Of a DNA stretch of 64,000 bases, positions 1 through 64,000 are shown piece by piece; within the stretch, counting starts at the first letter, position 1; each line of letters begins with the position of its first letter. Origin of the DNA: Patescibacteria group bacterium (lineage in GTDB: Bacteria; Patescibacteriota; Minisyncoccia; Phycocordibacterales; UBA9973); the NCBI GenBank assembly GCA_028868715.1, contig JAGWUB010000002.1, positions 211,388 through 275,387 of the forward strand, given 5' to 3'. Below the pieces are notes generated by a model. It was not told where the DNA came from and ran no database searches. It worked only from the letters and a program-made list of their open reading frames with translations. The position numbers and the translations under genes are program-made.

Positions 1-64
1 TTAAAAAACTAGCCCCGATGAGGATGACGATAGCGATGAGAATTATAATTGTTGATTTTGACAT
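1..64 (-). CDS. N-terminus of a small membrane protein (partial, runs off window start)
   Basis: ATG at 64-62 on the minus strand gives MSKSTIIILIAIVILIGASFL..., a hydrophobic helix continuing past position 1. It is not in the ORF track because it is truncated. Confidence 0.2.
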   Translation of the reverse strand, partial: MSKSTIIILIAIVILIGASFL

Positions 65-78
65 ATATTTTTAAATTT

Positions 79-510
79 TTATTTAATAATAGCTACTTCT
101 TTAGACATAAAGTAGGTGGACAAAACAAATATTAAAACATAAAAGATCAGCCCGAGCGCACAGGTGGGCAAACCAAATATATACGCACCCAACCCTTGCT
201 GAAATAAAATTGGAATTTCTTTGAAAGTAAAGTAGCCAGCAAACAGCATGCCCAAGAAGGACACCATGCTGAGACCCAGTAAAGCCTTTCTCTTTTCTAT
301 TTTAGAAAATACTAACAACGAGCTAAAAATAGTAATGAGTAGAAACATTCCAAACCCGAAATAACACGCTGGGTAACCCAAGAAAAATGGGCAACCTTCA
401 TTAAAGGCGCACGTCGACGTGAAAAATTTTACCCCACTCAAATATCCTGAGAACAAAAGCCCCGCTATTGATAATATAAACACCGTAATGCTAATTTTAT
501 TTTTTGCCAT
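79..510 (-). CDS. polytopic membrane protein with conserved Cys residues (possible VKOR/DsbB-like thiol-disulfide oxidoreductase)
   Basis: 143 aa with 4-5 predicted TM helices. It has a Cys pair (TCAFNEGC) in the first loop plus CY and PTCAL motifs. It lies next to a rhodanese gene. The family assignment is tentative. Confidence 0.45.
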   Translation of the reverse strand: MAKNKISITVFILSIAGLLFSGYLSGVKFFTSTCAFNEGCPFFLGYPACYFGFGMFLLITIFSSLLVFSKIEKRKALLGLSMVSFLGMLFAGYFTFKEIPILFQQGLGAYIFGLPTCALGLIFYVLIFVLSTYFMSKEVAIIK

Positions 511-531
511 ATATACTATTATACCATTTTT

Positions 532-780
532 TTATCTCACGATATTTTTTGCCATATCATTTATCCCTCCCCCGTCAGCCACATTTGTAAAACCAGCCTT
601 TTCCAGCAAACCTTTGGCCATTGCAGATCTATTGCCAGTCTGGCAATACACAGTGATGACTTCATCTTTTTTTACATCTGGAAAAGATCCCTGCATCATA
701 TCAATGATATCGAAAAGCTTGGCGCCTTCTATGTGGCCATTGTCATATTCCTCTTTGGTGCGCACATCTAAAATTACCAT
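532..780 (-). CDS. rhodanese-domain sulfurtransferase
   Basis: 82 aa single rhodanese fold with the active-site loop VYCQTGNRS. Confidence 0.8.
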   Translation of the reverse strand: MVILDVRTKEEYDNGHIEGAKLFDIIDMMQGSFPDVKKDEVITVYCQTGNRSAMAKGLLEKAGFTNVADGGGINDMAKNIVR

Positions 781-812
781 AAATATATTTTTATTTTCCC
801 TAATAAAATTGA

Positions 813-1036
813 GTTAACCCCAAGTGCCATGACTAAAATAATAAAATGAATTACAATAATGGTCTTGAATTGGGGTCAACGTACCATATGCCGAACAAGA
901 TTAAATTTTATTACAACACTTCCCAGAAAACGTTAACCCCGATGTCTTGACCAGAACGATGATCTTCATCACAAAAATGGTCTTGAACCGGGGTTAACAC
1001 TTATTATGCCGAATAAGGTGAAATTTTATTACAACT
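813..1036. repeat. two tandem copies of a ~105-nt structured element (stem GTTAACCCC...GGGGTTAAC enclosing a conserved core)
   Basis: Unit 1 (813-918) and unit 2 (932-1036) are about 85% identical, including ACAAnAATGGTCTTGAA and ATGCCGAAnAAG...AAATTTTATTACAAC. The closing stem covaries between copies (CCCCAA/TTGGGG versus CCCCG/CGGGG). Confidence 0.6.
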
Positions 1037-1514
1037 ATAAACTCTCGGCGAGTTTGTCGAGCGATTGGTTCCAGCCCATGGTCGCCATCTCAGCCATCTC
1101 CTTTGGATGGCCCTCGTGCGTCAGGGTCAATTTGGTTTTGCCGTCTATTTCTTCAAATTCAAAAGTTACTTTCATCTCCTCTGGCCAAGTTCCTGGCATA
1201 CCCACCGCATTGGGAGAAATTATATTTCCATCTTTATCAGTAAAATGATCCATGGCCACTATCTTTTTCATTGGCACGATTTCTAAAAATGATCCGCCAC
1301 TCCAATAATCTTGCGCCGGCATATTTGGCCCAGCTGAGCCATGCATGCAGTAGAGATATTGCCCACCGATTTTAAAATCAATTTTAATAACTGGCGCCGT
1401 AAAATTTTTCGGCCCCCACCACTTCTGTATCCCCTCCACCGTAGTCCACGTCTCCCAAACCTTCCCCACCGGAGCATCAAACATTCTCGTAATTACTATA
1501 TCTTTTGTATCCAT
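1035..1514 (-). CDS. SRPBCC-superfamily protein (AHSA1/polyketide-cyclase-like START fold)
   Basis: 159 aa. The opening MDTKDIVITRMFDAPVGKVWETWT...WWGPKNF pattern is typical of Activator-of-Hsp90-ATPase-like SRPBCC proteins. Confidence 0.7.
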   Translation of the reverse strand: MDTKDIVITRMFDAPVGKVWETWTTVEGIQKWWGPKNFTAPVIKIDFKIGGQYLYCMHGSAGPNMPAQDYWSGGSFLEIVPMKKIVAMDHFTDKDGNIISPNAVGMPGTWPEEMKVTFEFEEIDGKTKLTLTHEGHPKEMAEMATMGWNQSLDKLAESL

Positions 1515-1533
1515 AAATTTATTTTAACATATT

Positions 1534-1758
1534 TTATTTCAATTGTTGAATTGCTCTTTGGTTGTCTTGTTCAATCAAATTTCTCGCATTCCTTGCCGCA
1601 TTAATATCCCCAAAGCCTCCATTCATCATATTGTTGTTACTACCCTGCCCGGTAGGGAAATTTGTAAACAACCCCGTCCTGACAATTATAAACGCAACAA
1701 TAGCCACTCCAATCAAAAGCATCAAAATCCCGATAAATCCTCTGTTGTGTTTTTTCAT
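1534..1758 (-). CDS. small single-pass membrane protein, hypothetical
   Basis: 74 aa with one N-terminal TM helix and a Gly/Asn-rich tail. Confidence 0.4.
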   Translation of the reverse strand: MKKHNRGFIGILMLLIGVAIVAFIIVRTGLFTNFPTGQGSNNNMMNGGFGDINAARNARNLIEQDNQRAIQQLK

Positions 1759-1776
1759 TTATAAATTATAACCTAT

Positions 1777-2130
1777 TTAATCTAGATGAACATGTATCTT
1801 TTTTTCTCGTATTTTTGATGCTTCTGCTAACGCTTTTGAGATTTCTTTCAAATATTTACTAACCATTTCATTTGGAATATGTATAGTATTGTAGCCATCT
1901 TTGGTAGACCAATAACCCCTATTCAAATCTTTTATAATTTGCTCAGAATTTGTAAGGTGGTGAACACCATCGACTTCTATATCAAGCTTTGCTTTTGGAA
2001 TTTCTATATCCACATATTTAAAACCGTCAAAGGCTTCCATTTCTACTTCCACTCCTAAATTTTCAAGAGCATTTTTTAAATCAATAGCTATTTTGGTAGG
2101 TTGTGGTTTTGGGTGTGTAATTTTTAACAT
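1777..2130 (-). CDS. hypothetical protein
   Basis: 117 aa ORF that packs tightly with its neighbours. No family recognised. Confidence 0.4.
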   Translation of the reverse strand: MLKITHPKPQPTKIAIDLKNALENLGVEVEMEAFDGFKYVDIEIPKAKLDIEVDGVHHLTNSEQIIKDLNRGYWSTKDGYNTIHIPNEMVSKYLKEISKALAEASKIREKKIHVHLD

Positions 2131-2162
2131 TATCTTATTTTACCTTAATTTAAGACTGGTGC

Positions 2163-2507
2163 CTATTTAGTATCCAAAAGGCACTCGCAGGGTTTGTTTT
2201 TGAGGATTATTTTTTGCTCTTTTATGGTATTTATAAACACGTTTTGGCTGGCCTTGCCACGGGCTAGTTTTTTATCTAGCGGGGTGTGGTGATTGTAGCC
2301 ACGCTTGGTAAATTCTTTGACCAAGGCTTGATGCCTGCCATAGAGCGCTCGCTCTTTCCCTACCCAACGCAAAGTCTCTGGATGGTGTGAATAACCACTC
2401 CGGCCTTTATGTTTGGTTAAAATATTCCAAAGACCATGTAGCTCGCGGTGCTCCGCGAGTAAATGTTTTCGGCATAGATGTTTTGGATGAATATCCCAGA
2501 CACGCAT
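2163..2507 (-). CDS. pyrimidine-dimer DNA glycosylase (T4 endonuclease V / DenV family)
   Basis: HLLAEHRELHGLWNIL aligns with T4 endoV HLMAEYRELPRVFGAV. Size (114 aa) and overall pattern fit the Pyr_excise family. Confidence 0.7.
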   Translation of the reverse strand: MRVWDIHPKHLCRKHLLAEHRELHGLWNILTKHKGRSGYSHHPETLRWVGKERALYGRHQALVKEFTKRGYNHHTPLDKKLARGKASQNVFINTIKEQKIILKNKPCECLLDTK

Positions 2508-2725
2508 TAGACTAATTTCTTTAGCTCTTCTTCGTATTTTTTCATGACTTGGAGGCCGGCGTCGGTTTGCGACATGCCGGACTTTACTTTTTCCTCCACT
2601 TCTTTGGCGATCTTTTGAAAAAGCTCCGGATTTTTTTCAATCATAGACACAAACATATCTATCTGTGCCTCCGGCACACCCTTTGTCCTAAGCATCTTTT
2701 TAAGTAAAAAATTTTGCATTCCCAT
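2507..2725 (-). CDS. small hypothetical protein
   Basis: 72 aa. Its stop overlaps the start of the downstream gene (ATGA-type coupling). Confidence 0.4.
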   Translation of the reverse strand: MGMQNFLLKKMLRTKGVPEAQIDMFVSMIEKNPELFQKIAKEVEEKVKSGMSQTDAGLQVMKKYEEELKKLV

Positions 2726-2761
2726 GGTGCCAGTATAACATAAATAGGTAAAACGTTTCTA

Positions 2762-3163
2762 TCAACGATACAGCGCCGAGGTTCTCTTGAGCTCCCTCCT
2801 GATAGCCTTGTGATTTGGTGCCACTTCGGCCACCAAGCTCCAAAAATTCACCGAATGATTAAATTCTTTTAAATGGCACAGCTCATGCACAATAATGTAG
2901 TCGGCAATGTGTGGGGGTAGAAATAAAATTTTGTAATTGAAATTTAAATTCCCGCCCTTGGAGCAGCTACCCCAACGAGTTTTAGTATCACGGATGGCTA
3001 CCCTGCTTATCTTGAAATTATAATGGGTATTTAGTTCTGTGATCCTTTGATGGACTAGGGCGCGAGCGGTTTCCTTGTGCTTTTTGTAATCCCATCTCGA
3101 AAATTTTTTCTTGCCAAGCAATTTTAAAATTTCATCTACTCGCAGAGGTTGGTTTCGTATCAT
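2762..3163 (-). CDS. YgjP-like metal-dependent hydrolase (M48/WLM-like, DUF45)
   Basis: HELCHL (HExxH) motif in a 133-aa protein with DUF45/YgjP-like architecture. Confidence 0.7.
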   Translation of the reverse strand: MIRNQPLRVDEILKLLGKKKFSRWDYKKHKETARALVHQRITELNTHYNFKISRVAIRDTKTRWGSCSKGGNLNFNYKILFLPPHIADYIIVHELCHLKEFNHSVNFWSLVAEVAPNHKAIRRELKRTSALYR

Positions 3164-3164
3164 A

Positions 3165-3389
3165 TTAATTTTCCACTATTAAAAGCTTGCTCGGATGTTT
3201 GTGACCGTTCACTATACGGACCTTGTTTTTAGGGACCTTAAAATATTCAGCCACCAACACTAAGATACGTGAATTCGCAAAATTTTTTTCAGCCTTTTCT
3301 TTGACCGAAACTTCAAAATGATCCTCGGATTTCTTTTTCCAAGACTCTTTTTTTGCTCCAGCGGTGACTTTGAGGTGAATGTAGCCCAT
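3165..3389 (-). CDS. DUF167 (YggU-like) protein
   Basis: 74 aa; [15 protein letters not shown]...VKEKAEKNFAN pattern of the YggU family. Confidence 0.6.
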   Translation of the reverse strand: MGYIHLKVTAGAKKESWKKKSEDHFEVSVKEKAEKNFANSRILVLVAEYFKVPKNKVRIVNGHKHPSKLLIVEN

Positions 3390-3877
3390 TATTTCAGATA
3401 ACTATCAAAATAAATGGCATGGCAAGTGTAGCCTCCTGGATTCTTTTGCAAATAATCCTGATGATAATCTTCGGCTAGATAAAACTTGCCAAGTGGCTCC
3501 AAGCTCGTGACCACTGGGTTCGGCCAGCGCTTTGACTTATTTACAATATCAATAAAATTTTCAGCTTCTTGTTTTTCTTCTTCGTTGCCATAAAAAATAG
3601 CTGAGCGGTAAGAAGTGCCTCGGTCATTTCCCTGCTGGTTTAGGGTTGTGGGATTGTGAATTTGAAAGAAAAAATCCAACAACTTTTTATATGAAGTCTT
3701 TTCGGTGTCGTATTCTATTTCCACTGCTTCGGCATGCCCTTCGTGGTTGTGATAAGTCGGATTTTCTACCTTGCCGCCAGTATAGCCGACGCTAGTGTTT
3801 ACTACCCCCGGCTGTTTTCGGATCAAGTCCTCCAAACCCCAAAAACATCCTCCCGCTAATACTATTTTTTTAATCAT
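3389..3877 (-). CDS. msrA: peptide methionine-S-sulfoxide reductase MsrA
   Basis: GGCFWG catalytic motif at the N-terminus. 162 aa with full-length MsrA pattern. Confidence 0.92.
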
Positions 3878-3889
3878 TCTTAAATTTAT

Positions 3890-4279
3890 TTACAAGAAAA
3901 ACAAATATATGCCGATGACGATAGCCACAAAACCATAAACGCCGAAGGCGGTTCGAAATTTTTTTACGAAATTCTGGTTTAATATCTCAGGCATAAAAAT
4001 GTAGGCCAAACCTTTCGCTAAAACCATCCAGACAAAGACGGTGACTAGGGTGCGCCATGTCCCATCCCAAACATTGTACTGCAGGAGGTATATCGACGAG
4101 AGGAACAGCAAAATCACCCCAGTCAAATACACAATGGCTGGATGATCAAAAAAGTCCTGAAGTAAATGTGGGATTGTCTTGCCCTTGATAATAAGAAACA
4201 AACCACTAACTACTAAATAGATACCTAGTATTTTCGCAACCAAAATTGTTATATCCATAAAATATACTCGCCCCGCCAA
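3890..4279 (-). CDS. 4-TM membrane protein, hypothetical
   Basis: 129 aa of hydrophobic helices. Confidence 0.5.
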   Translation of the reverse strand: MAGRVYFMDITILVAKILGIYLVVSGLFLIIKGKTIPHLLQDFFDHPAIVYLTGVILLFLSSIYLLQYNVWDGTWRTLVTVFVWMVLAKGLAYIFMPEILNQNFVKKFRTAFGVYGFVAIVIGIYLFFL

Positions 4280-4441
4280 CGGCGTGGGTTGGTTATTAAT
4301 AATATATTAATTATAACACAAACATTTTGCATAGTGGGGGTGTAAGAAATACTTGGACTAAACGTCAATAAACTATGTAATCCAATATTATCTCTTTGTC
4401 GAAAGGGATAGTTAGAATTATTAGTTAAATTAAAAATTAAT

Positions 4442-5206
4442 ATGAATAAAACAATAGGAATTATCATAGCGATTATCGTAATCATCGGTGGTGTGTATTT
4501 GTATACTCGTACCTCAAATAACACGAACTTATCCGAGACAAATACTGCAAGTACTACTCCAGAGAGTAGCCAAACAAATCAAGCTGCTGTGGCTCAAGGT
4601 CGAGCAGTTTTTTCGGTCACTGATGCGGCGACCAACATGAGCACTATCAGCGAGATAACGATGAAGATCAATAGTGTCGATGTCCACAGTGCCACCACGG
4701 GCTGGACGACTGTCTCTACCAATCCGCAGGTTTTCAATCTGCTTACCCTAAATGCTAAGAATCAGTCACAACTTTTGGCTGATGCAAACATAAGCGAGGG
4801 TACTTATGATCAAGTGCGTTTGATGGTGGATTCTATCACTGTCACTACTAAGGCTGGCGCAACCACCCAAGCCAAGCTTCCTTCTGGTGAATTAAAAATT
4901 AATACCAACCTAATAATAAAGGCTGGTGGCGCTACAAGCATTAATTTTGACTTCCTCGCAAGCAAATCTCTACACATAACTGGAAATGGAAAATACATTT
5001 TCGCTCCAGTTGTAAAGACAGAGTCAAGGAGTGATTCAAAGATAAATGTAGATGCAAATAATGTGGTTAAGGTTTCTGCTGGAAAAGTAGATGATACAAA
5101 TACTGTCGGCATGGATATCGATGGTAGTATCAAAAAGGATTTTCAAATTAAGAGCGATCAAAAATTAGAAATTGATACCAATAATGCTATCAAGCTAAAG
5201 CTTTAA
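4442..5206 (+). CDS. signal-anchored extracytoplasmic DUF4382-like protein
   Basis: N-terminal TM anchor, Thr/Ser-rich linker, then a beta-rich domain matching the DUF4382 pattern (MKINSVDVHS...GTYDQVRLMV...). Confidence 0.55.
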   Translation: MNKTIGIIIAIIVIIGGVYLYTRTSNNTNLSETNTASTTPESSQTNQAAVAQGRAVFSVTDAATNMSTISEITMKINSVDVHSATTGWTTVSTNPQVFNLLTLNAKNQSQLLADANISEGTYDQVRLMVDSITVTTKAGATTQAKLPSGELKINTNLIIKAGGATSINFDFLASKSLHITGNGKYIFAPVVKTESRSDSKINVDANNVVKVSAGKVDDTNTVGMDIDGSIKKDFQIKSDQKLEIDTNNAIKLKL

Positions 5207-5225
5207 TTTAAAATTCATTAAAAAA

Positions 5226-5250
5226 ACCTCGCTAGTGCGAGGTTTTTTTA
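5226..5250. terminator. bidirectional rho-independent terminator
   Basis: ACCTCGC-TAGT-GCGAGGT hairpin flanked by an A-run and a T-run, between convergent genes. Confidence 0.7.
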
Positions 5251-5262
5251 ATATTTTTTTAA

Positions 5263-6228
5263 CTATTTTGTGCCGCAATGTGCCTTGAGGGCAGCTAGGT
5301 CGGTGGCGGTCAGCGCTGTGTTTGTGCCTTGATTTAATTTATACATTATGGCTTTGGGGTCATCTACGTGCTCTAGGCCAAGCGCGTGCCCGAGCTCGTG
5401 CGCCAAGACTCGCACCAATTTATCGCGATTGCTAAATTCATAAATATCTATTTCTTTATTGATGCCATCGCTGACATATAGCCCTTCTTCAAACGTTTCC
5501 CCGCGCGAAACGTTGGTGGTGTTGTATTTATCGACAGAGAGGTTTAGGGTGTTGATCAGGCGATTGAGGGCGACGACTAACGCATTTATTTCATCCGCTT
5601 GGGCGTTTAGATTGTTTTGCAAAACTTGGATTTGCTTTGATTCGGCTACTAGCTCGAGGCGAGTGGCTTCTAGTTTATTAAATTCCGCTTGGGGTGCTCC
5701 GTTTCGCGCATTCCAATATTGCACTTGCGTCTCGTAAGCTTGTTGTCTTTGGTTAAAAGACGCCACTTGGGTATTGAAAGCAGTTTTATTGATGTCGTAT
5801 TGCGCTTTCAGAGAATCAAACTTAACTTTTAACATATCGTACGATGAGCGGTTGTCCTCTACGGTAATCCCGAGACTGCTGAGTTTGCTCGTCGCCTGCT
5901 GGCGATAGTCATAAATTAAATTTACTTTTAAAACATCGGCTCCGGTGTCAGCGGGAGTATAGGTAAAGAGTTGTTTGCCATAGGGCTTTTCCCAGATAGC
6001 TTCCGCGTCGGCAAGAGCGCTAAGAAAATAACTTTTAGAAATACCAAACTGGGTGTCAAAAGTTCCGAGATTGTATGGTATTGGTTCGGCGCAAGGCACT
6101 GGTGGATGAATCCGCGACTCTATCTTGCTAAGAAGTGGCGCAAACTGAGTGCTAAGTGGCGCCCGAAATTGATACACCGATGCCACGAGAACGAGTAACG
6201 GTATTAAAATTTTTAAAATATTTTTCAT
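5263..6228 (-). CDS. secreted zinc metalloprotease, matrixin/metzincin-like with coiled-coil region
   Basis: Signal peptide; long coiled-coil (Q/N-rich heptads); C-terminal HELGHALGLEH (HExxHxxGxxH) plus a downstream Met-turn-like MYK. Confidence 0.65.
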   Translation of the reverse strand: MKNILKILIPLLVLVASVYQFRAPLSTQFAPLLSKIESRIHPPVPCAEPIPYNLGTFDTQFGISKSYFLSALADAEAIWEKPYGKQLFTYTPADTGADVLKVNLIYDYRQQATSKLSSLGITVEDNRSSYDMLKVKFDSLKAQYDINKTAFNTQVASFNQRQQAYETQVQYWNARNGAPQAEFNKLEATRLELVAESKQIQVLQNNLNAQADEINALVVALNRLINTLNLSVDKYNTTNVSRGETFEEGLYVSDGINKEIDIYEFSNRDKLVRVLAHELGHALGLEHVDDPKAIMYKLNQGTNTALTATDLAALKAHCGTK

Positions 6229-6932
6229 TTTTTTTCTTGATTTATCTCTGGTCTTATAAAATAAACTCTTCTATTGTCATTGTCGTAAAAAACAACGTCT
6301 TCTTCGTGAGCTATTGTTTTGGGGCCATTTATTATTTTTGGTTTAAATGTAAAAAAACTTTGTACTTCCTCTGAAATAAGATCTACTGCTTGGTGATAAT
6401 CCACACCAGCCAATCCTCCATCTGTATGTCCACCGAGAATCACAGCATCTACTGTTTGCGGTATACATTTGTCTTTGACTTCATCTAATCGTAATTTTAA
6501 ATCATTCAAAAATTGAGCTTTATTTAAAAAACGAGGAGTAGATACCTGATGAGTTAAAAAGGAAATATTTTTATTGGTTCCCTGTTCTATTCCCCCTACA
6601 ATCAAACTCGTACAAGAAAAAATTGCATCTGACATTTTATTTGAACCATTAACCTGAGACATCACATAGGTTCCTTCACCGGCGTGTAAAAAACCATTTT
6701 CTTGAAATTCATGTTCTTTGCCAAACCAGTCAATATTCTCTAAATTGTCATTGTCTCTATTAACTAATCCAAAATTATTATCTAAATGGGAATAATCTGC
6801 TTTCTTAAAACTTTCTTCATCAAATTCTTTAGACTTTCTAAAATCCTCAAGAGTACCAATACACACAAAGATAGGCTTCACCCCTTCTTTCAAGTGTCCT
6901 CTGTGTTCAGATATATTTATACCTTCCTTCAT
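6225..6932 (-). CDS. hypothetical cytoplasmic protein (start overlaps downstream protease gene)
   Basis: 235 aa with no signal peptide. There is a 4-nt overlap with the matrixin-like gene. Confidence 0.45.
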   Translation of the reverse strand: MKEGINISEHRGHLKEGVKPIFVCIGTLEDFRKSKEFDEESFKKADYSHLDNNFGLVNRDNDNLENIDWFGKEHEFQENGFLHAGEGTYVMSQVNGSNKMSDAIFSCTSLIVGGIEQGTNKNISFLTHQVSTPRFLNKAQFLNDLKLRLDEVKDKCIPQTVDAVILGGHTDGGLAGVDYHQAVDLISEEVQSFFTFKPKIINGPKTIAHEEDVVFYDNDNRRVYFIRPEINQEKK

Positions 6933-6934
6933 TT

Positions 6935-7939
6935 TTATTTTTGAGTCAGAGTATACCTATCCAAAATAGCTTCAAACATAAGTGGAGCGACGATAGTGGC
7001 ATCGGATTCAATCACAAACATCGGAGTGTCCTTGGTGAGTTTGTCCCAAGTAATTTTTTCATTTGGAGTTGCGCCGGAATATGAACCATAGGAAGTCGTG
7101 GAGTCTGAAATCTGGCAGAAGTATCCCCATGGACGCACTTCTTTCTTTAAGTCGTATTTTATAGAAGGCACCACACAGATCGGGAAGTCGCCAGAGATAC
7201 CACCACCGATTTGGAAAAATCCAAGCCCCGGACCGTCTTTAGAAAGTTTTGGATACATGTCATATAGATACATCATGTACTCTATCCCAGTTTTTACAAC
7301 ATTTGAATTTGTTTCTCCATCATTACAGGCGGCAGCAAACACATTTCCCAAGGTCGAATCCTCCCACCCCGGAACAACTATTGGCAAATTTTTCTTCGCT
7401 GCCTCAAGTAGCCAGCAATGTTCGGGGTTGCCTTCGTATTTTCCTTTTAAATCATCAGAAAGTAACATTTTATAAAAATATTCGTGCGGGAAAAAACGCT
7501 CGCCTTTAGTTTCCGCATCCTTCCAGTGTTTTAAAATAATCGGCTCAATAACTCGAAAAGCTTCCTCCTCGGGGATAGTAGTGTCCGTAACTCGGCGCTC
7601 TCCTCGGTTTAAAATTGCCTCATCGTCTTCTTTGGTGAAATATCTATAGTCTGGGTAGTCCTTATAATGACTGTGTGCAACTAATCTAAAAATCGATTCC
7701 TCTAGGTTGGCACCTGTGCAAGATATGGTATGAATTTTGTCCTCTTTGATCATAGCCGCCAAGGTCACCCCCATCTGGGCCGAAGACATGGCTCCGCCCA
7801 TAGCCAGCATCATTTTACCGCCATCATCCAAGTGTTTTTTGAAAGCGAGGGTAGCATCCTTCATCGCCCGTGAATTAAAATTGTGGAATAGTTTTTGAAA
7901 TAGGCCCAATATTGAAAGCTGATTCTTTTCGTTACTCAT
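6935..7939 (-). CDS. deoxyhypusine synthase-like protein (DHS/homospermidine-synthase family)
   Basis: GGAMSSAQMG and TGANLEE motifs of the DHS family. I chose the start at MSNEKN (7939) rather than the track's upstream ATG (8011). Confidence 0.7.
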   Translation of the reverse strand: MSNEKNQLSILGLFQKLFHNFNSRAMKDATLAFKKHLDDGGKMMLAMGGAMSSAQMGVTLAAMIKEDKIHTISCTGANLEESIFRLVAHSHYKDYPDYRYFTKEDDEAILNRGERRVTDTTIPEEEAFRVIEPIILKHWKDAETKGERFFPHEYFYKMLLSDDLKGKYEGNPEHCWLLEAAKKNLPIVVPGWEDSTLGNVFAAACNDGETNSNVVKTGIEYMMYLYDMYPKLSKDGPGLGFFQIGGGISGDFPICVVPSIKYDLKKEVRPWGYFCQISDSTTSYGSYSGATPNEKITWDKLTKDTPMFVIESDATIVAPLMFEAILDRYTLTQK

Positions 7940-8030
7940 ATGTACAGTATACAAAATTTCTGCCAAAAAAGGCAACCTAGCTATGAGGGTTGTTTGCCTT
8001 TTTGGGGCCAATATGCAATAATAGCCCTAT

Positions 8031-8276
8031 ATGAATCTAGTGGTGAAAACTCTGCCATATGCGCAGATTATCCTTTCAGTGATATTAGTGACAGCAATCA
8101 TGCTTCAGCAGTCTGGAGCAGGCTTGGGTGGTGCTTTGGGTGGAGATGATACAGGTAGCTTTCATCACACTCGCCGAGGATTTGAAAAGTTTCTTTTTTA
8201 TTTGTCTATAGTATGTGGAATTCTTTTTGCTTTGTTTGCACTTCTGTCTATTGTATTGATAAAAACAAATAGCTAG
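8031..8276 (+). CDS. secG: preprotein translocase subunit SecG
   Basis: 81 aa, two TM helices. IMLQQSGAGLGGALGG matches SecG (IMLQQGKGADMGASFG). Confidence 0.8.
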   Translation: MNLVVKTLPYAQIILSVILVTAIMLQQSGAGLGGALGGDDTGSFHHTRRGFEKFLFYLSIVCGILFALFALLSIVLIKTNS

Positions 8277-8304
8277 AAATTCCTCTACGTGAAAATTTCT
8301 TTTT

Positions 8305-10113
8305 ATGGAAAATCCCTATAACCGTAAACGTGACTTTAAGGTTGCTCTAAAATTACCGACAAAGTCAAAAATAAACGCCGCACTGGCTTCTTTCTCAAAA
8401 AGAGAACGGATTGTTTTTTCTCTGCTAGTAGTAGTGCTGTTTGTGAGTGCCCTGCTACTCTTAAATAATATCAACAGGCATTTCATGGTGAGCGTACCGA
8501 TGCATGGTGGCAGTATTTCTGAAGGAATAATCGGCACCCCTCGCTTCGTCAACCCCGTACTCGCAAACTCCCCCGCTGACCAAGACTTGGTATCGCTCAT
8601 TTATTCAGGACTTATGAGAAAAAATTCAGATGGAGAGCTGATTCCTGATTTAGCAGAAAAATACACTGTTTCTGACGATGGGCTGACTTATACTTTTACT
8701 TTGAAAAATAATATTTATTTTCATGATGGCAAACCAGTCACTGTGGATGACATCATTTACACTATAAATACAGTAAAGGATTCTGTGATCAAGAGCCCAC
8801 ACAAGGCAAACTGGGACGGAGTGACTGTTTTAAAGATAGATGAAAAAACCGTTGAATTTAATCTAAAGAAACCATATGCATCTTTTTTGGAAAATACGAC
8901 CCTCGGCATCATGCCTTCATATCTATGGGGTGGTTCACCAATTGAATTAAATAGTGAAAATACTAACCCAATCGGATCAGGACCTTATATGATCACAAAC
9001 GTTAGCAAGCAAGCTTCAGGAATAATAAATTATTATGAACTGACATCGTTTAAAAAATTTGCCTTGGGTACACCATATATAGACACTCTGGGCCTACATT
9101 TTTACTCCAATGAAGATGACATGGTGAAAGCTCTCCAAAACAAGGAAGTGGATCAGATAAGTTCGGTCACCCCTGCAAACGCAGAAATTTTAAAGAATGA
9201 TGGATATAAAATAGAATCGGCAATTCTACCTAGAGTATTCGGACTTTTCTTTAATCAAAATGCTAATAGAATTTTTATTGATAAAACTGTAGTCAATGCT
9301 ATCGATCAGGCGATAGATAAAGACAAACTAGTACATGAAGTACTCTCTGGATACGGAGTCACCATCGACGAACCAATACCACCAAATATGGTAGAGTATC
9401 AAAGTCTAAATAGTGAAAATGGTACTTCCCGCGCAGATATATTGCAGAGTGTGCAACAGAGCTTGGCCGACGACGGTTGGGTAAAAAATGCTGATGGAAT
9501 TCTAGAAAAATCAGCGCAACCAACAAAGGTAGTTAAAACAAAAAAAGGTAAGACGTCGACCGTAGCTGTAGGTAAAAAGACGACTACCCTGCTTGAGTTT
9601 TCAATCTCAACTAGCGATGCCCCAGAGCTCACCAAGGCTGCTTCGTTGATACAACAAGATTTAGCGGCTGTCGGCATGAAGGTTGATATAAAAACTTTCC
9701 AAATCGGCAGTTTAAATCAAGACGTAATCCGTCCACGTCAATATGATGCTCTGCTCTTTGGAGAAATTATCAACAATGAATCCGATCTCTTTGCTTTTTG
9801 GCATTCCTCACAAAGAAAAGACCCAGGGCTCAATGTAGCTATGTATACCAATGCAAATGTAGACAAAATTTTAGAAGATGCTTTTGTGACAATCGACAAA
9901 GCTTCTAGAGTTAAAAAATATATCCAGTTTGAAAATGAAATTAAAAAAGATATGCCAGCGGTTTTTCTATACACCCCTGATTTTGTATATGTAGTATCCA
10001 AAAATCTTTCAGGGCTTTCTATGAATCATATAACTTTCCCATCGGATCGTTTTGTTGATGTATATTCATGGTATACGGAAAAATATAATGTTTGGAAAGT
10101 ATTTACCCACTAA
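8305..10113 (+). CDS. ABC transporter substrate-binding protein, family 5 (oligopeptide/nickel type), membrane anchored
   Basis: N-terminal TM anchor; SBP_bac_5 pattern (LIYSGLMRKNSDGELIPDLAEKYTVSDDGLTYTFTLK...HDGKPVT). Confidence 0.8.
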   Translation: MENPYNRKRDFKVALKLPTKSKINAALASFSKRERIVFSLLVVVLFVSALLLLNNINRHFMVSVPMHGGSISEGIIGTPRFVNPVLANSPADQDLVSLIYSGLMRKNSDGELIPDLAEKYTVSDDGLTYTFTLKNNIYFHDGKPVTVDDIIYTINTVKDSVIKSPHKANWDGVTVLKIDEKTVEFNLKKPYASFLENTTLGIMPSYLWGGSPIELNSENTNPIGSGPYMITNVSKQASGIINYYELTSFKKFALGTPYIDTLGLHFYSNEDDMVKALQNKEVDQISSVTPANAEILKNDGYKIESAILPRVFGLFFNQNANRIFIDKTVVNAIDQAIDKDKLVHEVLSGYGVTIDEPIPPNMVEYQSLNSENGTSRADILQSVQQSLADDGWVKNADGILEKSAQPTKVVKTKKGKTSTVAVGKKTTTLLEFSISTSDAPELTKAASLIQQDLAAVGMKVDIKTFQIGSLNQDVIRPRQYDALLFGEIINNESDLFAFWHSSQRKDPGLNVAMYTNANVDKILEDAFVTIDKASRVKKYIQFENEIKKDMPAVFLYTPDFVYVVSKNLSGLSMNHITFPSDRFVDVYSWYTEKYNVWKVFTH

Positions 10114-10129
10114 TTAATAAAAAATAATA

Positions 10130-12097
10130 ATGAAAAAAACAAGACTATCTTTCAGCTCTCTCAGTATTGAGAAACCTAAAACTCCGGTGAGTACGGCTGG
10201 CAGTGAGCAAACAGCAATGCACAAAACTTCTCCTCGTAGAATTGGAGAATATTCAGCAGGAGCTGGAAAACAAAAAACTAAAGACAAAAGCCGGTCATCT
10301 AAAAGCTCCACCTATCAATATTCCAAAAATAGTCATGGACCAAGTAAAGGTGGCAGTCGTTCACCATCAGGAAAGACACAATACAAAAATCTTAACGAAA
10401 GTAAAATTCCGCCACCAGAAGCAGGAGTCATTCGAGTCATCCCCTTTGGTGGAGTAGAAGAAGTCGGGAGAAATATGTTAATAATTGAGTCCAAAGACGA
10501 CATAATCGTTTTGGATATCGGTTTCCATTTCATTGACGAAGAAGAAGCTATGGGTGCAGATTTTACACTTCCAAACTTTAAATATTTAGAGGAACGCAAA
10601 GATAAAATTCGCGCCATCGCTATCACCCACGGACACCTAGACCACATTGGTGGTATACCATTTATCGTAGACCGCATAGGCAACCCACCAATCTATGCGC
10701 AATACTTGACGACGCTCATGATAAAGAAGCGTCAAGAAGAATTTATTGGTAAACCACCTTTGACTATAAATGTGGTAGATCAAGACACTAAAGTAAAGTT
10801 TAACCAACTTTCTCTAGGCTTTTTCCCAGTTTATCACTCTATTCCTGACTCAATGGGAGTAATCGTGGGCACCCCATACGGAAATATTATCGTATCAGGC
10901 GATATGAAACTTGAGCATGAAAATGGCAAACCAACGGTGAAAGAAGAAAAAAAGTGGACAGGGCTTGGTAAAGAGAAACCACTGTTACTGATTGCTGATT
11001 CTACCAACGCTGAAGTTCCTGGATTTTCAATCTCTGAAAAGGAAGTTCAAAAAAATATTGAGGAAATAATCAAAACGACGGAAGGTCGGCTAGTTATCGG
11101 AACTTTTGCCTCTCAATTTGATCGCATGATCAAAATCGTTGAAATTTGTGAACGCTATAATAAAAAAATCGTTGTAGAAGGAAGAAGTATGAAAAACAAC
11201 GTAGACATCGCCAAGCTGGCTGGACTTTTAAAGCCAAAAGACGACACCTTTATTGCGGCGCAAGATATAGACAATTATCCACCCAATCGTATCGTCATCA
11301 TCGCCACTGGCGCCCAAGGTGAAGAATTTGCTGCGCTAATGCGAATGGCCACCAACAAGCATAAATACATCAGACTAAATGCCAAGGATACTATCATGTT
11401 TTCTTCATCCGTAATCCCTGGAAATGAGGTCAGCATCCAGAAACTAAAAGACAGCCTATATCGACATGATTTGAAACTTATCCATTATGGAATAGCCGAA
11501 ATTCACTCTGGTGGGCACGCGAGACAGGAAGACTTAGTATGGATAAATAAGGCGGTGAATCCAAAATTCTTTATGCCCGGCTATGGCAACCATTCAATGT
11601 TGCGTATCCACGCTCAGATAATTCGCGAACGAAATAATTTTCCTAAAGAAAATATCGTAGTTCCAGATAATGGAACTATCGTAGAAATCATAGATAAAGG
11701 AACTAAAATAACCGTACGCAAAGAAAAAGCTCCAGCTTCTATGATGGTAGTGGATGGACTCTCAATCGGTGATGTTCAAGATGTCGTAGTTCGCGACCGA
11801 GTGATGTTGGCTCAAGACGGAATGTTTGTCATTATCGCTCTGCTTGATCAAAAAACCGGAAAGTTAAAAAAATCTCCAGATCTTATTTCTCGTGGATTTG
11901 TCTATCTAAAGGAAAATCAGGAACTACTCCGTCAGGTCAGAATTGTTATTAAAAAATTAGTAGAAAATTCTACCGCCAAGTCCAGTGTGGTAAACTTTGA
12001 TGTACTAAAGGCAGAATTGGGAGAGAACGTATCAAAGTTTTTATATCAAAAAACAGAAAAAAGACCTTTGGTTATACCAGTAATCTTGAGCGTATAA
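10130..12097 (+). CDS. rnj: ribonuclease J (beta-CASP metallo-beta-lactamase) with ~100-aa basic/Ser-rich N-terminal extension
   Basis: HGHLDH (ITHGHLDHIGG) and beta-CASP motifs; full RNase J pattern from IRVIPFGGVEEVGRNM onward. The N-terminal low-complexity region is K/S/G rich. Confidence 0.85.
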   Translation: MKKTRLSFSSLSIEKPKTPVSTAGSEQTAMHKTSPRRIGEYSAGAGKQKTKDKSRSSKSSTYQYSKNSHGPSKGGSRSPSGKTQYKNLNESKIPPPEAGVIRVIPFGGVEEVGRNMLIIESKDDIIVLDIGFHFIDEEEAMGADFTLPNFKYLEERKDKIRAIAITHGHLDHIGGIPFIVDRIGNPPIYAQYLTTLMIKKRQEEFIGKPPLTINVVDQDTKVKFNQLSLGFFPVYHSIPDSMGVIVGTPYGNIIVSGDMKLEHENGKPTVKEEKKWTGLGKEKPLLLIADSTNAEVPGFSISEKEVQKNIEEIIKTTEGRLVIGTFASQFDRMIKIVEICERYNKKIVVEGRSMKNNVDIAKLAGLLKPKDDTFIAAQDIDNYPPNRIVIIATGAQGEEFAALMRMATNKHKYIRLNAKDTIMFSSSVIPGNEVSIQKLKDSLYRHDLKLIHYGIAEIHSGGHARQEDLVWINKAVNPKFFMPGYGNHSMLRIHAQIIRERNNFPKENIVVPDNGTIVEIIDKGTKITVRKEKAPASMMVVDGLSIGDVQDVVVRDRVMLAQDGMFVIIALLDQKTGKLKKSPDLISRGFVYLKENQELLRQVRIVIKKLVENSTAKSSVVNFDVLKAELGENVSKFLYQKTEKRPLVIPVILSV

Positions 12098-12098
12098 G

Positions 12099-13253
12099 AT
12101 GACATCCAAACATCCATTTAGACTTCTATACTTTGTCGGTTTTATTTTTTCAATCCAGTATGGATTGGTGTTGTATATAAATTCTAGTTTTTTGGAACAA
12201 GTAATTCCCGAAAAAATTGTGGGTTTGGTATTCACCCTTGCCTCCTTTTTATCAATCCTCTTTTTACTAGAAATTCCAAGAATACTGAGCCGACTAGGTA
12301 ATTATAAAACTGCGATAATCCTCGTACTATGCAGCTCTATTTCTTTATTTAGCTTAAGTATTGCGCATTCAGCTCTTAGCACCGTTATCGCTTTTTTGTT
12401 TTACACTGTTGCAAATTATTCTCTACTGTTGTCCTTGGATGTTTTCATTGAAGAATATATTACCAGTGGAAAAATTGGCCGAACTCGCGGAACTTTTTTG
12501 GGTATCAGAAATTTAGGTATATTGATATCGCCAAGTATCGCTGTTTTGATCGTTACAAAAGCTTCATTTTTTGGCGTTTATTTATCAGCTTCATTATTTA
12601 CCCTCACTTCCCTCTTATTTATTTTCCCGCATTTGAAAAATTTTGAGGATCCTATCTACCGAAGAATATTAGTACGCGAAACACTAAAGAAAGTAAAACA
12701 AGATATAAGCTTAAAAAGGATATACTTGAGCGAATTTTTACTTTGCTTTTTTTATTCTTGGATGATAATTTACATGCCAATTTATCTTCATCAATATATC
12801 GGCTTTGGATGGCAAAACATCGGATTTATTTTTACTATCATGCTTATTCCCTTTGTGTTGGTGGATTATCCACTCGGGCGTTTATCGGACAAGATTGGAG
12901 AGAAAAAACTGTTAATTTTTGGATTTTCTATGGTATCTCTGTCCACAATTGCCATTTTCTTTCTCAAAACTCAAAGCATTTTTATTTGGGCACTAGTTTT
13001 GTTTGCGACCAGAGTCGGAGCAGCTGTCATTGAAGTAATGAACGAAAGTTATTTTTTCAAAAAAATTATGGCAGAGGATGCTGGGCTAATCAGCTTTTTT
13101 AGAAATATGTTTCCATTTGCTTTTATCGTCGCTCCCCTTTTTGCAATCCCTGTTTTATTCTTGGTTCCTTCTTTTAAATTTCTTTTTTTGACTCTCGGCA
13201 CGATAATGCTCTTGGGCTTTTTATCTAGCCTCCGATTGAAAGATGTAAAGTAA
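12099..13253 (+). CDS. MFS transporter
   Basis: 384 aa with 12 predicted TM helices and an MFS-like loop (GRLSDKIGEKK). Confidence 0.7.
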   Translation: MTSKHPFRLLYFVGFIFSIQYGLVLYINSSFLEQVIPEKIVGLVFTLASFLSILFLLEIPRILSRLGNYKTAIILVLCSSISLFSLSIAHSALSTVIAFLFYTVANYSLLLSLDVFIEEYITSGKIGRTRGTFLGIRNLGILISPSIAVLIVTKASFFGVYLSASLFTLTSLLFIFPHLKNFEDPIYRRILVRETLKKVKQDISLKRIYLSEFLLCFFYSWMIIYMPIYLHQYIGFGWQNIGFIFTIMLIPFVLVDYPLGRLSDKIGEKKLLIFGFSMVSLSTIAIFFLKTQSIFIWALVLFATRVGAAVIEVMNESYFFKKIMAEDAGLISFFRNMFPFAFIVAPLFAIPVLFLVPSFKFLFLTLGTIMLLGFLSSLRLKDVK

Positions 13254-13267
13254 AATATTTTAATTTT

Positions 13268-14590
13268 CTAGTTATCCTTAGCAGCCTCGAGGGTTACCGG
13301 AACCATTTTTTCTACGCCTTTGTGGAGAATTTTTAGATTTATTACTTGGCCAACGCTTTTTCCACGAATAATTGAGGAAAGGCTGGTTTTATCATCGAGC
13401 TTCACTCCATCAACTTCAAGAATAATGTCGTTTTCCACAATGCCAGCTTTGTCAGCGGGGCTTCCTGGAACAACTGCCAAATCACTCGCAGTTGCTCCGG
13501 ATTTTACCAATACTCCATAATCAACCGTTAGGTTGTTTTTGTCTTTTAAGTCAGGAGTTACATCCACATAGCGTAACCCCAGATATGCGCGAACAATTTT
13601 CCCAGTACTTTTTACAGAATCAATTGAACCCTTAATACTATTTATCGGCAAAGCAAATCCAATACTCTGGGCTCCTTGAGCCATAGCCACATTAACCCCT
13701 ATGACTTCTCCTCGAAGGTTCAGCAAGGGACCTCCAGAATTTCCGGGGTTGATGGCCGCATCAGTTTGAATCACGTGGTCTAGGGTTTCGGTCTTGCCTA
13801 AATTGTCGCCAGCAGTCACCGAACGAGCTAGACCAGAAACTACTCCGACAGAAACAGTGTTGCGATACTCTCCGAGAGCATTCCCAATCGCAATAACACT
13901 CTGCCCTACTTCGAGCGTATCTGAATTGCCAAGAGTAAGATATGAATAACCGGAGCCATCAATTTTGATAAGTGCAATATCTAAAACAGGATCTTTAGCA
14001 ATTACTTTTGCAGCATGTTTTTTGCCATCATTGGTAAACACGGTATATTCGACTCCTGTTTGGTCTACGACGTGTTTGTTGGTAACAATCAAGCCGTCAC
14101 TCGATACAAAAAACCCAGATCCACCGCCAATGTCTTTTTTCTCGGTACCATTTTGACGATATTGTGGAATGTTGAAATTGAAACCTGGGAAATTAGGAAA
14201 CAAATCTCCGAATGGGTTTTGTAGTTGTTGTTGATTGGGATCAATGTAGGCTTCATACTTTGGAACTTGCTTGGAAATGATTATAGAAACGACGGCTGGA
14301 TTTGTTTTCTTGACAGCGTCGATGACAAAAGAGTCTTGGGAAAAAATAGTAGACTTGTCTGAGCTACCAAAGATACCAGATGAAGTATCGCCATTGTTGG
14401 CCACTTGAGCCTCTCTCACGTATTCCTTGGCAAAATAAGCAAAAATGTTAGCTCGATAATGCCAGACTATACCTAGTCCCACTAACATAAAAACTAAAAA
14501 GGAAAGCAAGCTTGTAAAAAATATTAATGAAAAATCTCTATTGTTAAAGATTTTTTTAAAGAATTTTATTATATCTGGTTCTTGTTGCAT
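13268..14590 (-). CDS. htrA: HtrA/DegP-family serine protease with PDZ domain
   Basis: N-terminal TM anchor; trypsin-like core with GNSGGPLLN; C-terminal PDZ. Confidence 0.9.
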   Translation of the reverse strand: MQQEPDIIKFFKKIFNNRDFSLIFFTSLLSFLVFMLVGLGIVWHYRANIFAYFAKEYVREAQVANNGDTSSGIFGSSDKSTIFSQDSFVIDAVKKTNPAVVSIIISKQVPKYEAYIDPNQQQLQNPFGDLFPNFPGFNFNIPQYRQNGTEKKDIGGGSGFFVSSDGLIVTNKHVVDQTGVEYTVFTNDGKKHAAKVIAKDPVLDIALIKIDGSGYSYLTLGNSDTLEVGQSVIAIGNALGEYRNTVSVGVVSGLARSVTAGDNLGKTETLDHVIQTDAAINPGNSGGPLLNLRGEVIGVNVAMAQGAQSIGFALPINSIKGSIDSVKSTGKIVRAYLGLRYVDVTPDLKDKNNLTVDYGVLVKSGATASDLAVVPGSPADKAGIVENDIILEVDGVKLDDKTSLSSIIRGKSVGQVINLKILHKGVEKMVPVTLEAAKDN

Positions 14591-14649
14591 ATACTTTAAT
14601 ATACGTTACTAATAAACAAAATGTTGCACACTGGGTGTAAGAAATTATA

Positions 14650-15105
14650 TCAAAAATTATATTTTTTTAGCAAGTGACTTTTATATATTTTTTCCTTGTG
14701 AGGCTTTAAACGTATTATTTTTACGATAAGACCTTTATTTTTTAAGTCTTTTTTTAGATTTTGTACGTAGGCTCTTTGGTCATATCCTAGGGCAATAATA
14801 TTGGGCTTTTCTTTTAAAATGTGTGGAATGTGATTCTTTACTCCAGAAAGTATTACTTTATCAACCAAGGGACATTTTTTTAATAAAATCATCCTTTTCT
14901 TTTCATTTAAAGTCGGATACTTACCCTTTATTTTCAAAACATTTTTATCACGTGCGATTGAAACTATCAGAAATGATGCTTGGTCTAATTTTTTAGCCTG
15001 TTTTAAAAAATTTAAGTGTCCCTCGTGCAGTCCATCAAAGGTACCAAACACCATTATTTTTACCCTACTTACTGGAGGGTTCTTTTCCACAGGTTTTTTT
15101 GACAT
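14650..15105 (-). CDS. cytidylyltransferase-like nucleotidyltransferase (FAD-synthetase/TagD-like)
   Basis: GTFDGLHEGH (HxGH) nucleotidyltransferase motif in a 151-aa protein. Confidence 0.65.
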   Translation of the reverse strand: MSKKPVEKNPPVSRVKIMVFGTFDGLHEGHLNFLKQAKKLDQASFLIVSIARDKNVLKIKGKYPTLNEKKRMILLKKCPLVDKVILSGVKNHIPHILKEKPNIIALGYDQRAYVQNLKKDLKNKGLIVKIIRLKPHKEKIYKSHLLKKYNF

Positions 15106-15149
15106 AAGTTAAGGTAAGTATATACTAAGTTAGTTCCTTTTAAAAATTA

Positions 15150-15328
15150 AGAGAAGTGATTGGGGAAACTGGTTAGATTCCAGTACAGTGCCGCTACGGT
15201 AAGTCCCGATACGCCAATTGGCGAATCGAGGAACAAGTCCGAATACCAATCATTTTACTAATCCCGAGCAGGATCCTCTCTCATTTTTTTGAGAGACCAC
15301 AAATTCTGCCCGAGCAGAATTTTTTTTA
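15150..15328 (+). promoter_or_regulatory. cobalamin (B12) riboswitch with intrinsic terminator expression platform
   Basis: 15162-15205 GGGGAAACTGGTTAGATTCCAGTACAGTGCCGCTACGGTAAG matches the cobalamin aptamer core. There is a B12-box-like AGTCCGAATACCAATC (15237-15252). A TCTCTC/GAGAGA hairpin is followed by the terminator TTCTGCCCGAGCAGAA+T9 (15304-15328), ending 3 nt before the ATG at 15332. Confidence 0.75.
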
Positions 15329-15331
15329 TTT

Positions 15332-15793
15332 ATGAGAAGAAATATAAAAATAATAATAGCCGTTATAATTTTCCTGTCACTTGGAATTTTAGGTTGGCAA
15401 AATATTCACAAGCAAACCCTTGGCAGGAGCGTTAGCAACGAACAGAAAAATTTTTTAGCAAAAAAATTTCTTGGTGAATCCGAGAATATTTTGCCAACCC
15501 AACTCAAAACCGCGGATATAGAAGTAAACGGTGTAAAATACCAAACTGAAATTTCACAAAACACCAGTGTATATGATTTTATGGATAAATTGCGAACTGA
15601 AGGAAAAATAAATTTTGAGGACAAAACCTATGTCGGGATGGGGAAATTTATTGAATCCATAAATGGGATTAAAAATACTGGAGACAAAAGCTGGATCTAC
15701 TATGTCAACGGCAAAGAGGCACAAATTGGGGTTTCAAATTATAAGATGAATCCGGGAGATGTCGTATCTTGGAAATATGAGAAGGGTTATTAA
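15332..15793 (+). CDS. signal-anchored DUF4430-family protein (putative cobalamin-binding beta-domain protein)
   Basis: 153 aa; N-terminal TM/signal; DUF4430-like pattern (YYVNGKEAQIGVSNYKMNPGDVVSWKY). It sits directly downstream of the B12 riboswitch. Confidence 0.65.
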   Translation: MRRNIKIIIAVIIFLSLGILGWQNIHKQTLGRSVSNEQKNFLAKKFLGESENILPTQLKTADIEVNGVKYQTEISQNTSVYDFMDKLRTEGKINFEDKTYVGMGKFIESINGIKNTGDKSWIYYVNGKEAQIGVSNYKMNPGDVVSWKYEKGY

Positions 15794-15807
15794 GTTGTTT
15801 AAAAAAT

Positions 15808-17631
15808 ATGAAAAAAATATTAAAAGTTTTAATGGTTGTTGGAATATTATTAGCCGGAGGAAATAATTTAGCTCACGCAGATCCTCAAAGTGTAAACCTG
15901 ACTGTTCGTGATGGAGCCACCATTGTCTTCTCTGGGGCTGTGACCCTACCTACGACCATAACCAGCTTAAATGATGCCACGAATACGCCACACACCATTA
16001 ATTCCAGTAGTGTGCTCTCGGTATTGGATAGTGCTGCCACAGGCACAGGTTCAAATTTTAGTATTTCCAATCTGACATATTTTAGCTCTTTTGATTCTCT
16101 TTATTTAAAGTGTATTACCGACCCAAGTGGAGAAAAATGTGACAACTGGCAATATGCTGTAAATGGCTCTGGTCCTAGTGTAGGTATGGATAAAAATATT
16201 TTAGCTGGTGGAGAAAATGTATATGTGTATTTTGGGCCACAAAATAAAATTACTTTGAGTTCAGGAAATATAAAAACCACGGATACTTTGACCGTCACCA
16301 CGCAAAACTATGATTATGTAAATAATGCTTGGATCACAAGAGCTGGAGTGACTGTGGGTTTGACCCAACCTGACCCAAGCAATCCTTCTACGCCAACTGA
16401 AGTTAAAACTAGTCCAGTAGACGCTAATGGTCAAGCAACCTTTTCATCAATTCCTGCTGGAAATTATAATGTCGGAGTAAAAGAAGATTATTATTTTCCA
16501 ACTGAAGCCCTTACTGTAGCTACTCCTCCACCAACATCGAGTGGAGGTGGAGGTGGAGGAGGTGGATACGTAGCGAGTGCTGGCAAAGTGCTCGGAGTCA
16601 CCACTACTAAGACCGGCTTTGATTTAAAACTGGCATCTGATTTTCTTGTAGCCCAACAAAAGCCAGATGGCTCCTTTGGCGAAGATCTGTATACTGACTG
16701 GGCGGGTATGGCTTTAGCATCTGGAAATTATCAGAATCAAGTAATAAAACTAATTAAACATTTTGAAGAATCCCCTATTGCTGGTACTAATCTTACAGAT
16801 TATGAGAGGCATGCGATGGCATTGATGGCTCTCGGTCTCAATCCTTATGATACCAATGGCACAAACTACATTAAAAAAATAGCCGATAGTTTTGACGGTA
16901 AACAATTTGGAGATCCAACTCAAAATAATGACGATATTTTTGCGCTAATAGTTTTACAAAATGCCGGATACGGACAAGATGAAAAAATGATAACTGATGA
17001 TGTATCTTTTATACTTAGTACCCAAAAACAAGATGGCTCTTGGGATGAAAGTATAGATATGACTGGAGCTGGCATAGAAGCTTTGTCCGCATTCAATAAA
17101 AGTGATCAAGTAAAAAGTTCACTAACTAAAGCAGAGGCATTTTTAAAACAAACAGAGGAGAGCAATGGAGGCTGGGGTGATAATGCATCTTCCACTGCGT
17201 GGGCCATCGAAGGCATATTGGCCTTGGGTGAAAAACCGGAAGATTGGAAAAAAAATGATCCGACAAATCCTGGTGTAAGTAATACTCCACTTGATTATCT
17301 GGCAACAATGCAAGATACAGATGGCGGAATAAAGGATGCTAATATACAAACTAAAATTTGGGAAACAACTTACGTGATTTCTGCCCTCTCTGGTAAAACT
17401 TGGAATCAAACTATGCAAACATTTGATAAACCTAAAGATGTTAGTAATGTTCCTGGTGCATCCCCTGAAATAAAACCTGCGACAAAACCTGTAGTAATGT
17501 TAAAAAAAATAACTCCAATCACATCCAAAACAACAATACATGAAATAACTTTACCGGAAACACAAAATCCACCAGCACTAATACCTAAACCAGAAAACTG
17601 GTTCTCCAGATTGATACATTTTATTTTTTAA
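15808..17631 (+). CDS. secreted protein with prenyltransferase/squalene-oxidase-type alpha-alpha toroid repeats (putative cobalamin-binding alpha-domain protein)
   Basis: Signal peptide; Gly8 linker; repeated QxxDGSW, GGWGDN and TAWAIEGILALG motifs characteristic of PF00432/PF13243 repeats; Pro/Thr-rich C-terminal tail. Confidence 0.65.
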   Translation: MKKILKVLMVVGILLAGGNNLAHADPQSVNLTVRDGATIVFSGAVTLPTTITSLNDATNTPHTINSSSVLSVLDSAATGTGSNFSISNLTYFSSFDSLYLKCITDPSGEKCDNWQYAVNGSGPSVGMDKNILAGGENVYVYFGPQNKITLSSGNIKTTDTLTVTTQNYDYVNNAWITRAGVTVGLTQPDPSNPSTPTEVKTSPVDANGQATFSSIPAGNYNVGVKEDYYFPTEALTVATPPPTSSGGGGGGGGYVASAGKVLGVTTTKTGFDLKLASDFLVAQQKPDGSFGEDLYTDWAGMALASGNYQNQVIKLIKHFEESPIAGTNLTDYERHAMALMALGLNPYDTNGTNYIKKIADSFDGKQFGDPTQNNDDIFALIVLQNAGYGQDEKMITDDVSFILSTQKQDGSWDESIDMTGAGIEALSAFNKSDQVKSSLTKAEAFLKQTEESNGGWGDNASSTAWAIEGILALGEKPEDWKKNDPTNPGVSNTPLDYLATMQDTDGGIKDANIQTKIWETTYVISALSGKTWNQTMQTFDKPKDVSNVPGASPEIKPATKPVVMLKKITPITSKTTIHEITLPETQNPPALIPKPENWFSRLIHFIF

Positions 17632-18235
17632 ACTCTACAACTTTGCCGGCTAAAATTTCTACTTTATCGGCTTTGCGCAGGTTTTTGATTTGAGATTTAG
17701 AAAGAATGTCGTAATGCTTTTGCTTGTCTAGGGCCTTGTCTATATACCACAGATCCCCTTCGGCGGTAGCCCAATTTCGACTGTTGAATTTATTTAAATT
17801 TAGTGGAGCAGAATATTTACGCAAGGTCTTTTGCCCATTATCTAAAAAATATTCGTGAAAATAAGACATCACGAGTTCACGGATGTTTTTATAGATCGGT
17901 TCCCGATATCGTAGTACAGCATGATTTGTCTTGGATAAAGCGCCCCAGTGGCCATTCTGCTTGAATGAAGTGATAACGTGGTCAAAGTCCCCTTTGGTGG
18001 TCTGTAGGTGTAGCACACATGGAGTAAACCCATGCAAGGAAAGAATGTATGCTCCTAGGATAGCCCCCTCAATGCAATGAGCGTTGTGAGTACGAACAAC
18101 CATAAGTGGTGACTTTAATGTATCCACTCCATTCTTCTCAAAATTAAACTGGAGTTCATTTAGAAAACTCTGCACCTTGGCTGGTGTATTTAGTTTGTGG
18201 AGTAATGCCTTTTCAGCTTTAGTGAACGCTAACAT
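17621..18235 (-). CDS. hypothetical protein, possibly papain/transglutaminase-like Cys-His fold
   Basis: 204 aa; candidate catalytic Cys in NAHCIEGAILG and downstream His residues. Weak assignment. Confidence 0.4.
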   Translation of the reverse strand: MLAFTKAEKALLHKLNTPAKVQSFLNELQFNFEKNGVDTLKSPLMVVRTHNAHCIEGAILGAYILSLHGFTPCVLHLQTTKGDFDHVITSFKQNGHWGALSKTNHAVLRYREPIYKNIRELVMSYFHEYFLDNGQKTLRKYSAPLNLNKFNSRNWATAEGDLWYIDKALDKQKHYDILSKSQIKNLRKADKVEILAGKVVEFKK

Positions 18236-18242
18236 GCATCAT

Positions 18243-18929
18243 CTATTGCAAGGTAATACTTTTTATAGTGATCGGATCAATTGGCCTATCATTGGCGCCA
18301 GTCTTCACGAGTCCAATTTTATCTACGACATCTTGCCCAGCAACTACGTGCGCAAAAATTGTGTATGCAGGAGGAAGTGGATAGTTTGCCGTCATAATGA
18401 AAAATTGACTGCCATTGGTATTTGGTCCTGAGTTTGCCATAGCGACTATGCCCTTTTTATAACCTGTTTTATATAGATCTGATTGTGGGTTTATTTCATC
18501 GGCAAAGCTGTAGCCTGGGCCTCCTGTGCCCCAGAGCGCCATTTTACTGTCATCCTTGGAAAGTGGGTCCCCTCCTTGAATCATAAAATTCTTGATAACT
18601 CTGTGGAATTTAACCCCATCGTAAAAATTGCTTCCAGCTAACTTCGTAAAATTAGCTACAGTTTTTGGAGCATCGGTATTATAAAATTCAATTTTAATAT
18701 CTCCCATACTTGTATGTAATGTCGCGTCCATAATTTTTTTTGTATCGTTTACGTTAGTAGTAATTTTTGTATCCTTAGTGACACTTGTGTCATCTGTAGG
18801 AGTTTGGGTTTGCGCAACAGTCGAGGTGTCAATCGAATTTGCACCTTTTTCATCACGTGATTTAAATGCTAATAAAGCTATACCACCGATAATAATAACA
18901 ATAACTGCAATAATAATATATTTTTTCAT
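18243..18929 (-). CDS. ppiB: membrane-anchored cyclophilin-type peptidyl-prolyl cis-trans isomerase
   Basis: HRVIKNFMIQGGDP, GTGGPGY and MANSGPNTNGSQFFI cyclophilin motifs. N-terminal TM anchor and Thr-rich linker. Confidence 0.9.
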   Translation of the reverse strand: MKKYIIIAVIVIIIGGIALLAFKSRDEKGANSIDTSTVAQTQTPTDDTSVTKDTKITTNVNDTKKIMDATLHTSMGDIKIEFYNTDAPKTVANFTKLAGSNFYDGVKFHRVIKNFMIQGGDPLSKDDSKMALWGTGGPGYSFADEINPQSDLYKTGYKKGIVAMANSGPNTNGSQFFIMTANYPLPPAYTIFAHVVAGQDVVDKIGLVKTGANDRPIDPITIKSITLQ

Positions 18930-18938
18930 CTTTTTATA

Positions 18939-19490
18939 TTAATCTTTTTTGTAAAAATGAGCAACTGCCAAAAGGGTGAGAAGAGCGAAAAATGCTGTCA
19001 GCGCGAGCATGGGAATGGAAATATATCCGCCAAATTCAGAAACTAGGTGCTGATAGCATGATACTCCCGAAGCATCGCATGGAGTGTTTGTGGTTTCTCC
19101 AAAATAATAGAAAAAATTCTGATATGCCGAGACTAGAAAACCGATAGATAAGAGTGGGGCGACATATTTTACAATTTTTCTGTCTTGAGTCCAAAAGGCA
19201 ATGCCGAAAAGGAAAAATGATGGGAACATAAATACTCTCTGCCACCAACACAAGACACATGGAAGAAAATGAATGATTTCAGAATAAACCAATGGAAATA
19301 GCGAAGCGAAAAAGGAAATTAAAAAGCTGAGTACAAGGAAATGTTTACTGACATAATCCAGAAATTTATTCCTACTGTTTTTTTTATAAACAAAAAAAAG
19401 TAAAAATAGTGTAATGACTGAAAGAATCTGCAGAGCTATTGCTCCAGCTCCAAGAAAGACATTCAAATAGTGTATATTGTCGGGATTCAT
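18939..19490 (-). CDS. DsbB/BdbC-family disulfide bond formation protein
   Basis: 4 TM helices; CVLCWWQR (CxxC) in loop 1 and a second Cys pair, PCDASGVSC. Confidence 0.75.
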   Translation of the reverse strand: MNPDNIHYLNVFLGAGAIALQILSVITLFLLFFVYKKNSRNKFLDYVSKHFLVLSFLISFFASLFPLVYSEIIHFLPCVLCWWQRVFMFPSFFLFGIAFWTQDRKIVKYVAPLLSIGFLVSAYQNFFYYFGETTNTPCDASGVSCYQHLVSEFGGYISIPMLALTAFFALLTLLAVAHFYKKD

Positions 19491-19497
19491 TTTTTTA

Positions 19498-19911
19498 TTA
19501 TTGAGGTAGTGTACAGGAAGTGGCAGAAGCTAACGTCTCGAGCTTGACTCCTGCGCCATCTGGAGAATCATCGGGAATTCGGGTGCCATCGGCCAGTATC
19601 CAAGTAGGGTAACTTTTTATTCCTTTATCTATACAAACTTGTAGTTGCCCTCCTCCATCAGCGGTAGAACATTCTACATATGGTAAGAGATGAGCTGAAG
19701 AACCGAAAGCTCTCTTTTGAGCTTGGCAATGTGGACACCAGAAAGCGCCATAAAAGGTTGCGCCTTTATCCTTCAAGCAAGTCGCAAAAGCATCATATTT
19801 TCCTGGGCCTGCGGGCACTTCTTTGCTCCTTAATAAAACTGTGCCGATTAATCCTAAAACCAAAATACCTATTACTAATAAGAAGATTTTTACGTTATTT
19901 TTATTATCCAT
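19498..19911 (-). CDS. membrane-anchored thioredoxin-fold thiol-disulfide oxidoreductase (DsbA/BdbD-like)
   Basis: N-terminal TM; FWCPHCQAQK CxxC active site. Confidence 0.75.
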   Translation of the reverse strand: MDNKNNVKIFLLVIGILVLGLIGTVLLRSKEVPAGPGKYDAFATCLKDKGATFYGAFWCPHCQAQKRAFGSSAHLLPYVECSTADGGGQLQVCIDKGIKSYPTWILADGTRIPDDSPDGAGVKLETLASATSCTLPQ

Positions 19912-19928
19912 GCTTTAATTCTATCAAT

Positions 19929-20321
19929 TTAAAAAATCTTTGGCAAGAAAATGATGAGGCCAATGATGGCTGCAGCAAAAGTGGCGAGCAGTACTGCCCC
20001 AGCGGCGACATCCTTGGTATCTCTGGCATAGGGATGATATTCTGGCGAAGTCAGGTTGATATCTATTTCAATGGCCGTGTTAATCGCCTCTGCAACAAGC
20101 ACCAAACTAATTGTCAGTATAATCAATACCCATTCGATGTTTGAAATATGTAAAAGAAAACCTAGATAGATAGCCAAAAGTCCAAAAAAGGAAAGCGCCC
20201 AAGTATTTGGACTCGATTTAAACAAAACCCCAACCCCTCGCCAAGCATGCGTTGAATTTTTTATACGTGGTAAAATCGAAAAATTTTTTTTATCTTTCAT
20301 TTTTAGGTCCAAAATGACCAT
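19929..20321 (-). CDS. dgkA: prokaryotic diacylglycerol kinase family protein (DgkA/undecaprenol kinase)
   Basis: TAIEIDINLTSPEYHPYARDTKDVAAGAVL aligns with E. coli DgkA SAIEAVVDRIGSEYHELSGRAKDMGSAAVL. 3 TM helices. Confidence 0.8.
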   Translation of the reverse strand: MVILDLKMKDKKNFSILPRIKNSTHAWRGVGVLFKSSPNTWALSFFGLLAIYLGFLLHISNIEWVLIILTISLVLVAEAINTAIEIDINLTSPEYHPYARDTKDVAAGAVLLATFAAAIIGLIIFLPKIF

Positions 20322-20628
20322 ATGTTATATTATTATCCATTTCTGTGTCTCGCCTTCTATCTAATTCCTCTTGCTCTGAAAGTTTTTCACGTTCAGCCAA
20401 TTCTTTTCGTTTCTTTTTTTCTTCTGGATCTAATATTTTATTAATATTTTCTATTACTGATTTTTTGTGCTTTTTCAGGATATCTTTCTCCTCTTCAGTT
20501 AATTCTTGACGTCTTACTTCCTTAGCCCAAATAGCTTTTAAAGTCTCTTCTTCAGATTTGGGTTTTGGGAAAAGATTAGATTGATTTGGGTCTTCCATAT
20601 TCGTATTATATACCATCAAACAAAACAA
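20290..20628 (-). CDS. highly charged (K/E-rich) hypothetical protein
   Basis: 112-aa ORF. The real start is probably the internal MEDPNQ. Confidence 0.35.
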   Translation of the reverse strand: MFCLMVYNTNMEDPNQSNLFPKPKSEEETLKAIWAKEVRRQELTEEEKDILKKHKKSVIENINKILDPEEKKKRKELAEREKLSEQEELDRRRDTEMDNNITYGHFGPKNER

Positions 20629-20648
20629 AGACTATCCACCTGTGGATA

Positions 20649-21821
20649 TTACTGATACTGGATATAGCTAGGTTGAGGGTTTAGTTTTAACAAATCATTT
20701 GGAGTCATCATAGAAGTTCCAGGAGTCAGGATGTCATTTTTATAAAACAATTTAAACCCAGTAAACTGAACCGGCTGTGGGTAAATAAAATTCTTGTAAG
20801 TACCAATTTTTTTTGCCTTTCCACCCCAGCCATCCATATTCATCACTATTTGGACTTCGGGTAATGGTTTTATCTCTTTATAATTTGTTAACATGCCTTG
20901 AGTAAACCGATGCACGACTAAAATTTTTGGAGGTAAATTATTTTCTTTTACAATTTTTGCCAGATAGTTGGCAGCAAAGTTTACATCACTGGCGCTGAAC
21001 GTTCCTATAACTGTGCCCGGCTTGTTGCCAGTTTTCATTGAAAACTCTGGATCAATACCCAGATGTACATTTGGTAATTTTAAATATTTTTCAAAGACAG
21101 GAATTTCACTTTGGACGTTTGAAAGACCTACTTGAATATCTAGAAAAACAATTCCGTGTATTTTGTCTGCCATTTTTACTACCTTGTCTATCTCAGAACT
21201 CGGCATCCGCGCCCTATACTTACCATCCTTACCCGCACTTCCTTGAGCCACCACGGCGATATAGTGTAGTGCTGGAACAACTGGAGTGCTTGGATCAGCC
21301 ACTTCCCATTTTTTTACTTCGGTATTTAATTTTTGCAACATTACATCTTCACTATATTCTCCGAGAACTCCCATGTGCTTTGAGTATAGATTTCCGTAAT
21401 AGGCAACTATGCGATTAAAAGGCAAAAGAGCTCCGGCGTTAGGATATACGGTTTTTACTGGCCAGATATTTGGTAAAGCTATCTTGGCTGGCACCGTCAC
21501 CGTCGTAATCTTACCAGTCTTTTTGTCTTTGATGGTTTTAGTGGTTGGGCCCTTTGGTGGTGGGTTGTTTGCCAGTTCATTTAGCTTTTTATCATAAGTC
21601 GAAGTATTTAATGATGTAAGAACAGGGGTTAGGGGTTTGGTGGGAGTGGATACTTGGTCAGCATCAATTTCTCTCGGTGGGTAAGATATCGTATTACTAA
21701 AAAACTCTGGAAAAACAAAAAACAATACAGCTAGTAAAAATAGCGCCCCAGCAAAAAAAACCAAATGGCTTTTTTTGAATAGATTTTTTAGTCCAGACGT
21801 ATTCCTGTTTTGATCAGTCAT
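20649..21821 (-). CDS. membrane-anchored extracytoplasmic protein, hypothetical (possible TIM-barrel glycoside-hydrolase-like)
   Basis: N-terminal TM anchor; Pro/Thr-rich linker; ~280-aa globular domain with alternating beta/alpha pattern (IVAYYGNLYS, GIVFLDIQVG, HLGIDPEF). No confident family. Confidence 0.45.
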   Translation of the reverse strand: MTDQNRNTSGLKNLFKKSHLVFFAGALFLLAVLFFVFPEFFSNTISYPPREIDADQVSTPTKPLTPVLTSLNTSTYDKKLNELANNPPPKGPTTKTIKDKKTGKITTVTVPAKIALPNIWPVKTVYPNAGALLPFNRIVAYYGNLYSKHMGVLGEYSEDVMLQKLNTEVKKWEVADPSTPVVPALHYIAVVAQGSAGKDGKYRARMPSSEIDKVVKMADKIHGIVFLDIQVGLSNVQSEIPVFEKYLKLPNVHLGIDPEFSMKTGNKPGTVIGTFSASDVNFAANYLAKIVKENNLPPKILVVHRFTQGMLTNYKEIKPLPEVQIVMNMDGWGGKAKKIGTYKNFIYPQPVQFTGFKLFYKNDILTPGTSMMTPNDLLKLNPQPSYIQYQ

Positions 21822-21852
21822 GACTTACAGTATACAACAAAAGTGAGATATA

Positions 21853-23595
21853 TTATACTCTTTCTCCTATTTGCTGTCTCCACATAGCAGAATACAGTCC
21901 TTGTTTAGCCAAAAGCTCGGCATGCGCGCCAGATTCAGTTATGGCACCTTTTTCCAAGACATAGATAGTATCGGCATGCATAATCGTGGAGAGCCGGTGC
22001 GCAATCAAAATAGTAATGCGAGACTCTCCTTCTGAGACATCGCGAATTGTTTTGGTTATTTCTTCTTCGGTCAAAGAATCGAGCGACGAAGTCGCTTCGT
22101 CAAAGATTAAGATATTTGGTTTACGCAATAGGGCCCGAGCGATAGAAAGTCTTTGTTTTTCACCACCGGAAACTTTCACGCCTCCTTCACCGATAAGTGT
22201 ATCTATCCCTTTATCAGCTCTTTTCAAGAGAGATTGAGCGGCGCTTTTTTGCAACGCATCCAAACATTCTTTCTCCGTCGCGTTTGGATTCACGAAAAGT
22301 AAATTTTCTCTGATTGAGCCTGCAAAAAGCTGGGTGTCTTGAGTGACAAATCCAAATTGGCTACGCAATTTATTTAAATTTAATTCATTTTCTTTGATGC
22401 CGTTGTAGAGTACGCTCCCTTCTTTGGGTTCATATAGCCCAACCAAAAGCTTTACTAGGCTAGTTTTTCCTGCTCCTGACGGACCCACAAAGGCTATCGT
22501 CTGTCCGGATTTAACTTCAAAGGAGATATTGAGTAGAGCCGGCTTTTCGGCATTGCTATATGCAAAAGTAACATCATCAAACTTTAATGCCGATATTTTT
22601 TCAATAACTTTGGGGTTGATGGGCACAGGTTCGATGGGCGTATCCATTATTTGTTTAAATCTACCGAGCGCCACTTGGGCATCGCGATAATTGTTGATAA
22701 CGGTGCCCAGTTCTTGCAAGGGACCAAAGATAAAAAATGAATATATATAAAGAGAGAAAAATTGCCCAAAAGTAACTGTGCGAACAAAAACAAGATAGAG
22801 CAAAAAAGCTAATATGATGGTTCGCAGAAAATTTATCATGGTACCCTGCACAAAGCTAACACTTCGGATATAGCGAAGTTTTTTCAGTTCAAGTTTTAAA
22901 ATTTTATCGGTAGTATTATTTAGACGTAAAATTTCCTGATCAACTAACCCGAGACTTTTCACTAGTTCAATATTTCTCAAAGACTCAGTCGTAGATCCAG
23001 CTAGTGCTGTCATTTCGGTGAAAATTATTTTTTGAATCTTTTTTACCTTACTTGTCAGTAGATAACTGGCTATGCCAATAATCGGTATGGTGAGTGCGAA
23101 TACTATCGCCACGCCAAAGTATATATGAAAGGCATAAATAGTGACAAAAATGAAACCAATCAATGACACAAACAGCACATTGATAAATGAAGTAACGAAT
23201 AGCTCACTGGTAGTACGCACATTTTGCAATATACCTAGAGTTTCCCCGCTACGCTGATCTTCAAAAACTGCATATGGTAAGGCTAGTGAGTGTTCTATGC
23301 CATCGTTATAAATTTTTGTCCCCAAACGTTGAGTTACGGTATTTAAATAATAATCCTGAAAATTCTTGGCTACTCGAGACACAAAAGCCGCGCCGACAGC
23401 TATGGCCAGTAAAAAAGAAACTCCACCTAAAAATTGCTTCAAGGTAAATGAATTAAACTTGGTGGCATAGTCGTCTATCACGTGTCGAAAAATAAGTGGA
23501 TCAAGCAAAGAAAAGACTTGATTTACAGTCGCCAACACGAGAACTAGAACACAAAGTTTCCAATACTTTTTCAAATAGTGATAAAAAATTCTCAT
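21853..23595 (-). CDS. ABC exporter, fused permease-ATPase (MsbA/MdlB-like)
   Basis: 6-TM domain followed by NBD with Walker A GPSGAGKT, signature VSGGEKQR and Walker B ILIFDEATSSLD. Confidence 0.9.
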   Translation of the reverse strand: MRIFYHYLKKYWKLCVLVLVLATVNQVFSLLDPLIFRHVIDDYATKFNSFTLKQFLGGVSFLLAIAVGAAFVSRVAKNFQDYYLNTVTQRLGTKIYNDGIEHSLALPYAVFEDQRSGETLGILQNVRTTSELFVTSFINVLFVSLIGFIFVTIYAFHIYFGVAIVFALTIPIIGIASYLLTSKVKKIQKIIFTEMTALAGSTTESLRNIELVKSLGLVDQEILRLNNTTDKILKLELKKLRYIRSVSFVQGTMINFLRTIILAFLLYLVFVRTVTFGQFFSLYIYSFFIFGPLQELGTVINNYRDAQVALGRFKQIMDTPIEPVPINPKVIEKISALKFDDVTFAYSNAEKPALLNISFEVKSGQTIAFVGPSGAGKTSLVKLLVGLYEPKEGSVLYNGIKENELNLNKLRSQFGFVTQDTQLFAGSIRENLLFVNPNATEKECLDALQKSAAQSLLKRADKGIDTLIGEGGVKVSGGEKQRLSIARALLRKPNILIFDEATSSLDSLTEEEITKTIRDVSEGESRITILIAHRLSTIMHADTIYVLEKGAITESGAHAELLAKQGLYSAMWRQQIGERV

Positions 23596-23608
23596 ATTTT
23601 ATATTAGT

Positions 23609-24226
23609 TTAGAAACCTAGATCTTCATTGACTAGGATCATTCTTACCTTTCTTCCGGTAAATTCACTTTCTCTGTTGAAGGTCACTATTTTGCTAGGAA
23701 AAGTTCCGACTCCATATAATTGCTGCATGTGCACTTCTTCAAGAGGAATTACGTGTTCCATCAGACGATTGTAAGCATCTGGTAAGCTTGGAGTGATTTT
23801 TTTAGTACTAACAACAAAAATAAGATTTTGTGAGCTAAATACTATATGTGGTAATTGACTGCCAGTGTTTGAAGCGATAATAAACTCCCCCGTCTCAGCG
23901 AGTCCGTGCACACTGCCCAAATAATATTCTGAAAGAAGGGCTTGCTTGCGAAGTTCAGCTTGTTTGGCACCATCTTTTTCGGCAACTATCGCTGCATGCA
24001 AATTATTCCAGCCGTGTTCACCAGCCTTTAGATAATCTACCAAGCCTATTTGTTCCAAGGTAACTGAAGCTCCATTCATGACCGAAGCTCCTTTGGGGAT
24101 TAATTCTTTTATTTTTGTGAGCGCCTCTGCTCCACTCTGCACGACAAACGCTTCCACGTTCTTAGCAGCAAGGGCTTCGATAGTTTTTTTAGTAACTTCT
24201 TCTGTTGATAGTTTATTATATTCCAT
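23609..24226 (-). CDS. LUD-domain (YkgG/LutC-like, DUF162) protein
   Basis: 205 aa with the LUD pattern (IVFSSQNLIFVVSTKKI...). Confidence 0.6.
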   Translation of the reverse strand: MEYNKLSTEEVTKKTIEALAAKNVEAFVVQSGAEALTKIKELIPKGASVMNGASVTLEQIGLVDYLKAGEHGWNNLHAAIVAEKDGAKQAELRKQALLSEYYLGSVHGLAETGEFIIASNTGSQLPHIVFSSQNLIFVVSTKKITPSLPDAYNRLMEHVIPLEEVHMQQLYGVGTFPSKIVTFNRESEFTGRKVRMILVNEDLGF

Positions 24227-24266
24227 AGATACATTGTAGCATAAAAAAAATTTTAATGCTAAAAAT

Positions 24267-24560
24267 TTATTTTTTCAGCAAAAGAAAAATCAAAAATACG
24301 ATCACAAAGCACGCAAAAAATCCAACTGTTTTACCAAAGAAGGCCACGGCCTCTTTTTGCTTGCCTCCCATATAAAGCTGTATTGGTTCGGATAAAAACA
24401 AAAATCCCATCACAGCCGCTGACAACACAAATAAGCTCAAGACTGCCATTGGAATAAGTAAGGTTTTGCCCGGTAAAATAGAGGTCACCACATTCATGAC
24501 TAAAACTATAATTACGATGTAGAGGGCTGCGGCGAGTGCATGGATAAATGGTTTTTTCAT
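24267..24560 (-). CDS. small 3-TM membrane protein
   Basis: 97 aa, hydrophobic. Confidence 0.45.
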   Translation of the reverse strand: MKKPFIHALAAALYIVIIVLVMNVVTSILPGKTLLIPMAVLSLFVLSAAVMGFLFLSEPIQLYMGGKQKEAVAFFGKTVGFFACFVIVFLIFLLLKK

Positions 24561-24566
24561 AAAATT

Positions 24567-25748
24567 TTATTTTTTATATAAATAAAAGAAATCTCGACTC
24601 GATCCATTGAAATACCTAGCTGGATGGTTGAGGCTTTGTAATTCTTTATTTAAAGGAATGGAATCGTAGGTACCTTTACTATTTTTATTAAAAACATAGA
24701 AATGCACTTGCGAAGGATTAATGTCGAGCTGTACGGCACTCAAAGCCCCAGCCATTCGAAGCGCGTCAGCGAGAGTCATTGGACTTAAATTGTTACCAGC
24801 CGCGTATAAAAGATTACCCATTTTATTTATCCCGATTCCAGAACGCCAAGTATAAGTTCCACGAACTAGCTCTTTTTTAGAGTGTAGTACGCGCCCAAGT
24901 ACTTTTTTATATTCTTCCGGGGTCATAGTTGTTCTGTCATTATTCTCGAGGATTAGTGGGCCATTTTGACGAGCAAAAACTACATTAGTGCCAAGGTTGT
25001 CACCCGTATAATTAAAAATTTTAATGGACCCATCAGAGTAGGTGGCAATGGTTCCTGCGTCAACCTGGAGAGGAGCGTAAGTTTTATCACCCACAACCAT
25101 TCCATATTTTCCATCAGCATAAAGAAAACCACCATTAAATGCACCAACCAAGGTATTGTTATCCGCAACACTCTGTGGGACAACTCCTGGTCCAGGGTTT
25201 CCAAGAGATCCTCCTGGCTCCTTAGTGCCAGCGATAGCATTTATCCCTAAAAGTTTAGTATTTATTTCTACGATGGAAACAATGGCGTATGATCTTTGTG
25301 GATCTGGACGAATAAAAGTAGTAGCCATGACTTCTTTATCTGGGAAAAGTGCCGAAGAAAGGTTGTGCCAAATTCCCTCACCTGAAAGTGGCTTAAAGGA
25401 TTCGTTTGGAATAATCGGTGTATGATCGAGTTCTGGTGAAGTAATTAAATTTTTACCTTGATCTAAAAATTGTGGTGACTCTGGTGCCTTAAATTTATAA
25501 ATAATGTTGTCAGCAATATCAGAAATAGAGAAAAAAATGTTTTCAATAAAAATAACTTGCTGATCTCCTATAAGTGGACGTATATAATTATCGGTGATAT
25601 CGGCGGCAGCTGGGGCATCAAATTTAACGAAAATACCCAAGCCGATAAGCAAGATGACTACTACCAATAGAACCCTTTTAAGCCATTTAATAAAGGTTCT
25701 AAAGCGAAAAGATCTTATTTTTTTTTGATCTAATTTTATATCCTGCAT
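24567..25748 (-). CDS. membrane-anchored phosphodiester-glycosidase-like protein (DUF2233/NAGPA-like)
   Basis: N-terminal TM; VGAFNGGFLYADG resembles the AINGGFF core of the phosphodiester glycosidase family. Confidence 0.5.
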   Translation of the reverse strand: MQDIKLDQKKIRSFRFRTFIKWLKRVLLVVVILLIGLGIFVKFDAPAAADITDNYIRPLIGDQQVIFIENIFFSISDIADNIIYKFKAPESPQFLDQGKNLITSPELDHTPIIPNESFKPLSGEGIWHNLSSALFPDKEVMATTFIRPDPQRSYAIVSIVEINTKLLGINAIAGTKEPGGSLGNPGPGVVPQSVADNNTLVGAFNGGFLYADGKYGMVVGDKTYAPLQVDAGTIATYSDGSIKIFNYTGDNLGTNVVFARQNGPLILENNDRTTMTPEEYKKVLGRVLHSKKELVRGTYTWRSGIGINKMGNLLYAAGNNLSPMTLADALRMAGALSAVQLDINPSQVHFYVFNKNSKGTYDSIPLNKELQSLNHPARYFNGSSRDFFYLYKK

Positions 25749-25754
25749 ATACTT

Positions 25755-26108
25755 TTACTTCTGAAAATAAAAAATAACCACGACACCTAAAATCAATAGA
25801 GCATACCCAATTAATTGTAGAGAGTCTAGCCGTTCATTTAATAGAAATACTGATACAATACTAACAATAATGAAACTCATAATCAACATGACTGGATTGG
25901 CTACAGACAGAGGCAAGGTTCGAAGAGCTAGTACAAAAAAAATAGCATTGATGGCAAAAAGACCACATCCGACTATAACCAAATAGTTCCGAGAGATTAT
26001 AGACAACAGTGACCCATGTAAAGCAACTCCGCGATTGGCGGCTAGTTTAAAAACGACACTTCCGGCCGAATTCAGTATGAAAGCAATTATCAGATATAAA
26101 ATTGACAT
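25755..26108 (-). CDS. 4-TM EamA/SMR-like small transporter (ArnE/ArnF-like lipid-linked sugar flippase candidate)
   Basis: 117 aa with 4 TM helices; SAGSVVFKLAA N-terminal signature of DMT/EamA half-transporters. Confidence 0.6.
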   Translation of the reverse strand: MSILYLIIAFILNSAGSVVFKLAANRGVALHGSLLSIISRNYLVIVGCGLFAINAIFFVLALRTLPLSVANPVMLIMSFIIVSIVSVFLLNERLDSLQLIGYALLILGVVVIFYFQK

Positions 26109-26131
26109 ATATAACGATTATTATAGCATTT

Positions 26132-26581
26132 TTAACCAATAAAGTGTTTAGCGAAGTCGTCTAATATATATATTAACTTAACTTTAAGAGAGTCGCTTTG
26201 GCTCGTTAGTCGTTTTACTTTTATAAAATCAGCGCCTATTTTTTTTGCAAAAAGGCCGTCAATCAATATTTTATCTCCAATAACCAGTAGGTTTGTTTTA
26301 AGCTGATCGGGTAAATTTTTTATTACTTTTTTATTCGGTTTTTTAAAGGACGAAATCAAAAGTGGAATATGTGTTTTATTTGCTATATCATTATCCCGAT
26401 CTGGTAAATGTTTGTTGGAAAATAAAAAAATGGAATTAGCCGTGGCCATCTCTTCAATTTTTTTTGCTACCAGCGGATCTAGGTCTGACCCACCGTCCGC
26501 GGTTATGGTGCCGTCAATATCGAGAATAATGGTTTTACGGGACCAAGCGGAGACATCTAATTCTTTAAAATACTTTTCCAT
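26132..26581 (-). CDS. HAD-superfamily phosphatase
   Basis: ILDIDGTIT (DxDGT motif I) and downstream GDKIL(I)DG motif IV. Confidence 0.7.
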   Translation of the reverse strand: MEKYFKELDVSAWSRKTIILDIDGTITADGGSDLDPLVAKKIEEMATANSIFLFSNKHLPDRDNDIANKTHIPLLISSFKKPNKKVIKNLPDQLKTNLLVIGDKILIDGLFAKKIGADFIKVKRLTSQSDSLKVKLIYILDDFAKHFIG

Positions 26582-26595
26582 TTATATAGTGACAA

Positions 26596-27639
26596 TTAAA
26601 AAAATAATTTAGCCAGCCCAAGTATGCCCTGCTTCCAAGGCACTCTATGGGTCACCCCTGATTTATTTGCGAAACTATCTAAATTTTCAAGATACCAATC
26701 GTAATTTCGCACTAGGGCTTGCTTGTTTGAATATTTAGGATTATAACCGAGAATTTTTTCAGCCTTTTCAATAGACACAAATGAATCTTTGGAAGCCGTT
26801 TCATATACCCATTTATAAAGTGGTGACAAATGTAAGGCTTCTAATATCCGCAGAGTCCAGATCACCGGCGCAGCTGGTAAGCCAATTATTTTTTTACCAA
26901 ATCCAGCCTTATCTAGCACTGCCTGATAATCTTCTTTCATGGTGGTAAATTCCTTGGCGCCAATATTGAAAGTATCATTTACAATTTTGTTATCCAAAGT
27001 AGCACAAAGATAAATGGCATCACATAGATCTTCCACATCTAGAAGCTGATATCTGTTCCTACCATTGCCGATCATGGGAAAATTTTTGCCGTCTTTGGCC
27101 CAATCGTAAAACAAGGCAAATACTCCAAGTCTTTCTTTGCCGATGAATGATTTGGGTCGAATAATCGGCACACACATTCCTTTGGTTCTATATTCTAAAC
27201 AAACATTTTCTGCCAGAATCTTGGCCTCGCCATATGGACCGACGCCAATCAAGGTATCCTCTTCTACTAGGGGGTGGTGGTCAGGGATGCCGTAAACTGC
27301 AGTAGAAGAAATGTGGATCACTCTCGCCACTTTGTGTGCATAGGCGCTTTCTAAAATGTTTCTAGTACCTTCTACGTCGGTAGAAAATATTTCTTCTTTG
27401 GAATAAAGTGGCAGAGCCGCAGCTGTATGCACCACGATATCTATGCCCTCCATGCACTTGTCTACTATTTGTTTATTTCTGATGTCGCCTACTACGACTG
27501 TGATCTTGTCCGTTTGGTCCTTTTCAGGATAATCAAATACATCCTTATCCAAGGAAACAACCGTGTGCCCTTTGTCTATGGCATAACGAATAAAATTAAT
27601 ACCCAAGAAACCCGATCCACCAGTTACAAGAAATTTCAT
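26596..27639 (-). CDS. NAD-dependent epimerase/dehydratase (extended SDR)
   Basis: N-terminal VTGGSGFLG Rossmann motif; 347 aa extended-SDR pattern. Confidence 0.85.
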
Positions 27640-27648
27640 ATAGCTTAA

Positions 27649-28491
27649 TTATATATGTAAATAAATAATAAAAAACATCGTCAGAATCCAAGCCAGACTA
27701 CTTAAAAAAATTACTTTATCGGCGATAATTACCTTCTCTGGATATTCGGCTTTGTGAGTAGTGAAAACTAAAAATAAGTAGCGGACAATGCCTAGGATTA
27801 CCAAAAAGATTGAGAAAACAGCTACGTTGGAATTTAAAACCAGTACACTATATAAACTATAAGCGATAATCACCAAAGTGGCAGAAATGATAAGCATGGC
27901 ATTGAGAAACTCCGGAGTATATTGCAAGAGAACAATTCTCTTGTCGTCTTGACTAAATTCAGCTAGCCTTTTGGCGACAATCAAAAACAAGGAAATGAAG
28001 ATTATACAAAGCAAAAGCCAGTTGGAGATGGGCACCATAGCGGCAATTCCACCGACCATAATTCGGATAAAATAAAACGTGGAAACGAGCAAAATATCCA
28101 AGATAGCAATATGCTTAAAATATTTTGAGTACAGAACGTTTAACAGAAAATATAATACCATCAACCAAAATATTTGCGGGATAAAAAAATAAATTACAGC
28201 AACAACAACGATCAGTAAGCTACAGAGTAAAATAATTGCGGACTTGATGGAAACTGCGCCAGAGGCGATCGGCCGATTTTTTTTAGTGCTGTGTTTTTGA
28301 TCTTGCTCCTTATCAAAAATATCGTTCAATATATAGACCGAACTGGCGGTGAGACAAAAAACGATAAAAGCCAAGGTCACAAGCGTAAGCTTACTATAAA
28401 CAAAAAAATCTTTCGCAAAAAAGAGCGGTACAAATATAAAAAAATTCTTAATCCAGCTATAAGGTCGCATTAATCTCAACATTGGTGGCAT
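27649..28491 (-). CDS. UbiA-family polyprenyl-phosphate glycosyl(phosphoribosyl)transferase (DPPR-synthase-like)
   Basis: 8-9 TM helices; NDIFDKEQD (NDxxDxxxD) followed by RPIASGAVS, as in decaprenyl-phosphate phosphoribosyltransferase homologs. Confidence 0.75.
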   Translation of the reverse strand: MPPMLRLMRPYSWIKNFFIFVPLFFAKDFFVYSKLTLVTLAFIVFCLTASSVYILNDIFDKEQDQKHSTKKNRPIASGAVSIKSAIILLCSLLIVVVAVIYFFIPQIFWLMVLYFLLNVLYSKYFKHIAILDILLVSTFYFIRIMVGGIAAMVPISNWLLLCIIFISLFLIVAKRLAEFSQDDKRIVLLQYTPEFLNAMLIISATLVIIAYSLYSVLVLNSNVAVFSIFLVILGIVRYLFLVFTTHKAEYPEKVIIADKVIFLSSLAWILTMFFIIYLHI

Positions 28492-28517
28492 GGACCCATT
28501 ATAGCAAACTTATTTAC

Positions 28518-28940
28518 CTAATTGAAATTAATCAAAAAGCTATACATGCCCATGCCGCACACACCACGAAGCGGCACACCAGCCACTGGGGTACCGATAT
28601 CTATTTCAGTTTCTCCGGTTTGGGGCAGGATTTTTTGGAAACCGATGGAATGAATTGCTAGAGATGAAGAACAATCATAAGAGCCGTTGGTTTTGACGAT
28701 AAGTTTTGTCGGAATGCCAGCCTTGGCAGTGGAGACTTTGGGTGAATAACCGCCTCCGGCAGCAATAGTGACATATTGAATGCCATCTTTTATTTGAATA
28801 TTGGCTACCGAACCAGCACTACTGCCACCACCACTTGATCCTAAAATAAAAACAAAACCCACCACTGCCAAGATCACAATTGTCGCCACGATGAAAGGAG
28901 TTTTATTTGTTCCGTTAGATGTTTTTTTATTTTTACTCAT
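28518..28940 (-). CDS. membrane-anchored cupredoxin-like (Cupredoxin_1) metal-binding protein
   Basis: N-terminal TM; IQIKDGIQYVTIAAGGGYSPKVSTAKAGIPTKLIVKTNG cupredoxin_1-like beta-sandwich; C-terminal Cys/Met-rich CGMGMY. Confidence 0.55.
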   Translation of the reverse strand: MSKNKKTSNGTNKTPFIVATIVILAVVGFVFILGSSGGGSSAGSVANIQIKDGIQYVTIAAGGGYSPKVSTAKAGIPTKLIVKTNGSYDCSSSLAIHSIGFQKILPQTGETEIDIGTPVAGVPLRGVCGMGMYSFLINFN

Positions 28941-28942
28941 AA

Positions 28943-29956
28943 TTAAATATTGAATAGTGGGTTGATAATACCGAGTCCAGCCAGCCCAGCCAAGAGCGCA
29001 AATAATCCAAAGCCGATAACTACGACCCCAGCTGATTTAAAGAATAGTGGCGCATATTTTCCGTGAGCGATTGAAGCCGAGCCAAATGATAGCAACAAAA
29101 GCATCGGCAAGGTTCCTAGAGCAAAAGCAAGCATGATGAGAAGACCAATAGTAAAGGATCCACTTCCAAGCGCCGCAAACTGCATTGATTGAGTAAATCC
29201 ACAGGGTAAGAAGAATGTACCGAAGCCCACTAGAAGTGGCGCAAAGGTTTTATGTTCTACCTTTCTAAAAAAATTAAAAATCCCCGATGGCAGTGTGATT
29301 TTATTTTTAGCAAATACTCCGACTAAATTTAAACCTAAATACAACATAATAAGTGATGCAACAATTCCTAATATTGCTGTAGTCGTAAATGTAGAATTAA
29401 TAGGTATGGCGCTACCCACCACCCCGAGAACTCCCCCTAATACCGCAAAGCTTACTAATCTACCACTATGAAAGAGAAAGAAAGTTTTGGTGTCACTCTC
29501 ATTGTCTTGTGATACTTTGGCTGAAAGTGAGAGCACCAGCCCGCCGACAATGGCCAAGCAGGAAGAAACTGAAGCAATGAGTCCAATGATAAATGCGGTT
29601 GCTGGTGTAGTCTTGCCACCGATGCCCAAGTTGAGAATACCTGATTTTTGTAACAGGAAAAATAAAAGTAAAAATCCAAGCCCAATGGGTATAGCTTTCC
29701 AGGTGGTGTTGTCACTCTCTTTTTCTGAAATAATTTTTTCTACTGAAAGAGTGTATCCGTTTGGTCTTATTTTTTCGCTCAAAATACCTGCCATTTCTTC
29801 TGGACTTTTTTCACTATCAACTTCTACTTCCACGACTTCCTTATTTAGATCAACCTGAACATTTTTAACAAAATCTTGCTCTTGCAAAACATCTTCGATT
29901 AAGATTTTACATGCTGCACAATGCGTACCCGAAACATGAAATGTATATTTTTTCAT
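28943..29956 (-). CDS. HMA (heavy-metal-associated) domain fused to a two-Cys polytopic membrane domain (DsbD/CcdA-like)
   Basis: N-terminal SGTHCAACK metal-binding motif in a ferredoxin-like domain. The membrane domain has conserved Cys in SVSSCLAIVGG and FFLPCGFTQ. Confidence 0.6.
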   Translation of the reverse strand: MKKYTFHVSGTHCAACKILIEDVLQEQDFVKNVQVDLNKEVVEVEVDSEKSPEEMAGILSEKIRPNGYTLSVEKIISEKESDNTTWKAIPIGLGFLLLFFLLQKSGILNLGIGGKTTPATAFIIGLIASVSSCLAIVGGLVLSLSAKVSQDNESDTKTFFLFHSGRLVSFAVLGGVLGVVGSAIPINSTFTTTAILGIVASLIMLYLGLNLVGVFAKNKITLPSGIFNFFRKVEHKTFAPLLVGFGTFFLPCGFTQSMQFAALGSGSFTIGLLIMLAFALGTLPMLLLLSFGSASIAHGKYAPLFFKSAGVVVIGFGLFALLAGLAGLGIINPLFNI

Positions 29957-29959
29957 AAA

Positions 29960-32332
29960 TTATAATTTTATACTTTTAATTCTAAGTGAATTGGAAACTA
30001 CGGACACGCTCGACATCGCCATCGCGAATCCAGCAAACACCGGCGAAAGTAGCCAGCCAAATATTGGATAAAAAAGCCCAGCTGCTAGTGGAATTCCAAC
30101 AATGTTATATATAAAAGCCCAGAAAAGATTCTGCTTGATTCCACGCATGGTTATTTTGGAAAGTTTAATTGCTTTGACGAGCTTGGAAATATCTCCACCC
30201 AAAAGAGTAATCCCGGCTGACTCAATAGCCACGTCGGTGCCTGTACCCATAGCGATACCCACATCAGCTTGTGCTAATGCTGGAGCGTCGTTCACTCCGT
30301 CCCCCGCCATAGCCACAATGTGTCCCTCCGTTTGTAATTTTTTAATCTTCAATAATTTATCTGCCGGCAAGACATGCGCCATGACATCATCAATACCCAC
30401 AAGTGATGCAATATATTTGGCAGCCCTTTCATCGTCTCCAGTAACCATAATTACTTTGATTCCGAGTTTATGTAGGTTGTCCACTGCTTGCTTGGATTCT
30501 GCCTTTATTTCGTCAGCTACCATCACAAACCCAAGCACTTTCTCGCTCGTAGCCAGGATAACTGGTGTCTTACCTTCCGCGGTAAATTGTTCTAATTTGG
30601 CAGTATCGAAAGAAAGTTTTAAGTCTTGTATTAGTTTTGCGTTCCCAACAAAATACTCTATTCCATCGATTGACCCTTTTAGACCCTTGCCTTGTATTCC
30701 CTCAAAATTTGAAGTATCTACTATTTTTATTTTTTTATCTTGGGCGTAGTTAACAATGGCATGAGCAATTGGATGCTCAGATTTTTTTTCTAAGGATGTC
30801 AAGATTGAAATAAATTTTTCGTCCGACAAGTCTGAAGAATTTTGAATATCAACCAGTGTAGGTTTGCCGATAGTAATCGTGCCAGTTTTATCTACAATGA
30901 CTGTATCTACTTTATGAAGTTTTTCCAAGGTTGCCGCATCTTTGATCAAAATTCCCTCGCGAGCACCCTTGCCGACTCCAACTATAATTGCCGTCGGCGT
31001 GGCCAGCCCGAGCGCACAAGGACAAGCAATCACCAGTACGCCGACAAAAGAAACCAAGCCGAATGAGAGTGCTTGTGAAAATCCTAGTGGCCCCGCCCCA
31101 ACAAGCAACCATATTCCGAGAGTTGCAAAAGCGATTACCAATACAATCGGCACAAAGATACTTGAAATTTTATCAGCTAAGGCCTGTATGGGGGCTTTAC
31201 TTCCTTGCGCATCTTCTACCATCTGTATGATATGAGCAAGAAGTGTTTCCGCGCCGACTTTGGTACCTTTGAAGGTAAATGCGCCACTGGTATTGATAGT
31301 ACCCGCCACCACACTATCACCAACTTTTTTGGAAGCAGGCATTGGTTCACCGGTCACCATTGATTCATCGACAAAAGATGCCCCTTCGGTAATTATTCCA
31401 TCTACTGGAATTTTACTTCCGGGTTTTACAATAATTAAGTCGCCGTGCACCACTTGATCAATTGGGATCTCAATTTCTTTCCCACCTCTGGTGACTAGAG
31501 CGGTTTTGGCCTGAAGATTAAGTAATTTTTCGATGGCATCGCCAGTTTTTAATTTAGATCTTGCTTCCAGATATTTTCCGAGAGCAATAAAAGTAATGAC
31601 CACAATAGTCACATCATAATAAGTCTGCGTGACATTAATAAAGGGGGCCAGTGATTTTTCAAATGCAGTAACAATAAAACTATATAAAAATGCTGTGATG
31701 GTGCCGATGCCGATCAAGGTATCCATATTTGCTTTACCGTAGCGGAGAAAACGATAGAAGCCAAGTAGGTATGGCTTACCGACAACAAAGAGTGTGTAGG
31801 CCGCCATTATTGGTAATAAGTGATGAAAAAATTCGCCTAGGTTGTAGCTCATTTCTGGCACAGCTTTGTACTCTGCTAAAATGTCCCAAGCCATAATAAA
31901 GATACTTATCACTGCAAGTGGAATAGCCGAGATAACTTTGTTCCGCATATCTTTAATTTCTGCCAACTTTTCAGCCTTGGATTGATTGAGCCCCAAGTGT
32001 GCAGCATGCTCGTCCTCACTCATACCCATTTCGCTCGCCGACATATTCATATTGTGTGCGTCTGATGCAACTAGAGAATACCCTAGTGGCTCTAACTTTT
32101 TATTGAAAGATTCTGGGTTGGTTTTACTTTGATCAAAAGATATTTTTGCATTTTCAGTGCCATTATTAACAGCAATAGATTCTACGCCGTCAATTTTTTT
32201 GACAGTTCGCTCGATAATGCTGGCGCATGAAGCACAATGCATACCTTTTACTTTAAAGGTTTTTGTATACATATTATTTTCTCTTAAGTTTATAAACCTT
32301 AAGTATCTCGGTAGTAGCTTTACCTGTGTCAC
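29960..32332 (-). CDS. copA: copper-translocating P1B-type ATPase
   Basis: N-terminal HMA (GMHCASCAS), [25 protein letters not shown]. The start may be at the internal MYTKTF (32272). Confidence 0.93.
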
Positions 32333-32537
32333 CCTTTTTCATTTGGTCTACGACGCAATGACTAAGATGACCCTCCATAAGAGTGTCTTCAACATTTGAA
32401 AGACCTTGCTTGACCGCCGATGTTTGGGTGATGACATCAATGCAGTAAGTGCCACCATCTATCATTTTTTGAAGCCCACGAACTTGACCCTCAATTATTT
32501 TGAGGTGTCTGATTAATTTATCTTTATTGGTTTTCAT
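32274..32537 (-). CDS. csoR: CsoR/RcnR-family metal-sensing transcriptional repressor
   Basis: 87 aa; the CsoR Cu(I) ligand triad aligns as Cys (YCIDVIT), His and Cys (HLSHCV), with helical bundle pattern. Confidence 0.85.
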
Positions 32538-32548
32538 TCCAATAGTGT

Positions 32549-32566
32549 ATACCCCCTAGGGGGTAT
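32549..32566. promoter_or_regulatory. perfect 18-bp palindrome ATACCCCCTAGGGGGTAT, CsoR-type operator
   Basis: GC-tract palindrome 12 bp upstream of the csoR start. It closely resembles the B. subtilis CsoR operator (TACCCTACGGGGGTAT). Confidence 0.75.
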
Positions 32567-32599
32567 TGTCAACTTTTGGAAATTTAGGGTGTGGAAAAC

Positions 32600-32770
32600 T
32601 TATTTAATTTCTGGTTCTTGGTGAAATTTTTTTCCTAGATAGTACGGCCAGACTATAAGCGCTAGCACTCCCCTCCAAAATGAAAGACGAAGATAGCCGA
32701 TGGAAAAAAGCCAACCTATGGCCCACAGCACACCAAAAACATTATCGTGATTTATTATTATATTTGGCAT
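32600..32770 (-). CDS. unannotated 56-aa two-helix membrane mini-protein (paralog 1)
   Basis: Translated manually: MPNIIINHDNVFGVLWAIGWLFSIGYLRLSFWRGVLALIVWPYYLGKKFHQEPEIK. Below the ORF-track size cutoff. Confidence 0.5.
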   Translation of the reverse strand: MPNIIINHDNVFGVLWAIGWLFSIGYLRLSFWRGVLALIVWPYYLGKKFHQEPEIK

Positions 32771-32782
32771 AAAATTATTTTT

Positions 32783-32944
32783 TTAATGAATAATTGAAAA
32801 CGCGACCCCTAAAAAGTATGGCCAAACTATGATTGCTAGAACTCCCTTCCAGAAAGTTAGGTGTAGAAAGCCAATGGTAAAGAGCCAGGCCACAATCCAC
32901 GCCCCGCCTGTAAACATATTATTTTCTATTTTAATTTTGTTCAT
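32783..32944 (-). CDS. unannotated 53-aa two-helix membrane mini-protein (paralog 2)
   Basis: MNKIKIENNMFTGGAWIVAWLFTIGFLHLTFWKGVLAIIVWPYFLGVAFSIIH. About 60% identical to paralog 1 over the WxxxWLFxIGxLxLxFWxGVLAxIVWPYxLG core. Confidence 0.5.
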   Translation of the reverse strand: MNKIKIENNMFTGGAWIVAWLFTIGFLHLTFWKGVLAIIVWPYFLGVAFSIIH

Positions 32945-33043
32945 CTATTAATTATATCAAATATATTAAAAATTGACGAGCCAAAAGTGTGAAATATTAA
33001 TTGGGGATATTCGTCAGTATTTAAAGAGGGGTATAAAGAAGGT

Positions 33044-33487
33044 ATGGGAAAGGTCGATATTATTAACATTAATAAGTTGCTGAGTATTATTAATTTAATA
33101 AACAATTTTATGGAAAAATTCAATTGGACAAAGGCACTAGGTTTTGGGGCACTTATTTGGCTCATTATGTTTGCTCTTGTTTCTGCTTTTGTAGGATTTA
33201 ACATCTATGAGGCACTCCTTTCAAAAATCATCTTTGTACTTGCTGCTGGCCTACTCTCTTATCTATGTGTCAGAAACGTAAAAACGGCATCACTCGGACG
33301 AGCTTTTGAGTATGGACTTACTTGGGTCGCTGTCGGCGTCGTGCTTGATCTCTTGGTTAGTATGCAATTTAATCCTACTATGCTCCTCGCTTGGGAATAC
33401 TGGGTAAGTTATGCTTTCATTCTGTTTGTACCAATGTTTTATTCAGGGTTTGGAACTACGAAGAATGTAAATGCTTTGCACGCCTAG
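33044..33487 (+). CDS. 4-TM membrane protein, hypothetical
   Basis: 147 aa, hydrophobic helices. Confidence 0.5.
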   Translation: MGKVDIININKLLSIINLINNFMEKFNWTKALGFGALIWLIMFALVSAFVGFNIYEALLSKIIFVLAAGLLSYLCVRNVKTASLGRAFEYGLTWVAVGVVLDLLVSMQFNPTMLLAWEYWVSYAFILFVPMFYSGFGTTKNVNALHA

Positions 33488-33645
33488 TATAAAAATAAAC
33501 AATCAAACTATGTTAGACAAAAAGAAAATATTACGAGAACAGGGACATTTGACTCGTCCTCCTAGGTTGGAAGGTGTGGTAAAAAACAAGAATATGAATC
33601 CGGTGAAAAAGAAGAAAAGAAAATTTACAACAATAACTTATCAAT

Positions 33646-33993
33646 ATGATCAAGATAATTACCAAAGGGTCTTATAGATTAATCAATACTACGGACCACC
33701 ACAAGCTTCTATACTTAGAGGATCAGGGTTATATGTGGACCTATGCCAGAAATATTGGAGAGTTGCTAACTTTCTCCACGCATCCCCATCAACGAGATTA
33801 TCTTTTGGCTGAAGGCAAATATAATATCTATAAAGTGAAGGATGATCCAAAGTTGATCGACTTGCTTCATTTGGAGTTGTCGGTGGGGAGAAAATGGCAA
33901 GGCTATTTGCTTCTAACTGGACTGCCTACAAAAAAGAAAATCCGCAGTCGCATTGTGCCAACTGAGGAAATAATTTCTGGTAAAAAATATTAA
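33646..33993 (+). CDS. hypothetical protein
   Basis: 115 aa, no recognisable family. Confidence 0.4.
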   Translation: MIKIITKGSYRLINTTDHHKLLYLEDQGYMWTYARNIGELLTFSTHPHQRDYLLAEGKYNIYKVKDDPKLIDLLHLELSVGRKWQGYLLLTGLPTKKKIRSRIVPTEEIISGKKY

Positions 33994-33995
33994 GC

Positions 33996-34385
33996 TTATG
34001 ATCTTTTATACTGAGAGAGCCCAAGAATATTTCCTTCGGAATCTTTAAACCAAGCTAGGAAACCCATTTCACCGTCTTTTCCTAGCGGAGTTTTACCACG
34101 CACCACTTGGCCACCGTTTTCAACAATTTTATTTAAAGCTAATTCAATGTCTGCAACATCAACATAAAACATAGGGTATGGCATGCTGGGGTCACGCTTG
34201 CCAGAGCCTCCATTTATAAAACCTGGTTCAATTGGTTGCATCTTTTCATTTATCTCTCCAGTTTGCCAGCTAGTATAGCCAAATTGTTCCCATTCGAATG
34301 GTTTCCAACCAAAAACGTTTTGATAGAAGGATTTTGCTCTCTCCTTGTCATCCCACGGAAATTCAAAATGTGTAACTTTATCCAT
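33996..34385 (-). CDS. VOC-family (glyoxalase/bleomycin-resistance fold) protein
   Basis: 129 aa with HFEFPWDDKERAKSFYQNVFGW N-terminal beta-alpha-beta-beta-beta module pattern. Confidence 0.7.
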   Translation of the reverse strand: MDKVTHFEFPWDDKERAKSFYQNVFGWKPFEWEQFGYTSWQTGEINEKMQPIEPGFINGGSGKRDPSMPYPMFYVDVADIELALNKIVENGGQVVRGKTPLGKDGEMGFLAWFKDSEGNILGLSQYKRS

Positions 34386-34424
34386 GCCTACATTATACCA
34401 TATTTTCTATTCCAAAAAAATATA

Positions 34425-34925
34425 TTACTTTATGATTAATTCTTCTTTTGAAAAGGAATAATAAAAAGAAAAACAAATAGCGCAAAAGATGACGAAAATA
34501 CCAGCAGAGAAAATTGCTGACCCTATTACTGATGTGTATCTAAGTAAACCCGTCATTTGCAATAGAGCATTCCAGTCATGAGTAGTGCTATCCCCTCCCA
34601 AAAGTGGCAACTGCATTGCTATGGAGTCAGAGGCATAGACGGAAACGTTGATGAGGTTCTGCCCGACCCAAAACAGCACCAGCGAAGCAGAAAAATATTC
34701 TCGACGCTGGTAAAAATAAAATGAAAACATAAGTGGAAGTAATACTTGCCAAAGAGAGCCGCCGAGAATATGTAAAAATTCACCAAATGGAAGAAAAATG
34801 ATATGCCCCGCTTCGTGAATAATTAAATTTACGTTATCAATAAAATGCCAATCTGTATACGTAAGACAGTAATATAAAAAATATGCTGTGGCTACAAGTG
34901 TGGTTATAAATCGTGTTTTGTTCAA
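34425..34925 (-). CDS. polytopic membrane protein with HExxH motif (putative membrane-embedded zinc metalloprotease)
   Basis: IIHEAGHII within or adjacent to TM2; 5 TM helices. Confidence 0.45.
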   Translation of the reverse strand: MNKTRFITTLVATAYFLYYCLTYTDWHFIDNVNLIIHEAGHIIFLPFGEFLHILGGSLWQVLLPLMFSFYFYQRREYFSASLVLFWVGQNLINVSVYASDSIAMQLPLLGGDSTTHDWNALLQMTGLLRYTSVIGSAIFSAGIFVIFCAICFSFYYSFSKEELIIK

Positions 34926-34996
34926 AGTGTATTTATTATATCAGAAATTATTGGGTGTCTGGTACTCTATTGGAACCTTTTGTAGGGAAATAAGGG

Positions 34997-36220
34997 TTAA
35001 AAAGACTCAGCAAAAACACTTGCGGAGCTTTTAAATATTATGTCATTATTTTGAGGCGCTTCTATTTTATATGGGAAAGATTTACCACTATCATCTATGT
35101 ATTCCTCAGGATCTACGAATATTACTTTTAAATTTTGTTTTCTTGCCGATTGCTGTACAAGTCTTCTGTCTGCGTGAGAACCTATTACGAGTAAACTTTT
35201 GGCCTTTTTATTAAATTTAATCTTTGGTGTTAAAAATTGGTCAGTAAATTTTCTAACATACAATTCTGGTATGCCTAATCTTGATATAATGCCATCATAA
35301 TTATTAGTAATAACTGGTCCTACAACTAAACCACTCTTATAGGCACGCTTTAACCATTTATAAAATGATGAGTTTGGCTTGGCTAGCCATGATTGAGAAA
35401 TTATTTTCGTTGCAGATAAATAAAAATTGGAAGGATTTTCGATAATTGTTTCAAATAAATTATCGTCATTACCAAATATAAAGGTTTTATTCACGTTAGT
35501 AGTTTGATATATTTTATGTAAATAGGAAAGAGGATAAACTCCAGTTTCAGTAGATGGACCACAACCAAGTTCAATCTGAAAAGGTTGATATTTCAATATA
35601 TCACTGACATGTTTTACATATTTTGAATGCCCCTTTTGTAGAGGTATTCGAAACCCTTTCTTAATTATTTTCCAAGGATAATATTTTCTTTCATTTTTGA
35701 CATTAATATTACCACCAGTAATTTCTACATCGATCATCTTATAGTCATATGGTATTGGAAGATATTTTTTTACTTCTTCACTTTTTGGTTTAAAAATATT
35801 TATCTTTATTTTTAAACCTCCTAAAGAAGCGGACAGACCTTGTTTTGTTGTTTTGTAAGTAATATTTTTATTTTTCAGAGAAGCAACCATTTTTTTAAAA
35901 ATTTTTTCGGCTTCATGTTTGGGTAAGGAATGATTTATTTTTAAATAAACCCCCTTCAAAAGAAGTTCGGCAATTTTACCCTTGCAAGCAATATCATAGT
36001 TATCAATAAAATGTACTACTCTCCACCTACGGTCTTTTTCCGATTTCCATTTAGATTCATTTTTATTTTCCTTAGCTTGTGTTCTTCTCCATATTCCTTC
36101 ATGTAAATATCTACCGGTAGAAACAAACTGCTTGTTCCAGATTTCCAATCCCTTATTTTTCTTCTGCTGTGCGATTTTAAGTGGAAATTCCATAAGTTTT
36201 TTATACCACATAAAAACCAA
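34997..36220 (-). CDS. SIR2-like (SIR2_2/DHS-like NAD-binding fold) protein with ~200-aa Lys-rich N-terminal domain of unknown function
   Basis: C-terminal half has LGCGPSTETGVYP (GxGxSxxxG[IV]P), ITNNYDGI (compare ThsA TTNYD) and LLVIGSHAD (compare sirtuin LLVIGTSL). No canonical downstream HG catalytic His is obvious. Confidence 0.55.
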   Translation of the reverse strand: MVFMWYKKLMEFPLKIAQQKKNKGLEIWNKQFVSTGRYLHEGIWRRTQAKENKNESKWKSEKDRRWRVVHFIDNYDIACKGKIAELLLKGVYLKINHSLPKHEAEKIFKKMVASLKNKNITYKTTKQGLSASLGGLKIKINIFKPKSEEVKKYLPIPYDYKMIDVEITGGNINVKNERKYYPWKIIKKGFRIPLQKGHSKYVKHVSDILKYQPFQIELGCGPSTETGVYPLSYLHKIYQTTNVNKTFIFGNDDNLFETIIENPSNFYLSATKIISQSWLAKPNSSFYKWLKRAYKSGLVVGPVITNNYDGIISRLGIPELYVRKFTDQFLTPKIKFNKKAKSLLVIGSHADRRLVQQSARKQNLKVIFVDPEEYIDDSGKSFPYKIEAPQNNDIIFKSSASVFAESF

Positions 36221-36231
36221 AAAATCAATTG

Positions 36232-36302
36232 CTGGGAGACTTGGACTCGAACCAAGATAACATCCTCCAGAGGGATGTGTCCTACCATTAGACGATCTCC
36301 CA
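36232..36302 (-). tRNA. tRNA-Gln (anticodon CUG)
   Basis: Cloverleaf folded by hand: acceptor TGGGAGA/TCTCCCA, anticodon stem CATCC/GGATG with loop CTCTGGA, T-arm CTTGG-TTCGAGT-CCAAG, discriminator G. No encoded CCA. Confidence 0.8.
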
Positions 36303-36377
36303 ATCTATATACCCTAACACCGTAAACTTAACACATTTTCACTAGAACATAAAGGGTTTATTTGGTATAATTAATGT

Positions 36378-37133
36378 ATGAGCAAAAGCCATAAAAATAA
36401 AGCAATCTTTTATGTGGTAATTCTAATTCTTTTAGTTGGATTGGGGTTGTTTTTGAAACAAAAAAAGGCAATTGCGCCTTTAGTTACTGAAAATCCTACG
36501 AGTCAGACTCAAGAAAATACAAGCCCAGTTTCCATTGGTTCTAAAACTATCAAGGAAGAAAATTTCACGGGGACGGTATCTACGGTTTCCGGCAAAAGTA
36601 TCCTCGCAGCAAAATCACAAGCGTATATCGACCAAGAAGTGAATGATTTTCGAAAACAAGCCAACAATGATGTCCCACCAATGCGACAAAAATTTGGAGC
36701 TGATAGTCCTACAGCGCAATACGAGATTGATATTGAGGCAAAATATGTAAAAAGTGAAAAGACAGAGTCAGTCTCAATCCTCACTTATACCTACACTGGT
36801 GGTGCGCATGGTAACAGTTCTTATAAAGTCATTACTACTACGTTAGTTAGTGGAAAAATTTTATCCTTGTCTGATGTCATTAAAAAAGGTAAAGAAAGCG
36901 CTTTTACTACATACGTAAAGAAAGCCTTAAATGACTGGCGACCAGAAGGTTCAGATGGTTCACCCGTCTTCCCTGAAGACGTCCAAGCTTTGACCTTTAA
37001 CTCGTTTGCTAATTGGTCCTTAGACAACACAAATCTGATAATCTACTTTAGCCAATACGACATCGGACCAGGAGTGCTGGGTCCAGTAGCTTTTCCGCTA
37101 CCAATAGAAAAAATCAAAGATTTTCTCCAATAG
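36378..37133 (+). CDS. membrane-anchored DUF3298/DUF4163 (RsiV/PdaC C-terminal-like) protein
   Basis: N-terminal TM; TYTGGAHGN signature of DUF3298. Confidence 0.7.
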   Translation: MSKSHKNKAIFYVVILILLVGLGLFLKQKKAIAPLVTENPTSQTQENTSPVSIGSKTIKEENFTGTVSTVSGKSILAAKSQAYIDQEVNDFRKQANNDVPPMRQKFGADSPTAQYEIDIEAKYVKSEKTESVSILTYTYTGGAHGNSSYKVITTTLVSGKILSLSDVIKKGKESAFTTYVKKALNDWRPEGSDGSPVFPEDVQALTFNSFANWSLDNTNLIIYFSQYDIGPGVLGPVAFPLPIEKIKDFLQ

Positions 37134-37162
37134 TACTCTAACTTATTTACTAAAATATAAAA

Positions 37163-38809
37163 TTACTTCTTAGCAGCACAAGCTTTGATAAAAGCTGTAA
37201 AAAGCGGGTGTGGATTGAGTGGATGTGCCAAAAATTCTGGATGAAATTGAGTGCCTAAGAAAAATGGGTGTTTAGATTTTGGTAATTCGGCTATTTCCAT
37301 CAAATGTCCATCTGGAGAACGCCCAGAAAAAATGAGCCCAGCAGCCTCCAAGTCTCCTATAAATGATGGGTTCACCTCGTAGCGATGTCGGTGTCGTTCT
37401 ACTATTTGTTTTTTACCGTAGCTCTTCTCAGCCACAGTCCCTGAGCGAAGAATAGCTTTGTACTCTCCGAGACGCATAGATCCTCCATAGGAATTATTTT
37501 TTAAAATTTCTTTTTGAGATTCCATCACGTCTATGACTATGTTTTTTGAATGAGGGTTCACTTCTCTGGTATTGGCATCCTTGAGCCCTAAAACGTTCCG
37601 CGCATATTCTATCACCATCATTTGCATGCCGTAGCACAATCCAAAATATGGAATTTTATTTTTACGGGCAAACTCTACCGCGCGCAATTTCCCTTCTACG
37701 CCCCTACTGCCAAAACCGCCTGGAACAATAATTCCGTCATATTTTTTTAAATCTTTCAGTTTTGCAGGATTTTTTTCAAAATCAACCGAGTTCAACCAAG
37801 AAATAATTGGTTTTTTGTTTTGTGAATAAGAGGAGTATTTTATCGCTTCAATTACCGACAAATAAGAATCAGACAAGATAAAATCTCCGGTTTCAAAATA
37901 TTTACCAATCATCGCTATTTTTACTGTTTCCTTGCCATTGTGTGCATGTTTGGCAAAATTTTTCCAAGCGTTCCAAGCCTTGGTATCAGGTTTTTTACAC
38001 ACGACGCCCATTAGTTCGCAAAGTTTGTCGGAAAGCTTTTCTTTTTCAAAATTTAGCGGTATATCATAAATACTATCCACGTCTGGCGCAGAAATCACTC
38101 GGTCAGGTGGAACACTGCAAAACATAGAGATCTTTTCTTTTCTTTTTTCATCTAGGCGGACATCACTGCGAGCAATAATAAAATCAGCTTGCACGCCAGA
38201 ATTGTTTAATAGTCGTGCTGCGTGTTGAGTGGGCTTTGTTTTCATCTCTCCAATCTTTGAAGGTGTCGGCAAATAAGAAACCATAATGAAAAACACATCC
38301 TTTGGAGATTCCGTTTTCATCATTCTAGCAGCTTCCAAGAATAAAATATTTTCGTATTCTCCAGCTGTACCCCCAACTTCGATAATGACCACATCTGCTT
38401 TGGCCACCGCTCCAGCCTTTTTTATTCTGTCTATAACTTCGAGTGGAATATCGGGGACGACTTGCACACACTTGCCTTTGTATTCTAAGTTTCGTTCTTT
38501 TTCTATGACGGTCTTATACACTCGGCCGGTAGTCATGTAATTGCCCTTAGTTAAATTTAAATCCAAGAAACGTTCATAGTTTCCCATGTCCTGATCTGTC
38601 TCATCACCATCAGACAGCACAAAGACTTCACCATGTTCTACCGGATTCATGGTTCCAGCGTCCACATTGATATACGGATCAATCTTCATGGCCGTGACAG
38701 CAAGCCCACGATTTTTTAAAATAAGTCCGAGAGAGGAGGCAGTAATTCCTTTCCCTACTCCGGAAATAACTCCACCTACCACAAAGATATATTTAGTTTC
38801 TTTATTCAT
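37163..38809 (-). CDS. pyrG: CTP synthase
   Basis: N-terminal synthetase domain (VVGGVISGVGKGI) and C-terminal class-I glutamine amidotransferase (GLCYGMQ). Confidence 0.95.
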   Translation of the reverse strand: MNKETKYIFVVGGVISGVGKGITASSLGLILKNRGLAVTAMKIDPYINVDAGTMNPVEHGEVFVLSDGDETDQDMGNYERFLDLNLTKGNYMTTGRVYKTVIEKERNLEYKGKCVQVVPDIPLEVIDRIKKAGAVAKADVVIIEVGGTAGEYENILFLEAARMMKTESPKDVFFIMVSYLPTPSKIGEMKTKPTQHAARLLNNSGVQADFIIARSDVRLDEKRKEKISMFCSVPPDRVISAPDVDSIYDIPLNFEKEKLSDKLCELMGVVCKKPDTKAWNAWKNFAKHAHNGKETVKIAMIGKYFETGDFILSDSYLSVIEAIKYSSYSQNKKPIISWLNSVDFEKNPAKLKDLKKYDGIIVPGGFGSRGVEGKLRAVEFARKNKIPYFGLCYGMQMMVIEYARNVLGLKDANTREVNPHSKNIVIDVMESQKEILKNNSYGGSMRLGEYKAILRSGTVAEKSYGKKQIVERHRHRYEVNPSFIGDLEAAGLIFSGRSPDGHLMEIAELPKSKHPFFLGTQFHPEFLAHPLNPHPLFTAFIKACAAKK

Positions 38810-38826
38810 TGGGACTTTTTGCTATT

Positions 38827-39744
38827 CTATTTATTTAAATATCTTCTAATTGCCAAGAAGCTGGAAACAATACCGAGGAACACCCCAAACAGTAAATTGA
38901 TTACAAAAATTTGAAATATGTTTGAAATATAATAATCGTAGATATTAAATCCAAAGAAGTTGGTCATATTTCTACCGAGCCAAAACGTGACTGGCCAAAA
39001 TAGGATCAAGGTCGCGAACGTAGCAATAATACCATAAATTACCCCTTCCACCATAAAGGGACCTCGCACGTACATTTTAGAGGCTCCGACTAGACGCATG
39101 ACACCTATTTCGTCTCTGGAAATAAAGATAGCCAGCCTAATAGTATTGAAAGTAATAATAATGGAAATAATCACCAAAATCAGAGTAATGAGAAAGCCCA
39201 ATTCGTGCGCCCCAGCAATTAGAGAGTTCAGTCTATCTATCACAAGTTTATTTTGGTTATAATTTATCTTGTCTATGATATTCGTATAATCCGACATCAC
39301 TGGGTTGTCTCCTTTGATAAAATTAGCTATTCCCTCATATTGAGAAATGTCTTTGGCTTTAATATTTAGATAAGCGCCGAGTGGATTTGTTCCTAATTCG
39401 TCGAGAGCAGCAATCGTAGGGTAATCGTTTTCATGGCGGGAGCGGAAAAGGTCTAGCGCCTGCTTGTCGCTCGTATACGAAACATCGGCTACTTCGGGCA
39501 ACTTCACAAGGGCATCTTTTAACGATAGTATCTTATCTTCGGGGGCGCCGACATTGAAGTAGATAGTTATATCAACTTTATCTTTGATATTATTTAACGA
39601 GAAATAAAGTACTGACTGTAAGATAATAATGGTGGTAACAAAAGAAAGAGTGATGGTTACTATCAATACTGCTGCAAAAGAAATCAAGCCACTTCGCTTA
39701 AAGTTTAAAAATCCGGCTTTGATAATTCTTTTTAATTCAGTCAT
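38827..39744 (-). CDS. ftsX: cell-division ABC transporter permease FtsX
   Basis: FtsX topology: TM, large extracytoplasmic loop, 3 C-terminal TMs. Immediately downstream of ftsE. Confidence 0.85.
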   Translation of the reverse strand: MTELKRIIKAGFLNFKRSGLISFAAVLIVTITLSFVTTIIILQSVLYFSLNNIKDKVDITIYFNVGAPEDKILSLKDALVKLPEVADVSYTSDKQALDLFRSRHENDYPTIAALDELGTNPLGAYLNIKAKDISQYEGIANFIKGDNPVMSDYTNIIDKINYNQNKLVIDRLNSLIAGAHELGFLITLILVIISIIITFNTIRLAIFISRDEIGVMRLVGASKMYVRGPFMVEGVIYGIIATFATLILFWPVTFWLGRNMTNFFGFNIYDYYISNIFQIFVINLLFGVFLGIVSSFLAIRRYLNK

Positions 39745-39771
39745 GAATATAGTAGCGATTATAGCACAAAC

Positions 39772-40443
39772 CTATTTTCCACCTTTGCTATCCCTGATAA
39801 TCTTGCCTTTTTCCATTGTGATTACTCTTTTGTTTACAGACTCAATCACTTTAGGGTTGTGGGTTGTCAAAATAATAGTGGTACCAAGGTCATTGATTTT
39901 TTTTAAAATTTGAATTATTTCAAAAGTGTTAGTGGGGTCCAAATTTCCCGTAGGCTCATCGGCAATAATTAGTTCTGGTTGATTGATGATGGCTCTGGCG
40001 ATGGCTAGGCGTTGTTGTTCGCCACCTGAGAGCTGGTGTGGAAAGTGAAAAACTTTATCGCTTAAATTAACCAATTCCAGCACGTGCGGAACATCGCTTT
40101 CTATTTCTTCGTCGGTTTTACCTAGAGCCTCCATAGCAAAAGCGATATTTTCGTAACTTGTTTTATTAGATAAGAGTCTAAAATCCTGAAAAACGACCCC
40201 CATTCTCCTGCGCAATTGAGTTAAGTCTTTATTATTTAATGTATGTATATCGGTAGATTCAAAAAAAACGGTACCGAGGGTAGGATTATCATCTACTAAA
40301 ATCATTTTAGCCAAGGTAGTCTTGCCAGCGCCGGAATGACCAACGATGGATACAAATTCTCCCGTGTCTATAGTCAAAGTGACATCATCTAATGCCACCG
40401 AATCATCCTTATATAATTTTGAAACATTATTGAAATAAATCAC
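39772..40443 (-). CDS. ftsE: cell-division ABC transporter ATPase FtsE
   Basis: Walker A GHSGAGKTT, signature LSGGEQQR, Walker B IIADEPTGNLD. 223 aa. Confidence 0.9.
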   Translation of the reverse strand: MIYFNNVSKLYKDDSVALDDVTLTIDTGEFVSIVGHSGAGKTTLAKMILVDDNPTLGTVFFESTDIHTLNNKDLTQLRRRMGVVFQDFRLLSNKTSYENIAFAMEALGKTDEEIESDVPHVLELVNLSDKVFHFPHQLSGGEQQRLAIARAIINQPELIIADEPTGNLDPTNTFEIIQILKKINDLGTTIILTTHNPKVIESVNKRVITMEKGKIIRDSKGGK

Positions 40444-40455
40444 CTTTTTATCTTA

Positions 40456-41340
40456 TCACAAATTTAACTCCCCATCAATAAAACTATCTATCTCGCCACT
40501 TAAAACAGCGTCTATGTTTGATGTTTCCACACCAGTGCGGTGGTCTTTGACCATTTTATAGGGATGCAGCACATAGGAACGGATCTGGCTCCCCCATTCT
40601 ATCTCGGTATTTTTCATTTTCATACTCTCCTCTACGCTTTTTTTGTCTTTTTCCGCCTGTTTAAATATTTTGGCACGTAAAATAGCCAGAGCTTGCTCAC
40701 GATTTTGCTCCTGTGAGCGTTCTTTGGAAGCAGAAACACTCAGGCCAGTAGGGATATGGACAATGCGAACAGCTGTTTCTCTTTTATTAACATTTTGTCC
40801 ACCGGGGCCGCTACTTTTGGAAAATTCTATTTTTAAATCATTTTCGGGGATTACAATATCCTTTTCTTGAAGCTTGGAAAACTTAGGTAAAACTTCGACT
40901 AAAGAAAAAGACGTGTGCCTCAATTTTTTTGCATTAAAGGGTGAGATGCGCACTAGGCGGTGTACCCCAGATTCGTTTTTTAAATTCCCATAGGCTCCAG
41001 TGCCGGAAATTTCAATTGTTATACTGCGGTATCCTCCATGATCATTTTTGTGCTCGTGAATCAAGGAAGTTGACCAGCCTTTTTTCTTGGCATATTTTTC
41101 GTACATGGAAAGAAGCATAGCCGAAAAATCTTCCGCATCATCGCCTCCAGCTCCGGAAATTATTGAGAGTATGGCACTACCTTTATCGTATTTACCAATG
41201 CCGCTTTTTTTGTCTCTTAGTTCTGCCAGTTCTTTTAAAACTTCTTGGGCTTTATTTTTATCATTCCAAAAATCTGGCTGTGACATTGCCACCTCCAGCT
41301 CATTTATTCTTTCCTGTATATCTTTTGCACCTTCAGCCAT
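40456..41340 (-). CDS. prfB: peptide chain release factor 2 (short N-terminus, no frameshift site evident)
   Basis: SPF tripeptide (RF2 stop-codon recognition) and GGQ (SGPGGQNVNK). 294 aa; the alignment starts at about residue 25-30 of E. coli RF2. Confidence 0.85.
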   Translation of the reverse strand: MAEGAKDIQERINELEVAMSQPDFWNDKNKAQEVLKELAELRDKKSGIGKYDKGSAILSIISGAGGDDAEDFSAMLLSMYEKYAKKKGWSTSLIHEHKNDHGGYRSITIEISGTGAYGNLKNESGVHRLVRISPFNAKKLRHTSFSLVEVLPKFSKLQEKDIVIPENDLKIEFSKSSGPGGQNVNKRETAVRIVHIPTGLSVSASKERSQEQNREQALAILRAKIFKQAEKDKKSVEESMKMKNTEIEWGSQIRSYVLHPYKMVKDHRTGVETSNIDAVLSGEIDSFIDGELNL

Positions 41341-41362
41341 GTTTTCAGTATAGCAAATAAAA

Positions 41363-41393
41363 GATGGGTCGACATTTCTGTCGACCCGATTTT
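41363..41393 (-). terminator. rho-independent terminator (perfect 9-bp-stem palindrome GGGTCGACA-nnnn-TGTCGACCC)
   Basis: On the minus strand the hairpin is followed by a T-rich tract, immediately after the 41413-41670 gene and before the prfB promoter (TATACT). Confidence 0.6.
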
Positions 41394-41412
41394 GAGAATC
41401 AAAGACTCTCGA

Positions 41413-41670
41413 TTAGTTATTAACTCTATACACATGAACTGTAAGGTTTCCGTCCTTGTGATAGTGCCTAGCTCGAAGAGTGTATGCTCCAATTTTCTCC
41501 GAGCTCGAAGTACAATAATGTGTGTTCGGGAATAATTCCCGAGAATATAGTTGGCTCAAACCAAAGGAATCTACCCTCTTCTCTGAGCCAACAACAATAA
41601 ATTGTGTGTTCTCGTCAGGCGAGAAGAAAGTTTTGACTGCTATCATTTGAGCCTCCTTTTGAAACAACAT
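41413..41670 (-). CDS. hypothetical protein
   Basis: 85 aa ORF with its own terminator. No family assigned. Confidence 0.4.
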   Translation of the reverse strand: MLFQKEAQMIAVKTFFSPDENTQFIVVGSEKRVDSFGLSQLYSRELFPNTHYCTSSSEKIGAYTLRARHYHKDGNLTVHVYRVNN

Positions 41671-41744
41671 TGGTATCCTGAATCTTTATTAAGAATATCT
41701 GTATTATCATTTATTGTGAAGTTTTTTAACATCCATCGGGTAAT

Positions 41745-42443
41745 TTGAACTTTTTGTTAAATCTGTTAGAATTTAGAAACATGATCAAAATACAGCCAAT
41801 TGTCAGAGAGATAGTCCTCAGTGAAGTAGAGGCTTGTTTTGCGCTTACCAATGGCTATATGAATATGAGTAGCTATGCTTACCAAATACGGCCAAGAGTA
41901 GAAGCTTTGACCAAGAAAAAGGTCACTATTGCGAGCCTTGTGGTTTCCCTCTCCCGTCTGCGCAAGGAATTTAGAAAAGAACGCCCACTCGTCCATGACG
42001 TGGTTATAAAAAACATAACTACCAAGCTCCCAATTTCAGAAATAATTTACGAAAACAATGCAAAGTTTATCAAAGATCTCGAATCACTCCATCGAAAACT
42101 AGAGCTTTCGCAAGACGATTTATTTACCACCACCATCGGCATGGCTGAACTAGATATAATTTGTTCATCAAATATTGAGAAAAAAATTCTGAAACATTTT
42201 CGGTCAAAACCAATTGTGGTAAATCGCAAACTAGCGGCCATAGGCGTGTCTTTTGGCAAGGAAGTGTTTGATACTCCAAATGTATTTTTCTCATTACTCT
42301 CTGTCACTGCTCGAGCTAGAATAAATCTGGAAGAACTAATTTCCACTCCGACCGAGCTCGTATTTATTGTGGCTGAAAAAGATTTCGGCAAAACTGTTGC
42401 TTTGTTTTCAGAACTACATAGAAAGACAAATGTAAAAGATTGA
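41745..42443 (+). CDS. ACT-domain-like regulatory protein, hypothetical
   Basis: Two beta-alpha-beta-beta-alpha-beta-like segments (e.g. VFFSLLSVTARARINLEEL...LVFIVAEKD). The start may be the internal MIKIQP. Confidence 0.4.
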   Translation: MNFLLNLLEFRNMIKIQPIVREIVLSEVEACFALTNGYMNMSSYAYQIRPRVEALTKKKVTIASLVVSLSRLRKEFRKERPLVHDVVIKNITTKLPISEIIYENNAKFIKDLESLHRKLELSQDDLFTTTIGMAELDIICSSNIEKKILKHFRSKPIVVNRKLAAIGVSFGKEVFDTPNVFFSLLSVTARARINLEELISTPTELVFIVAEKDFGKTVALFSELHRKTNVKD

Positions 42444-42515
42444 GCCGATGGACAGGATTGAACTGTCGACCCCCGCTTTACGAAAGCGGTGCTCTACCAA
42501 CTGAGCTACATCGGC
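42443..42515 (-). tRNA. tRNA-Thr (anticodon CGU)
   Basis: GCCGATGTAGCTCAGTTGGTAGAGCACCGCTTTCGTAAAGCGGGGGTCGACAGTTCAATCCTGTCCATCGGCT. Anticodon loop TTCGTAA. Confidence 0.85.
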
Positions 42516-42522
42516 TTACTAG

Positions 42523-42594
42523 AGCCGTTGGTGGGGATCGGACCCACGCTCTCCATATTACCAATATGGTGCTTTACCACTAAGCTACAACGGC
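42523..42594 (-). tRNA. tRNA-Thr (anticodon GGU)
   Basis: GCCGTTGTAGCTTAGTGGTAAAGCACCATATTGGTAATATGGAGAGCGTGGGTCCGATCCCCACCAACGGCT. Anticodon loop TTGGTAA. Confidence 0.85.
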
Positions 42595-42639
42595 TAAACA
42601 CCTAAACATAGTAGTTTATTTTAGTCTTTTTTGCAAAAA

Positions 42640-43125
42640 TTATTTATTGAGTTCCTCCTCCGCTCGTTCTGCTAAATCAAGCATAGTTGCTATTTCTTGT
42701 GGAGTAAGTTTTCTTGGCTTAGTATCTTTGACACAAAAAACACCGATTGGTTGATGTGTCGGACGATCAAAAAGAGCAATTCCCGCATAGAACCTGATAA
42801 AGGGAGAGCCGACTACCATTGGATTATCTGCAAAACGTGGATCCAGTAAAGTATCTTCAACCATAAAAATGTGCGTAGCGAGTAATGCGTGTCCACAAAA
42901 TGAAGCCGCCCTGTCTCCTTCCTTTTTATCAAAACCTACACACGACTTGAACCATTCTCTATTAGAATCTAAAATAGTAACCATAGAGATAGGGACATGC
43001 AACTTTTCTACTGCTTCTCTGGTCAAAACATCAAACCGTTCTTCCGGCTTGGTGTCTAAGATAGCCAACCGATGCAGGGCTTCCAATCTTTTGTTTTCAT
43101 CTGCTGGTATGGGTGCTCTTTGCAT
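42640..43125 (-). CDS. GAF-domain protein
   Basis: 161 aa stand-alone GAF pattern (LAILDTKPEERFDVLTREA...FCGHAL...VEDTLLDPRFADNP). Confidence 0.75.
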   Translation of the reverse strand: MQRAPIPADENKRLEALHRLAILDTKPEERFDVLTREAVEKLHVPISMVTILDSNREWFKSCVGFDKKEGDRAASFCGHALLATHIFMVEDTLLDPRFADNPMVVGSPFIRFYAGIALFDRPTHQPIGVFCVKDTKPRKLTPQEIATMLDLAERAEEELNK

Positions 43126-43187
43126 ATATTAATTGTACACCCAAAAAACAAGAATCAACTTTTCCTGTGCATAACTTTTTAGTCTCC

Positions 43188-44258
43188 TTATTTTTTATTA
43201 TTAATGTAATTATATATAATACTGGAAATGTCTTTAATAATAGAGGCTAATTTCTGTTCATCCAAGTGCCCATCACCACTATAAGAACCTTTTACGTTTA
43301 TACATACTTCATAAGGATTATTTGGAAAATATACAATACCACAATTACTTAACTCTATATTTTTTATATTTTGATGTAATGCGTCAGTATCAACATATTC
43401 ACCATATTTTTGCGCAACATTTACACCAGTTGGAACACCAGCAGAAATACCATCATGAAAAGTAGATTTATTCATTATTGAAAGAGCTTTTTCTGAATTG
43501 ATTTCTGATAAATATGTAGAATTATATAAAATTCTTAAAAAATCAGAGTATTGTGTAGTGGAAATAGTAAAATCAGTCGTTGCGTCTGGATTTTTAATAT
43601 TAAAATCATTAAAAACATCGTCCAGAATTTTATGATTGATATATTTTAATAATAAATCGTTAGCCCCATTATCAGAATCTTTTATCATTGTTTGTATAAG
43701 TTGATCTACTGTATAGCTTTGACCAACTACTAAATTAGAATTTTGTCCATAATTAAGAACAGAAATTTGTTTATTAATATCATCAGAATAAATTAAATTT
43801 TGCTGTAAAATAGAAGGATCTAATTGAGCTTCACGGAAATATGCCATCATAACTAACACTTTCATCATACTACCAGGATGAAATTGAACGTCAGCATTAA
43901 CACCAGCCCATTTATTATTTAAAAAATTTCTATAAAAGACACTAATATTATTGATAGTATTATTTTGATATTGATTTTGTACATAAGTATTAATTTGTTG
44001 TTCTAAATCCTTATCTTCCATTAAATAGCGAGCATTTCCAAACTTGTAGCCAAGTAGAGGATAGATAAATTGATAATTAAAATTATTTTCACGAACAGGA
44101 ACTATTCCAGATACTATATCCTGGGTCCATTTAAAATTTCTAATAAAACTAACATAATAACCCACACCAAATGCAAAGATAAATATGCATAAGCATATTA
44201 AAATAATTTTAATTTTTGATACTTTAAAAAAGTTGTTCTTTCCTGCGAAATTGCTCAT
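43188..44258 (-). CDS. membrane-anchored class-A beta-lactamase-like serine hydrolase (PBP/transpeptidase-fold)
   Basis: SMMK (SxxK) and SDN (KDSDNGANDLL) motifs. I chose the start at MSNFAGK (44258) to avoid a 55-nt overlap with the upstream gene; the track ORF extends to 44330. Confidence 0.6.
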   Translation of the reverse strand: MSNFAGKNNFFKVSKIKIILICLCIFIFAFGVGYYVSFIRNFKWTQDIVSGIVPVRENNFNYQFIYPLLGYKFGNARYLMEDKDLEQQINTYVQNQYQNNTINNISVFYRNFLNNKWAGVNADVQFHPGSMMKVLVMMAYFREAQLDPSILQQNLIYSDDINKQISVLNYGQNSNLVVGQSYTVDQLIQTMIKDSDNGANDLLLKYINHKILDDVFNDFNIKNPDATTDFTISTTQYSDFLRILYNSTYLSEINSEKALSIMNKSTFHDGISAGVPTGVNVAQKYGEYVDTDALHQNIKNIELSNCGIVYFPNNPYEVCINVKGSYSGDGHLDEQKLASIIKDISSIIYNYINNKK

Positions 44259-44275
44259 ATAAAAATTTATAGACC

Positions 44276-44836
44276 CTACCCTATTAGCTTCATCATTTCT
44301 CGAGTAAATGCCCATATGTCCATGGGCCAACGTGAGGTGACTAGGTTGCCATCTACTACCACATCTTTATCTTCCCAAATACCTCCAGCTTTTTTAATAT
44401 CTTCCGGAACACCATCATGCCAAAAAGAAGTGAGATGTCTTCCTTTAATAACGTCCGCAGATGCTAGGGTCCATGGACCGTGGCAAATAGAGGCAACTGG
44501 CTTATTCTTTTCAAAAAATGATTTAGTTATATCTAGAGCTTTTTTAATTTTACGAACCGTGTGTGGAGCTCCATCAGGGAATCCTCCGGGAATGAGTAGG
44601 AGGTCATATTTATCTGGGTCAACATCATCTATTTTAATTGTTGCTTCTATCGGATAACCGTGCTCGCCAAAAATCGTTTCTACTTTGGGAGCAGCTATGT
44701 CTACCTGCCAGCCAGCTTCGAGTAAACGATACACTGGAATATATACTTCCATGTCTTCAAATTTATTTGCAGTTAAAACGACAGCTTTTTTGGTCGCATT
44801 ATTTGGTTGTACTACTTCTCCAAATGGCATAATCAT
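44276..44836 (-). CDS. DJ-1/PfpI-family protein (class-I glutamine amidotransferase-like; protease/glyoxalase III)
   Basis: Nucleophile elbow SICHGP; 186 aa. Confidence 0.85.
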   Translation of the reverse strand: MIMPFGEVVQPNNATKKAVVLTANKFEDMEVYIPVYRLLEAGWQVDIAAPKVETIFGEHGYPIEATIKIDDVDPDKYDLLLIPGGFPDGAPHTVRKIKKALDITKSFFEKNKPVASICHGPWTLASADVIKGRHLTSFWHDGVPEDIKKAGGIWEDKDVVVDGNLVTSRWPMDIWAFTREMMKLIG

Positions 44837-44914
44837 TATTATAGCAATTCTAAATTTTAAAAATCAAGGATTAAAAATTCCTATAAAATTTAGCTATATT
44901 GTATGGTTACAAAG

Positions 44915-45316
44915 TTATTCTGTCGTAACTCCGTCAAATTCTTCTTTTATAGATTCGGCGTCTTTTTTGGTCTCTCGAACAATGCCATCTTTGTGGTGGG
45001 CTGGAGAATAAATTGTATATAGTTTCAAATCTTCGTTATCAGAAGTATTTATAATATTGTGCTTTGAACCTGCGGGAATAATTACTACGTCACCAGCACT
45101 GATGGAGTATTCTGTCTCATTAATCATGACTTTACCCTGACCCTTTTCAAATCTAAAAAATTGATCATTTCTATGATGTGTTTCTAGTCCAATTTCTTCT
45201 AATGGCCTTAGCGACATCAACACCAACTGCATATGCCCTCCAGTGTACAAAACTTTTCTAAAGTAAGTATTTTCTATAGCTAAATCCTCTATGTTTTCTT
45301 TATATCCTTTCTTCAT
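44915..45316 (-). CDS. cupin-domain protein
   Basis: Two cupin motifs (GGHMQLV...H / G..VIIPAGSKHN). Confidence 0.7.
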   Translation of the reverse strand: MKKGYKENIEDLAIENTYFRKVLYTGGHMQLVLMSLRPLEEIGLETHHRNDQFFRFEKGQGKVMINETEYSISAGDVVIIPAGSKHNIINTSDNEDLKLYTIYSPAHHKDGIVRETKKDAESIKEEFDGVTTE

Positions 45317-45384
45317 ATATATAATTTATTTCCTACCCCTTAAGCCGTCCTTCGCTTAAAATTATTACATTCACATATATGATG

Positions 45385-45458
45385 CGCGATCGACCGGACT
45401 TGAACCGGCAACCTCTTCCGTGACAGGGAAGCGCTCTAACCAGTTGAGCTACGACCGC
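45385..45458 (-). tRNA. tRNA-Asp (anticodon GUC)
   Basis: GCGGTCGTAGCTCAACTGGTTAGAGCGCTTCCCTGTCACGGAAGAGGTTGCCGGTTCAAGTCCGGTCGATCGCG. Anticodon loop CTGTCAC. Confidence 0.85.
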
Positions 45459-45537
45459 ATAGTTACTTACCTTATAAACTATCTCAAAAACAACACTTTT
45501 ACACAAAACAGCGCATGCGCTCGCTATATTCTTATCT

Positions 45538-45562
45538 GAGTTGAGCTACGACCGCATAGCCC
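45538..45562. repeat. duplicated 5' fragment of tRNA-Asp (pseudo-tRNA remnant)
   Basis: AGTTGAGCTACGACCGCATAG occurs at 45442-45462 (tRNA 5' end plus 4-nt leader) and again at 45541-45561. Confidence 0.6.
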
Positions 45563-45609
45563 TTATTATACATAAAATTGCACAATTTAAAAGAGTTGTT
45601 TATTTTTTG

Positions 45610-45683
45610 TGTCGGCGGGAGGAATCGAACCTCCGACCTTGGGCTTATGAGTCCCACGCTCTAACCGTCTGAGCTACGCCGAC
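45610..45683 (-). tRNA. tRNA-Met elongator (anticodon CAU; tRNA-Ile2 not excluded)
   Basis: GTCGGCGTAGCTCAGACGGTTAGAGCGTGGGACTCATAAGCCCAAGGTCGGAGGTTCGATTCCTCCCGCCGACA. Loop CTCATAA. G1-C72 and A31/G39 argue against an initiator. Confidence 0.75.
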
Positions 45684-45764
45684 ATACAAATAGGCAAAAG
45701 TATTTTCGCTCTTTTACTATAACAGTTTTAGGTAAAAATTCAAATTTTCTGTTATTATTAAAAC

Positions 45765-47930
45765 ATGGAACTTTCTGATAAGTTGGAGCTAAAATTTCGC
45801 CTAGATGCAACCCAGAAAAGAGCCTTAAATAAGCTCAAGCTTTTCTCGGTGGCAGATTTACTATTCCACTTCCCTGTCAGGTACAGCGATATAAGCACAG
45901 TGATGAAGGTTTCAGATTTGACACCCGGTGACAATGCTACGGTTTACGGAAAAATATCCAAGCTAAGAACCAAAAAGGCTTTCCGCTCAAAAATACCTAT
46001 GGCTGAAGGTGAGATAGAGGATTTGTCGGGAAAAATAAAAATAACCTGGTTCAACCAAGCATACCTAGCCAAGATGATTAAAAATGGACAAAGTGTAAAG
46101 TTGACTGGCAAAGTCACCCAAGGCAAGAATGGCATCTATTTAGCTAATCCCGAAGTAGAAAAATTGCAAAATATGCCGATTGATTCTCATGATACCCTCT
46201 TTAAAAAAGGTGGCGCAGAAAACAATGAAGGTTTCTCATATCCAATTTACGTAGAAACTCGTGGCATCACGAGTAAATGGTTTTACCACGCAATTGAAAA
46301 GATATTAAAAGAGCACACGCTAGATAATATTGAAGACTATATCCCTCCCGAAATTTTAACAAAATATCATCTACCTACTTTAAAAACGGCGTTAATTTGG
46401 ATTCATAAACCAAAAAATAAAGACGATGCTGAGTCAGCTAGAAAAAGGTTTGCCTTTGAAGAAGTTTTTTGTATCCAGCTAGAACGTCAACACGACAAAT
46501 TTGAATACCGAAAAAATAAATCGTTTCAAATAAAACCAGACAAAGAAGACGTGCAAGATTTCCTAAAACGCTTTCCCTTTGAACCGACCAAATCTCAAAA
46601 AAAATCAATTGAAGTTGCTTTGTCAGATATGGCCAAAAATTTTCCGATGTCACGACTGCTCGAAGGAGACGTGGGCTCTGGTAAGACAGCTGTGGCCGCT
46701 ACGGCTGCTTATGTCGTAGTAAAACAAAGACCTAGTGGACAAACTTTTGGTAATTTAAATGTAGCCTATATGGCCCCGACAGAAATACTAGCTACGCAAC
46801 ACTTTGAATCCTTTATAAAATATTTTAAACACTTGCCGATAAATGTTGGGCTCATCACCGGTTCCGGTTGTAGAAAATTTCCTTCGAAGACAGATCCAAG
46901 TAAATGGACTACTATTTCTCGCGCCCAACTTTTAAAATGGGTAGCCAATGGAGAAATACCGATACTCATCGGCACTCACGCCTTGATCCAAAAAACAGTA
47001 AAATTTAAAAATCTTGCTCTCGTGGTCATTGACGAGCAACACAGATTTGGCACAGCCCAGAGACGCAACCTCGTACGTAAAGACGCCATAGCCCCACACC
47101 TGCTTTCAATGACAGCAACGCCAATCCCCCGCACTTTGGCCCTCACTATCTATGCTGATCTGGATCTATCACTCTTGGACGAAATGCCTCTCGGACGCAA
47201 ACAAATAATTACTGAAATAATTACTCCTAACAAGCGCGATGAAACCTATGAACAAATTCGCACTGAGCTCAAGGCCGGCAGACAGCTCTATGTCATCTGT
47301 CCACGAATCTTTGAGCCAGATCCAGAAAAAGAATTAGCTCTGAATGTAAAATCTGCGGTAGAAGAAGCCAAGCGATTAAAAAAAGAAGTCTTTCGTGAAT
47401 ATGAGATCGGAGTATTGCACAGCAAGATGAGTAAGGAGAAAAAAGAAAAAGTGATGCAGGAATTTACCGAAGGAAAAATCCAAATTCTGTGTGCCACTTC
47501 AGTGGTAGAAGTCGGAGTAAATGTCCCTAATGCCACCATTATAATCATCGAAGGTGCCGAAAGATTTGGACTAGCTCAACTGCACCAGCTACGTGGGCGA
47601 GTAATTAGAAGCTCGCATCAAGCTTATTGCTATATCTTTGCTGACGCTAAGACAGAAAAGACTATTGCTCGTTTAAAAGCCCTCAAAACTGCCAAAAATG
47701 GCTTTGAGCTCGCGGAACTAGACTTATCGCTCCGTGGCGCCGGTGAGCTCGGAGGAACCAAGCAGTGGGGTATAACCGACCTTGGCATGGAAGCCATCAA
47801 GAATATAAAAATGGTGGAAGCCGCCCGTACTGAAGCTATTCGTTTGATAGAAGCTGATCCAGAACTTACTAAATATCCGCTCCTCAAACAAAAAGTTCAC
47901 CAAAAAGCTGGCGAATTTCATTTTGAATAA
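45765..47930 (+). CDS. recG: ATP-dependent DNA helicase RecG
   Basis: N-terminal wedge/OB domain; helicase motifs GDVGSGKT, VIDEQHRFG, TATPIPRT; RecG C-terminal region. Confidence 0.92.
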   Translation: MELSDKLELKFRLDATQKRALNKLKLFSVADLLFHFPVRYSDISTVMKVSDLTPGDNATVYGKISKLRTKKAFRSKIPMAEGEIEDLSGKIKITWFNQAYLAKMIKNGQSVKLTGKVTQGKNGIYLANPEVEKLQNMPIDSHDTLFKKGGAENNEGFSYPIYVETRGITSKWFYHAIEKILKEHTLDNIEDYIPPEILTKYHLPTLKTALIWIHKPKNKDDAESARKRFAFEEVFCIQLERQHDKFEYRKNKSFQIKPDKEDVQDFLKRFPFEPTKSQKKSIEVALSDMAKNFPMSRLLEGDVGSGKTAVAATAAYVVVKQRPSGQTFGNLNVAYMAPTEILATQHFESFIKYFKHLPINVGLITGSGCRKFPSKTDPSKWTTISRAQLLKWVANGEIPILIGTHALIQKTVKFKNLALVVIDEQHRFGTAQRRNLVRKDAIAPHLLSMTATPIPRTLALTIYADLDLSLLDEMPLGRKQIITEIITPNKRDETYEQIRTELKAGRQLYVICPRIFEPDPEKELALNVKSAVEEAKRLKKEVFREYEIGVLHSKMSKEKKEKVMQEFTEGKIQILCATSVVEVGVNVPNATIIIIEGAERFGLAQLHQLRGRVIRSSHQAYCYIFADAKTEKTIARLKALKTAKNGFELAELDLSLRGAGELGGTKQWGITDLGMEAIKNIKMVEAARTEAIRLIEADPELTKYPLLKQKVHQKAGEFHFE

Positions 47931-47962
47931 GACTTGAAATTTTCTGATATATATGTTTTAAT

Positions 47963-48307
47963 ATGACAGGAGGCGGACAAACTAGTATTATATCGATACT
48001 AGGGGATGCCGAAAAGTACATGGCGGAACTAAAAGTACTTCGAGAAATCCTTTCGAAGTCAGTGAACTTCTTTTTTAATTCTCAATTTTGTCTAAATGAT
48101 AAGGAGGTCACTTTCATTTACAAAGAAGACGAGAAGGATGATGGGAAGATCATTGTAACGTTCAAAAAACTTGGAGATTTACCTGGTATATACATAAGCT
48201 GTCGTTCGTGCTGGATGACAAGCAATGGCGTATTTCTTTTCAGTGAAAAGGCAAAATACGATAAGTGTTACGCTTGCTGCCATATACCGAGAGAAATTTT
48301 CAAATAA
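47963..48307 (+). CDS. hypothetical protein with C-terminal Cys cluster (possible zinc ribbon)
   Basis: 114 aa; CRSCW...CYACCH. Confidence 0.4.
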   Translation: MTGGGQTSIISILGDAEKYMAELKVLREILSKSVNFFFNSQFCLNDKEVTFIYKEDEKDDGKIIVTFKKLGDLPGIYISCRSCWMTSNGVFLFSEKAKYDKCYACCHIPREIFK

Positions 48308-48362
48308 ACAATTAAACGATTTATCAAAAAAGACCTGGGGCATCCCGGGCTTTTTTTAATTC

Positions 48363-48920
48363 TTATTGATAACTAGGTTTTATTTCTTCTTCGCCTTCTA
48401 TGTGACTAGAAATGCGCGCTAAGGCATAGAGTAAACTAGATAACCGATTTAAATATTGCCTAGATTCTGCAGAAACGTTTCTTTTCCCTTCTTCTTGCAC
48501 AGCCACTACCCTCCTCTCTGCTCTTCTCGCTAGTGTTCGTGCAAAATCAAACATACCACCTACTTCTGTTGCACCAGAAATAAAAAATGTTTTTATCGGT
48601 GGCAACATTTTTTCAATACCATCCACCAATGCCTCTACTTCTTTTATCTTATCTTCGCTGATGCTCATCTCTGATCCAGCCACTTCGGCCTGAACTATGA
48701 AAAGATTTTGCTGAACCACTAAAATAACATCGGAAAACTTTTGTTCACCTGATTCTATTTTAAAACTCATACCTTTAGTTTTCGCCCGAGTAAAACCAAG
48801 AAAAGAGTTCACTTCATCGAGTGTACCTAGCGCTTCCGCCACAAGTGAACTTTTTGAAACCCGTTGGTCACAACCGAAGGTCTTGGTAGTGCCATCGTCC
48901 CCTTTCCTGGTATACAACAT
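48363..48920 (-). CDS. pduO: PduO-type ATP:cob(I)alamin adenosyltransferase
   Basis: MLYTRKGDDGTTKTFG...LNSFLG matches the PduO-type N-terminus (IYTKTGDKGTTSL). Start placed at the internal ATG (48920), 11 nt after the nrdJ stop. Confidence 0.85.
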   Translation of the reverse strand: MLYTRKGDDGTTKTFGCDQRVSKSSLVAEALGTLDEVNSFLGFTRAKTKGMSFKIESGEQKFSDVILVVQQNLFIVQAEVAGSEMSISEDKIKEVEALVDGIEKMLPPIKTFFISGATEVGGMFDFARTLARRAERRVVAVQEEGKRNVSAESRQYLNRLSSLLYALARISSHIEGEEEIKPSYQ

Positions 48921-48931
48921 AGTTTTTTTAG

Positions 48932-51238
48932 TTAGATCTCGCAGACTCCAGAGACACAAGCAAATTCTTTTGCTCCTACGGTATTGTCAGTAGCCTCGTA
49001 TTGAGAAAGTTTTGAGAAATCAATCTTACCGATAGCTTTTGAACGTCTTTCGTATTCTTCCTTTTTTATTTCTTCATATGGAGCTAGCTGATAGACGTGT
49101 TCTGATCGTGGCAGGAAAGAAAGTCCACCAATCCAATCCCAATTTTCGTAAACGAAATTACCTACAGCTATCCACTCATCTGGGCCAACATAAATAGTTG
49201 CCGATGGATTGTGTTCTACAAAGTGCTCTTTGAGTCTCTTCCATTCCTTCATTAAATCTAAAGCTGAAACTTCATCTTTAAAGATAGCTCCTTGGGGTGC
49301 TTTTACTGGGAATTCCAGAACAAACGTGGTGGCTGTGTCTTCTGATTGCCCGACTTCGGGTAAACATGGCACTCCTTGATCTCGAGCCATTTGCAGTAAT
49401 GTATCAGTGTGAGAAATGCGTACTCGGCGAATAAAATATGGAGCGTACCAAGGGTGCATACCTGAGCCGACTCCTAGGAGCTGACCGGAATTTCCGTGTG
49501 GCTTTACGCAAGTGATCGCAGTAGAAGAATTAATCCCAAAACGTTTTGCATATTTTTTATTTACTTCAACCGAATGTGCTTTTAGAGCGTCCAATACTTT
49601 ATCTTCGCGAACAATCGGATTATCGTAATATCCAGTGAGTGATACTCCGAGCAATCTTTCTTCGTCACAATTTTCTTTCCATTTTTTTGAAAGATAACCA
49701 AAATTAGTTAAGGTAGATTGATATGTTCCAAGTAAGGTAGCGAGTTCTATCTTTCTCTTTAGTGTCGCTGCTGTGTCTTTTGGACGGATGACTATACTGG
49801 TTAAATTACAAAATTGCTTTGATCTCAAATAAATTTCTCCGCAAGGATTTAATCCGATCTGTCTTTCGTCTTTGATAGCTGCCCATCTACGCGCTGGTAC
49901 TTGTTTCTCTAGTCCTGCTCGGTTGAAAATTCCACGCTCACCAGATTTTGATTTTACAAGTGCAGTCCACTCATCCAAGAATTCTTCTGCTCCAGGCTTT
50001 GCATTATAAACTGCAGAATTATTTGCCATAGCTCTCTGACCTTCAGTGAGATAAAATTGTCCTTTCTTTGAGTCTCGCATTTCTGTATCTTCAAGTTCGG
50101 AAAGAGAGATGAGTGCGCTACGTCGTACTCCTCCGGCGACAACGATCAAACCGATCTGGCAGATGATATCGTGCATATCTAAGTTTGAAAGTCTTCTACC
50201 TTGTTTAGATAAAATTTTACGTTTAGAAAATTCCATCAAGTCCATTAGTGGTTGCGGTCCGGAAGCTTTACCTCCAGCTGTTTCTAGACGTGAACCAGCT
50301 GGTCTGATCATTCCATAATCAAACTTCACATCTCTGCCATCAAACCAAGCATTTAATCCCAAAACAAAAGCATCCGCCCAACCTTCTTTACTATCTACGA
50401 CTACGTGCGTCGGAGCTTTTTCTTTTATTTGTTTCTTGATTTGTGGAAATTTTTGAACATTTTCCCATTCAACTGCAAAGCCAAGCCCTGCTCCACACAT
50501 AGAGACATACATGATCTCGCCAAGGTCTTGGGTGCAGGTAGGAGCAATATATGAACAATTATAAGCCCAAACATTAGACTGACGACAAGCTTTGCCAGCA
50601 GACCATAAAAGTCGCATAGATGGGCAAATATCTTGATTTAAGATAGCTTCTCTGACGTCTTCATACTCTTTAGCGGTAAGTTTGTTTCCGAGGTTCTCCT
50701 TCATGTAAGCCATGTAGCGATCAATAGTTTCTATCCATGTCTCACGACGGCCAAGCTCTGGAATCCAACGAGAATAAAATTGGTAGAAAATATATTCTGA
50801 GTAAGGGCTTGAAAAATATTTACTAGATTCTTCGACAGCAAGACGAACTGCTTCTGGTACTGGACCAAATTCTGCTCGAAGAAGAGAACGCTTGTTACGA
50901 TAAAGTATGTAGCTCTTGGCTGTAGCGGTAAAATCATTTTTCATCAACTCTTTTTCTACAAAATCTTGGACTATCTCAACTGTGGGCAAAAATTTTGCAC
51001 CCTTGTGTTTGTTTACTAACTCAGTCCGCAATTCGAGAAGGTTTTTAAAAACACTATTAGCTACCTTGTGAGATTCAGTTTCTCCACCTTCACCTGTGAC
51101 TTCAAAAGCTTTAGAAATGGCTCCAGCGATAATTTCTAAATCAAAAGGAATTACCTCCCCGCTTCTCTTGCGAATTGATTTTATTTTTGATAATTCGCTT
51201 TTTGAAATTTTTTCTTTTGTTTTTGTTTTTGTTGTCAT
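48932..51238 (-). CDS. nrdJ: class II (adenosylcobalamin-dependent) ribonucleotide reductase NrdJ with N-terminal ATP-cone
   Basis: NPCGEIYLRSKQFCNLTSI (NPCGE thiyl-radical Cys plus CNL) is the class II hallmark. N-terminal ATP-cone-like segment; C-terminal Cys pair ACVSGVC. Confidence 0.85.
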   Translation of the reverse strand: MTTKTKTKEKISKSELSKIKSIRKRSGEVIPFDLEIIAGAISKAFEVTGEGGETESHKVANSVFKNLLELRTELVNKHKGAKFLPTVEIVQDFVEKELMKNDFTATAKSYILYRNKRSLLRAEFGPVPEAVRLAVEESSKYFSSPYSEYIFYQFYSRWIPELGRRETWIETIDRYMAYMKENLGNKLTAKEYEDVREAILNQDICPSMRLLWSAGKACRQSNVWAYNCSYIAPTCTQDLGEIMYVSMCGAGLGFAVEWENVQKFPQIKKQIKEKAPTHVVVDSKEGWADAFVLGLNAWFDGRDVKFDYGMIRPAGSRLETAGGKASGPQPLMDLMEFSKRKILSKQGRRLSNLDMHDIICQIGLIVVAGGVRRSALISLSELEDTEMRDSKKGQFYLTEGQRAMANNSAVYNAKPGAEEFLDEWTALVKSKSGERGIFNRAGLEKQVPARRWAAIKDERQIGLNPCGEIYLRSKQFCNLTSIVIRPKDTAATLKRKIELATLLGTYQSTLTNFGYLSKKWKENCDEERLLGVSLTGYYDNPIVREDKVLDALKAHSVEVNKKYAKRFGINSSTAITCVKPHGNSGQLLGVGSGMHPWYAPYFIRRVRISHTDTLLQMARDQGVPCLPEVGQSEDTATTFVLEFPVKAPQGAIFKDEVSALDLMKEWKRLKEHFVEHNPSATIYVGPDEWIAVGNFVYENWDWIGGLSFLPRSEHVYQLAPYEEIKKEEYERRSKAIGKIDFSKLSQYEATDNTVGAKEFACVSGVCEI

Positions 51239-51243
51239 GGGAT

Positions 51244-51798
51244 TTAAATTATTTTAGGGTTAAGAATATTAATGGAAGATACTACCGACTTTCGTTTCCT
51301 TTTTTTTATCAGAAACTTATATATGGCGGGAGATAAAACTAAAGCAAAAGAAATGTTTCCCAAGAGATGCAGTGCGGTAAATGGAATCTGTCCGACGAGT
51401 GTAGTCAGAAACGATTGATGGAAGAACAATGGACCGATAGTTAAGCCCGTCACAGCATCAAAAAACAAAGTTCCAATGATTGCAAAACGCACGTAACTCC
51501 ATCTGTCTGAATTATGCTTCTTAAAATAACTTGCAGACCAAAAACCTATTACTCCATAAGCTCCAGTGGTAAATAAAGTTTGCAAACCAAGTGTTCCAGT
51601 TAATACATCGTAGAGTAAAATACTTAAAACGGCAAAAGAAAAACCCGCAAGGGCTCCATAGTACTTACTAAATGGCATAGTGGTCGCTAATATTGGTTCA
51701 ATATTTGGTGCGCGTAGCGGAAGAAGTCGTACGAGAAGACACAAGACAAGTCCAACTGTAAATTTAAAATAATTTTTTTTGCCTGAATCCATAGACAA
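51244..51798 (-). CDS. ECF-transporter S-component-like 6-TM membrane protein (substrate unknown; B12 candidate by context)
   Basis: 184 aa with 5-6 TM helices and the size/topology of an ECF S component. It is the first gene of the nrdJ-pduO operon. Confidence 0.45.
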   Translation of the reverse strand: MSMDSGKKNYFKFTVGLVLCLLVRLLPLRAPNIEPILATTMPFSKYYGALAGFSFAVLSILLYDVLTGTLGLQTLFTTGAYGVIGFWSASYFKKHNSDRWSYVRFAIIGTLFFDAVTGLTIGPLFFHQSFLTTLVGQIPFTALHLLGNISFALVLSPAIYKFLIKKRKRKSVVSSINILNPKII

Positions 51799-51804
51799 CC
51801 ATTA

Positions 51805-51840
51805 TACACGAAACCAGACCCCTTATGTAAAGTGGATAAC
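51805..51840 (-). promoter_or_regulatory. sigma70-type promoter with extended -10 (TGTATAAT) for the ECF-S/nrdJ/pduO operon
   Basis: On the minus strand, TTACAT-N18-TGTATAAT ends 8 nt before the ATG, implying a leaderless or near-leaderless mRNA. Confidence 0.45.
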
Positions 51841-52053
51841 CCTGATTTTTTGCTAATTTTGACGAAAAATTATTTTAAGCAACATCGAAAAAAATAAAAC
51901 AAGATGCAGTCCAGAACCTCTAGGGTTGGCAACAGTTTTTAAGTCACAATTTTTTTTATTTTTGTAAAACTAGCTGTATTGACAACACTAATAATGTAAT
52001 TTCTAATATAAAATTACGAATTCTGGGATAGATTTTTGGGTTGGCTCAATTTT

Positions 52054-52130
52054 TGGTGCGCGTGCCACGATTCGAACGTGGGACCCTCGAGGTATAAGCT
52101 CGATGCTCTAACCAACTGAGCTACACGCGC
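52054..52130 (-). tRNA. tRNA-Ile (anticodon UAU), CCA encoded
   Basis: GCGCGTGTAGCTCAGTTGGTTAGAGCATCGAGCTTATACCTCGAGGGTCCCACGTTCGAATCGTGGCACGCGCACCA. Anticodon stem TCGAG/CTCGA, loop CTTATAC. Confidence 0.8.
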
Positions 52131-52189
52131 ATACAGAAATACAATATCTCATTTTCGCATTAAAAACAATATAAAAAACAACAAGAATC

Positions 52190-54124
52190 TTAAAGAAGAG
52201 ATTCTTCAGTCGGAGCTATAATTTCTTTTTTCTTTAGCAGAATGCCATGAGCAGTTAGAATTTTCTCATATTCCTCTTGTTCTAGAGTTTCTACTTCGAT
52301 GAGCTTGTGAGCTATGGCTGTAAATGCTTTTTTATTTTCCGCTAAAACTTTTTCTGCAGTCTTCAATCCATCATTTACGATTCTCTTAACCTCAGCATCA
52401 ACTTGGGTAGAGACATTTTCAGAATATTCTTTTTCTACAACTTCTCCATATTGAGTTCGGGTGCTTCCGCCCAAAGTAATCGGACCGATAACATCCGACA
52501 TCCCCCACCGCGTGACCATAGAGCGAGCGAGATTTGTCGCTACTTGTAAATCACTTGATGGTCCGGTAGTAATATCGCCGAACATCATCTGCTCTGCCGC
52601 ATATCCACCGAGTGACATGGCGATGTCATCTATGAATTCTTTTTTTGATTGCAGACGTCTTTCTTCAAGTGGTAATTTCAAAGTGTATCCTCCAGCATTT
52701 CCGCGAGCGATGATAGAAACTTTATGTACTGGATCAGCATAAGGCAAGACTGAAGCAACCAGCGCATGACCCGCTTCGTGATACGCAGTAATTTCTTTTT
52801 CTTTTTTAGAAAGTAAATGACTTTTGCGTTCAGGCCCAAGCATAACTTTTTCAATCGCCCGAATCAGATCAAATTGAAAAACTTTTTTACGATTCTCACG
52901 TGCAGCCAAAATTGCCCCTTCATTCATTAGAGAATATAAATCAGCGCCAGAAAATCCTGGAGTGCGTTCCGCAATTAATTTTAAATTAATATCTTCAGCT
53001 AATGGTTTTTTTACCGCATAAATTTCCAAGATTGCTTCGCGGTCAGCGCGATCAGGTAAATCCAAAATTACTTTTCTATCAAAACGTCCAGGACGAACAA
53101 GTGCTGGGTCGAGCACATCTGGTCTATTGGTAGCGGCCATGACTATAACTTTATCGTTTGGCTCAAAACCATCCATTTCTACTAGTATTTGATTTAAGGT
53201 CTGCTCTCGTTCGTCGTTTCCTCCTCCAAATCCCCCACCACGAATTCGTCCGATGGCATCTATTTCATCCACAAATATAATGGCTGGAGCGGATTTTTTG
53301 GCCATTTTAAACAAATCTCTTACTCTTGAGGCTCCAACGCCCACAAACATTTCCACAAATTCACTACCTGACAAATGGAAAAATGGTACTGAAGCTTCAC
53401 CAGCCACAGCTCGAGCAAGTAGGGTCTTGCCTGTGCCAGGAGAGCCGGTCAACATCACACCCTTGGGAATCCTAGCTCCTATATCCAAAAATTTCTTTGG
53501 GCTTTTCAGAAAGTCTACGATTTCTTTTAATTCTTCCTTAGCTTCTTTACATCCAGCGACATCTTTGAAAGTTACTCGGCTATTTTTATCATTCGGATCA
53601 GTGATACGCGCCTTGGATTGCCCAAAAGTCATAGCCTGCATTCCTGCACCTTTTACTTGGCGCGAAATATACCAAAAGAAAATTACAATAAATAAAATCG
53701 GTAATAGAAACGGTAGAATATTTAAAAGCCAGAAACTAAATCCGTTCTCATCTTTTATTTGGATATCAGTTTGGGCGAGTGCCTCACTGGTGACACCATA
53801 ATTAAAAAGTGTTTGCGAAAGTGCTGAGCCGACTTCTTTTTTAGATGTTTTTACTTGGTCGTCAATGTAAGTGATAGAAAGATTGTCCCCCTCAACAACA
53901 ATTTTCTTAACTTCTCCAGCAGAAACACTTTTAGCTAAATCAGAAATTGAAACCTCGGGAATAGTTTTTCCGCTTCCACTTATTACTAAGTAAAGTGCGG
54001 CGATGATCATAAAAATAAATAAAGCCCCAGCAATACTAGTGGAAAGTTTTGTTTCCTTTTTACCATCTTTACCTCCGCCTTTATTGTTTTGTCCGATTTT
54101 TTTCTTTAAAGAATTGAAATCCAT
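52190..54124 (-). CDS. ftsH: ATP-dependent zinc metalloprotease FtsH
   Basis: Two N-terminal TMs; AAA module ([13 protein letters not shown]); HEAGHA zinc site. Confidence 0.95.
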
Positions 54125-54174
54125 ACAAAAATTATAGCATAAAAAAATAATAAAATCTATGGTAAGATTAAATC

Positions 54175-54618
54175 ATGGCTAACTATGCGGAAAATCGAAA
54201 AGCTCGTTTCAACTATGAAATTTTAGAAAAGTACGAATCCGGTATTGAACTTTTGGGGACCGAAGTTAAATCTGTGAGAAGTGGACAGATGTCCTTGGAT
54301 GGTTCTTTTGTAATTGTCCGCGGAGGTGAAGTATTTTTAATAAATGCCAACATTCCACCATATCAAATAAAAAATGCTCCAAAGGACTACGACCCACTAC
54401 GCAATAGAAAACTTTTACTAACTAAAAAAGAAATAAAAGAACTCACTGGCAGTGAGAAAACAAACTTGACGATTGTGCCTCTTTCAGTGTATAATAAAGC
54501 TAGAAAAATCAAAGTAAGCATTGCTTTAGTTAAAGGCAAGAAAAAATTTGATAAACGTGAGACTCTCAAAAAACGCGATACTGATCGCGAGATCAGAAGA
54601 GAATATCGGGGAAAATAA
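54175..54618 (+). CDS. smpB: SsrA-binding protein SmpB
   Basis: RKARFNYEILEKYESGIELLGTEVKS...LLLTKKEI SmpB pattern; basic C-terminal tail. Confidence 0.9.
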   Translation: MANYAENRKARFNYEILEKYESGIELLGTEVKSVRSGQMSLDGSFVIVRGGEVFLINANIPPYQIKNAPKDYDPLRNRKLLLTKKEIKELTGSEKTNLTIVPLSVYNKARKIKVSIALVKGKKKFDKRETLKKRDTDREIRREYRGK

Positions 54619-54640
54619 AAGGACGTTGAAAATACAATAT

Positions 54641-55037
54641 GGGGATGCAAGGCATAGACAGTAGGCCTCTTGTTATTGATGCATACCGAGCATGGACGTA
54701 ATCTCGTAAAAATTCGTCTAAATGTTAATTGCAAAATTAGCTTCTAAGGTGAAAGCTTCAGTTTCTCCATACTTCGGTATGAATGAATTCGCTTTCGCTC
54801 TAGCTTAACTTAGGTTCGGCTAGTGTCTCTCTTATAGACTTCCGATATATAAGATGGGGCAACATATTATCGGGATAGTTCCCTCGCCTGTTCCGACGAG
54901 AGAGCAAAACAAAGGAACTCGATTAAAAAATATTTGGCTCGCTTAAGAATTTTTTAATTAAAACCAAAAAGCGTGCTACGTATGTAGACTTCTTTACAAT
55001 AACCTTCTGCACGGGGATTCAATTTCCCCCATCTCCA
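54641..55037 (+). ncRNA. ssrA: tmRNA (SsrA), one-piece
   Basis: Starts GGGGATG... and ends with a tRNA-like T-arm GGGGA-TTCAATT-TCCCC plus acceptor CATCTCC-A. Acceptor pairing gives the G3-U70 alanine identity pair. Candidate tag frame ...GMNEFAFALA* ends TAA around 54829-54831. Lies 23 nt after smpB. Confidence 0.8.
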
Positions 55038-55079
55038 CTATTTATAGCCCAAAGGATAATTTTTTGATATATTTACATC

Positions 55080-55364
55080 ATGAAGGAAGAAAGCCCATTA
55101 AAACGAATTCTGAAAACCGAATTTAAACAAGGCCTTGGGCCAAATTGGAACGGAATAAAACAATACCTAAATTACCCAAAATTTCCCAGTCGTGCTAAAA
55201 ATTTTAAATTAGAACTCGCCGATGCGATTTTAAATCACTCTATCAGTAGAGAAGAATTTGAACTTTTGACAGCAGTAGATCAAGATACCCAAGCTGATGT
55301 TGATCAGTTTTTAATTGAAGAAATCTGGAAACCTTTATATGGGGATGAACCAATTTCTATCTAA
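55080..55364 (+). CDS. hypothetical protein
   Basis: 94-aa ORF between tmRNA and infC. Confidence 0.4.
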   Translation: MKEESPLKRILKTEFKQGLGPNWNGIKQYLNYPKFPSRAKNFKLELADAILNHSISREEFELLTAVDQDTQADVDQFLIEEIWKPLYGDEPISI

Positions 55365-55441
55365 ATAAAGACATTCCACCATTAGTTGACTTTGTAGCCT
55401 AAATACGCTATATTTTAGTAGTTAAATACTATATATACCAA

Positions 55442-55948
55442 TTGCGTGAAAGAATAAACAACCAAATACGGGCTTCGGAACTGCGGGTTTTAGACAGTGA
55501 AAATAAAAATCTCGGTGTTTTAAGTATAAGAGATGCTCTAGAATTAGCCCAAAGTAAGGGTTTAGACTTGATTGAAACAGGCCCAAACTCCGTTCCCCCA
55601 CTCGCAAAGATAATGGATTTTGGTAAATATAAGTATGAGGCAAGTAAGAAATTAAAGAAGCAAAAAAGTACGGCAAAACATACTGAAACCAAATTGGTTC
55701 AAATAAAAATAGGTACGGGAGACCATGACCTAGAACTGAAGGCCAAAACTGTTTCGAAATGGTTAAAAGAAGGTCATAGGATTAAAATTGAACTTTTCTT
55801 AGCTGGACGCGCTAAATACATGGATGAAAAATTCCTAAAAGAGCGTTTGGATAGAATACTTCACTTAATCACTGAAGATTATAAAATATCAGACGCATAT
55901 AAAAAGGGTCCAAAAGGTTTAACTACCACAATAGAAAAATCAAAATAA
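55442..55948 (+). CDS. infC: translation initiation factor IF-3 (non-AUG start)
   Basis: RINNQIRASELRVL...LGVLSIRDALELAQSKGLDLIE matches the IF3 N and C domains. The in-frame region upstream is open from 55403 with ATA/ATT/TTG candidates; TTG at 55442 is used. Confidence 0.85.
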   Translation: MRERINNQIRASELRVLDSENKNLGVLSIRDALELAQSKGLDLIETGPNSVPPLAKIMDFGKYKYEASKKLKKQKSTAKHTETKLVQIKIGTGDHDLELKAKTVSKWLKEGHRIKIELFLAGRAKYMDEKFLKERLDRILHLITEDYKISDAYKKGPKGLTTTIEKSK

Positions 55949-55954
55949 AAATTT

Positions 55955-56149
55955 ATGAAAGGAATGAAAACAAATAAATCATATAGCAAGCGATTAAAAC
56001 TTACGAAAAACGGCAAGGTAATTTCTAGAAAGCCAGGTTTTAATCATTTCAATGCAAAGCAATCCCGCACCAAACAACTTGGCGGTCGCAAGCGACAAAA
56101 TTTTATAATTAAAAATAAACCAAAAAGCCACTTACTACCCTTTTCCTAA
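55955..56149 (+). CDS. rpmI: 50S ribosomal protein bL35
   Basis: Short basic protein (KRLKLTKNGKVISRK...) directly after infC, in the conserved infC-rpmI-rplT order. Confidence 0.8.
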   Translation: MKGMKTNKSYSKRLKLTKNGKVISRKPGFNHFNAKQSRTKQLGGRKRQNFIIKNKPKSHLLPFS

Positions 56150-56179
56150 GAAAAATAGCAGTGGACGTTAAATAATAAT

Positions 56180-56554
56180 ATGACAAGAGTAAAAAAAGGA
56201 GTACACGCATTAAAGAGAAGAAGAAGTGTTTTAAAGCAAACTAAAGGTATGCGACATGGTCGCAGTACTAAGGAGCGTCAGGCAAAAGAGGCGCTACTAC
56301 ACGCTGGAAACTATTCTTTCGCTCACCGAAAAGATAAGAAGTCTCATAATAGAAAACTTTGGAATATAAAAATAAATGCTAGCAGTCGTGAACTCGGCAT
56401 GTCTTATTCTAAACTAATTGATGCCCTCAAAAAGAAAAACATACTGCTTGATCGAAAAATTTTATCTGACTTTGCCGAGCATCATCCATCAACTTTTGCA
56501 AAAGTAATCGAAGCAGTAAATAAACCAAAAGCCACCGCAACTGCAACTAAATAA
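56180..56554 (+). CDS. rplT: 50S ribosomal protein bL20
   Basis: MTRVKKGVHALKRRRSVLKQTKG...HRKDKK bL20 pattern. Confidence 0.9.
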   Translation: MTRVKKGVHALKRRRSVLKQTKGMRHGRSTKERQAKEALLHAGNYSFAHRKDKKSHNRKLWNIKINASSRELGMSYSKLIDALKKKNILLDRKILSDFAEHHPSTFAKVIEAVNKPKATATATK

Positions 56555-56565
56555 TCAACAAAATA

Positions 56566-56595
56566 AAAAACCCCACACGGGGTTTTTTATTTTAC
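56566..56595. terminator. bidirectional rho-independent terminator
   Basis: AAAAAACCCCACACGGGGTTTTTTATTTT between the convergent rplT and LOG-like genes. Confidence 0.75.
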
Positions 56596-57201
56596 GGCAG
56601 GAGCTGGTGAAACTATTTTATATTCAGCTATTTTGTCTTTTTTAATGAGAGCGATGATTTCTGTGATAAGTTTTTTGGGGTCGTTGCCTACAGCTATTTT
56701 TGAATTGGGCCTATGTCCTTTGGCTACAATTTCCTCGAGCTCTGCCCCCATCTCCCATGGTCCTTCAAAAATACCGATAGGTTTTTGATCTTCAAAGGCA
56801 ATAGTAAATTCATGGATAGTTCCAATGCGTCCGCATCCACAGATAACCGCATCCGCGCTACGAGTAAGTAAAATATCGCGCCCAGCATAACCAAAGCCGG
56901 TGTAAATTATCAAATCCATATAATCAAGTGGAAGTTTGAATGTCTCTACATGTTCTTTTTCTGAAGTAGCTGGAGAAATTCCTATGGAAATACCTCCGAC
57001 TTCTTTCAAGCCCATTGCTACCCAAAGCGGAAAACCTGTCGTAGCTCCAGTTACCAGCACTGCTCCCTGACGCGCTATCTCACGTCCGAGCTCTTTGGCT
57101 TTCTCTAATGCATCCACTCCGCAGTGACCAGTCTCAGCGGCGCCCGATACGCAAATTTTTATTTGATTATGTCCGTGTTTAGTATTTAAAAGAGGTTCCA
57201 T
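56587..57201 (-). CDS. TIGR00725/LOG-like Rossmann-fold protein (SLOG superfamily)
   Basis: IKICVSGAAETGHCG...GAVLVTGATTGFP...ADAVICGCGRIGT pattern of LOG/DprA-like SLOG proteins. Confidence 0.65.
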   Translation of the reverse strand: MEPLLNTKHGHNQIKICVSGAAETGHCGVDALEKAKELGREIARQGAVLVTGATTGFPLWVAMGLKEVGGISIGISPATSEKEHVETFKLPLDYMDLIIYTGFGYAGRDILLTRSADAVICGCGRIGTIHEFTIAFEDQKPIGIFEGPWEMGAELEEIVAKGHRPNSKIAVGNDPKKLITEIIALIKKDKIAEYKIVSPAPAVK

Positions 57202-57220
57202 TTGTTCATTGTAACATTAT

Positions 57221-58585
57221 CTAACAAGAAAGCGTAACGCTGGTTCCCTGCTCCGGAGCGTAAGCTTCAATACCTAAATTATCTCTCAATTTCTGAACTA
57301 AAAACATTGAAGATTTTGGTTCACCCATGACTACAAAAACTTTTTTTATAGACTCCTGCATATCTTCCACAAAATTTAAAAGCCCATCCGAATCTTTGTG
57401 TCCTGAATATCCATAAATTGTTACGACATGTGCTCGCACTATGACATCCTCACCAGAAATACGCACTGTCTTTACGCCTTCTTGGATCAAGCGTCCTGGA
57501 CTACCTACAGCTTGGTAGCCAGCTAAAAGTATCGTATTATTTGGGTCTGGCAAATAATGTCTCTCGTGATGCACTACTCGTCCACCAGTAGACATTCCAC
57601 TGCCCGCTATGACTATTTTGGGATTCGGCACATTGGCAATCATTCTAGACTCTTCAGACTTCAAGGTATTGTGCAGCCCCGGAAAATCAAACAAGTATTT
57701 CTCGTGCGACATCGCTTTCTGAGCCGACTCATTAAAATACTCCCTAAATTGCTTAAAAACATCAGTCAAACGAATAGCCAGTGGCGAATCAAGGAAAATA
57801 GGCATTACCGGAATACGGTCCCCTTCTACTAATGCATTTAGCTCAAAAAGAAGCTCCTGTGAACGCTCTAATGAGAAAGTCGGAATGATCAGGGTGCCCT
57901 TACGTTTATAATTATCTTCAATCGTTTCTTCTAAATACTTTCGGCGCTCGTCTCTAGATTCATGATTTCTGTCACCATACACAGATTCCATAACTAGATA
58001 GTCCACATCAGGCACTTTTTCGGTATCTGGTAAGATTGGTGAAGGACTATTCCCCAAATCCCCAGTGAAGAGAATTCTCTTTCCATTGTAAGTAAATAAA
58101 ACCATCGCCGAGCCTAGTATGTGCCCTGCGTTAAAAAGTGACACTTCTAAATTTGGAGTTACATTTATTTTTTGATGGTAATCAAAACCCTCCCACAAAG
58201 AAAGTGCGAGTTTTATGTTTTCGGGCGTATAGATTTTATCTAGACCTATGTCTGTATTTTTAGATAAAATTCCAGCGGTGTCCTCAAGCATTGGGAGAGA
58301 TAAAGCTTTGGTGGGTTTAGTAGAATAAATTTTACCTCGGAAGCCTTCGTGCAGGAGTTTGGGAATTCTTCCTACATGATCCACATGCGAATGGGTGACA
58401 AAAAGAATATCTATTTCTTTTGGATCATACACGAATGGTTCCCAATTTACATCATCCGCCAACTTTAATCCTTGAGTCAGACCACAATCAACTAAAATTT
58501 TCTTACCATCAACCTCTAAAAGAAAATTAGCTCCTGTTACTGAGCCTGTACCTCCATGAAATGTTATTTTAGCTGTCTTTTCCAT
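57221..58585 (-). CDS. MBL-fold beta-CASP hydrolase (CPSF/RNase-J-like RNA-processing nuclease)
   Basis: THSHVDHVG (HxHxDH) and a downstream beta-CASP region; 454 aa. Confidence 0.8.
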   Translation of the reverse strand: MEKTAKITFHGGTGSVTGANFLLEVDGKKILVDCGLTQGLKLADDVNWEPFVYDPKEIDILFVTHSHVDHVGRIPKLLHEGFRGKIYSTKPTKALSLPMLEDTAGILSKNTDIGLDKIYTPENIKLALSLWEGFDYHQKINVTPNLEVSLFNAGHILGSAMVLFTYNGKRILFTGDLGNSPSPILPDTEKVPDVDYLVMESVYGDRNHESRDERRKYLEETIEDNYKRKGTLIIPTFSLERSQELLFELNALVEGDRIPVMPIFLDSPLAIRLTDVFKQFREYFNESAQKAMSHEKYLFDFPGLHNTLKSEESRMIANVPNPKIVIAGSGMSTGGRVVHHERHYLPDPNNTILLAGYQAVGSPGRLIQEGVKTVRISGEDVIVRAHVVTIYGYSGHKDSDGLLNFVEDMQESIKKVFVVMGEPKSSMFLVQKLRDNLGIEAYAPEQGTSVTLSC

Positions 58586-58599
58586 TTTTTTATTATACC

Positions 58600-58989
58600 T
58601 TATTTTTCTATAGAAATATAATTCTTTAAAAAGTACAGAACTGCTAATCCTCCACCAGCGAGATCAAAGAAGACATCCGAAATAGTATCTAAGGCATTAA
58701 ATGGTGTTTGCGCAATTATATTATAAAAAATAATTTCAAATACTTCCCAGCCAACCCCGACTACAAATACAAATAGCAGTATCTTTAAAAGCGACTTAAG
58801 TGAACTATCTTTGGGTGGAAAAAAATAAACAGAAGCTAGTCCGAGGCAAATTCCGCCCAATGTGTGCATGATCATATCAAAATACCAAATTGCAGAATAC
58901 CAGTAGAATTTATTTGCCAGCGAATTCACTAAAAAAAGAGTAACAGTTAAAAATGACAAAGTCTTTATAAGTTTTTTGCGATCCATCAC
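58600..58989 (-). CDS. VanZ-like membrane protein
   Basis: 4 TM helices; DVFFDLAGGGLA motif typical of VanZ family. Confidence 0.6.
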   Translation of the reverse strand: MMDRKKLIKTLSFLTVTLFLVNSLANKFYWYSAIWYFDMIMHTLGGICLGLASVYFFPPKDSSLKSLLKILLFVFVVGVGWEVFEIIFYNIIAQTPFNALDTISDVFFDLAGGGLAVLYFLKNYISIEK

Positions 58990-59011
58990 TGAATTTTATC
59001 ATATTTCCAAG

Positions 59012-59205
59012 AAAAAACCCCGCGCGGCGGGGGTACTTCTTAGGACTATCTCAGATATATTACCATAGCTAAAAGCTAAGTGGGTGCGAGACGCTTATAA
59101 CCAAGGCTATAATCGATCGACGCTCCCATAAATTGTTGTCTAGGTAATAACCGGAAATAACCCTACTAAAATTATACTACCTCCAAATTTTTCCGCAAGA
59201 TATTT
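59012..59205 (-). ncRNA. candidate structured 5' leader or small RNA with its own promoter and intrinsic terminator (upstream of the VanZ-like gene)
   Basis: On the minus strand: promoter TTGCGG-N16-TATAAT (about 59170-59200); ~155-nt transcript ending in CCCCCGCCGCGCGGGG+T6 (59012-59036), 25 nt before the VanZ-like start. Only a 17-codon ORF inside, with no SD. Confidence 0.35.
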
Positions 59206-59251
59206 TCTAAAAAAACACAAATTTCAAATAAAAACAAGTTTGACAAAATAC

Positions 59252-59278
59252 AAAAGCCCCCACTCGGGGGCTTTTTAA
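59252..59278. terminator. bidirectional terminator after ndk
   Basis: AAAAGCCCCCACTCGGGGGCTTTTT. Confidence 0.7.
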
Positions 59279-59283
59279 CTTAA

Positions 59284-59814
59284 TTAAGAGTGCTTGTGTG
59301 AATTTCTTTTTTGAGTAAATTTTTCATGAGTGGTTTCGTAGTCAAAAAGTTCATTCTCAGAAAACCAGTGCGCAATTTCCAATTTTGCTTCTTCTTGGTC
59401 TCCAGAAGCATGCAATAAGTTTGGTAAACCAACTTCTTCTTTATCAGCATGAGCAAAACTCATGTGTGAGTAATCTCCACGAATGGTTCCAGGTAATGCA
59501 CTCTTGGATTCTGTTGGTCCAACCATTTTTCTAACAAAAGCAACGGCTTCTATTCCTTCTAAAACAAAAGCAATGACAGGGCCCTCGCTCATCATTTCTA
59601 CCGTAATATCAAATATTTTTTGATTGTGACGAGATATCATCTTGCCTATAGTTTCGTAATGATGATAATAGTGCTCTTTGTCAGGAGTCAACATCTTTGC
59701 TCCCACTATCTTAAAACCCGCCTTTTCAAAACGAGATAATATTTCTCCTACTATCCCCCGCTGTACTGAATCAGGCTTGAATATTACTAATGTTCTTTCT
59801 TGTTGATTTTTCAT
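59284..59814 (-). CDS. ndk: nucleoside diphosphate kinase
   Basis: RTLVIFKPDSVQRGIVGEILSRFEKAGFKIV and NLLHASGD (catalytic His) NDK pattern. Confidence 0.9.
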   Translation of the reverse strand: MKNQQERTLVIFKPDSVQRGIVGEILSRFEKAGFKIVGAKMLTPDKEHYYHHYETIGKMISRHNQKIFDITVEMMSEGPVIAFVLEGIEAVAFVRKMVGPTESKSALPGTIRGDYSHMSFAHADKEEVGLPNLLHASGDQEEAKLEIAHWFSENELFDYETTHEKFTQKRNSHKHS

Positions 59815-59862
59815 ATGTAGCTATCTTAACAGAAAAATATATTTTTGTAAATTTATTTTAAA

Positions 59863-62643
59863 TTATTCCATTGTCCTATATCTGGCCATGATTTCGTTTT
59901 CTACCTCGGTGCGGTCGCGACCGTATTTGATATAGGAAAGTTCTTTCAAGCTATCCACGATATCTGGGTTCCCTGTTTCTGGGGCAAGAGTTTTGATGTT
60001 GAAAGGCTTGGTCGGCTGGCCATTTACCAGCATGCTCATGTAAGCATTATAGTTATCCAGTTTGGTTATATCCTGCGCTGTAAATTGAGGCTTAAATTTT
60101 TGTTCTAAAAAGTTTGCGTCTTCGGTGCCAACTCGAAAGACAGCCATAGAACCAACGTTTCCAAAAACAGCATTTTTAATTTTTTCATCTAGTTGGCTGA
60201 TGTATTGATGCGCGATATTTAATGAAAGTCGATATTTGCGAGCTTCAGACAGAATAGAAGAAATGGAATCTGTGGTGACATTTTGAAATTCGTCAATGTA
60301 AAGATAAAAGTCATTCATCGGTTTCCCAAACATATCCACTCGAGAGAGTGCTGCCATTTGAATTTTGCCCACCAAGACAAGCCCAATTAAGTTGGCATTG
60401 ATGTCTCCTAGTCGGCCCTTGGAAAGATTGACCAAGAGAATCTTTTTCTCATCCATAATTTTTCTAAAATTGAAAACTGAATTTTGTTGGAGGACCACCG
60501 GACGCATAATGTCGTTGCTGATAAAGTTGTCAAATTTTGAGGAAATATAAGGCACGAAGTTGGCTAAAGATTGATCGCCGGTTGTCTGCTCGGCATTAAT
60601 CCAAAATTGTTTAATAATTGGGTTCTTGCAACGAGCCAGTTTCATATCCCGAAACTCTTTATCGCCTAGCACCCTAGTAATTTCAAGCAAGGTTGACCCA
60701 GACTCTGGATCTTCCATCACTAAAAAGGCGCTATTTCTAAAGTATTGTTCAAACATGGCGCCACCACCAATTTTCATATCAAAAAGTTTGTTGAAAATTC
60801 CCATCATTTCGTTGACCACAAAAGTTTTCTGTTCTGGATAAGCTGGATCATATTCCAGCATATTGAGCCCCATTGGTCGCGCCGTATAGGCTGGGTCGAA
60901 ATAAATAACATCGTCAATGCGTTCTTTAGGGATACGAGACAATATAGTTTGGATATCTGTGCCGTGAGGGTCGATATAGCAACAGCCATCCCCATTTTTG
61001 ATGTCTTGAGTAATCATATTGAGCATTATGTTGGTCTTTCCGGTTCCAGTCTGACCGATGACATAAAAGTGACGCATTCTGTCTTCTCGTGCCATTTTTA
61101 CTTCAGTATCCCGACCACGGTAACTATTGATACCGAGAGTGATACCTTCGTGTCCCATTTCGATGGGCGCTGGAGCAATACCGGCCTTGGCCTCCTTGAG
61201 CTGTGGTTGACTGCCAATGCCGACAGGAAAATGAAACACAGAAGCAAGTTCTTTTAAATTCATTGGGAGCATTTTGTCGTGAGAAAAAGAACGAAATGAA
61301 AAATCATGAAATAGTTTTTTTAAATCATGGCCATGCATTTCTTCAAAAATAAAGGAGTTGCTAGCTGCTTCAGAAAATTGATTGAAGGATGATTCTATTT
61401 CTTTTAGGATGGCTTGCGCCCGCTCACGGGTTTCTCCAGAAGCGATGACTCGGATGTTGGCCTTCATGATGCTACTTTTTATCTTGTTGCTGATTTTCTC
61501 GGCTGCGCCCTCATCCACTGCGCGTCTGCCCTTCATATATTTTTCTTGATTTTTTGCTTCCGGATCTTTGGCATGCTTACCAAAAATAAGATGTTTGCCC
61601 GCTTTTAGAAAAGCTTTGTTAAATTTATAGAAATTATCGGCGGCATGCTTGACCGAATATCCGTCTTTCACATCATCTAATATTTTATGAAATTCAGTTA
61701 TAAATTTATCCCCTGCTGGAGCAACTATCAATTGAATGGCTGCGCCCTCACCTTCGGTCTGTAATTGCGAAAAAACGTTTAATATAGTGTTCATGGGGTC
61801 GTGATCTATGTTGTCATAGGTCTTGATGGGCATCACTCCCCGTTCGGTGAAAGAAGCGTAAGCTCCGACTGAACCGCCTTCTTCATTGAAGATATTGTAA
61901 TCATCGGTTACTTCGTGAACTTTGGCATTGTGATAAAAAGCCAAGATTTGCTTTTCAAAAAGTGAAATATATTTGTTTGGTATCCCAGCGTAAACTACCA
62001 CTTGATCACTTTGGTTACCGAGAGCAACTTCTAAAGTGAAATAAATTTCATCTTTGTTGAATCTATCTGCTGAGATAGACTGCATGCCAGCGTAAAATTG
62101 TTCCATCGCCCCGATAAATTCTTTGAAGCCTTTTGATTTGTCAGCCTCGTCTGTTGGCGGTGGAAGAGTTATCTCAAAAAGTGTCATGTTTAGTGATTTA
62201 TATAATGGTGTGCCTTCTTTATAATCACTCTGCAACCCTTGGGTTTGTCCTGTCTTTATATATTGAATTAAAATTCTGTGAAAGTCATCATCAATGTGCG
62301 GGTTGTTCATCCCTTCTATCACCGAGAGAGCATTACGAACTCCTTTAGTGATCACAATACCTAAAAGCTCTTCCATGACTATGTCGTGTGGTTCAGGTTT
62401 GAGCGCCAAAACTATATTTTCTTTATCGCGCTTTTCTAAGGCGTGGCTCGGATGAATTACTTTCTCAACTGGAATATTTTTATATGCTCCGACGACATCT
62501 CTGACCGCATTGTCACCGGCATGTTCAAAGCGCCCTTTTTTAATTAGATCCGCTTCCCTTTTAGCTACATGCGCTCGTAAATAATTAAGCTCCTCTTCTG
62601 GAGTCTTGAACTTTGGCATTTCCTTAAAAAATGTAGGTTCCAT
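59863..62643 (-). CDS. large FtsK/HerA/VirB4-superfamily P-loop ATPase (AAA_10-like, T4SS VirB4/TraG-type)
   Basis: 926 aa. The C-terminal half has Walker A YVIGQTGTGKTN, Walker B LYIDEFQNV and RKYRLSLNIAHQYISQL, reminiscent of the T4SS ATPase C-terminus. The ~500-aa N-terminal region is unassigned and has no TM helices. Confidence 0.6.
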   Translation of the reverse strand: MEPTFFKEMPKFKTPEEELNYLRAHVAKREADLIKKGRFEHAGDNAVRDVVGAYKNIPVEKVIHPSHALEKRDKENIVLALKPEPHDIVMEELLGIVITKGVRNALSVIEGMNNPHIDDDFHRILIQYIKTGQTQGLQSDYKEGTPLYKSLNMTLFEITLPPPTDEADKSKGFKEFIGAMEQFYAGMQSISADRFNKDEIYFTLEVALGNQSDQVVVYAGIPNKYISLFEKQILAFYHNAKVHEVTDDYNIFNEEGGSVGAYASFTERGVMPIKTYDNIDHDPMNTILNVFSQLQTEGEGAAIQLIVAPAGDKFITEFHKILDDVKDGYSVKHAADNFYKFNKAFLKAGKHLIFGKHAKDPEAKNQEKYMKGRRAVDEGAAEKISNKIKSSIMKANIRVIASGETRERAQAILKEIESSFNQFSEAASNSFIFEEMHGHDLKKLFHDFSFRSFSHDKMLPMNLKELASVFHFPVGIGSQPQLKEAKAGIAPAPIEMGHEGITLGINSYRGRDTEVKMAREDRMRHFYVIGQTGTGKTNIMLNMITQDIKNGDGCCYIDPHGTDIQTILSRIPKERIDDVIYFDPAYTARPMGLNMLEYDPAYPEQKTFVVNEMMGIFNKLFDMKIGGGAMFEQYFRNSAFLVMEDPESGSTLLEITRVLGDKEFRDMKLARCKNPIIKQFWINAEQTTGDQSLANFVPYISSKFDNFISNDIMRPVVLQQNSVFNFRKIMDEKKILLVNLSKGRLGDINANLIGLVLVGKIQMAALSRVDMFGKPMNDFYLYIDEFQNVTTDSISSILSEARKYRLSLNIAHQYISQLDEKIKNAVFGNVGSMAVFRVGTEDANFLEQKFKPQFTAQDITKLDNYNAYMSMLVNGQPTKPFNIKTLAPETGNPDIVDSLKELSYIKYGRDRTEVENEIMARYRTME

Positions 62644-62697
62644 TATTCCAATTATACCCCGTAGTGAATTTTTTACAAAATTAGTATACTAGTATAT

Positions 62698-63552
62698 ATG
62701 AAAGAAGGAGTGCCACCAAGTAAAATAGATAAATTAAGAAGGTTTGTCGAAGTCTCTAGGGAAACTACGGAGAAAATACACAGGGGGTCTGGTACTGATA
62801 TGAATAATACTGGATCAAAAAAACAAATCATATATAGAAATATCAAAGAAGCAAGGTCCGTAAAAAAACTAGAAGAAAGTTACCAAGACGGATGGACTCA
62901 TACAGATTCTGATCTGGTGAACGGATATCAGGCATTTGGTAAGGTATTTGAAAATGTAATACCAAAATATTATAAAAACATTCGTGAGTATATAGAGAAA
63001 AAGCTAGAAACTAAAGAGGGTTCTGTTGTTCTTTTAGAACTAGGAGGGGTGGCTTCTAATCTAAGTAGAGATTTTACTACTGGATTTTTAAAAAAATCTG
63101 CTGGAGTTTCACTGACGGATCTAAGACGTTCAGAATCCAGAAAAAATTCTGACAACATATTTCATCATAAAGTGATAATCGGTAATATATTTTCAGAAGA
63201 AACTCGTAAAAAAATTGAAAATTGGCTCAGGGAAGATAAGGTGGATATTATATTTGAGAAAATGGGTGGAGCATTACGTTCCATACCAAGCCATCCTACC
63301 CAATGGATAGATGAACTAAGATGGATATATAAGTTAAGTTCAGATAGAGCAATATTTTTTCTTCAAATTGCTTACAAAGAAAACAATCAATACCCTCCAA
63401 TCGTTTCCGCCAAAATAATAAAACCTTGGATAAAAATGATTGAGAGAAAATTCGAAGGTAAACTTGAAGTTGCTTGGGATGGAAATGTAATGCGAATAAC
63501 AAAACTAGAAGGTGCTCCAGAAGAATTACCTGAATTAGATATTATTCCTTAA
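62698..63552 (+). CDS. hypothetical protein
   Basis: 284 aa, divergently transcribed from the ATPase gene. Weak possible Rossmann-like VVLLELGGVAS. Confidence 0.45.
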   Translation: MKEGVPPSKIDKLRRFVEVSRETTEKIHRGSGTDMNNTGSKKQIIYRNIKEARSVKKLEESYQDGWTHTDSDLVNGYQAFGKVFENVIPKYYKNIREYIEKKLETKEGSVVLLELGGVASNLSRDFTTGFLKKSAGVSLTDLRRSESRKNSDNIFHHKVIIGNIFSEETRKKIENWLREDKVDIIFEKMGGALRSIPSHPTQWIDELRWIYKLSSDRAIFFLQIAYKENNQYPPIVSAKIIKPWIKMIERKFEGKLEVAWDGNVMRITKLEGAPEELPELDIIP

Positions 63553-64000
63553 ATTTTAGTTAAAATTTCTGGGTCACCGTCGGTGATGAGAATGGTATGT
63601 TCAAAATGAGCACTTCGTTTTCCGTCAGCGGTGTGAAAAGTATAATCATCTTCGTCTAAGGTCACATGCTTTGTACCATGATTTAACATCGGCTCTAGCG
63701 CTATAACCATTCCAGGAACTATTTTGGCACCAGTGCCAGCTTTGCCAAAATTTGGGATAAAGGGGTCTTCATGAATTTCTCGCCCGACACCGTGCCCAGC
63801 CAAAACCTCTACGATCCCGTACTTATTGCCAGCCCTAGAACGCACAAAACGTTCTATACTACTACTTATATCTCCAATCCTATTACCGACACGCGCAGCC
63901 TCAATCCCTACCTTTAGGGCCTTCTCTGTGGTGTCTATAAGTTTTTGGTCTCCGGAGCTAATTTCCCCCACCCCAGTCGTAAGGGCCATATCGGTAAAAA
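63549..64000 (-). CDS. map: methionine aminopeptidase type I (C-terminal part; N-terminus beyond window end)
   Basis: Pita-bread-fold metal ligand region (...HGVGREIHEDP...ALEPM...FEHTILIT). The ORF is open to the window edge. Confidence 0.85.
   Translation of the reverse strand, partial: FTDMALTTGVGEISSGDQKLIDTTEKALKVGIEAARVGNRIGDISSSIERFVRSRAGNKYGIVEVLAGHGVGREIHEDPFIPNFGKAGTGAKIVPGMVIALEPMLNHGTKHVTLDEDDYTFHTADGKRSAHFEHTILITDGDPEILTKI

Follow-up and report, generated by a model that had tools for sequence, protein, structure and literature searches.

Sirtuin-fold enzymes act as lysine deacylases, sometimes as protein ADP-ribosyltransferases and, as recognised more recently, as antiviral effectors that deplete NAD+. 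In sirtuins the Asn and Asp of a T-Q/N-N-x-D motif hold the nicotinamide ribose and the nicotinamide, the SIR2 NADases of defence systems require a catalytic His, and the DHS-like fold hosts further dinucleotide-binding functions. Described systems also include the macrodomain-linked ADP-ribosylating sirtuins (SirTM; PMC4518038), and phage 'RNA-repair' sirtuins linked to Nudix, 2H, cREC and HAD have been predicted (PMC9503650). We analysed a 64,000-nt stretch of a Patescibacteria contig, the window, in which a preliminary description had proposed a SIR2_2/ThsA-like NADase defence effector beside a tRNA-Gln gene. The protein belongs to a small, undescribed family within the sirtuin superfamily in which both deacylation hallmarks have been lost and a conserved but unrecognisable domain has been gained. 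We favor the possibility, to which we assign a probability of about 0.45, that it is an NAD+-cleaving ADP-ribosyl-type transferase for modification of glycoconjugates or small molecules.

The open reading frame is real and, counted from its first TTG, the mechanical ORF spans 34997..36220 on the minus strand (407 aa), as previously reported. The ATG at 36193 is nevertheless the likely start, because a deposited protein of 398 aa (P0001) is 100% identical to the window protein and an equivalent M-x-F-P start is present in all family members in the alignment. An NCBIfam scan of the window protein gave no match, and a promoter scan found no sigma-70-type site on the gene's strand upstream of the gene. 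By eye, TTGATT-17-TATAAA can be seen in the conserved 37-nt spacer; it fails the scan criteria and is not relied on.

Table 1. Features of the sirtuin-like gene and its immediate surroundings (window coordinates).
Feature	Coordinates	Strand	Basis or remark
tRNA-Gln(CTG)	36231..36302	-	ARAGORN; 37 nt upstream of ATG
~1.3-kb block common to unrelated locus L001	34925..36242	-	DNA alignment, tblastx; ~85% nt identity
ORF, two-domain sirtuin-like protein	34997..36193	-	398 aa from the likely ATG start; stop codon 34997-34999
Family-specific alpha/beta domain, residues 1-195	35609..36193	-	AF2, pLDDT ~90
Strand E-G-I-W-R-R-T-Q	36077..36100	-	Alignments, sister-clade sequences
C-terminal sirtuin-fold NAD-binding domain, residues 196-398	35000..35608	-	Pfam (weak), PDB profile, Foldseek
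Dinucleotide-binding loop G210-C211-G212 of ELGCGPSxExGxP	35558..35566	-	HMM alignment to Sir2Tm, Sir2Af2
T296-N-N-Y-D300, equivalent to sirtuin T-Q-N-I-D	35294..35308	-	HMM alignment
E310-L-Y-V-R314, strand holding the catalytic His in sirtuins	35252..35266	-	Column counts, alignment
G338-S-H-A-D-R-R344, equivalent to sirtuin GSS/GTS strand	35162..35182	-	Alignments, HMM vs Sir2Af2

The C-terminal half belongs to the sirtuin superfamily (DHS-like NAD-binding fold, SIR2-type). When the sister clade was included, a C-domain profile matched Sir2Af2 best in the PDB (E = 8e-8), followed by Sir2Af1, Sir2Tm, SIRT7, Hst2, SIRT6, SIRT3 and SIRT2, and the AlphaFold (AF2) model of the protein (pLDDT 90.9, pTM 0.89) had SIRT3 as its best Foldseek match (prob 0.99); these two results place the resemblance to SIR2 above chance. 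The family profile reached Sir2Tm at E = 1e-3, and a PDB search with the single window sequence returned no match. The fold proposed for this half in the preliminary description is therefore borne out by profile and model; its assignment to SIR2_2/ThsA is not, as the relationship is to classical SIR2 (PF02146). At E<=10, Pfam lists PF02146 as the sole match and PF13289 is absent. The PF02146 match is weak (14.2 bits against a cut-off of 24) and covers only profile positions 2-98 of 180, leaving the window protein below the gathering threshold that marks classical sirtuin deacylases. PF02146 matches at E<=1 were found in 16 of 38 family members, and the gathering score is reached in the sister clade (best member P0226, 34.9 bits).

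The motifs quoted earlier (ELGCGPSTETGVYP, VITNNYDG, ELYVRKF and LLVIGSHADRR) are all present. The ELGCGPSxExGxP loop corresponds to sirtuin GAGxSxxSGIP, and its G210-C211-G212 is invariant in the family alignment, as are N297, N298 and D300; the HMM alignment pairs N298 and D300 with Sir2Tm N99 and D101, and this NAD-pocket Asn and Asp pair is invariant in both clades. Two sirtuin features are missing. C211 is the only invariant Cys in the family, and the Cys4 Zn-binding ribbon of classical sirtuins is deleted; the HMM alignment skips the Zn module and sets GSHADRR on Sir2Af2 GSSLVVYP. The unusually short spacing after the Asn motif that had been pointed out is explained by this absence, the E-x-Y-x-R and GSHADRR strands lying just ~17 residues apart. 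The catalytic His had been described as not obvious and, by alignment, is indeed gone: the column equivalent to Sir2Tm H116 reads Y19/F3/S15/L1 among the 38 aligned members, with His in none, and is flanked by invariant E310 and R314. The D-R-R of GSHADRR is kept in both clades and H340 only in the clade of the window protein; invariant polar residues of the family include H226, E310, R314, D342 and R343. The suggestion of a divergent, non-deacetylase NAD-binding protein agrees with these losses.

An ordinary CobB-like NAD-dependent protein lysine deacylase, the function that one NCBI (Streptomyces) and one UniRef record give to homologues, is very improbable on these data, as His is found in 0/38 members, the Zn-Cys4 module is absent, a different N-terminal domain stands in place of the small peptide-binding one and the Pfam score is below threshold. 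The same two losses would also suit a domain that binds a nucleotide and does not cleave NAD+, with an NDP-sugar, ADP-ribose or NAD(H) serving as substrate or allosteric ligand for a reaction of the N-domain, or a regulator. The nucleotide-sugar enzymes encoded near homologues, the fusion of one homologue to an NDP-sugar epimerase/dehydratase and the other dinucleotide-binding functions served by DHS-like folds are consistent with this scenario. We regard it as quite unlikely, however, since the nicotinamide-contacting Asn and Asp are invariant in both clades and the invariant polar H226, E310, R314, D342 and R343 argue for catalysis.

The N-terminal half had been called unrecognisable, and it is: a PDB sequence search with this domain gave no match and Foldseek against PDB and BFVD found nothing at E<=1e-3, yet the domain is kept in all full-length family members. 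In the AF2 model it forms a curved antiparallel sheet with a long hairpin (57-91) and flanking helices. Within the strand E-G-I-W-R-R-T-Q, E32, W35, R37 and Q39 are invariant and R36 is found in at least 90% of members; the sister clade carries an analogous W-G-W-K-R-D. In the model the N-domain packs rigidly against the catalytic domain, though how the two are oriented to each other is a prediction only; it probably makes up the acceptor side of the active site. The Lys-richness noted earlier holds for the window copy (19% Lys) but is not a family trait (median 4.9%); what is family-wide is a basic N-domain (K+R median 16%), on top of which a low-GC effect largely accounts for the Lys content of the window protein.

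The window gene is a solitary orphan that was horizontally acquired and inserted 3' of tRNA-Gln(CTG), without partner genes nearby. The block shared with locus L001 runs from the final ~12 nt of the tRNA through the 37-nt spacer and the ORF to the start codon of the next gene, a spacer of ~70 nt downstream, and the flanks of the block are unrelated between the two loci. L001 has no tRNA at the equivalent position; its copy retains ~12 nt of tRNA 3' end as a remnant. The gene has a GC content of 0.302 (0.30 vs 0.38) and a GC3 of 0.216 against 0.31-0.43 for its neighbours, and the L001 copy differs from its own neighbours in the same way. Furthermore, a copy elsewhere matches the gene at 79% identity, whereas the best homologue of the flanking DUF3298 gene reaches 65%. 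In the two nearest syntenic relatives found (L098 and L099) the gene is absent at this site, and both have tRNA-Gln(CTG) close to this DUF3298-PyrG block, making the tRNA a conserved local landmark. The preliminary view of an accessory gene at a variable spot next to tRNA-Gln, not a core gene, is thus upheld. Its picture of non-core flanks is correct for one side, where small hypothetical, membrane and VOC genes lie; core genes occupy the other (DUF3298/PdaC-like, PyrG, FtsX, FtsE, PrfB). No direct repeat of the tRNA-Gln 3' end (at least 14 nt, at most 2 mismatches) was found within the window, nor any integrase domain in the flanking ORFs scanned, so that these two signs of an integrase-mediated, tRNA-linked genomic island do not appear there, the tRNA remnant at L001 notwithstanding. 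Of the partner families described below, the window holds only a generic epimerase ~8 kb away. Most of the Patescibacteria clade likewise consists of orphans without partner genes.

The family, made up of proteins of ~400 aa, accounts for 322 representative clusters among 1.84 billion and occurs in about 92 of 185,579 species scattered over many phyla; in IMG/VR only 3 contigs (putative viral) carry a member. A literature search found no account of the family or of a sirtuin/GT4/methyltransferase/NUDIX neighbourhood. In databases, a Streptomyces homologue is named 'Sir2 family NAD-dependent protein deacetylase' (NCBI) and another homologue 'Deacetylase sirtuin-type domain-containing protein' (UniRef).

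We clustered 93 homologue loci and ran Pfam and PADLOC on the 150 nearest neighbours; the neighbour enrichment is an estimate from crude ORF calls and a rough background expectation. A GT4 glycosyltransferase was present in 20 of the 93 loci (directly adjoining in 10), Methyltransf_23/11/12 in 14 and an O-methyltransferase in 7, the methyltransferases being mostly co-oriented and directly upstream. A NUDIX-like protein was found in 10 loci (adjoining in 8), and GT2 and members of the UDPG/GDP-mannose-dehydrogenase family in 9 each; Aminotransferase IV, HAD, NDP-sugar epimerase/dehydratase, sugar-1-P nucleotidyltransferase and aldo/keto reductase also recurred in Pfam. Recurrent neighbours are co-oriented with the family gene and often overlap it, and at L074 eight genes form an operon in which stop and start codons overlap. 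Two fusions were seen: (i) P0143 joins the family protein to a NUDIX domain homologous to the stand-alone partner (E = 8e-32) and (ii) P0247, from the sister clade, is fused to an NDP-sugar epimerase/dehydratase. Context types track the clades in the family tree. Genes for GT4 and SAM methyltransferases are commonplace in general. The sister-clade contexts are one short contig and one archaeal-looking contig with an orphan copy.

PADLOC found no recurrent defence family among the 150 nearest neighbours; 'mad2' was matched eight times and all else were singletons. The 'mad2' matches span profile positions 276-398 of 492, a generic SAM core, and were rejected because they cover only the SAM-binding core of unrelated methyltransferase subfamilies. 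SLOG, TIR ThsB, HerA, pAgo and the large DSR C-terminal domain were found neither in the 93 loci nor in the architectures of the 322 representatives. These results bear on the NADase defence effector of the preliminary description, that is, a stand-alone abortive-infection NADase whose N-domain senses infection and frees the SIR2 domain for NAD+ depletion in the manner of DSR1/DSR2 or ThsA. Such an enzyme would fit a SIR2 fold with an intact NAD pocket, an accessory, patchy and mobile gene at a variable tRNA-adjacent spot and the many orphan copies, and TA-like or TIR genes do occur in the vicinity of some homologues (Gp49/HTH pairs, RhuM and SNase at L006; TIR_2 and GIY-YIG ~5 kb away at L001). 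We nonetheless consider it unlikely: PADLOC (E<=10) matches nothing in the protein itself, the matches listed are all classical sirtuins with none to ThsA, DSR2, SIR2-HerA or SPARSA, the catalytic His is missing, the recurrent partners are biosynthetic and operonic, and several Patescibacteria copies have housekeeping genes on both sides (holA and rpsT at L010, for example). The neighbourhood statistics of homologues point elsewhere, and the lesson for annotation is that a gene is not a defence gene simply because it combines a SIR2 fold with a neighbouring tRNA and atypical GC.

The kept nicotinamide-cleaving residues and lost deacylase His could also belong to an enzyme that ADP-ribosylates a macromolecule, either a target protein, as for SirTM, or an RNA or DNA end, as proposed for the phage RNA-repair sirtuins with Nudix and HAD. 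The NUDIX partner and fusion and the HAD neighbours recall the sirtuin-Nudix-HAD RNA-repair loci (PMC9503650), and the strongly basic N-domain (K+R 16-23%) could bind nucleic acid. We think this unlikely, given that Macro, 2H, RNA ligase, cREC and PIN are not among the recurrent neighbour families (Macro is missing from the top 25 Pfam families by frequency for the 150 nearest neighbours and from the recurrent clusters), that the partners are mainly glycosyltransferases, methyltransferases and NDP-sugar enzymes, and that no viral structural relative was significant and IMG/VR contributed only 3 contigs.

With regard to mechanism, our working model of a transferase acting on glycoconjugates or small molecules is as follows. 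The protein keeps the classical sirtuin Rossmann/NAD+ pocket (the GxGxSxE loop together with the T-N-N-x-D Asn and Asp) and has lost the Zn-ribbon module and the catalytic His that lysine deacylation requires. The new ~195-residue N-domain, with its invariant W-R-R strand, probably provides the acceptor side. The enzyme would then break the nicotinamide-ribose bond of NAD+ (or of NMN/NaMN) as sirtuins do and pass an ADP-ribosyl or phosphoribosyl group to a non-lysine acceptor, which may be a sugar, a small molecule or a glycoconjugate. The partner NUDIX hydrolase, present in many genomes, could trim ADP-ribosyl-X to phosphoribosyl-X, and further steps on this product could be the work of the enzymes encoded alongside (glycosyltransferases, methyltransferases, aminotransferase, HAD phosphatase and NDP-sugar enzymes). 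Because the His needed by defensive SIR2 NADases is absent, hydrolysis or transfer would need another base, for which invariant H226, E310, R314 and D342 are candidates. As the window copy and most of its Patescibacteria clade are orphans, the operon-based part of this reasoning comes from other clades that are 30-40% identical.

More tentatively, a His-less, Zn-less sirtuin core joined to a novel acceptor-binding domain may represent a new branch of sirtuin chemistry, with NAD+ as the ADP-ribosyl donor and a sugar, glycan or small molecule as the acceptor. Biosynthesis of glycoconjugates or natural products would thereby gain an NAD+-dependent (phospho)ribosylation route. On this wider scheme a dedicated NUDIX partner would turn an ADP-ribosyl adduct into a phosphoribosyl one, glycosyltransferases and methyltransferases would then elaborate it, and the route would have spread by horizontal transfer through more than 10 phyla, genome-reduced Patescibacteria among them. 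If the transferase function is true, sirtuin chemistry would be extended to NAD+-dependent modification of sugars or small molecules, and the operons of the family (such as that at L074) offer a concrete, testable set for product discovery.

Compared with known systems, the family is closest to classical sirtuins (PF02146; Sir2Af2 1ma3, Sir2Tm 1yc5/2h4h, CobB, SIRT3), with which it has in common the Rossmann NAD core, the GxGxSxExGIP motif, the helical insert, the unchanged Asn and Asp of T-[QN]-N-x-D, the G-S strand and the next [DN]-x-E strand. It differs from them in having Y/F/S/L in place of the His, a deleted Zn-ribbon, an extra N-terminal domain of ~195 aa and new invariant residues (H226, E310, R314 and D342-R343-R344), and in context, with glycosyl- and methyl-transfer operons where sirtuins have acetyl-CoA synthetase or acetyltransferase partners. 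Defence SIR2 proteins (PF13289: ThsA, DSR1/DSR2, SIR2-HerA, SPARSA) are, like the family, accessory and mobile, of the same superfamily fold and without a deacylation role. However, they show no sequence, PADLOC or structural match to it, their SLOG, HerA, pAgo, TIR or large sensor partners are absent from family loci, and their Asn...His catalytic pair is incomplete in the family. SirTM (class M, macrodomain-linked; PMC4518038) is, like the enzyme proposed here, a sirtuin-fold ADP-ribosyltransferase in place of a deacylase, in an operon with an ADP-ribosyl-processing enzyme; judging from the gene neighbourhoods, the conserved SirTM operon (macrodomain, GcvH-L/LplA2) is not present, the partner here being NUDIX and not a macrodomain, and the N-domain is different. 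The phage RNA-repair sirtuins share with the family a Nudix link or fusion and sometimes HAD. Their 2H, cREC, PIN and RNA-ligase neighbours are absent from the family, which is nearly absent from viral contigs (3 loci) and has GT4, GT2, methyltransferase and NDP-sugar enzymes as its main partners instead.

With a confidence of about 0.9, the sirtuin-like gene beside tRNA-Gln(CTG) is an accessory, horizontally transferred gene whose product carries a sirtuin-superfamily NAD-pocket domain, belonging neither to the canonical deacylases nor to the SIR2_2 defence clade, and a new conserved N-terminal domain. The preliminary description had read it as a SIR2_2/ThsA-like protein and candidate NADase defence effector. 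Its observations were confirmed, as the ORF is real, all four quoted motifs are in the sequence and the tRNA-Gln lies next to the gene on the same strand; its interpretation is partly supported. We assign the start codon to the ATG at 36193 because P0001, a deposited Patescibacteria MAG protein 100% identical to the window protein, has 398 aa and an M-x-F-P start occurs at the equivalent position in every family member.

The SIR2-type NAD-binding fold is borne out by profile matches to sirtuins of known structure and by structure comparison. In Pfam, the window protein's sole match is to classical SIR2 (PF02146; 14.2 bits, below the cut-off of 24, and spanning profile positions 2-98 of 180 only). 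A profile from 38 homologues matches Sir2Tm from the GxG loop through T-Q-N-I-D (E = 1e-3), and with a sister clade added it reaches Sir2Af2 at E = 8e-8, followed by Sir2Af1, Sir2Tm, SIRT7, Hst2, SIRT6, SIRT3 and SIRT2. AlphaFold models the protein with confidence (pLDDT 90.9, pTM 0.89), and the best Foldseek matches of this model in the PDB are SIRT3 (prob 0.99) and SIRT1. The SIR2_2/ThsA-like assignment did not hold: the window protein matched neither SIR2_2 in Pfam nor anything in PADLOC or NCBIfam, and no ThsA, DSR2, SIR2-HerA or SPARSA chain appears in the PDB profile-search or Foldseek match lists.

Judged across both family and sister clade, the invariant features are: (i) both Gly of the GxG loop and the following Glu (GCGPSxE in the window protein, GSGLSxE in the sister clade); (ii) L222 and H226 in the cofactor-loop region; (iii) N298 and D300 of T-N-N-x-D, which HMM alignment places on Sir2Tm N99 and D101; (iv) G307 and R314; (v) the G...D-R-R strand; and (vi) a C-terminal Y...D pair. 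As established for sirtuins, the Asn and Asp act in nicotinamide cleavage and the His in later deacylation steps. The family's counterpart of the catalytic-His strand reads E-x-[Y/F/S/L]-x-R, with Y19/F3/S15/L1 in the His column (n = 38 sequences), and the only invariant Cys is that of GCG. The Zn-ribbon module is deleted entirely, because this strand lies just ~17 residues from the GSHADRR strand, which a secondary HMM stretch aligns on Sir2Af2 ('viGSHADRR...vDPE' with 'VVGSSLVVYP...VNAE'). This pattern would fit a NAD+-cleaving enzyme other than a lysine deacylase. An ordinary deacylase, with the substituted His column and the missing Zn-ribbon against it, is highly improbable; a protein that binds a nucleotide and does not cleave it could account for the lost His and Zn-ribbon, but the retained N298 and D300 make us consider it quite unlikely.

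Residues 1-195 are conserved in all full-length family members, with E32, W35, R37, Q39, S47 and D54 invariant and R36 present in at least 90%; the conserved strand reads E-G-I-W-R-R-T-Q, and its analogue in the sister clade W-G-W-K-R-D. Modelled alone, the domain is confidently predicted (pLDDT 89.8) as a curved antiparallel sheet, flanked by helices and including a long hairpin. Its earlier characterization as Lys-rich suits the low-GC window copy (19% K) but not the family (median 4.9%), in which K+R is nevertheless high (median 16%).

The gene stands out in composition, with a GC of 0.302 and a GC3 of 0.216 against a GC3 of 0.31-0.43 in eleven of twelve nearby genes measured. A 79%-identical copy in another genome (locus L001) differs from its own flanks in the same way, and similarity between the two loci is limited to the sirtuin-like gene. 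The common block (~85% identity) begins within the last ~12 nt of tRNA-Gln (AGTCTCCCAGC in the window, AGTCTTCCAGC in L001, which has no tRNA there) and ends at the next gene's start codon. Beyond the tRNA, on the upstream side, lie genes for a DUF3298/PdaC-like protein, PyrG, FtsX, FtsE and PrfB. No homologue of the DUF3298 gene exceeds 65% identity, and the sirtuin-like gene therefore resembles its copy in another genome more closely than does this vertically inherited neighbour. Among relatives with long contigs, the nearest two found (L098 and L099) retain DUF3298 > PyrG < FtsX < FtsE < PrfB with tRNA-Gln(CTG) nearby, differ in the gene 3' of that tRNA and lack the family gene. Since neither a repeat of the tRNA-Gln 3' end in the window nor an integrase domain in the scanned flanking ORFs was found, this is the insertion of a single gene at a variable spot beside a tRNA rather than a classical island bounded by an integrase. 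The orphan window copy, carried by a genome-reduced bacterium, looks functional because it has every family-invariant residue, as it must by construction, the protein being part of the defining alignment. A ~70-nt post-stop spacer, including CCTTATTTCCC and a TATAAT shortly before the start codon of the next gene, is conserved between the otherwise unrelated window and L001 loci, even though the genes that follow it are unrelated; the shared block might thus carry a promoter that faces outward.

Downstream of the gene are a 166-aa membrane protein, a glyoxalase/VOC protein and small hypothetical ORFs, followed by CsoR and a Cu-ATPase. As mechanically called, the Cu-ATPase ORF shares its first 59 nt with the CsoR-like ORF, and the true Cu-ATPase start is probably further downstream. 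Two tandem small ORFs adjoining this pair encode hydrophobic peptides that clearly resemble each other (…WLFSIGYLRLSFWRGVLALIVWPYYLG / …WLFTIGFLHLTFWKGVLAIIVWPYFLG) and have no Pfam match. A second strong compositional outlier, a Beta-lactamase2-family gene, adjoins a GAF protein and two tRNA-Thr genes; this region looks like another tRNA-adjacent variable spot because in L098 a phage integrase adjoins tRNA-Thr(cgt), just after PrfB. ARAGORN also called a tRNA-Ile(UAU), which is uncommon in bacteria, AUA usually being decoded by a lysidine-modified CAT tRNA.

Coordinates of features in the window and in loci from other genomes
Feature	Location	Position	Strand	Detail
Sirtuin-like ORF	window	34997..36220	-	407 aa counted from first TTG
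tRNA-Gln(CTG)	window	36231..36302	-	37 nt upstream of the ATG at 36193
Post-stop spacer	window	34926-34996
Post-stop spacer	L001	7198-7269
Cu-ATPase ORF	window	29960-32332	-	GTG start
CsoR-like repressor ORF	window	32274-32537	-
Tandem small ORF	window	32600-32770	-	56 aa
Tandem small ORF	window	32783-32944	-	53 aa
tRNA-Thr(cgt)	window	42442-42515
tRNA-Thr(ggt)	window	42522-42594
Beta-lactamase2-family gene	window	43188-44330	-	380 aa; GC 0.269, GC3 0.168
tRNA-Ile, anticodon TAT	window	52054-52130	-
GIY-YIG and TIR_2-domain proteins	L001	861-2212		~4-5 kb upstream of 79%-identical homologue
Family paralogue	L016	6773-7987
Family paralogue	L016	8001-9215
P0226 (sister clade)	L095	6001-7155

When 1.84 billion representatives were searched exhaustively with a profile, only 322 matched at E <= 1e-3, nearly all of them full-length (~400 aa), and relatives are encoded in 92 stretches among 185,579 species-representative genomes. 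Hosts include many Patescibacteria lineages, Bacilli, Heliomicrobium, Actinomycetota, Myxococcota, Acidobacteriota, Gemmatimonadota, Bacteroidota, Ignavibacteriales and several proteobacterial groups. Only three IMG/VR contigs (L091, L092 and L093; 146-223 kb, putatively viral) carry the gene, where it adjoins UDP-glucose-dehydrogenase-like, GT4 or GT2 genes. One family protein (P0143) is fused to a C-terminal NUDIX domain and one sister-clade protein (P0247) to a NAD-dependent NDP-sugar epimerase/dehydratase. The sister-clade protein P0226, an orphan on a contig that looks archaeal and also encodes tRNA-intron endonuclease, DUF357 and DUF763, reaches the Pfam SIR2 gathering score; C-domain signatures of its clade are GSGLS, T-D-N-x-D and G-V-x-x-D-R-R.

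At 93 loci, ORFs were called, all those within 5 kb of the family gene were clustered and recurrent clusters were annotated. The leading neighbours were GT4 glycosyltransferases (20 loci, directly adjacent in 10), Methyltransf_23/11/12 (14, 5), a ~250-aa NUDIX-like protein (10, 8), GT2 glycosyltransferases (9, 2), the UDP-glucose/GDP-mannose-dehydrogenase family (9, 5) and O-methyltransferases (Methyltransf_3; 7, 5), and Pfam ranked the 150 nearest neighbours identically. Aminotransferase IV, HAD phosphatase, NDP-sugar epimerase/dehydratase, sugar-1-phosphate nucleotidyltransferase, aldo/keto reductase, metallo-beta-lactamase-fold and creatininase-family proteins also recur. The methyltransferases are usually immediately upstream and co-oriented, and the stand-alone NUDIX-like protein is homologous to the P0143 fusion (E = 8e-32). 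At some loci the genes form tight operons in which stop and start codons overlap; the order in one of them (L074) is MT > SIR > NUDIX-like > unknown > nucleotidyltransferase > GT4 > aminotransferase IV > HAD. Cassette types follow the clades of a rough NJ tree. The window protein's clade is Patescibacteria-dominated and consists mostly of orphans, and also includes copies within glycosyltransferase clusters (L014, L016, L019 and L032). No partner family adjoins the window copy; the window contains only a generic epimerase, ~8 kb away. In L016, a Patescibacteria-type MAG, two tandem paralogues from different parts of the tree sit among GT4 glycosyltransferases, an O-methyltransferase and NDP-sugar epimerases.

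A stand-alone defence NADase would suit the orphan copies, but PADLOC found no recurrent defence family among the 150 nearest neighbours, and we regard it as unlikely. Eight PADLOC 'mad2' matches among neighbours were rejected, as they cover the SAM-binding core only and come from unrelated methyltransferase subfamilies. The GIY-YIG and TIR_2-domain proteins in L001 are the only defence-like association noticed near a close relative.

We tentatively favor the possibility that the sirtuin-like enzyme cuts the nicotinamide-ribose bond of NAD+ and would move ADP-ribose (or phosphoribose) onto an acceptor other than lysine, as part of the modification of glycoconjugates or small molecules; the adduct would then be trimmed by the NUDIX partner and elaborated by GT and MT enzymes. 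Modification of a macromolecule by ADP-ribosyl transfer would draw on the same cleavage residues, but the predominance of glycosyltransferase, methyltransferase and NDP-sugar-enzyme neighbours speaks against it; we consider it rather improbable.

The sirtuin contexts in the literature we searched are deacylases, CobB, Macro-linked SirTM, defence NADases and phage RNA-repair sirtuins with Nudix/2H/HAD, and the family's context is described in none of them. What is undescribed, and can be tested directly, is not the fold, which is ordinary, but the architecture, the losses and the repeated glycosyl/methyl/NUDIX wiring.

Follow-up and report, generated by a model that had tools for sequence, protein, structure and literature searches.

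The locus raises the question of how this Patescibacterium supplies itself with deoxyribonucleotides, and whether that supply hangs on an imported corrinoid. We analysed a 64-kb stretch of its DNA (the window), in which an earlier note had described a minus-strand operon encoding an S-component-like membrane protein, a class II ribonucleotide reductase (NrdJ) and a PduO-type adenosyltransferase. The ORF scan bore this out, revealing three co-directional minus-strand genes separated by gaps of 5 and 11 nt (Table 1). The start of nrdJ lies 5 nt past the stop of the S-component gene (hereafter the S gene), and the pduO ATG at 48920 lies 11 nt past the nrdJ stop, exactly the distance given earlier. 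The length of the first product required correction: an ORF of 184 aa does run from a TTG (51798..51244), but the ATG at 51792 yields the 182-aa NCBI-annotated protein (P0001) and agrees with the N-termini of all homologues, so the real product has 182 aa.

Table 1. Coordinates of the operon, its flanking elements and the separate capture unit within the window.
Feature	Position	Strand	Remarks
CbrT-like S-component gene, operon gene 1	51244..51792	-	182 aa, six transmembrane helices
nrdJ, class II ribonucleotide reductase	48932..51238	-	768 aa; ATP-cone and RTPR-like catalytic body
PduO-type ATP:cob(I)alamin adenosyltransferase gene	48363..48920	-	185 aa; PF01923 and TIGR00636 above curated cut-offs
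Predicted promoter	51801..51831	-	-35 TTTACA 51831..51826; 19-nt spacer; TG and -10 TATAAT 51806..51801
DnaA-box-like element GTTATCCAC	51832..51840	-	8/9 of TTATCCACA; abuts -35
G+C-rich hairpin, T/A runs on both sides, terminator-like	48334..48349	.	between convergent pduO and orf114
Cobalamin riboswitch, separate capture unit	15114..15268	+	42 bits vs gathering 31.5
Two DUF4430 genes	15332..17631	+	153-aa membrane-anchored; 607-aa secreted

NrdJ carries the class II motifs previously read from it, N464-P-C466-G-E468 and C477-N-L, together with C228 and a C-terminal C761-x4-C766 pair. An ATP-cone (residues 21-118) precedes the RTPR-like body. TIGR02505 (RTPR) outscored every other model by a wide margin (E 1e-84, 285.1 bits); this score lies below the equivalog cut-off of 340 bits, and NrdJ is therefore a divergent RTPR relative rather than a strict equivalog. 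Alignment with Lactobacillus leichmannii RTPR (PDB 1L1L; E 2.6e-41) was colinear over residues 151-745, almost the whole catalytic body, with the motif residues falling on RTPR N406, C408, E410 and C419, and with equivalents of C119 and of the C-terminal Cx4C also kept. The loop-1 insertion model (PF21995) scored 24.6 bits in the window NrdJ, below the gathering score of 27, and a clear precomputed match exists in a 757-aa relative (locus L086). Unlike the L. leichmannii enzyme, NrdJ has the extra N-terminal ATP-cone, a domain present in about 11% of class II sequences (PMC9669993). With RTPR models and 1L1L as the best matches and all catalytic cysteines present, the earlier class assignment holds, and the alignments support a monomeric RTPR-type class II reductase bearing an additional ATP-cone. 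The locus offers a compact test case for the role of an ATP-cone on a monomeric-type class II reductase. Across loci, NrdJ identity ranged from 56 to 91%; closer relatives shared 83-91%, similar to the housekeeping neighbours FtsH and RecG. The ORF and Pfam survey of the 64-kb window found no second RNR-like or ATP-cone ORF, NrdB, glycyl-radical domain or activase, no other RNR class and no cob/cbi genes. The PduO product matched PF01923 over residues 2-170 (149.7 bits, cut-off 24) and TIGR00636 (132.6 bits, cut-off 108.45), in agreement with its initial naming as an ATP:cob(I)alamin adenosyltransferase.

The membrane protein was examined by structure prediction and by family profile. Its AlphaFold2 model (pLDDT 92.6, pTM 0.85) contains six helices, and a Foldseek comparison with the PDB returned ECF S-components as 21 of the 23 best matches, including all of ranks 1-21, with probabilities of 0.99-1.00 and TM about 0.6-0.7. 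The window protein is thus predicted to have the six-helix S-component fold. Comparison with HMMs of S-component families gave a divided result. A 72-sequence family profile (A2) matched CbrT of L. delbrueckii (6FNP_A) at 50.5 bits (E 2e-12), a lead of 32 bits over the next-best S-component (4HZU_S, 18 bits), with FolT at 12 bits, whereas the single protein fell under every Pfam cut-off, scoring 16.6 bits against 26.7 for PF07155 and matching neither PF12822 nor PF20221. At E<=0.01, the 72 family members matched PF07155 (25), PF20221 (21) and PF12822 (12), the last of which a CbrT fragment matches at 51.3 bits. The hhalign comparison of the family with CbrT (6FNP_A) gave 96.9%, and the two share the motifs C..R (helix 1), PNV-P (loop 1), G-WT and F..H..GN; 6FNP was absent from the Foldseek top 50 for the model. 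By profile comparison, then, the nearest characterised relative is CbrT, a cobalamin S-component, to whose Lactobacillales members the window protein is about 23% identical, and the earlier suggestion of an S-component-like, possibly CbrT-like protein is supported.

Conservation within the S family is high, with 57 invariant positions across 24 species. Conserved motifs line the S-component cavity region (R22, PNxEP, D62, D112, QxPFT, H142), the cytoplasmic C-terminal tail N-I-L-N-P-K-x-I is invariant, and so is the sole cysteine of the protein, C18 in helix 1. Membership of the BtuM family was also considered and rejected: the profile search returned no BtuM chain at E<=10, and Foldseek gave E 1.4-1.8.

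Gene order was compared across 80 Paceibacteria species loci. The S gene adjoins nrdJ in all 80; the order S-nrdJ-pduO occurs in 57, and another 10 lie on contigs that stop short of pduO. Even S homologues at merely 27-29% identity adjoin an ATP-cone nrdJ or a DUF4430 gene. In 24 of the loci the genes immediately after the S-nrdJ(-pduO) cluster encode DUF4430 proteins, and in the window a pair of such genes lies 33 kb from the operon behind the sole cobalamin riboswitch, which has a promoter upstream and a hairpin plus T8 downstream, just before the ATG at 15332. The larger product combines DUF4430 with an alpha/alpha-toroid (squalene-cyclase-like) region; the C-terminal domain of vertebrate transcobalamins is likewise DUF4430 (PMC4350170). 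The functional link that had been proposed between the operon and this riboswitch-controlled unit at 15 kb is backed by the synteny in those 24 species. In six related loci (L043, L045, L060, L065, L074 and L078), cobalamin-clan riboswitches precede the DUF4430 genes, with pduO or S on their other side, and none of the six has one upstream of S or nrdJ. The same is seen in the window, where, as first reported, no riboswitch precedes the operon: nothing reached the gathering score, and nothing relevant appeared in 51700..52200 even at E<=10.

This gene set in lactobacilli was reportedly predicted in 2009 and biochemically shown in 2018. L. delbrueckii has an nrdJ-cbrS-cbrT-pduO cluster, and B12 transport by its ECF-CbrT is published (PMC5997447). 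Plasmid copies occur in L. plantarum (pLp900-2, with nrdJ(RTPR)-pduO-DUF4430-ECF S component) and in E. faecalis, which has the same set; DUF4430 is probably cbrS. The Lactobacillales cluster and the window thus share an RTPR-type AdoCbl reductase, a PduO-type adenosyltransferase, a DUF4430 protein and a CbrT-type S-component, and share their logic, which is to import, activate and use B12 for dNTP synthesis; the L. plantarum copy also has no riboswitch before nrdJ. The differences lie in sequence (identities of 23% for S, 27% for NrdJ, 30% for PduO and 34% over 56 residues for DUF4430) and in arrangement: the Paceibacteria operon starts with the S gene, and the window DUF4430 genes are duplicated, one of them encoding a 607-aa multidomain protein, and stand under a cobalamin riboswitch away from the operon. 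Because the L. delbrueckii set has been described (PMC5997447) and plasmid copies exist in Lactobacillales, the arrangement is not new; judged by gene content, the Paceibacteria locus is a distant representative of a known module and not a new system. The finding is real, and it is largely ordinary because lactic acid bacteria already provide the gene set.

We consider it probable that Paceibacteria have here their own version of this cobalamin-salvage and ribonucleotide-reductase module (nrdJ, pduO, cbrS/DUF4430, cbrT). In the proposed pathway, corrinoid present in the surroundings or supplied by a host would be captured by the two DUF4430 surface proteins, and plentiful B12 would turn their genes off through the riboswitch. 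Captured corrinoid would be handed over to the six-helix CbrT-like S-component, whose substrate we infer it to be, and carried across the membrane. The PduO-type enzyme would convert cob(I)alamin to AdoCbl, which would serve as radical initiator for the RTPR-like reductase in making deoxyribonucleotides, the reductase being re-reduced via its C-terminal Cx4C pair. S, nrdJ and pduO would share a strong promoter of their own and be transcribed into an mRNA with little or no leader, free of B12 feedback. The module may be essential, and replication may depend on scavenged B12 as the earlier note suggested. Deoxyribonucleotide supply in this widespread uncultured class appears B12-based, with no B12 synthesis visible within the window; such a dependency would help explain the need for partners, and makes B12 or cobinamide a supplement worth considering for cultivation.

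The upstream region of the operon is consistent with this mode of expression. The S-gene ATG comes 8 nt after the -10 TATAAT, and among 51 aligned upstream regions (the window and 50 related loci) the -10-to-ATG distance was 6-9 nt (once 11) in 27. This near-leaderless geometry, found in about half of the relatives, fits the leaderless or near-leaderless operon mRNA suggested from the window sequence in the earlier note. The block TTTACA-N-TCGTGTATAAT is common to the window and 26 of the 50 related loci. The 19-nt spacer explains why the consensus scanner, whose rule is 16-18 nt, did not list the promoter. Next to the -35, the DnaA-box-like GTTATCCAC is conserved across species: of 77 related loci, 46 have an exact TTATCCAC on the coding strand in the 260 nt preceding the cluster, and 67 have one over the same span when one mismatch is allowed, against a background expectation of ~0.01 per 260 nt. 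The element is a candidate site for DnaA binding. The E. coli nrdAB promoter carries DnaA boxes, and both systems have a consensus-like box just upstream of a ribonucleotide reductase operon promoter; unlike nrdAB, the Patescibacterium class II operon has a single candidate box, abutting the -35.

How the S-component is energised divides the readings. The genes of shared (group II) ECF modules normally lie at a distance from those of S-components. Since solitary CbrT, the closest characterised relative, gave no transport in E. coli and needs its ECF module (PMC5997447), a shared EcfAA'T module is the default, and by this analogy we lean towards one encoded elsewhere in the genome. The survey found no EcfT/EcfA module in the 64-kb window, and none within 10 kb at the 80 related loci, where a Walker-A and LSGGQ motif filter was followed by Pfam searches of short candidates and their neighbours. 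The ABC ATPases of the window are FtsE and one fused exporter, and the short ones checked in related loci belong to classical importers. With the same gene identities, the S protein could instead be a solitary B12 carrier working without EcfAA'T, like BtuM and some BioY. Uptake would then be pulled by metabolic trapping, outside through binding to the DUF4430 proteins and inside through adenosylation and binding to NrdJ. There is precedent for solitary S-components (PMC6072759), and the absence of EcfT/EcfA from the window and from 10 kb around the related loci and the invariant cytoplasmic tail point the same way; the usual distance of group II modules means that local absence says little.

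The helix-1 small-residue motif AxxxA docks S-components on EcfT (ThiT and others). In the S family, the positions matching the A..A pair of CbrT hold T12/V16 (T/S/A and V/I/F across the family), although the helix alignment may slip a turn, and a [GA]14-x3-C18 pair is kept two residues beyond them; loss of the motif would suit a solitary carrier. Like BtuM of Thiobacillus denitrificans (PMC6072759), the window protein has a small six-helix S-component fold, as predicted, its B12 role being putative, and action without an ECF module may be common to both if no module exists. Against such a likeness, the family lacks sequence similarity to BtuM (profile search at E<=10; best Foldseek E 1.4) and a cobalt-ligating loop-3 cysteine akin to BtuM Cys80, having C18 in helix 1 instead, and the genomic partner of BtuM in Proteobacteria is btuB, whereas that of the S gene is nrdJ. 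We therefore regard a solitary carrier as possible but doubtful, and the locus as a compact test case of whether CbrT-type carriers can work without the ECF motor.

A further-reaching version is rather unlikely, namely that Paceibacteria lack any EcfAA'T and that the CbrT-like protein with the riboswitch-controlled DUF4430 surface binders forms a minimal, ATP-independent B12 route that feeds the only RNR and whose expression is tied to the DnaA box. Were EcfAA'T lacking and this RNR the only one, DNA synthesis in a large group of ultra-small bacteria would hang on the corrinoid of neighbours, and the DnaA-box-like element would tie expression of the B12 route to the replication initiator.

It is improbable that the S protein carries another small molecule (riboflavin, a queuosine or thiamine precursor, or a deoxynucleoside) and adjoins nrdJ for reasons unrelated to B12. 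The sole single-sequence Pfam match, sub-threshold PF07155, is a riboflavin S-component family that 25 of the 72 members match, and the S gene has no riboswitch in front; against this stand the 32-bit lead of CbrT over any other solved S-component, the unbroken linkage to nrdJ, the association with DUF4430 and a cobalamin riboswitch in many lineages, including the 27-29% homologues, and the same partnership in Lactobacillales, where B12 transport has been demonstrated (PMC5997447). That the protein is no transporter but a membrane anchor, a factor in the assembly of the reductase or of the adenosyltransferase, or else a degenerate relic, is highly improbable: the conserved cytoplasmic C-terminal motif would suit such a role, yet the invariant positions with motifs at the cavity region, the intact predicted fold and the lack of frameshifts and truncations across the 80 loci speak against it.

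At the far end of the operon, the terminator-like hairpin was listed by the scan on the plus strand only; read on the minus strand, its stem contains one C-A mismatch.

The product of the first operon gene (the S protein) was compared with known families as a single sequence and through two alignments, A1 (close family) and A2 (72 diverse sequences). The single sequence matched the riboflavin S-component family of Pfam at 16.6 bits, below threshold, and found no match in the PDB; the A1 profile gave nothing useful. CbrT, the cobalamin S-component of Lactobacillus delbrueckii, was reached with the A2 profile only, which matched 6FNP chain A (E 2e-12) with a lead of 32 bits over the next S-component, and hhalign of the S family against CbrT gave 96.9%. 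This chain, a 'membrane protein' of 182 aa, is taken as CbrT because EcfT and EcfA proteins are much longer. The 6FNP structure is the vitamin B12 transporter ECF-CbrT of L. delbrueckii (PMC5997447). The AlphaFold2 model built from A2 was confident (pLDDT 92.6) and contained six helices, and its top 21 Foldseek matches were all ECF S-components. These results bear out the earlier note, which had described an ECF-S-like membrane protein, possibly CbrT-like. BtuM was rejected as a model for the S protein, as it was not detected by sequence and its cysteine is missing.

The S protein is identical to an NCBI protein (P0001) from a Patescibacteria group bacterium MAG. Its family is compact, with 927 close sequences, and 212 cluster representatives were found at E<=0.001; close homologues came from Candidatus Paceibacterota and Nomurabacteria genomes. 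Within Paceibacteria (24 species), 57 positions were invariant, including C18, R22, the R-A-P-N-x-E-P loop, D62, D112, Q-x-P-F-T, H142 and the C-terminal N-I-L-N-P-K-x-I. In A1, the cytoplasmic tail consisted of a lysine-rich stretch followed by this nearly invariant terminal motif, which was modelled with low confidence (pLDDT 59-74), has no counterpart within the aligned part of CbrT and may be a docking peptide for some partner.

At its N-terminus, the reductase NrdJ has an ATP-cone spanning residues 21-118 (58.4 bits), whose K-R-S-G-E start is intact. The best model for its body was RTPR TIGR02505 (E 1e-84, 285 bits, under the 340-bit equivalog cut-off), and residues 151-745 were colinear with the RTPR structure of L. 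leichmannii, 1L1L (E 2.6e-41). All catalytic residues were present: N464-P-C466-G-E468, C477, C228 and the C-terminal C761-x4-C766. Judged from its sequence, the reductase is class II, as proposed from its NPCGE motif, and class I and III are excluded. We know of no mode of action for an ATP-cone on a monomeric-type class II enzyme; the closest PDB match of this cone (residues 17-122) was the NrdB-fused cone of Leeuwenhoekiella blandensis (5OLK, E 2.6e-15). ATP-cones occur in ~11% of class II sequences, where their role is unknown (PMC9669993). The third gene product exceeded the curated cut-offs of both Pfam and NCBIfam for PduO-type adenosyltransferases, in agreement with its earlier assignment.

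The features of the operon and of the capture unit, a cobalamin riboswitch with two DUF4430 genes, are listed in the table. The start chosen for the S gene gives the annotated length and agrees with the N-termini of all homologues; the ORF reported earlier thus stands, at 182 rather than 184 aa. The PduO product starts MLYTRKGDDGTT, and its start lies 11 nt past the nrdJ stop, as the earlier note had it; the gap between S and nrdJ is 5 nt, and neither gap contains a Shine-Dalgarno-like purine run. Beyond the 3' end of pduO, a G+C hairpin with A and T runs on either side divides this gene from a convergent cysteine-rich ORF, which had no family match and was seen in contigs from this organism alone. 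The operon is preceded by tRNA-Ile(UAU) and ftsH; decoding of AUA by a UAU anticodon is a rarer route than the lysidine-modified CAU. G+C content is 33-42% across the window, and the operon locus shows no compositional break.

Coordinates of the features within the window
Feature	Position	Strand	Remarks
One-mismatch box copy	15083..15091		TTTTCCACA
Capture-unit control region	15099..15331		own TTGACA/TATACT promoter; aptamer, then hairpin TTCTGC-CCGA-GCAGAA and T8 right before ATG 15332
DUF4430 genes	15332..17631		behind cobalamin riboswitch
607-aa DUF4430 protein	15808..17631		signal peptide, DUF4430, Ig/CarboxypepD_reg-like stretch, glycine run, squalene-cyclase-like alpha/alpha-toroid region
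Convergent 114-aa cysteine-rich ORF	47963..48307	+	between recG and pduO
pduO ORF	48959..48363	-	ORF scan; sensible start ATG 48920, 185 aa
nrdJ ORF	51238..48932	-	ORF scan
S-like ORF	51798..51244	-	ORF scan; sensible start ATG 51792, 182 aa
S cytoplasmic tail	51244..51270		
DnaA-box-like element	51832..51840	-	GTTATCCAC
tRNA-Ile, anticodon UAU	52054..52130	-	just upstream of operon

We mapped the window proteins onto 80 loci, each from a different GTDB species and, as the set was retrieved with the close alignment, all from Paceibacteria. The S gene adjoined nrdJ in every one (80/80). The module is newly documented here as universal to one class of Patescibacteria. The order S-nrdJ-pduO was found in 57 of the 80 loci, with a contig end after nrdJ in 10 more, and the order nrdJ-S in 11; two DUF4430 genes lay directly 3' of the cluster in 24. 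L074-L083 (the clade with nrdJ-S order), L068 and L070 showed no pduO homologue within 10 kb of the cluster; there the adenosyltransferase is either located elsewhere or substituted. The partnership extended to distant S homologues, only 27-29% identical: P0268 overlaps an nrdJ with an ATP-cone, and P0225 and P0263 are each followed by a DUF4430 gene. At L086 (8001..13250), where the S homologue shows 27% identity, S-nrdJ is immediately followed by dnaN-recF, probably the replication origin region. The distant homologue L093 was set aside, the gene 5' of its S homologue not being nrdJ; no riboswitch reached threshold there.

A counterpart of the cluster was present in Lactobacillales. The cbrT gene of L. 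delbrueckii belongs to an nrdJ-cbrS-cbrT-pduO cluster (PMC5997447), and tblastn of a CbrT segment against plasmids returned 41 records from Lactobacillales and other Bacillota. L. plantarum pLp900-2 (L090) carries, in order, nrdJ (annotated as AdoCbl-dependent ribonucleoside-triphosphate reductase), a cobalamin adenosyltransferase, DUF4430 and an ECF S-component, and an E. faecalis plasmid (L091) carries the same four genes amid IS elements. A yjdF (azaaromatic) riboswitch lies beside the set in L090. Comparison of these four-gene sets with the published cluster makes the DUF4430 gene the most likely identity of 'cbrS'. The nrdJ-pduO-DUF4430-cbrT set of Lactobacillales lies between IS6 and IS30 elements on plasmids that are mobilisable or conjugative, which indicates that it moves as a cassette. 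The window proteins belong to the same families at 23-34% identity to those of L. plantarum, which marks the module as old and shared, not recently transferred. The operon is a distant member of the known module of B12 salvage and class II RNR; the finding of the earlier note is real, and its interpretation is supported. A literature search found no papers tying Patescibacteria/CPR to ECF transporters, cobalamin or RNR class.

How the carrier is energised was approached through an ABC ATPase motif scan that took in the window plus 1.16 Mb of sequence from related loci, with Pfam on short candidates and their neighbours; the longer candidates of the related loci were judged by size only. The motif scan and Pfam revealed no ECF module within the 64-kb window. 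The ABC ATPases there are FtsE, which sits beside FtsX and prfB, and a single fused exporter, the latter identified in a general Pfam survey. Among the short candidates and neighbours, Pfam found only FtsEX, Liv-type and NMT1/Tau-type importers, the short ones of the related loci belonging to classical importers, and tblastn of FtsE against plasmids gave no annotated ECF ATPase. Shared ECF modules are usually located away from S-component genes. Helix 1 of the S protein does not retain the AxxxA pair of CbrT at the aligned columns; two residues further on it has a conserved [GA]-x3-C pair. We lean slightly towards a classical, ECF-dependent carrier; a solitary, BtuM-like mode seems rather unlikely. 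Solitary CbrT gives E. coli no B12-dependent growth (PMC5997447).

Because of the gene families, corrinoid would be imported by the carrier, adenosylated and then used by the reductase. A Pfam survey of essentially all ORFs of at least 110 aa outside longer genes, together with tblastn with the reductase, found no cob/cbi gene, BtuCDF, second reductase or NrdR in the 64 kb. Since this survey covered only 64 kb of the genome, the dependence of replication on scavenged B12 stands as a reasonable inference. In its favour, NrdJ is conserved at a housekeeping level, being 83-91% identical in closer relatives, where FtsH and RecG are 79-91% identical.

The search 5' of the window operon gave no riboswitch, not even at E<=10, in line with the earlier note. 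In six related loci, a cobalamin-clan riboswitch lay between pduO or S and a DUF4430 gene, never 5' of S/nrdJ. By this placement, the capture proteins would be B12-repressed, and B12 feedback would not act on the carrier, the reductase or the adenosyltransferase. The hairpin and T8 after the aptamer indicate transcription termination control of the capture unit. The transcobalamin domain pair is a toroid plus DUF4430, and the 607-aa protein has the same pair in reversed order. The DUF4430 proteins showed no direct sequence similarity to solved transcobalamin or intrinsic factor structures; their only structure-database matches were squalene-hopene cyclase repeats. Vertebrate transcobalamins carry DUF4430 as their C-terminal domain (PMC4350170).

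The promoter between tRNA-Ile and the S gene consists of TTTACA and TG-TATAAT. Upstream alignment revealed TTTACA-N-TCGTGTATAAT in 27/51 sequences, in which 6-9 nt (11 nt in one case) separate the end of the -10 from the ATG. This spacing fits the leaderless, or nearly leaderless, transcript proposed earlier, a trait that is not universal: a second group (L004, L007, L008, L015, L018, L021, L022) has the same promoter ~90 nt further upstream, leaving a leader. A quasi-palindrome, (T)AGTTGCGAAACTATGCAAC, lies in either orientation between promoter and start in L037, L043, L047, L054, L049, L069 and L070; it looks like a regulator site and, to our knowledge, matches no known motif.

Directly 5' of the -35, GTTATCCAC matches 8/9 of the DnaA-box consensus. 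The single copy in the window is not itself significant, and the evidence for the box is its conservation. Related loci (1.15 Mb) contained 86 exact copies of TTATCCAC, 46 of them on the coding strand <=260 nt upstream of the cluster. The cluster-upstream box was exact in 46/77 loci and present in 67/77 when one mismatch was allowed; at L004-L072 it lies ~-45 or ~-128 from the S start, these copies being more than half of all those in the 1.15 Mb, and it is kept even where the -35 and -10 have changed. We infer that DnaA may bind boxes of this type. No DnaA box enrichment was found near the L086 cluster. The box also occurs just after pduO in L043 (5526), L064 (13401), L039 (13454) and L029 (7148); in L043 and L064 it lies upstream of the riboswitch or DUF4430 unit, and no DUF4430 gene was detected downstream in L039 and L029. 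In the window, the one-mismatch copy lies 7 nt before the TTGACA of the riboswitch promoter.
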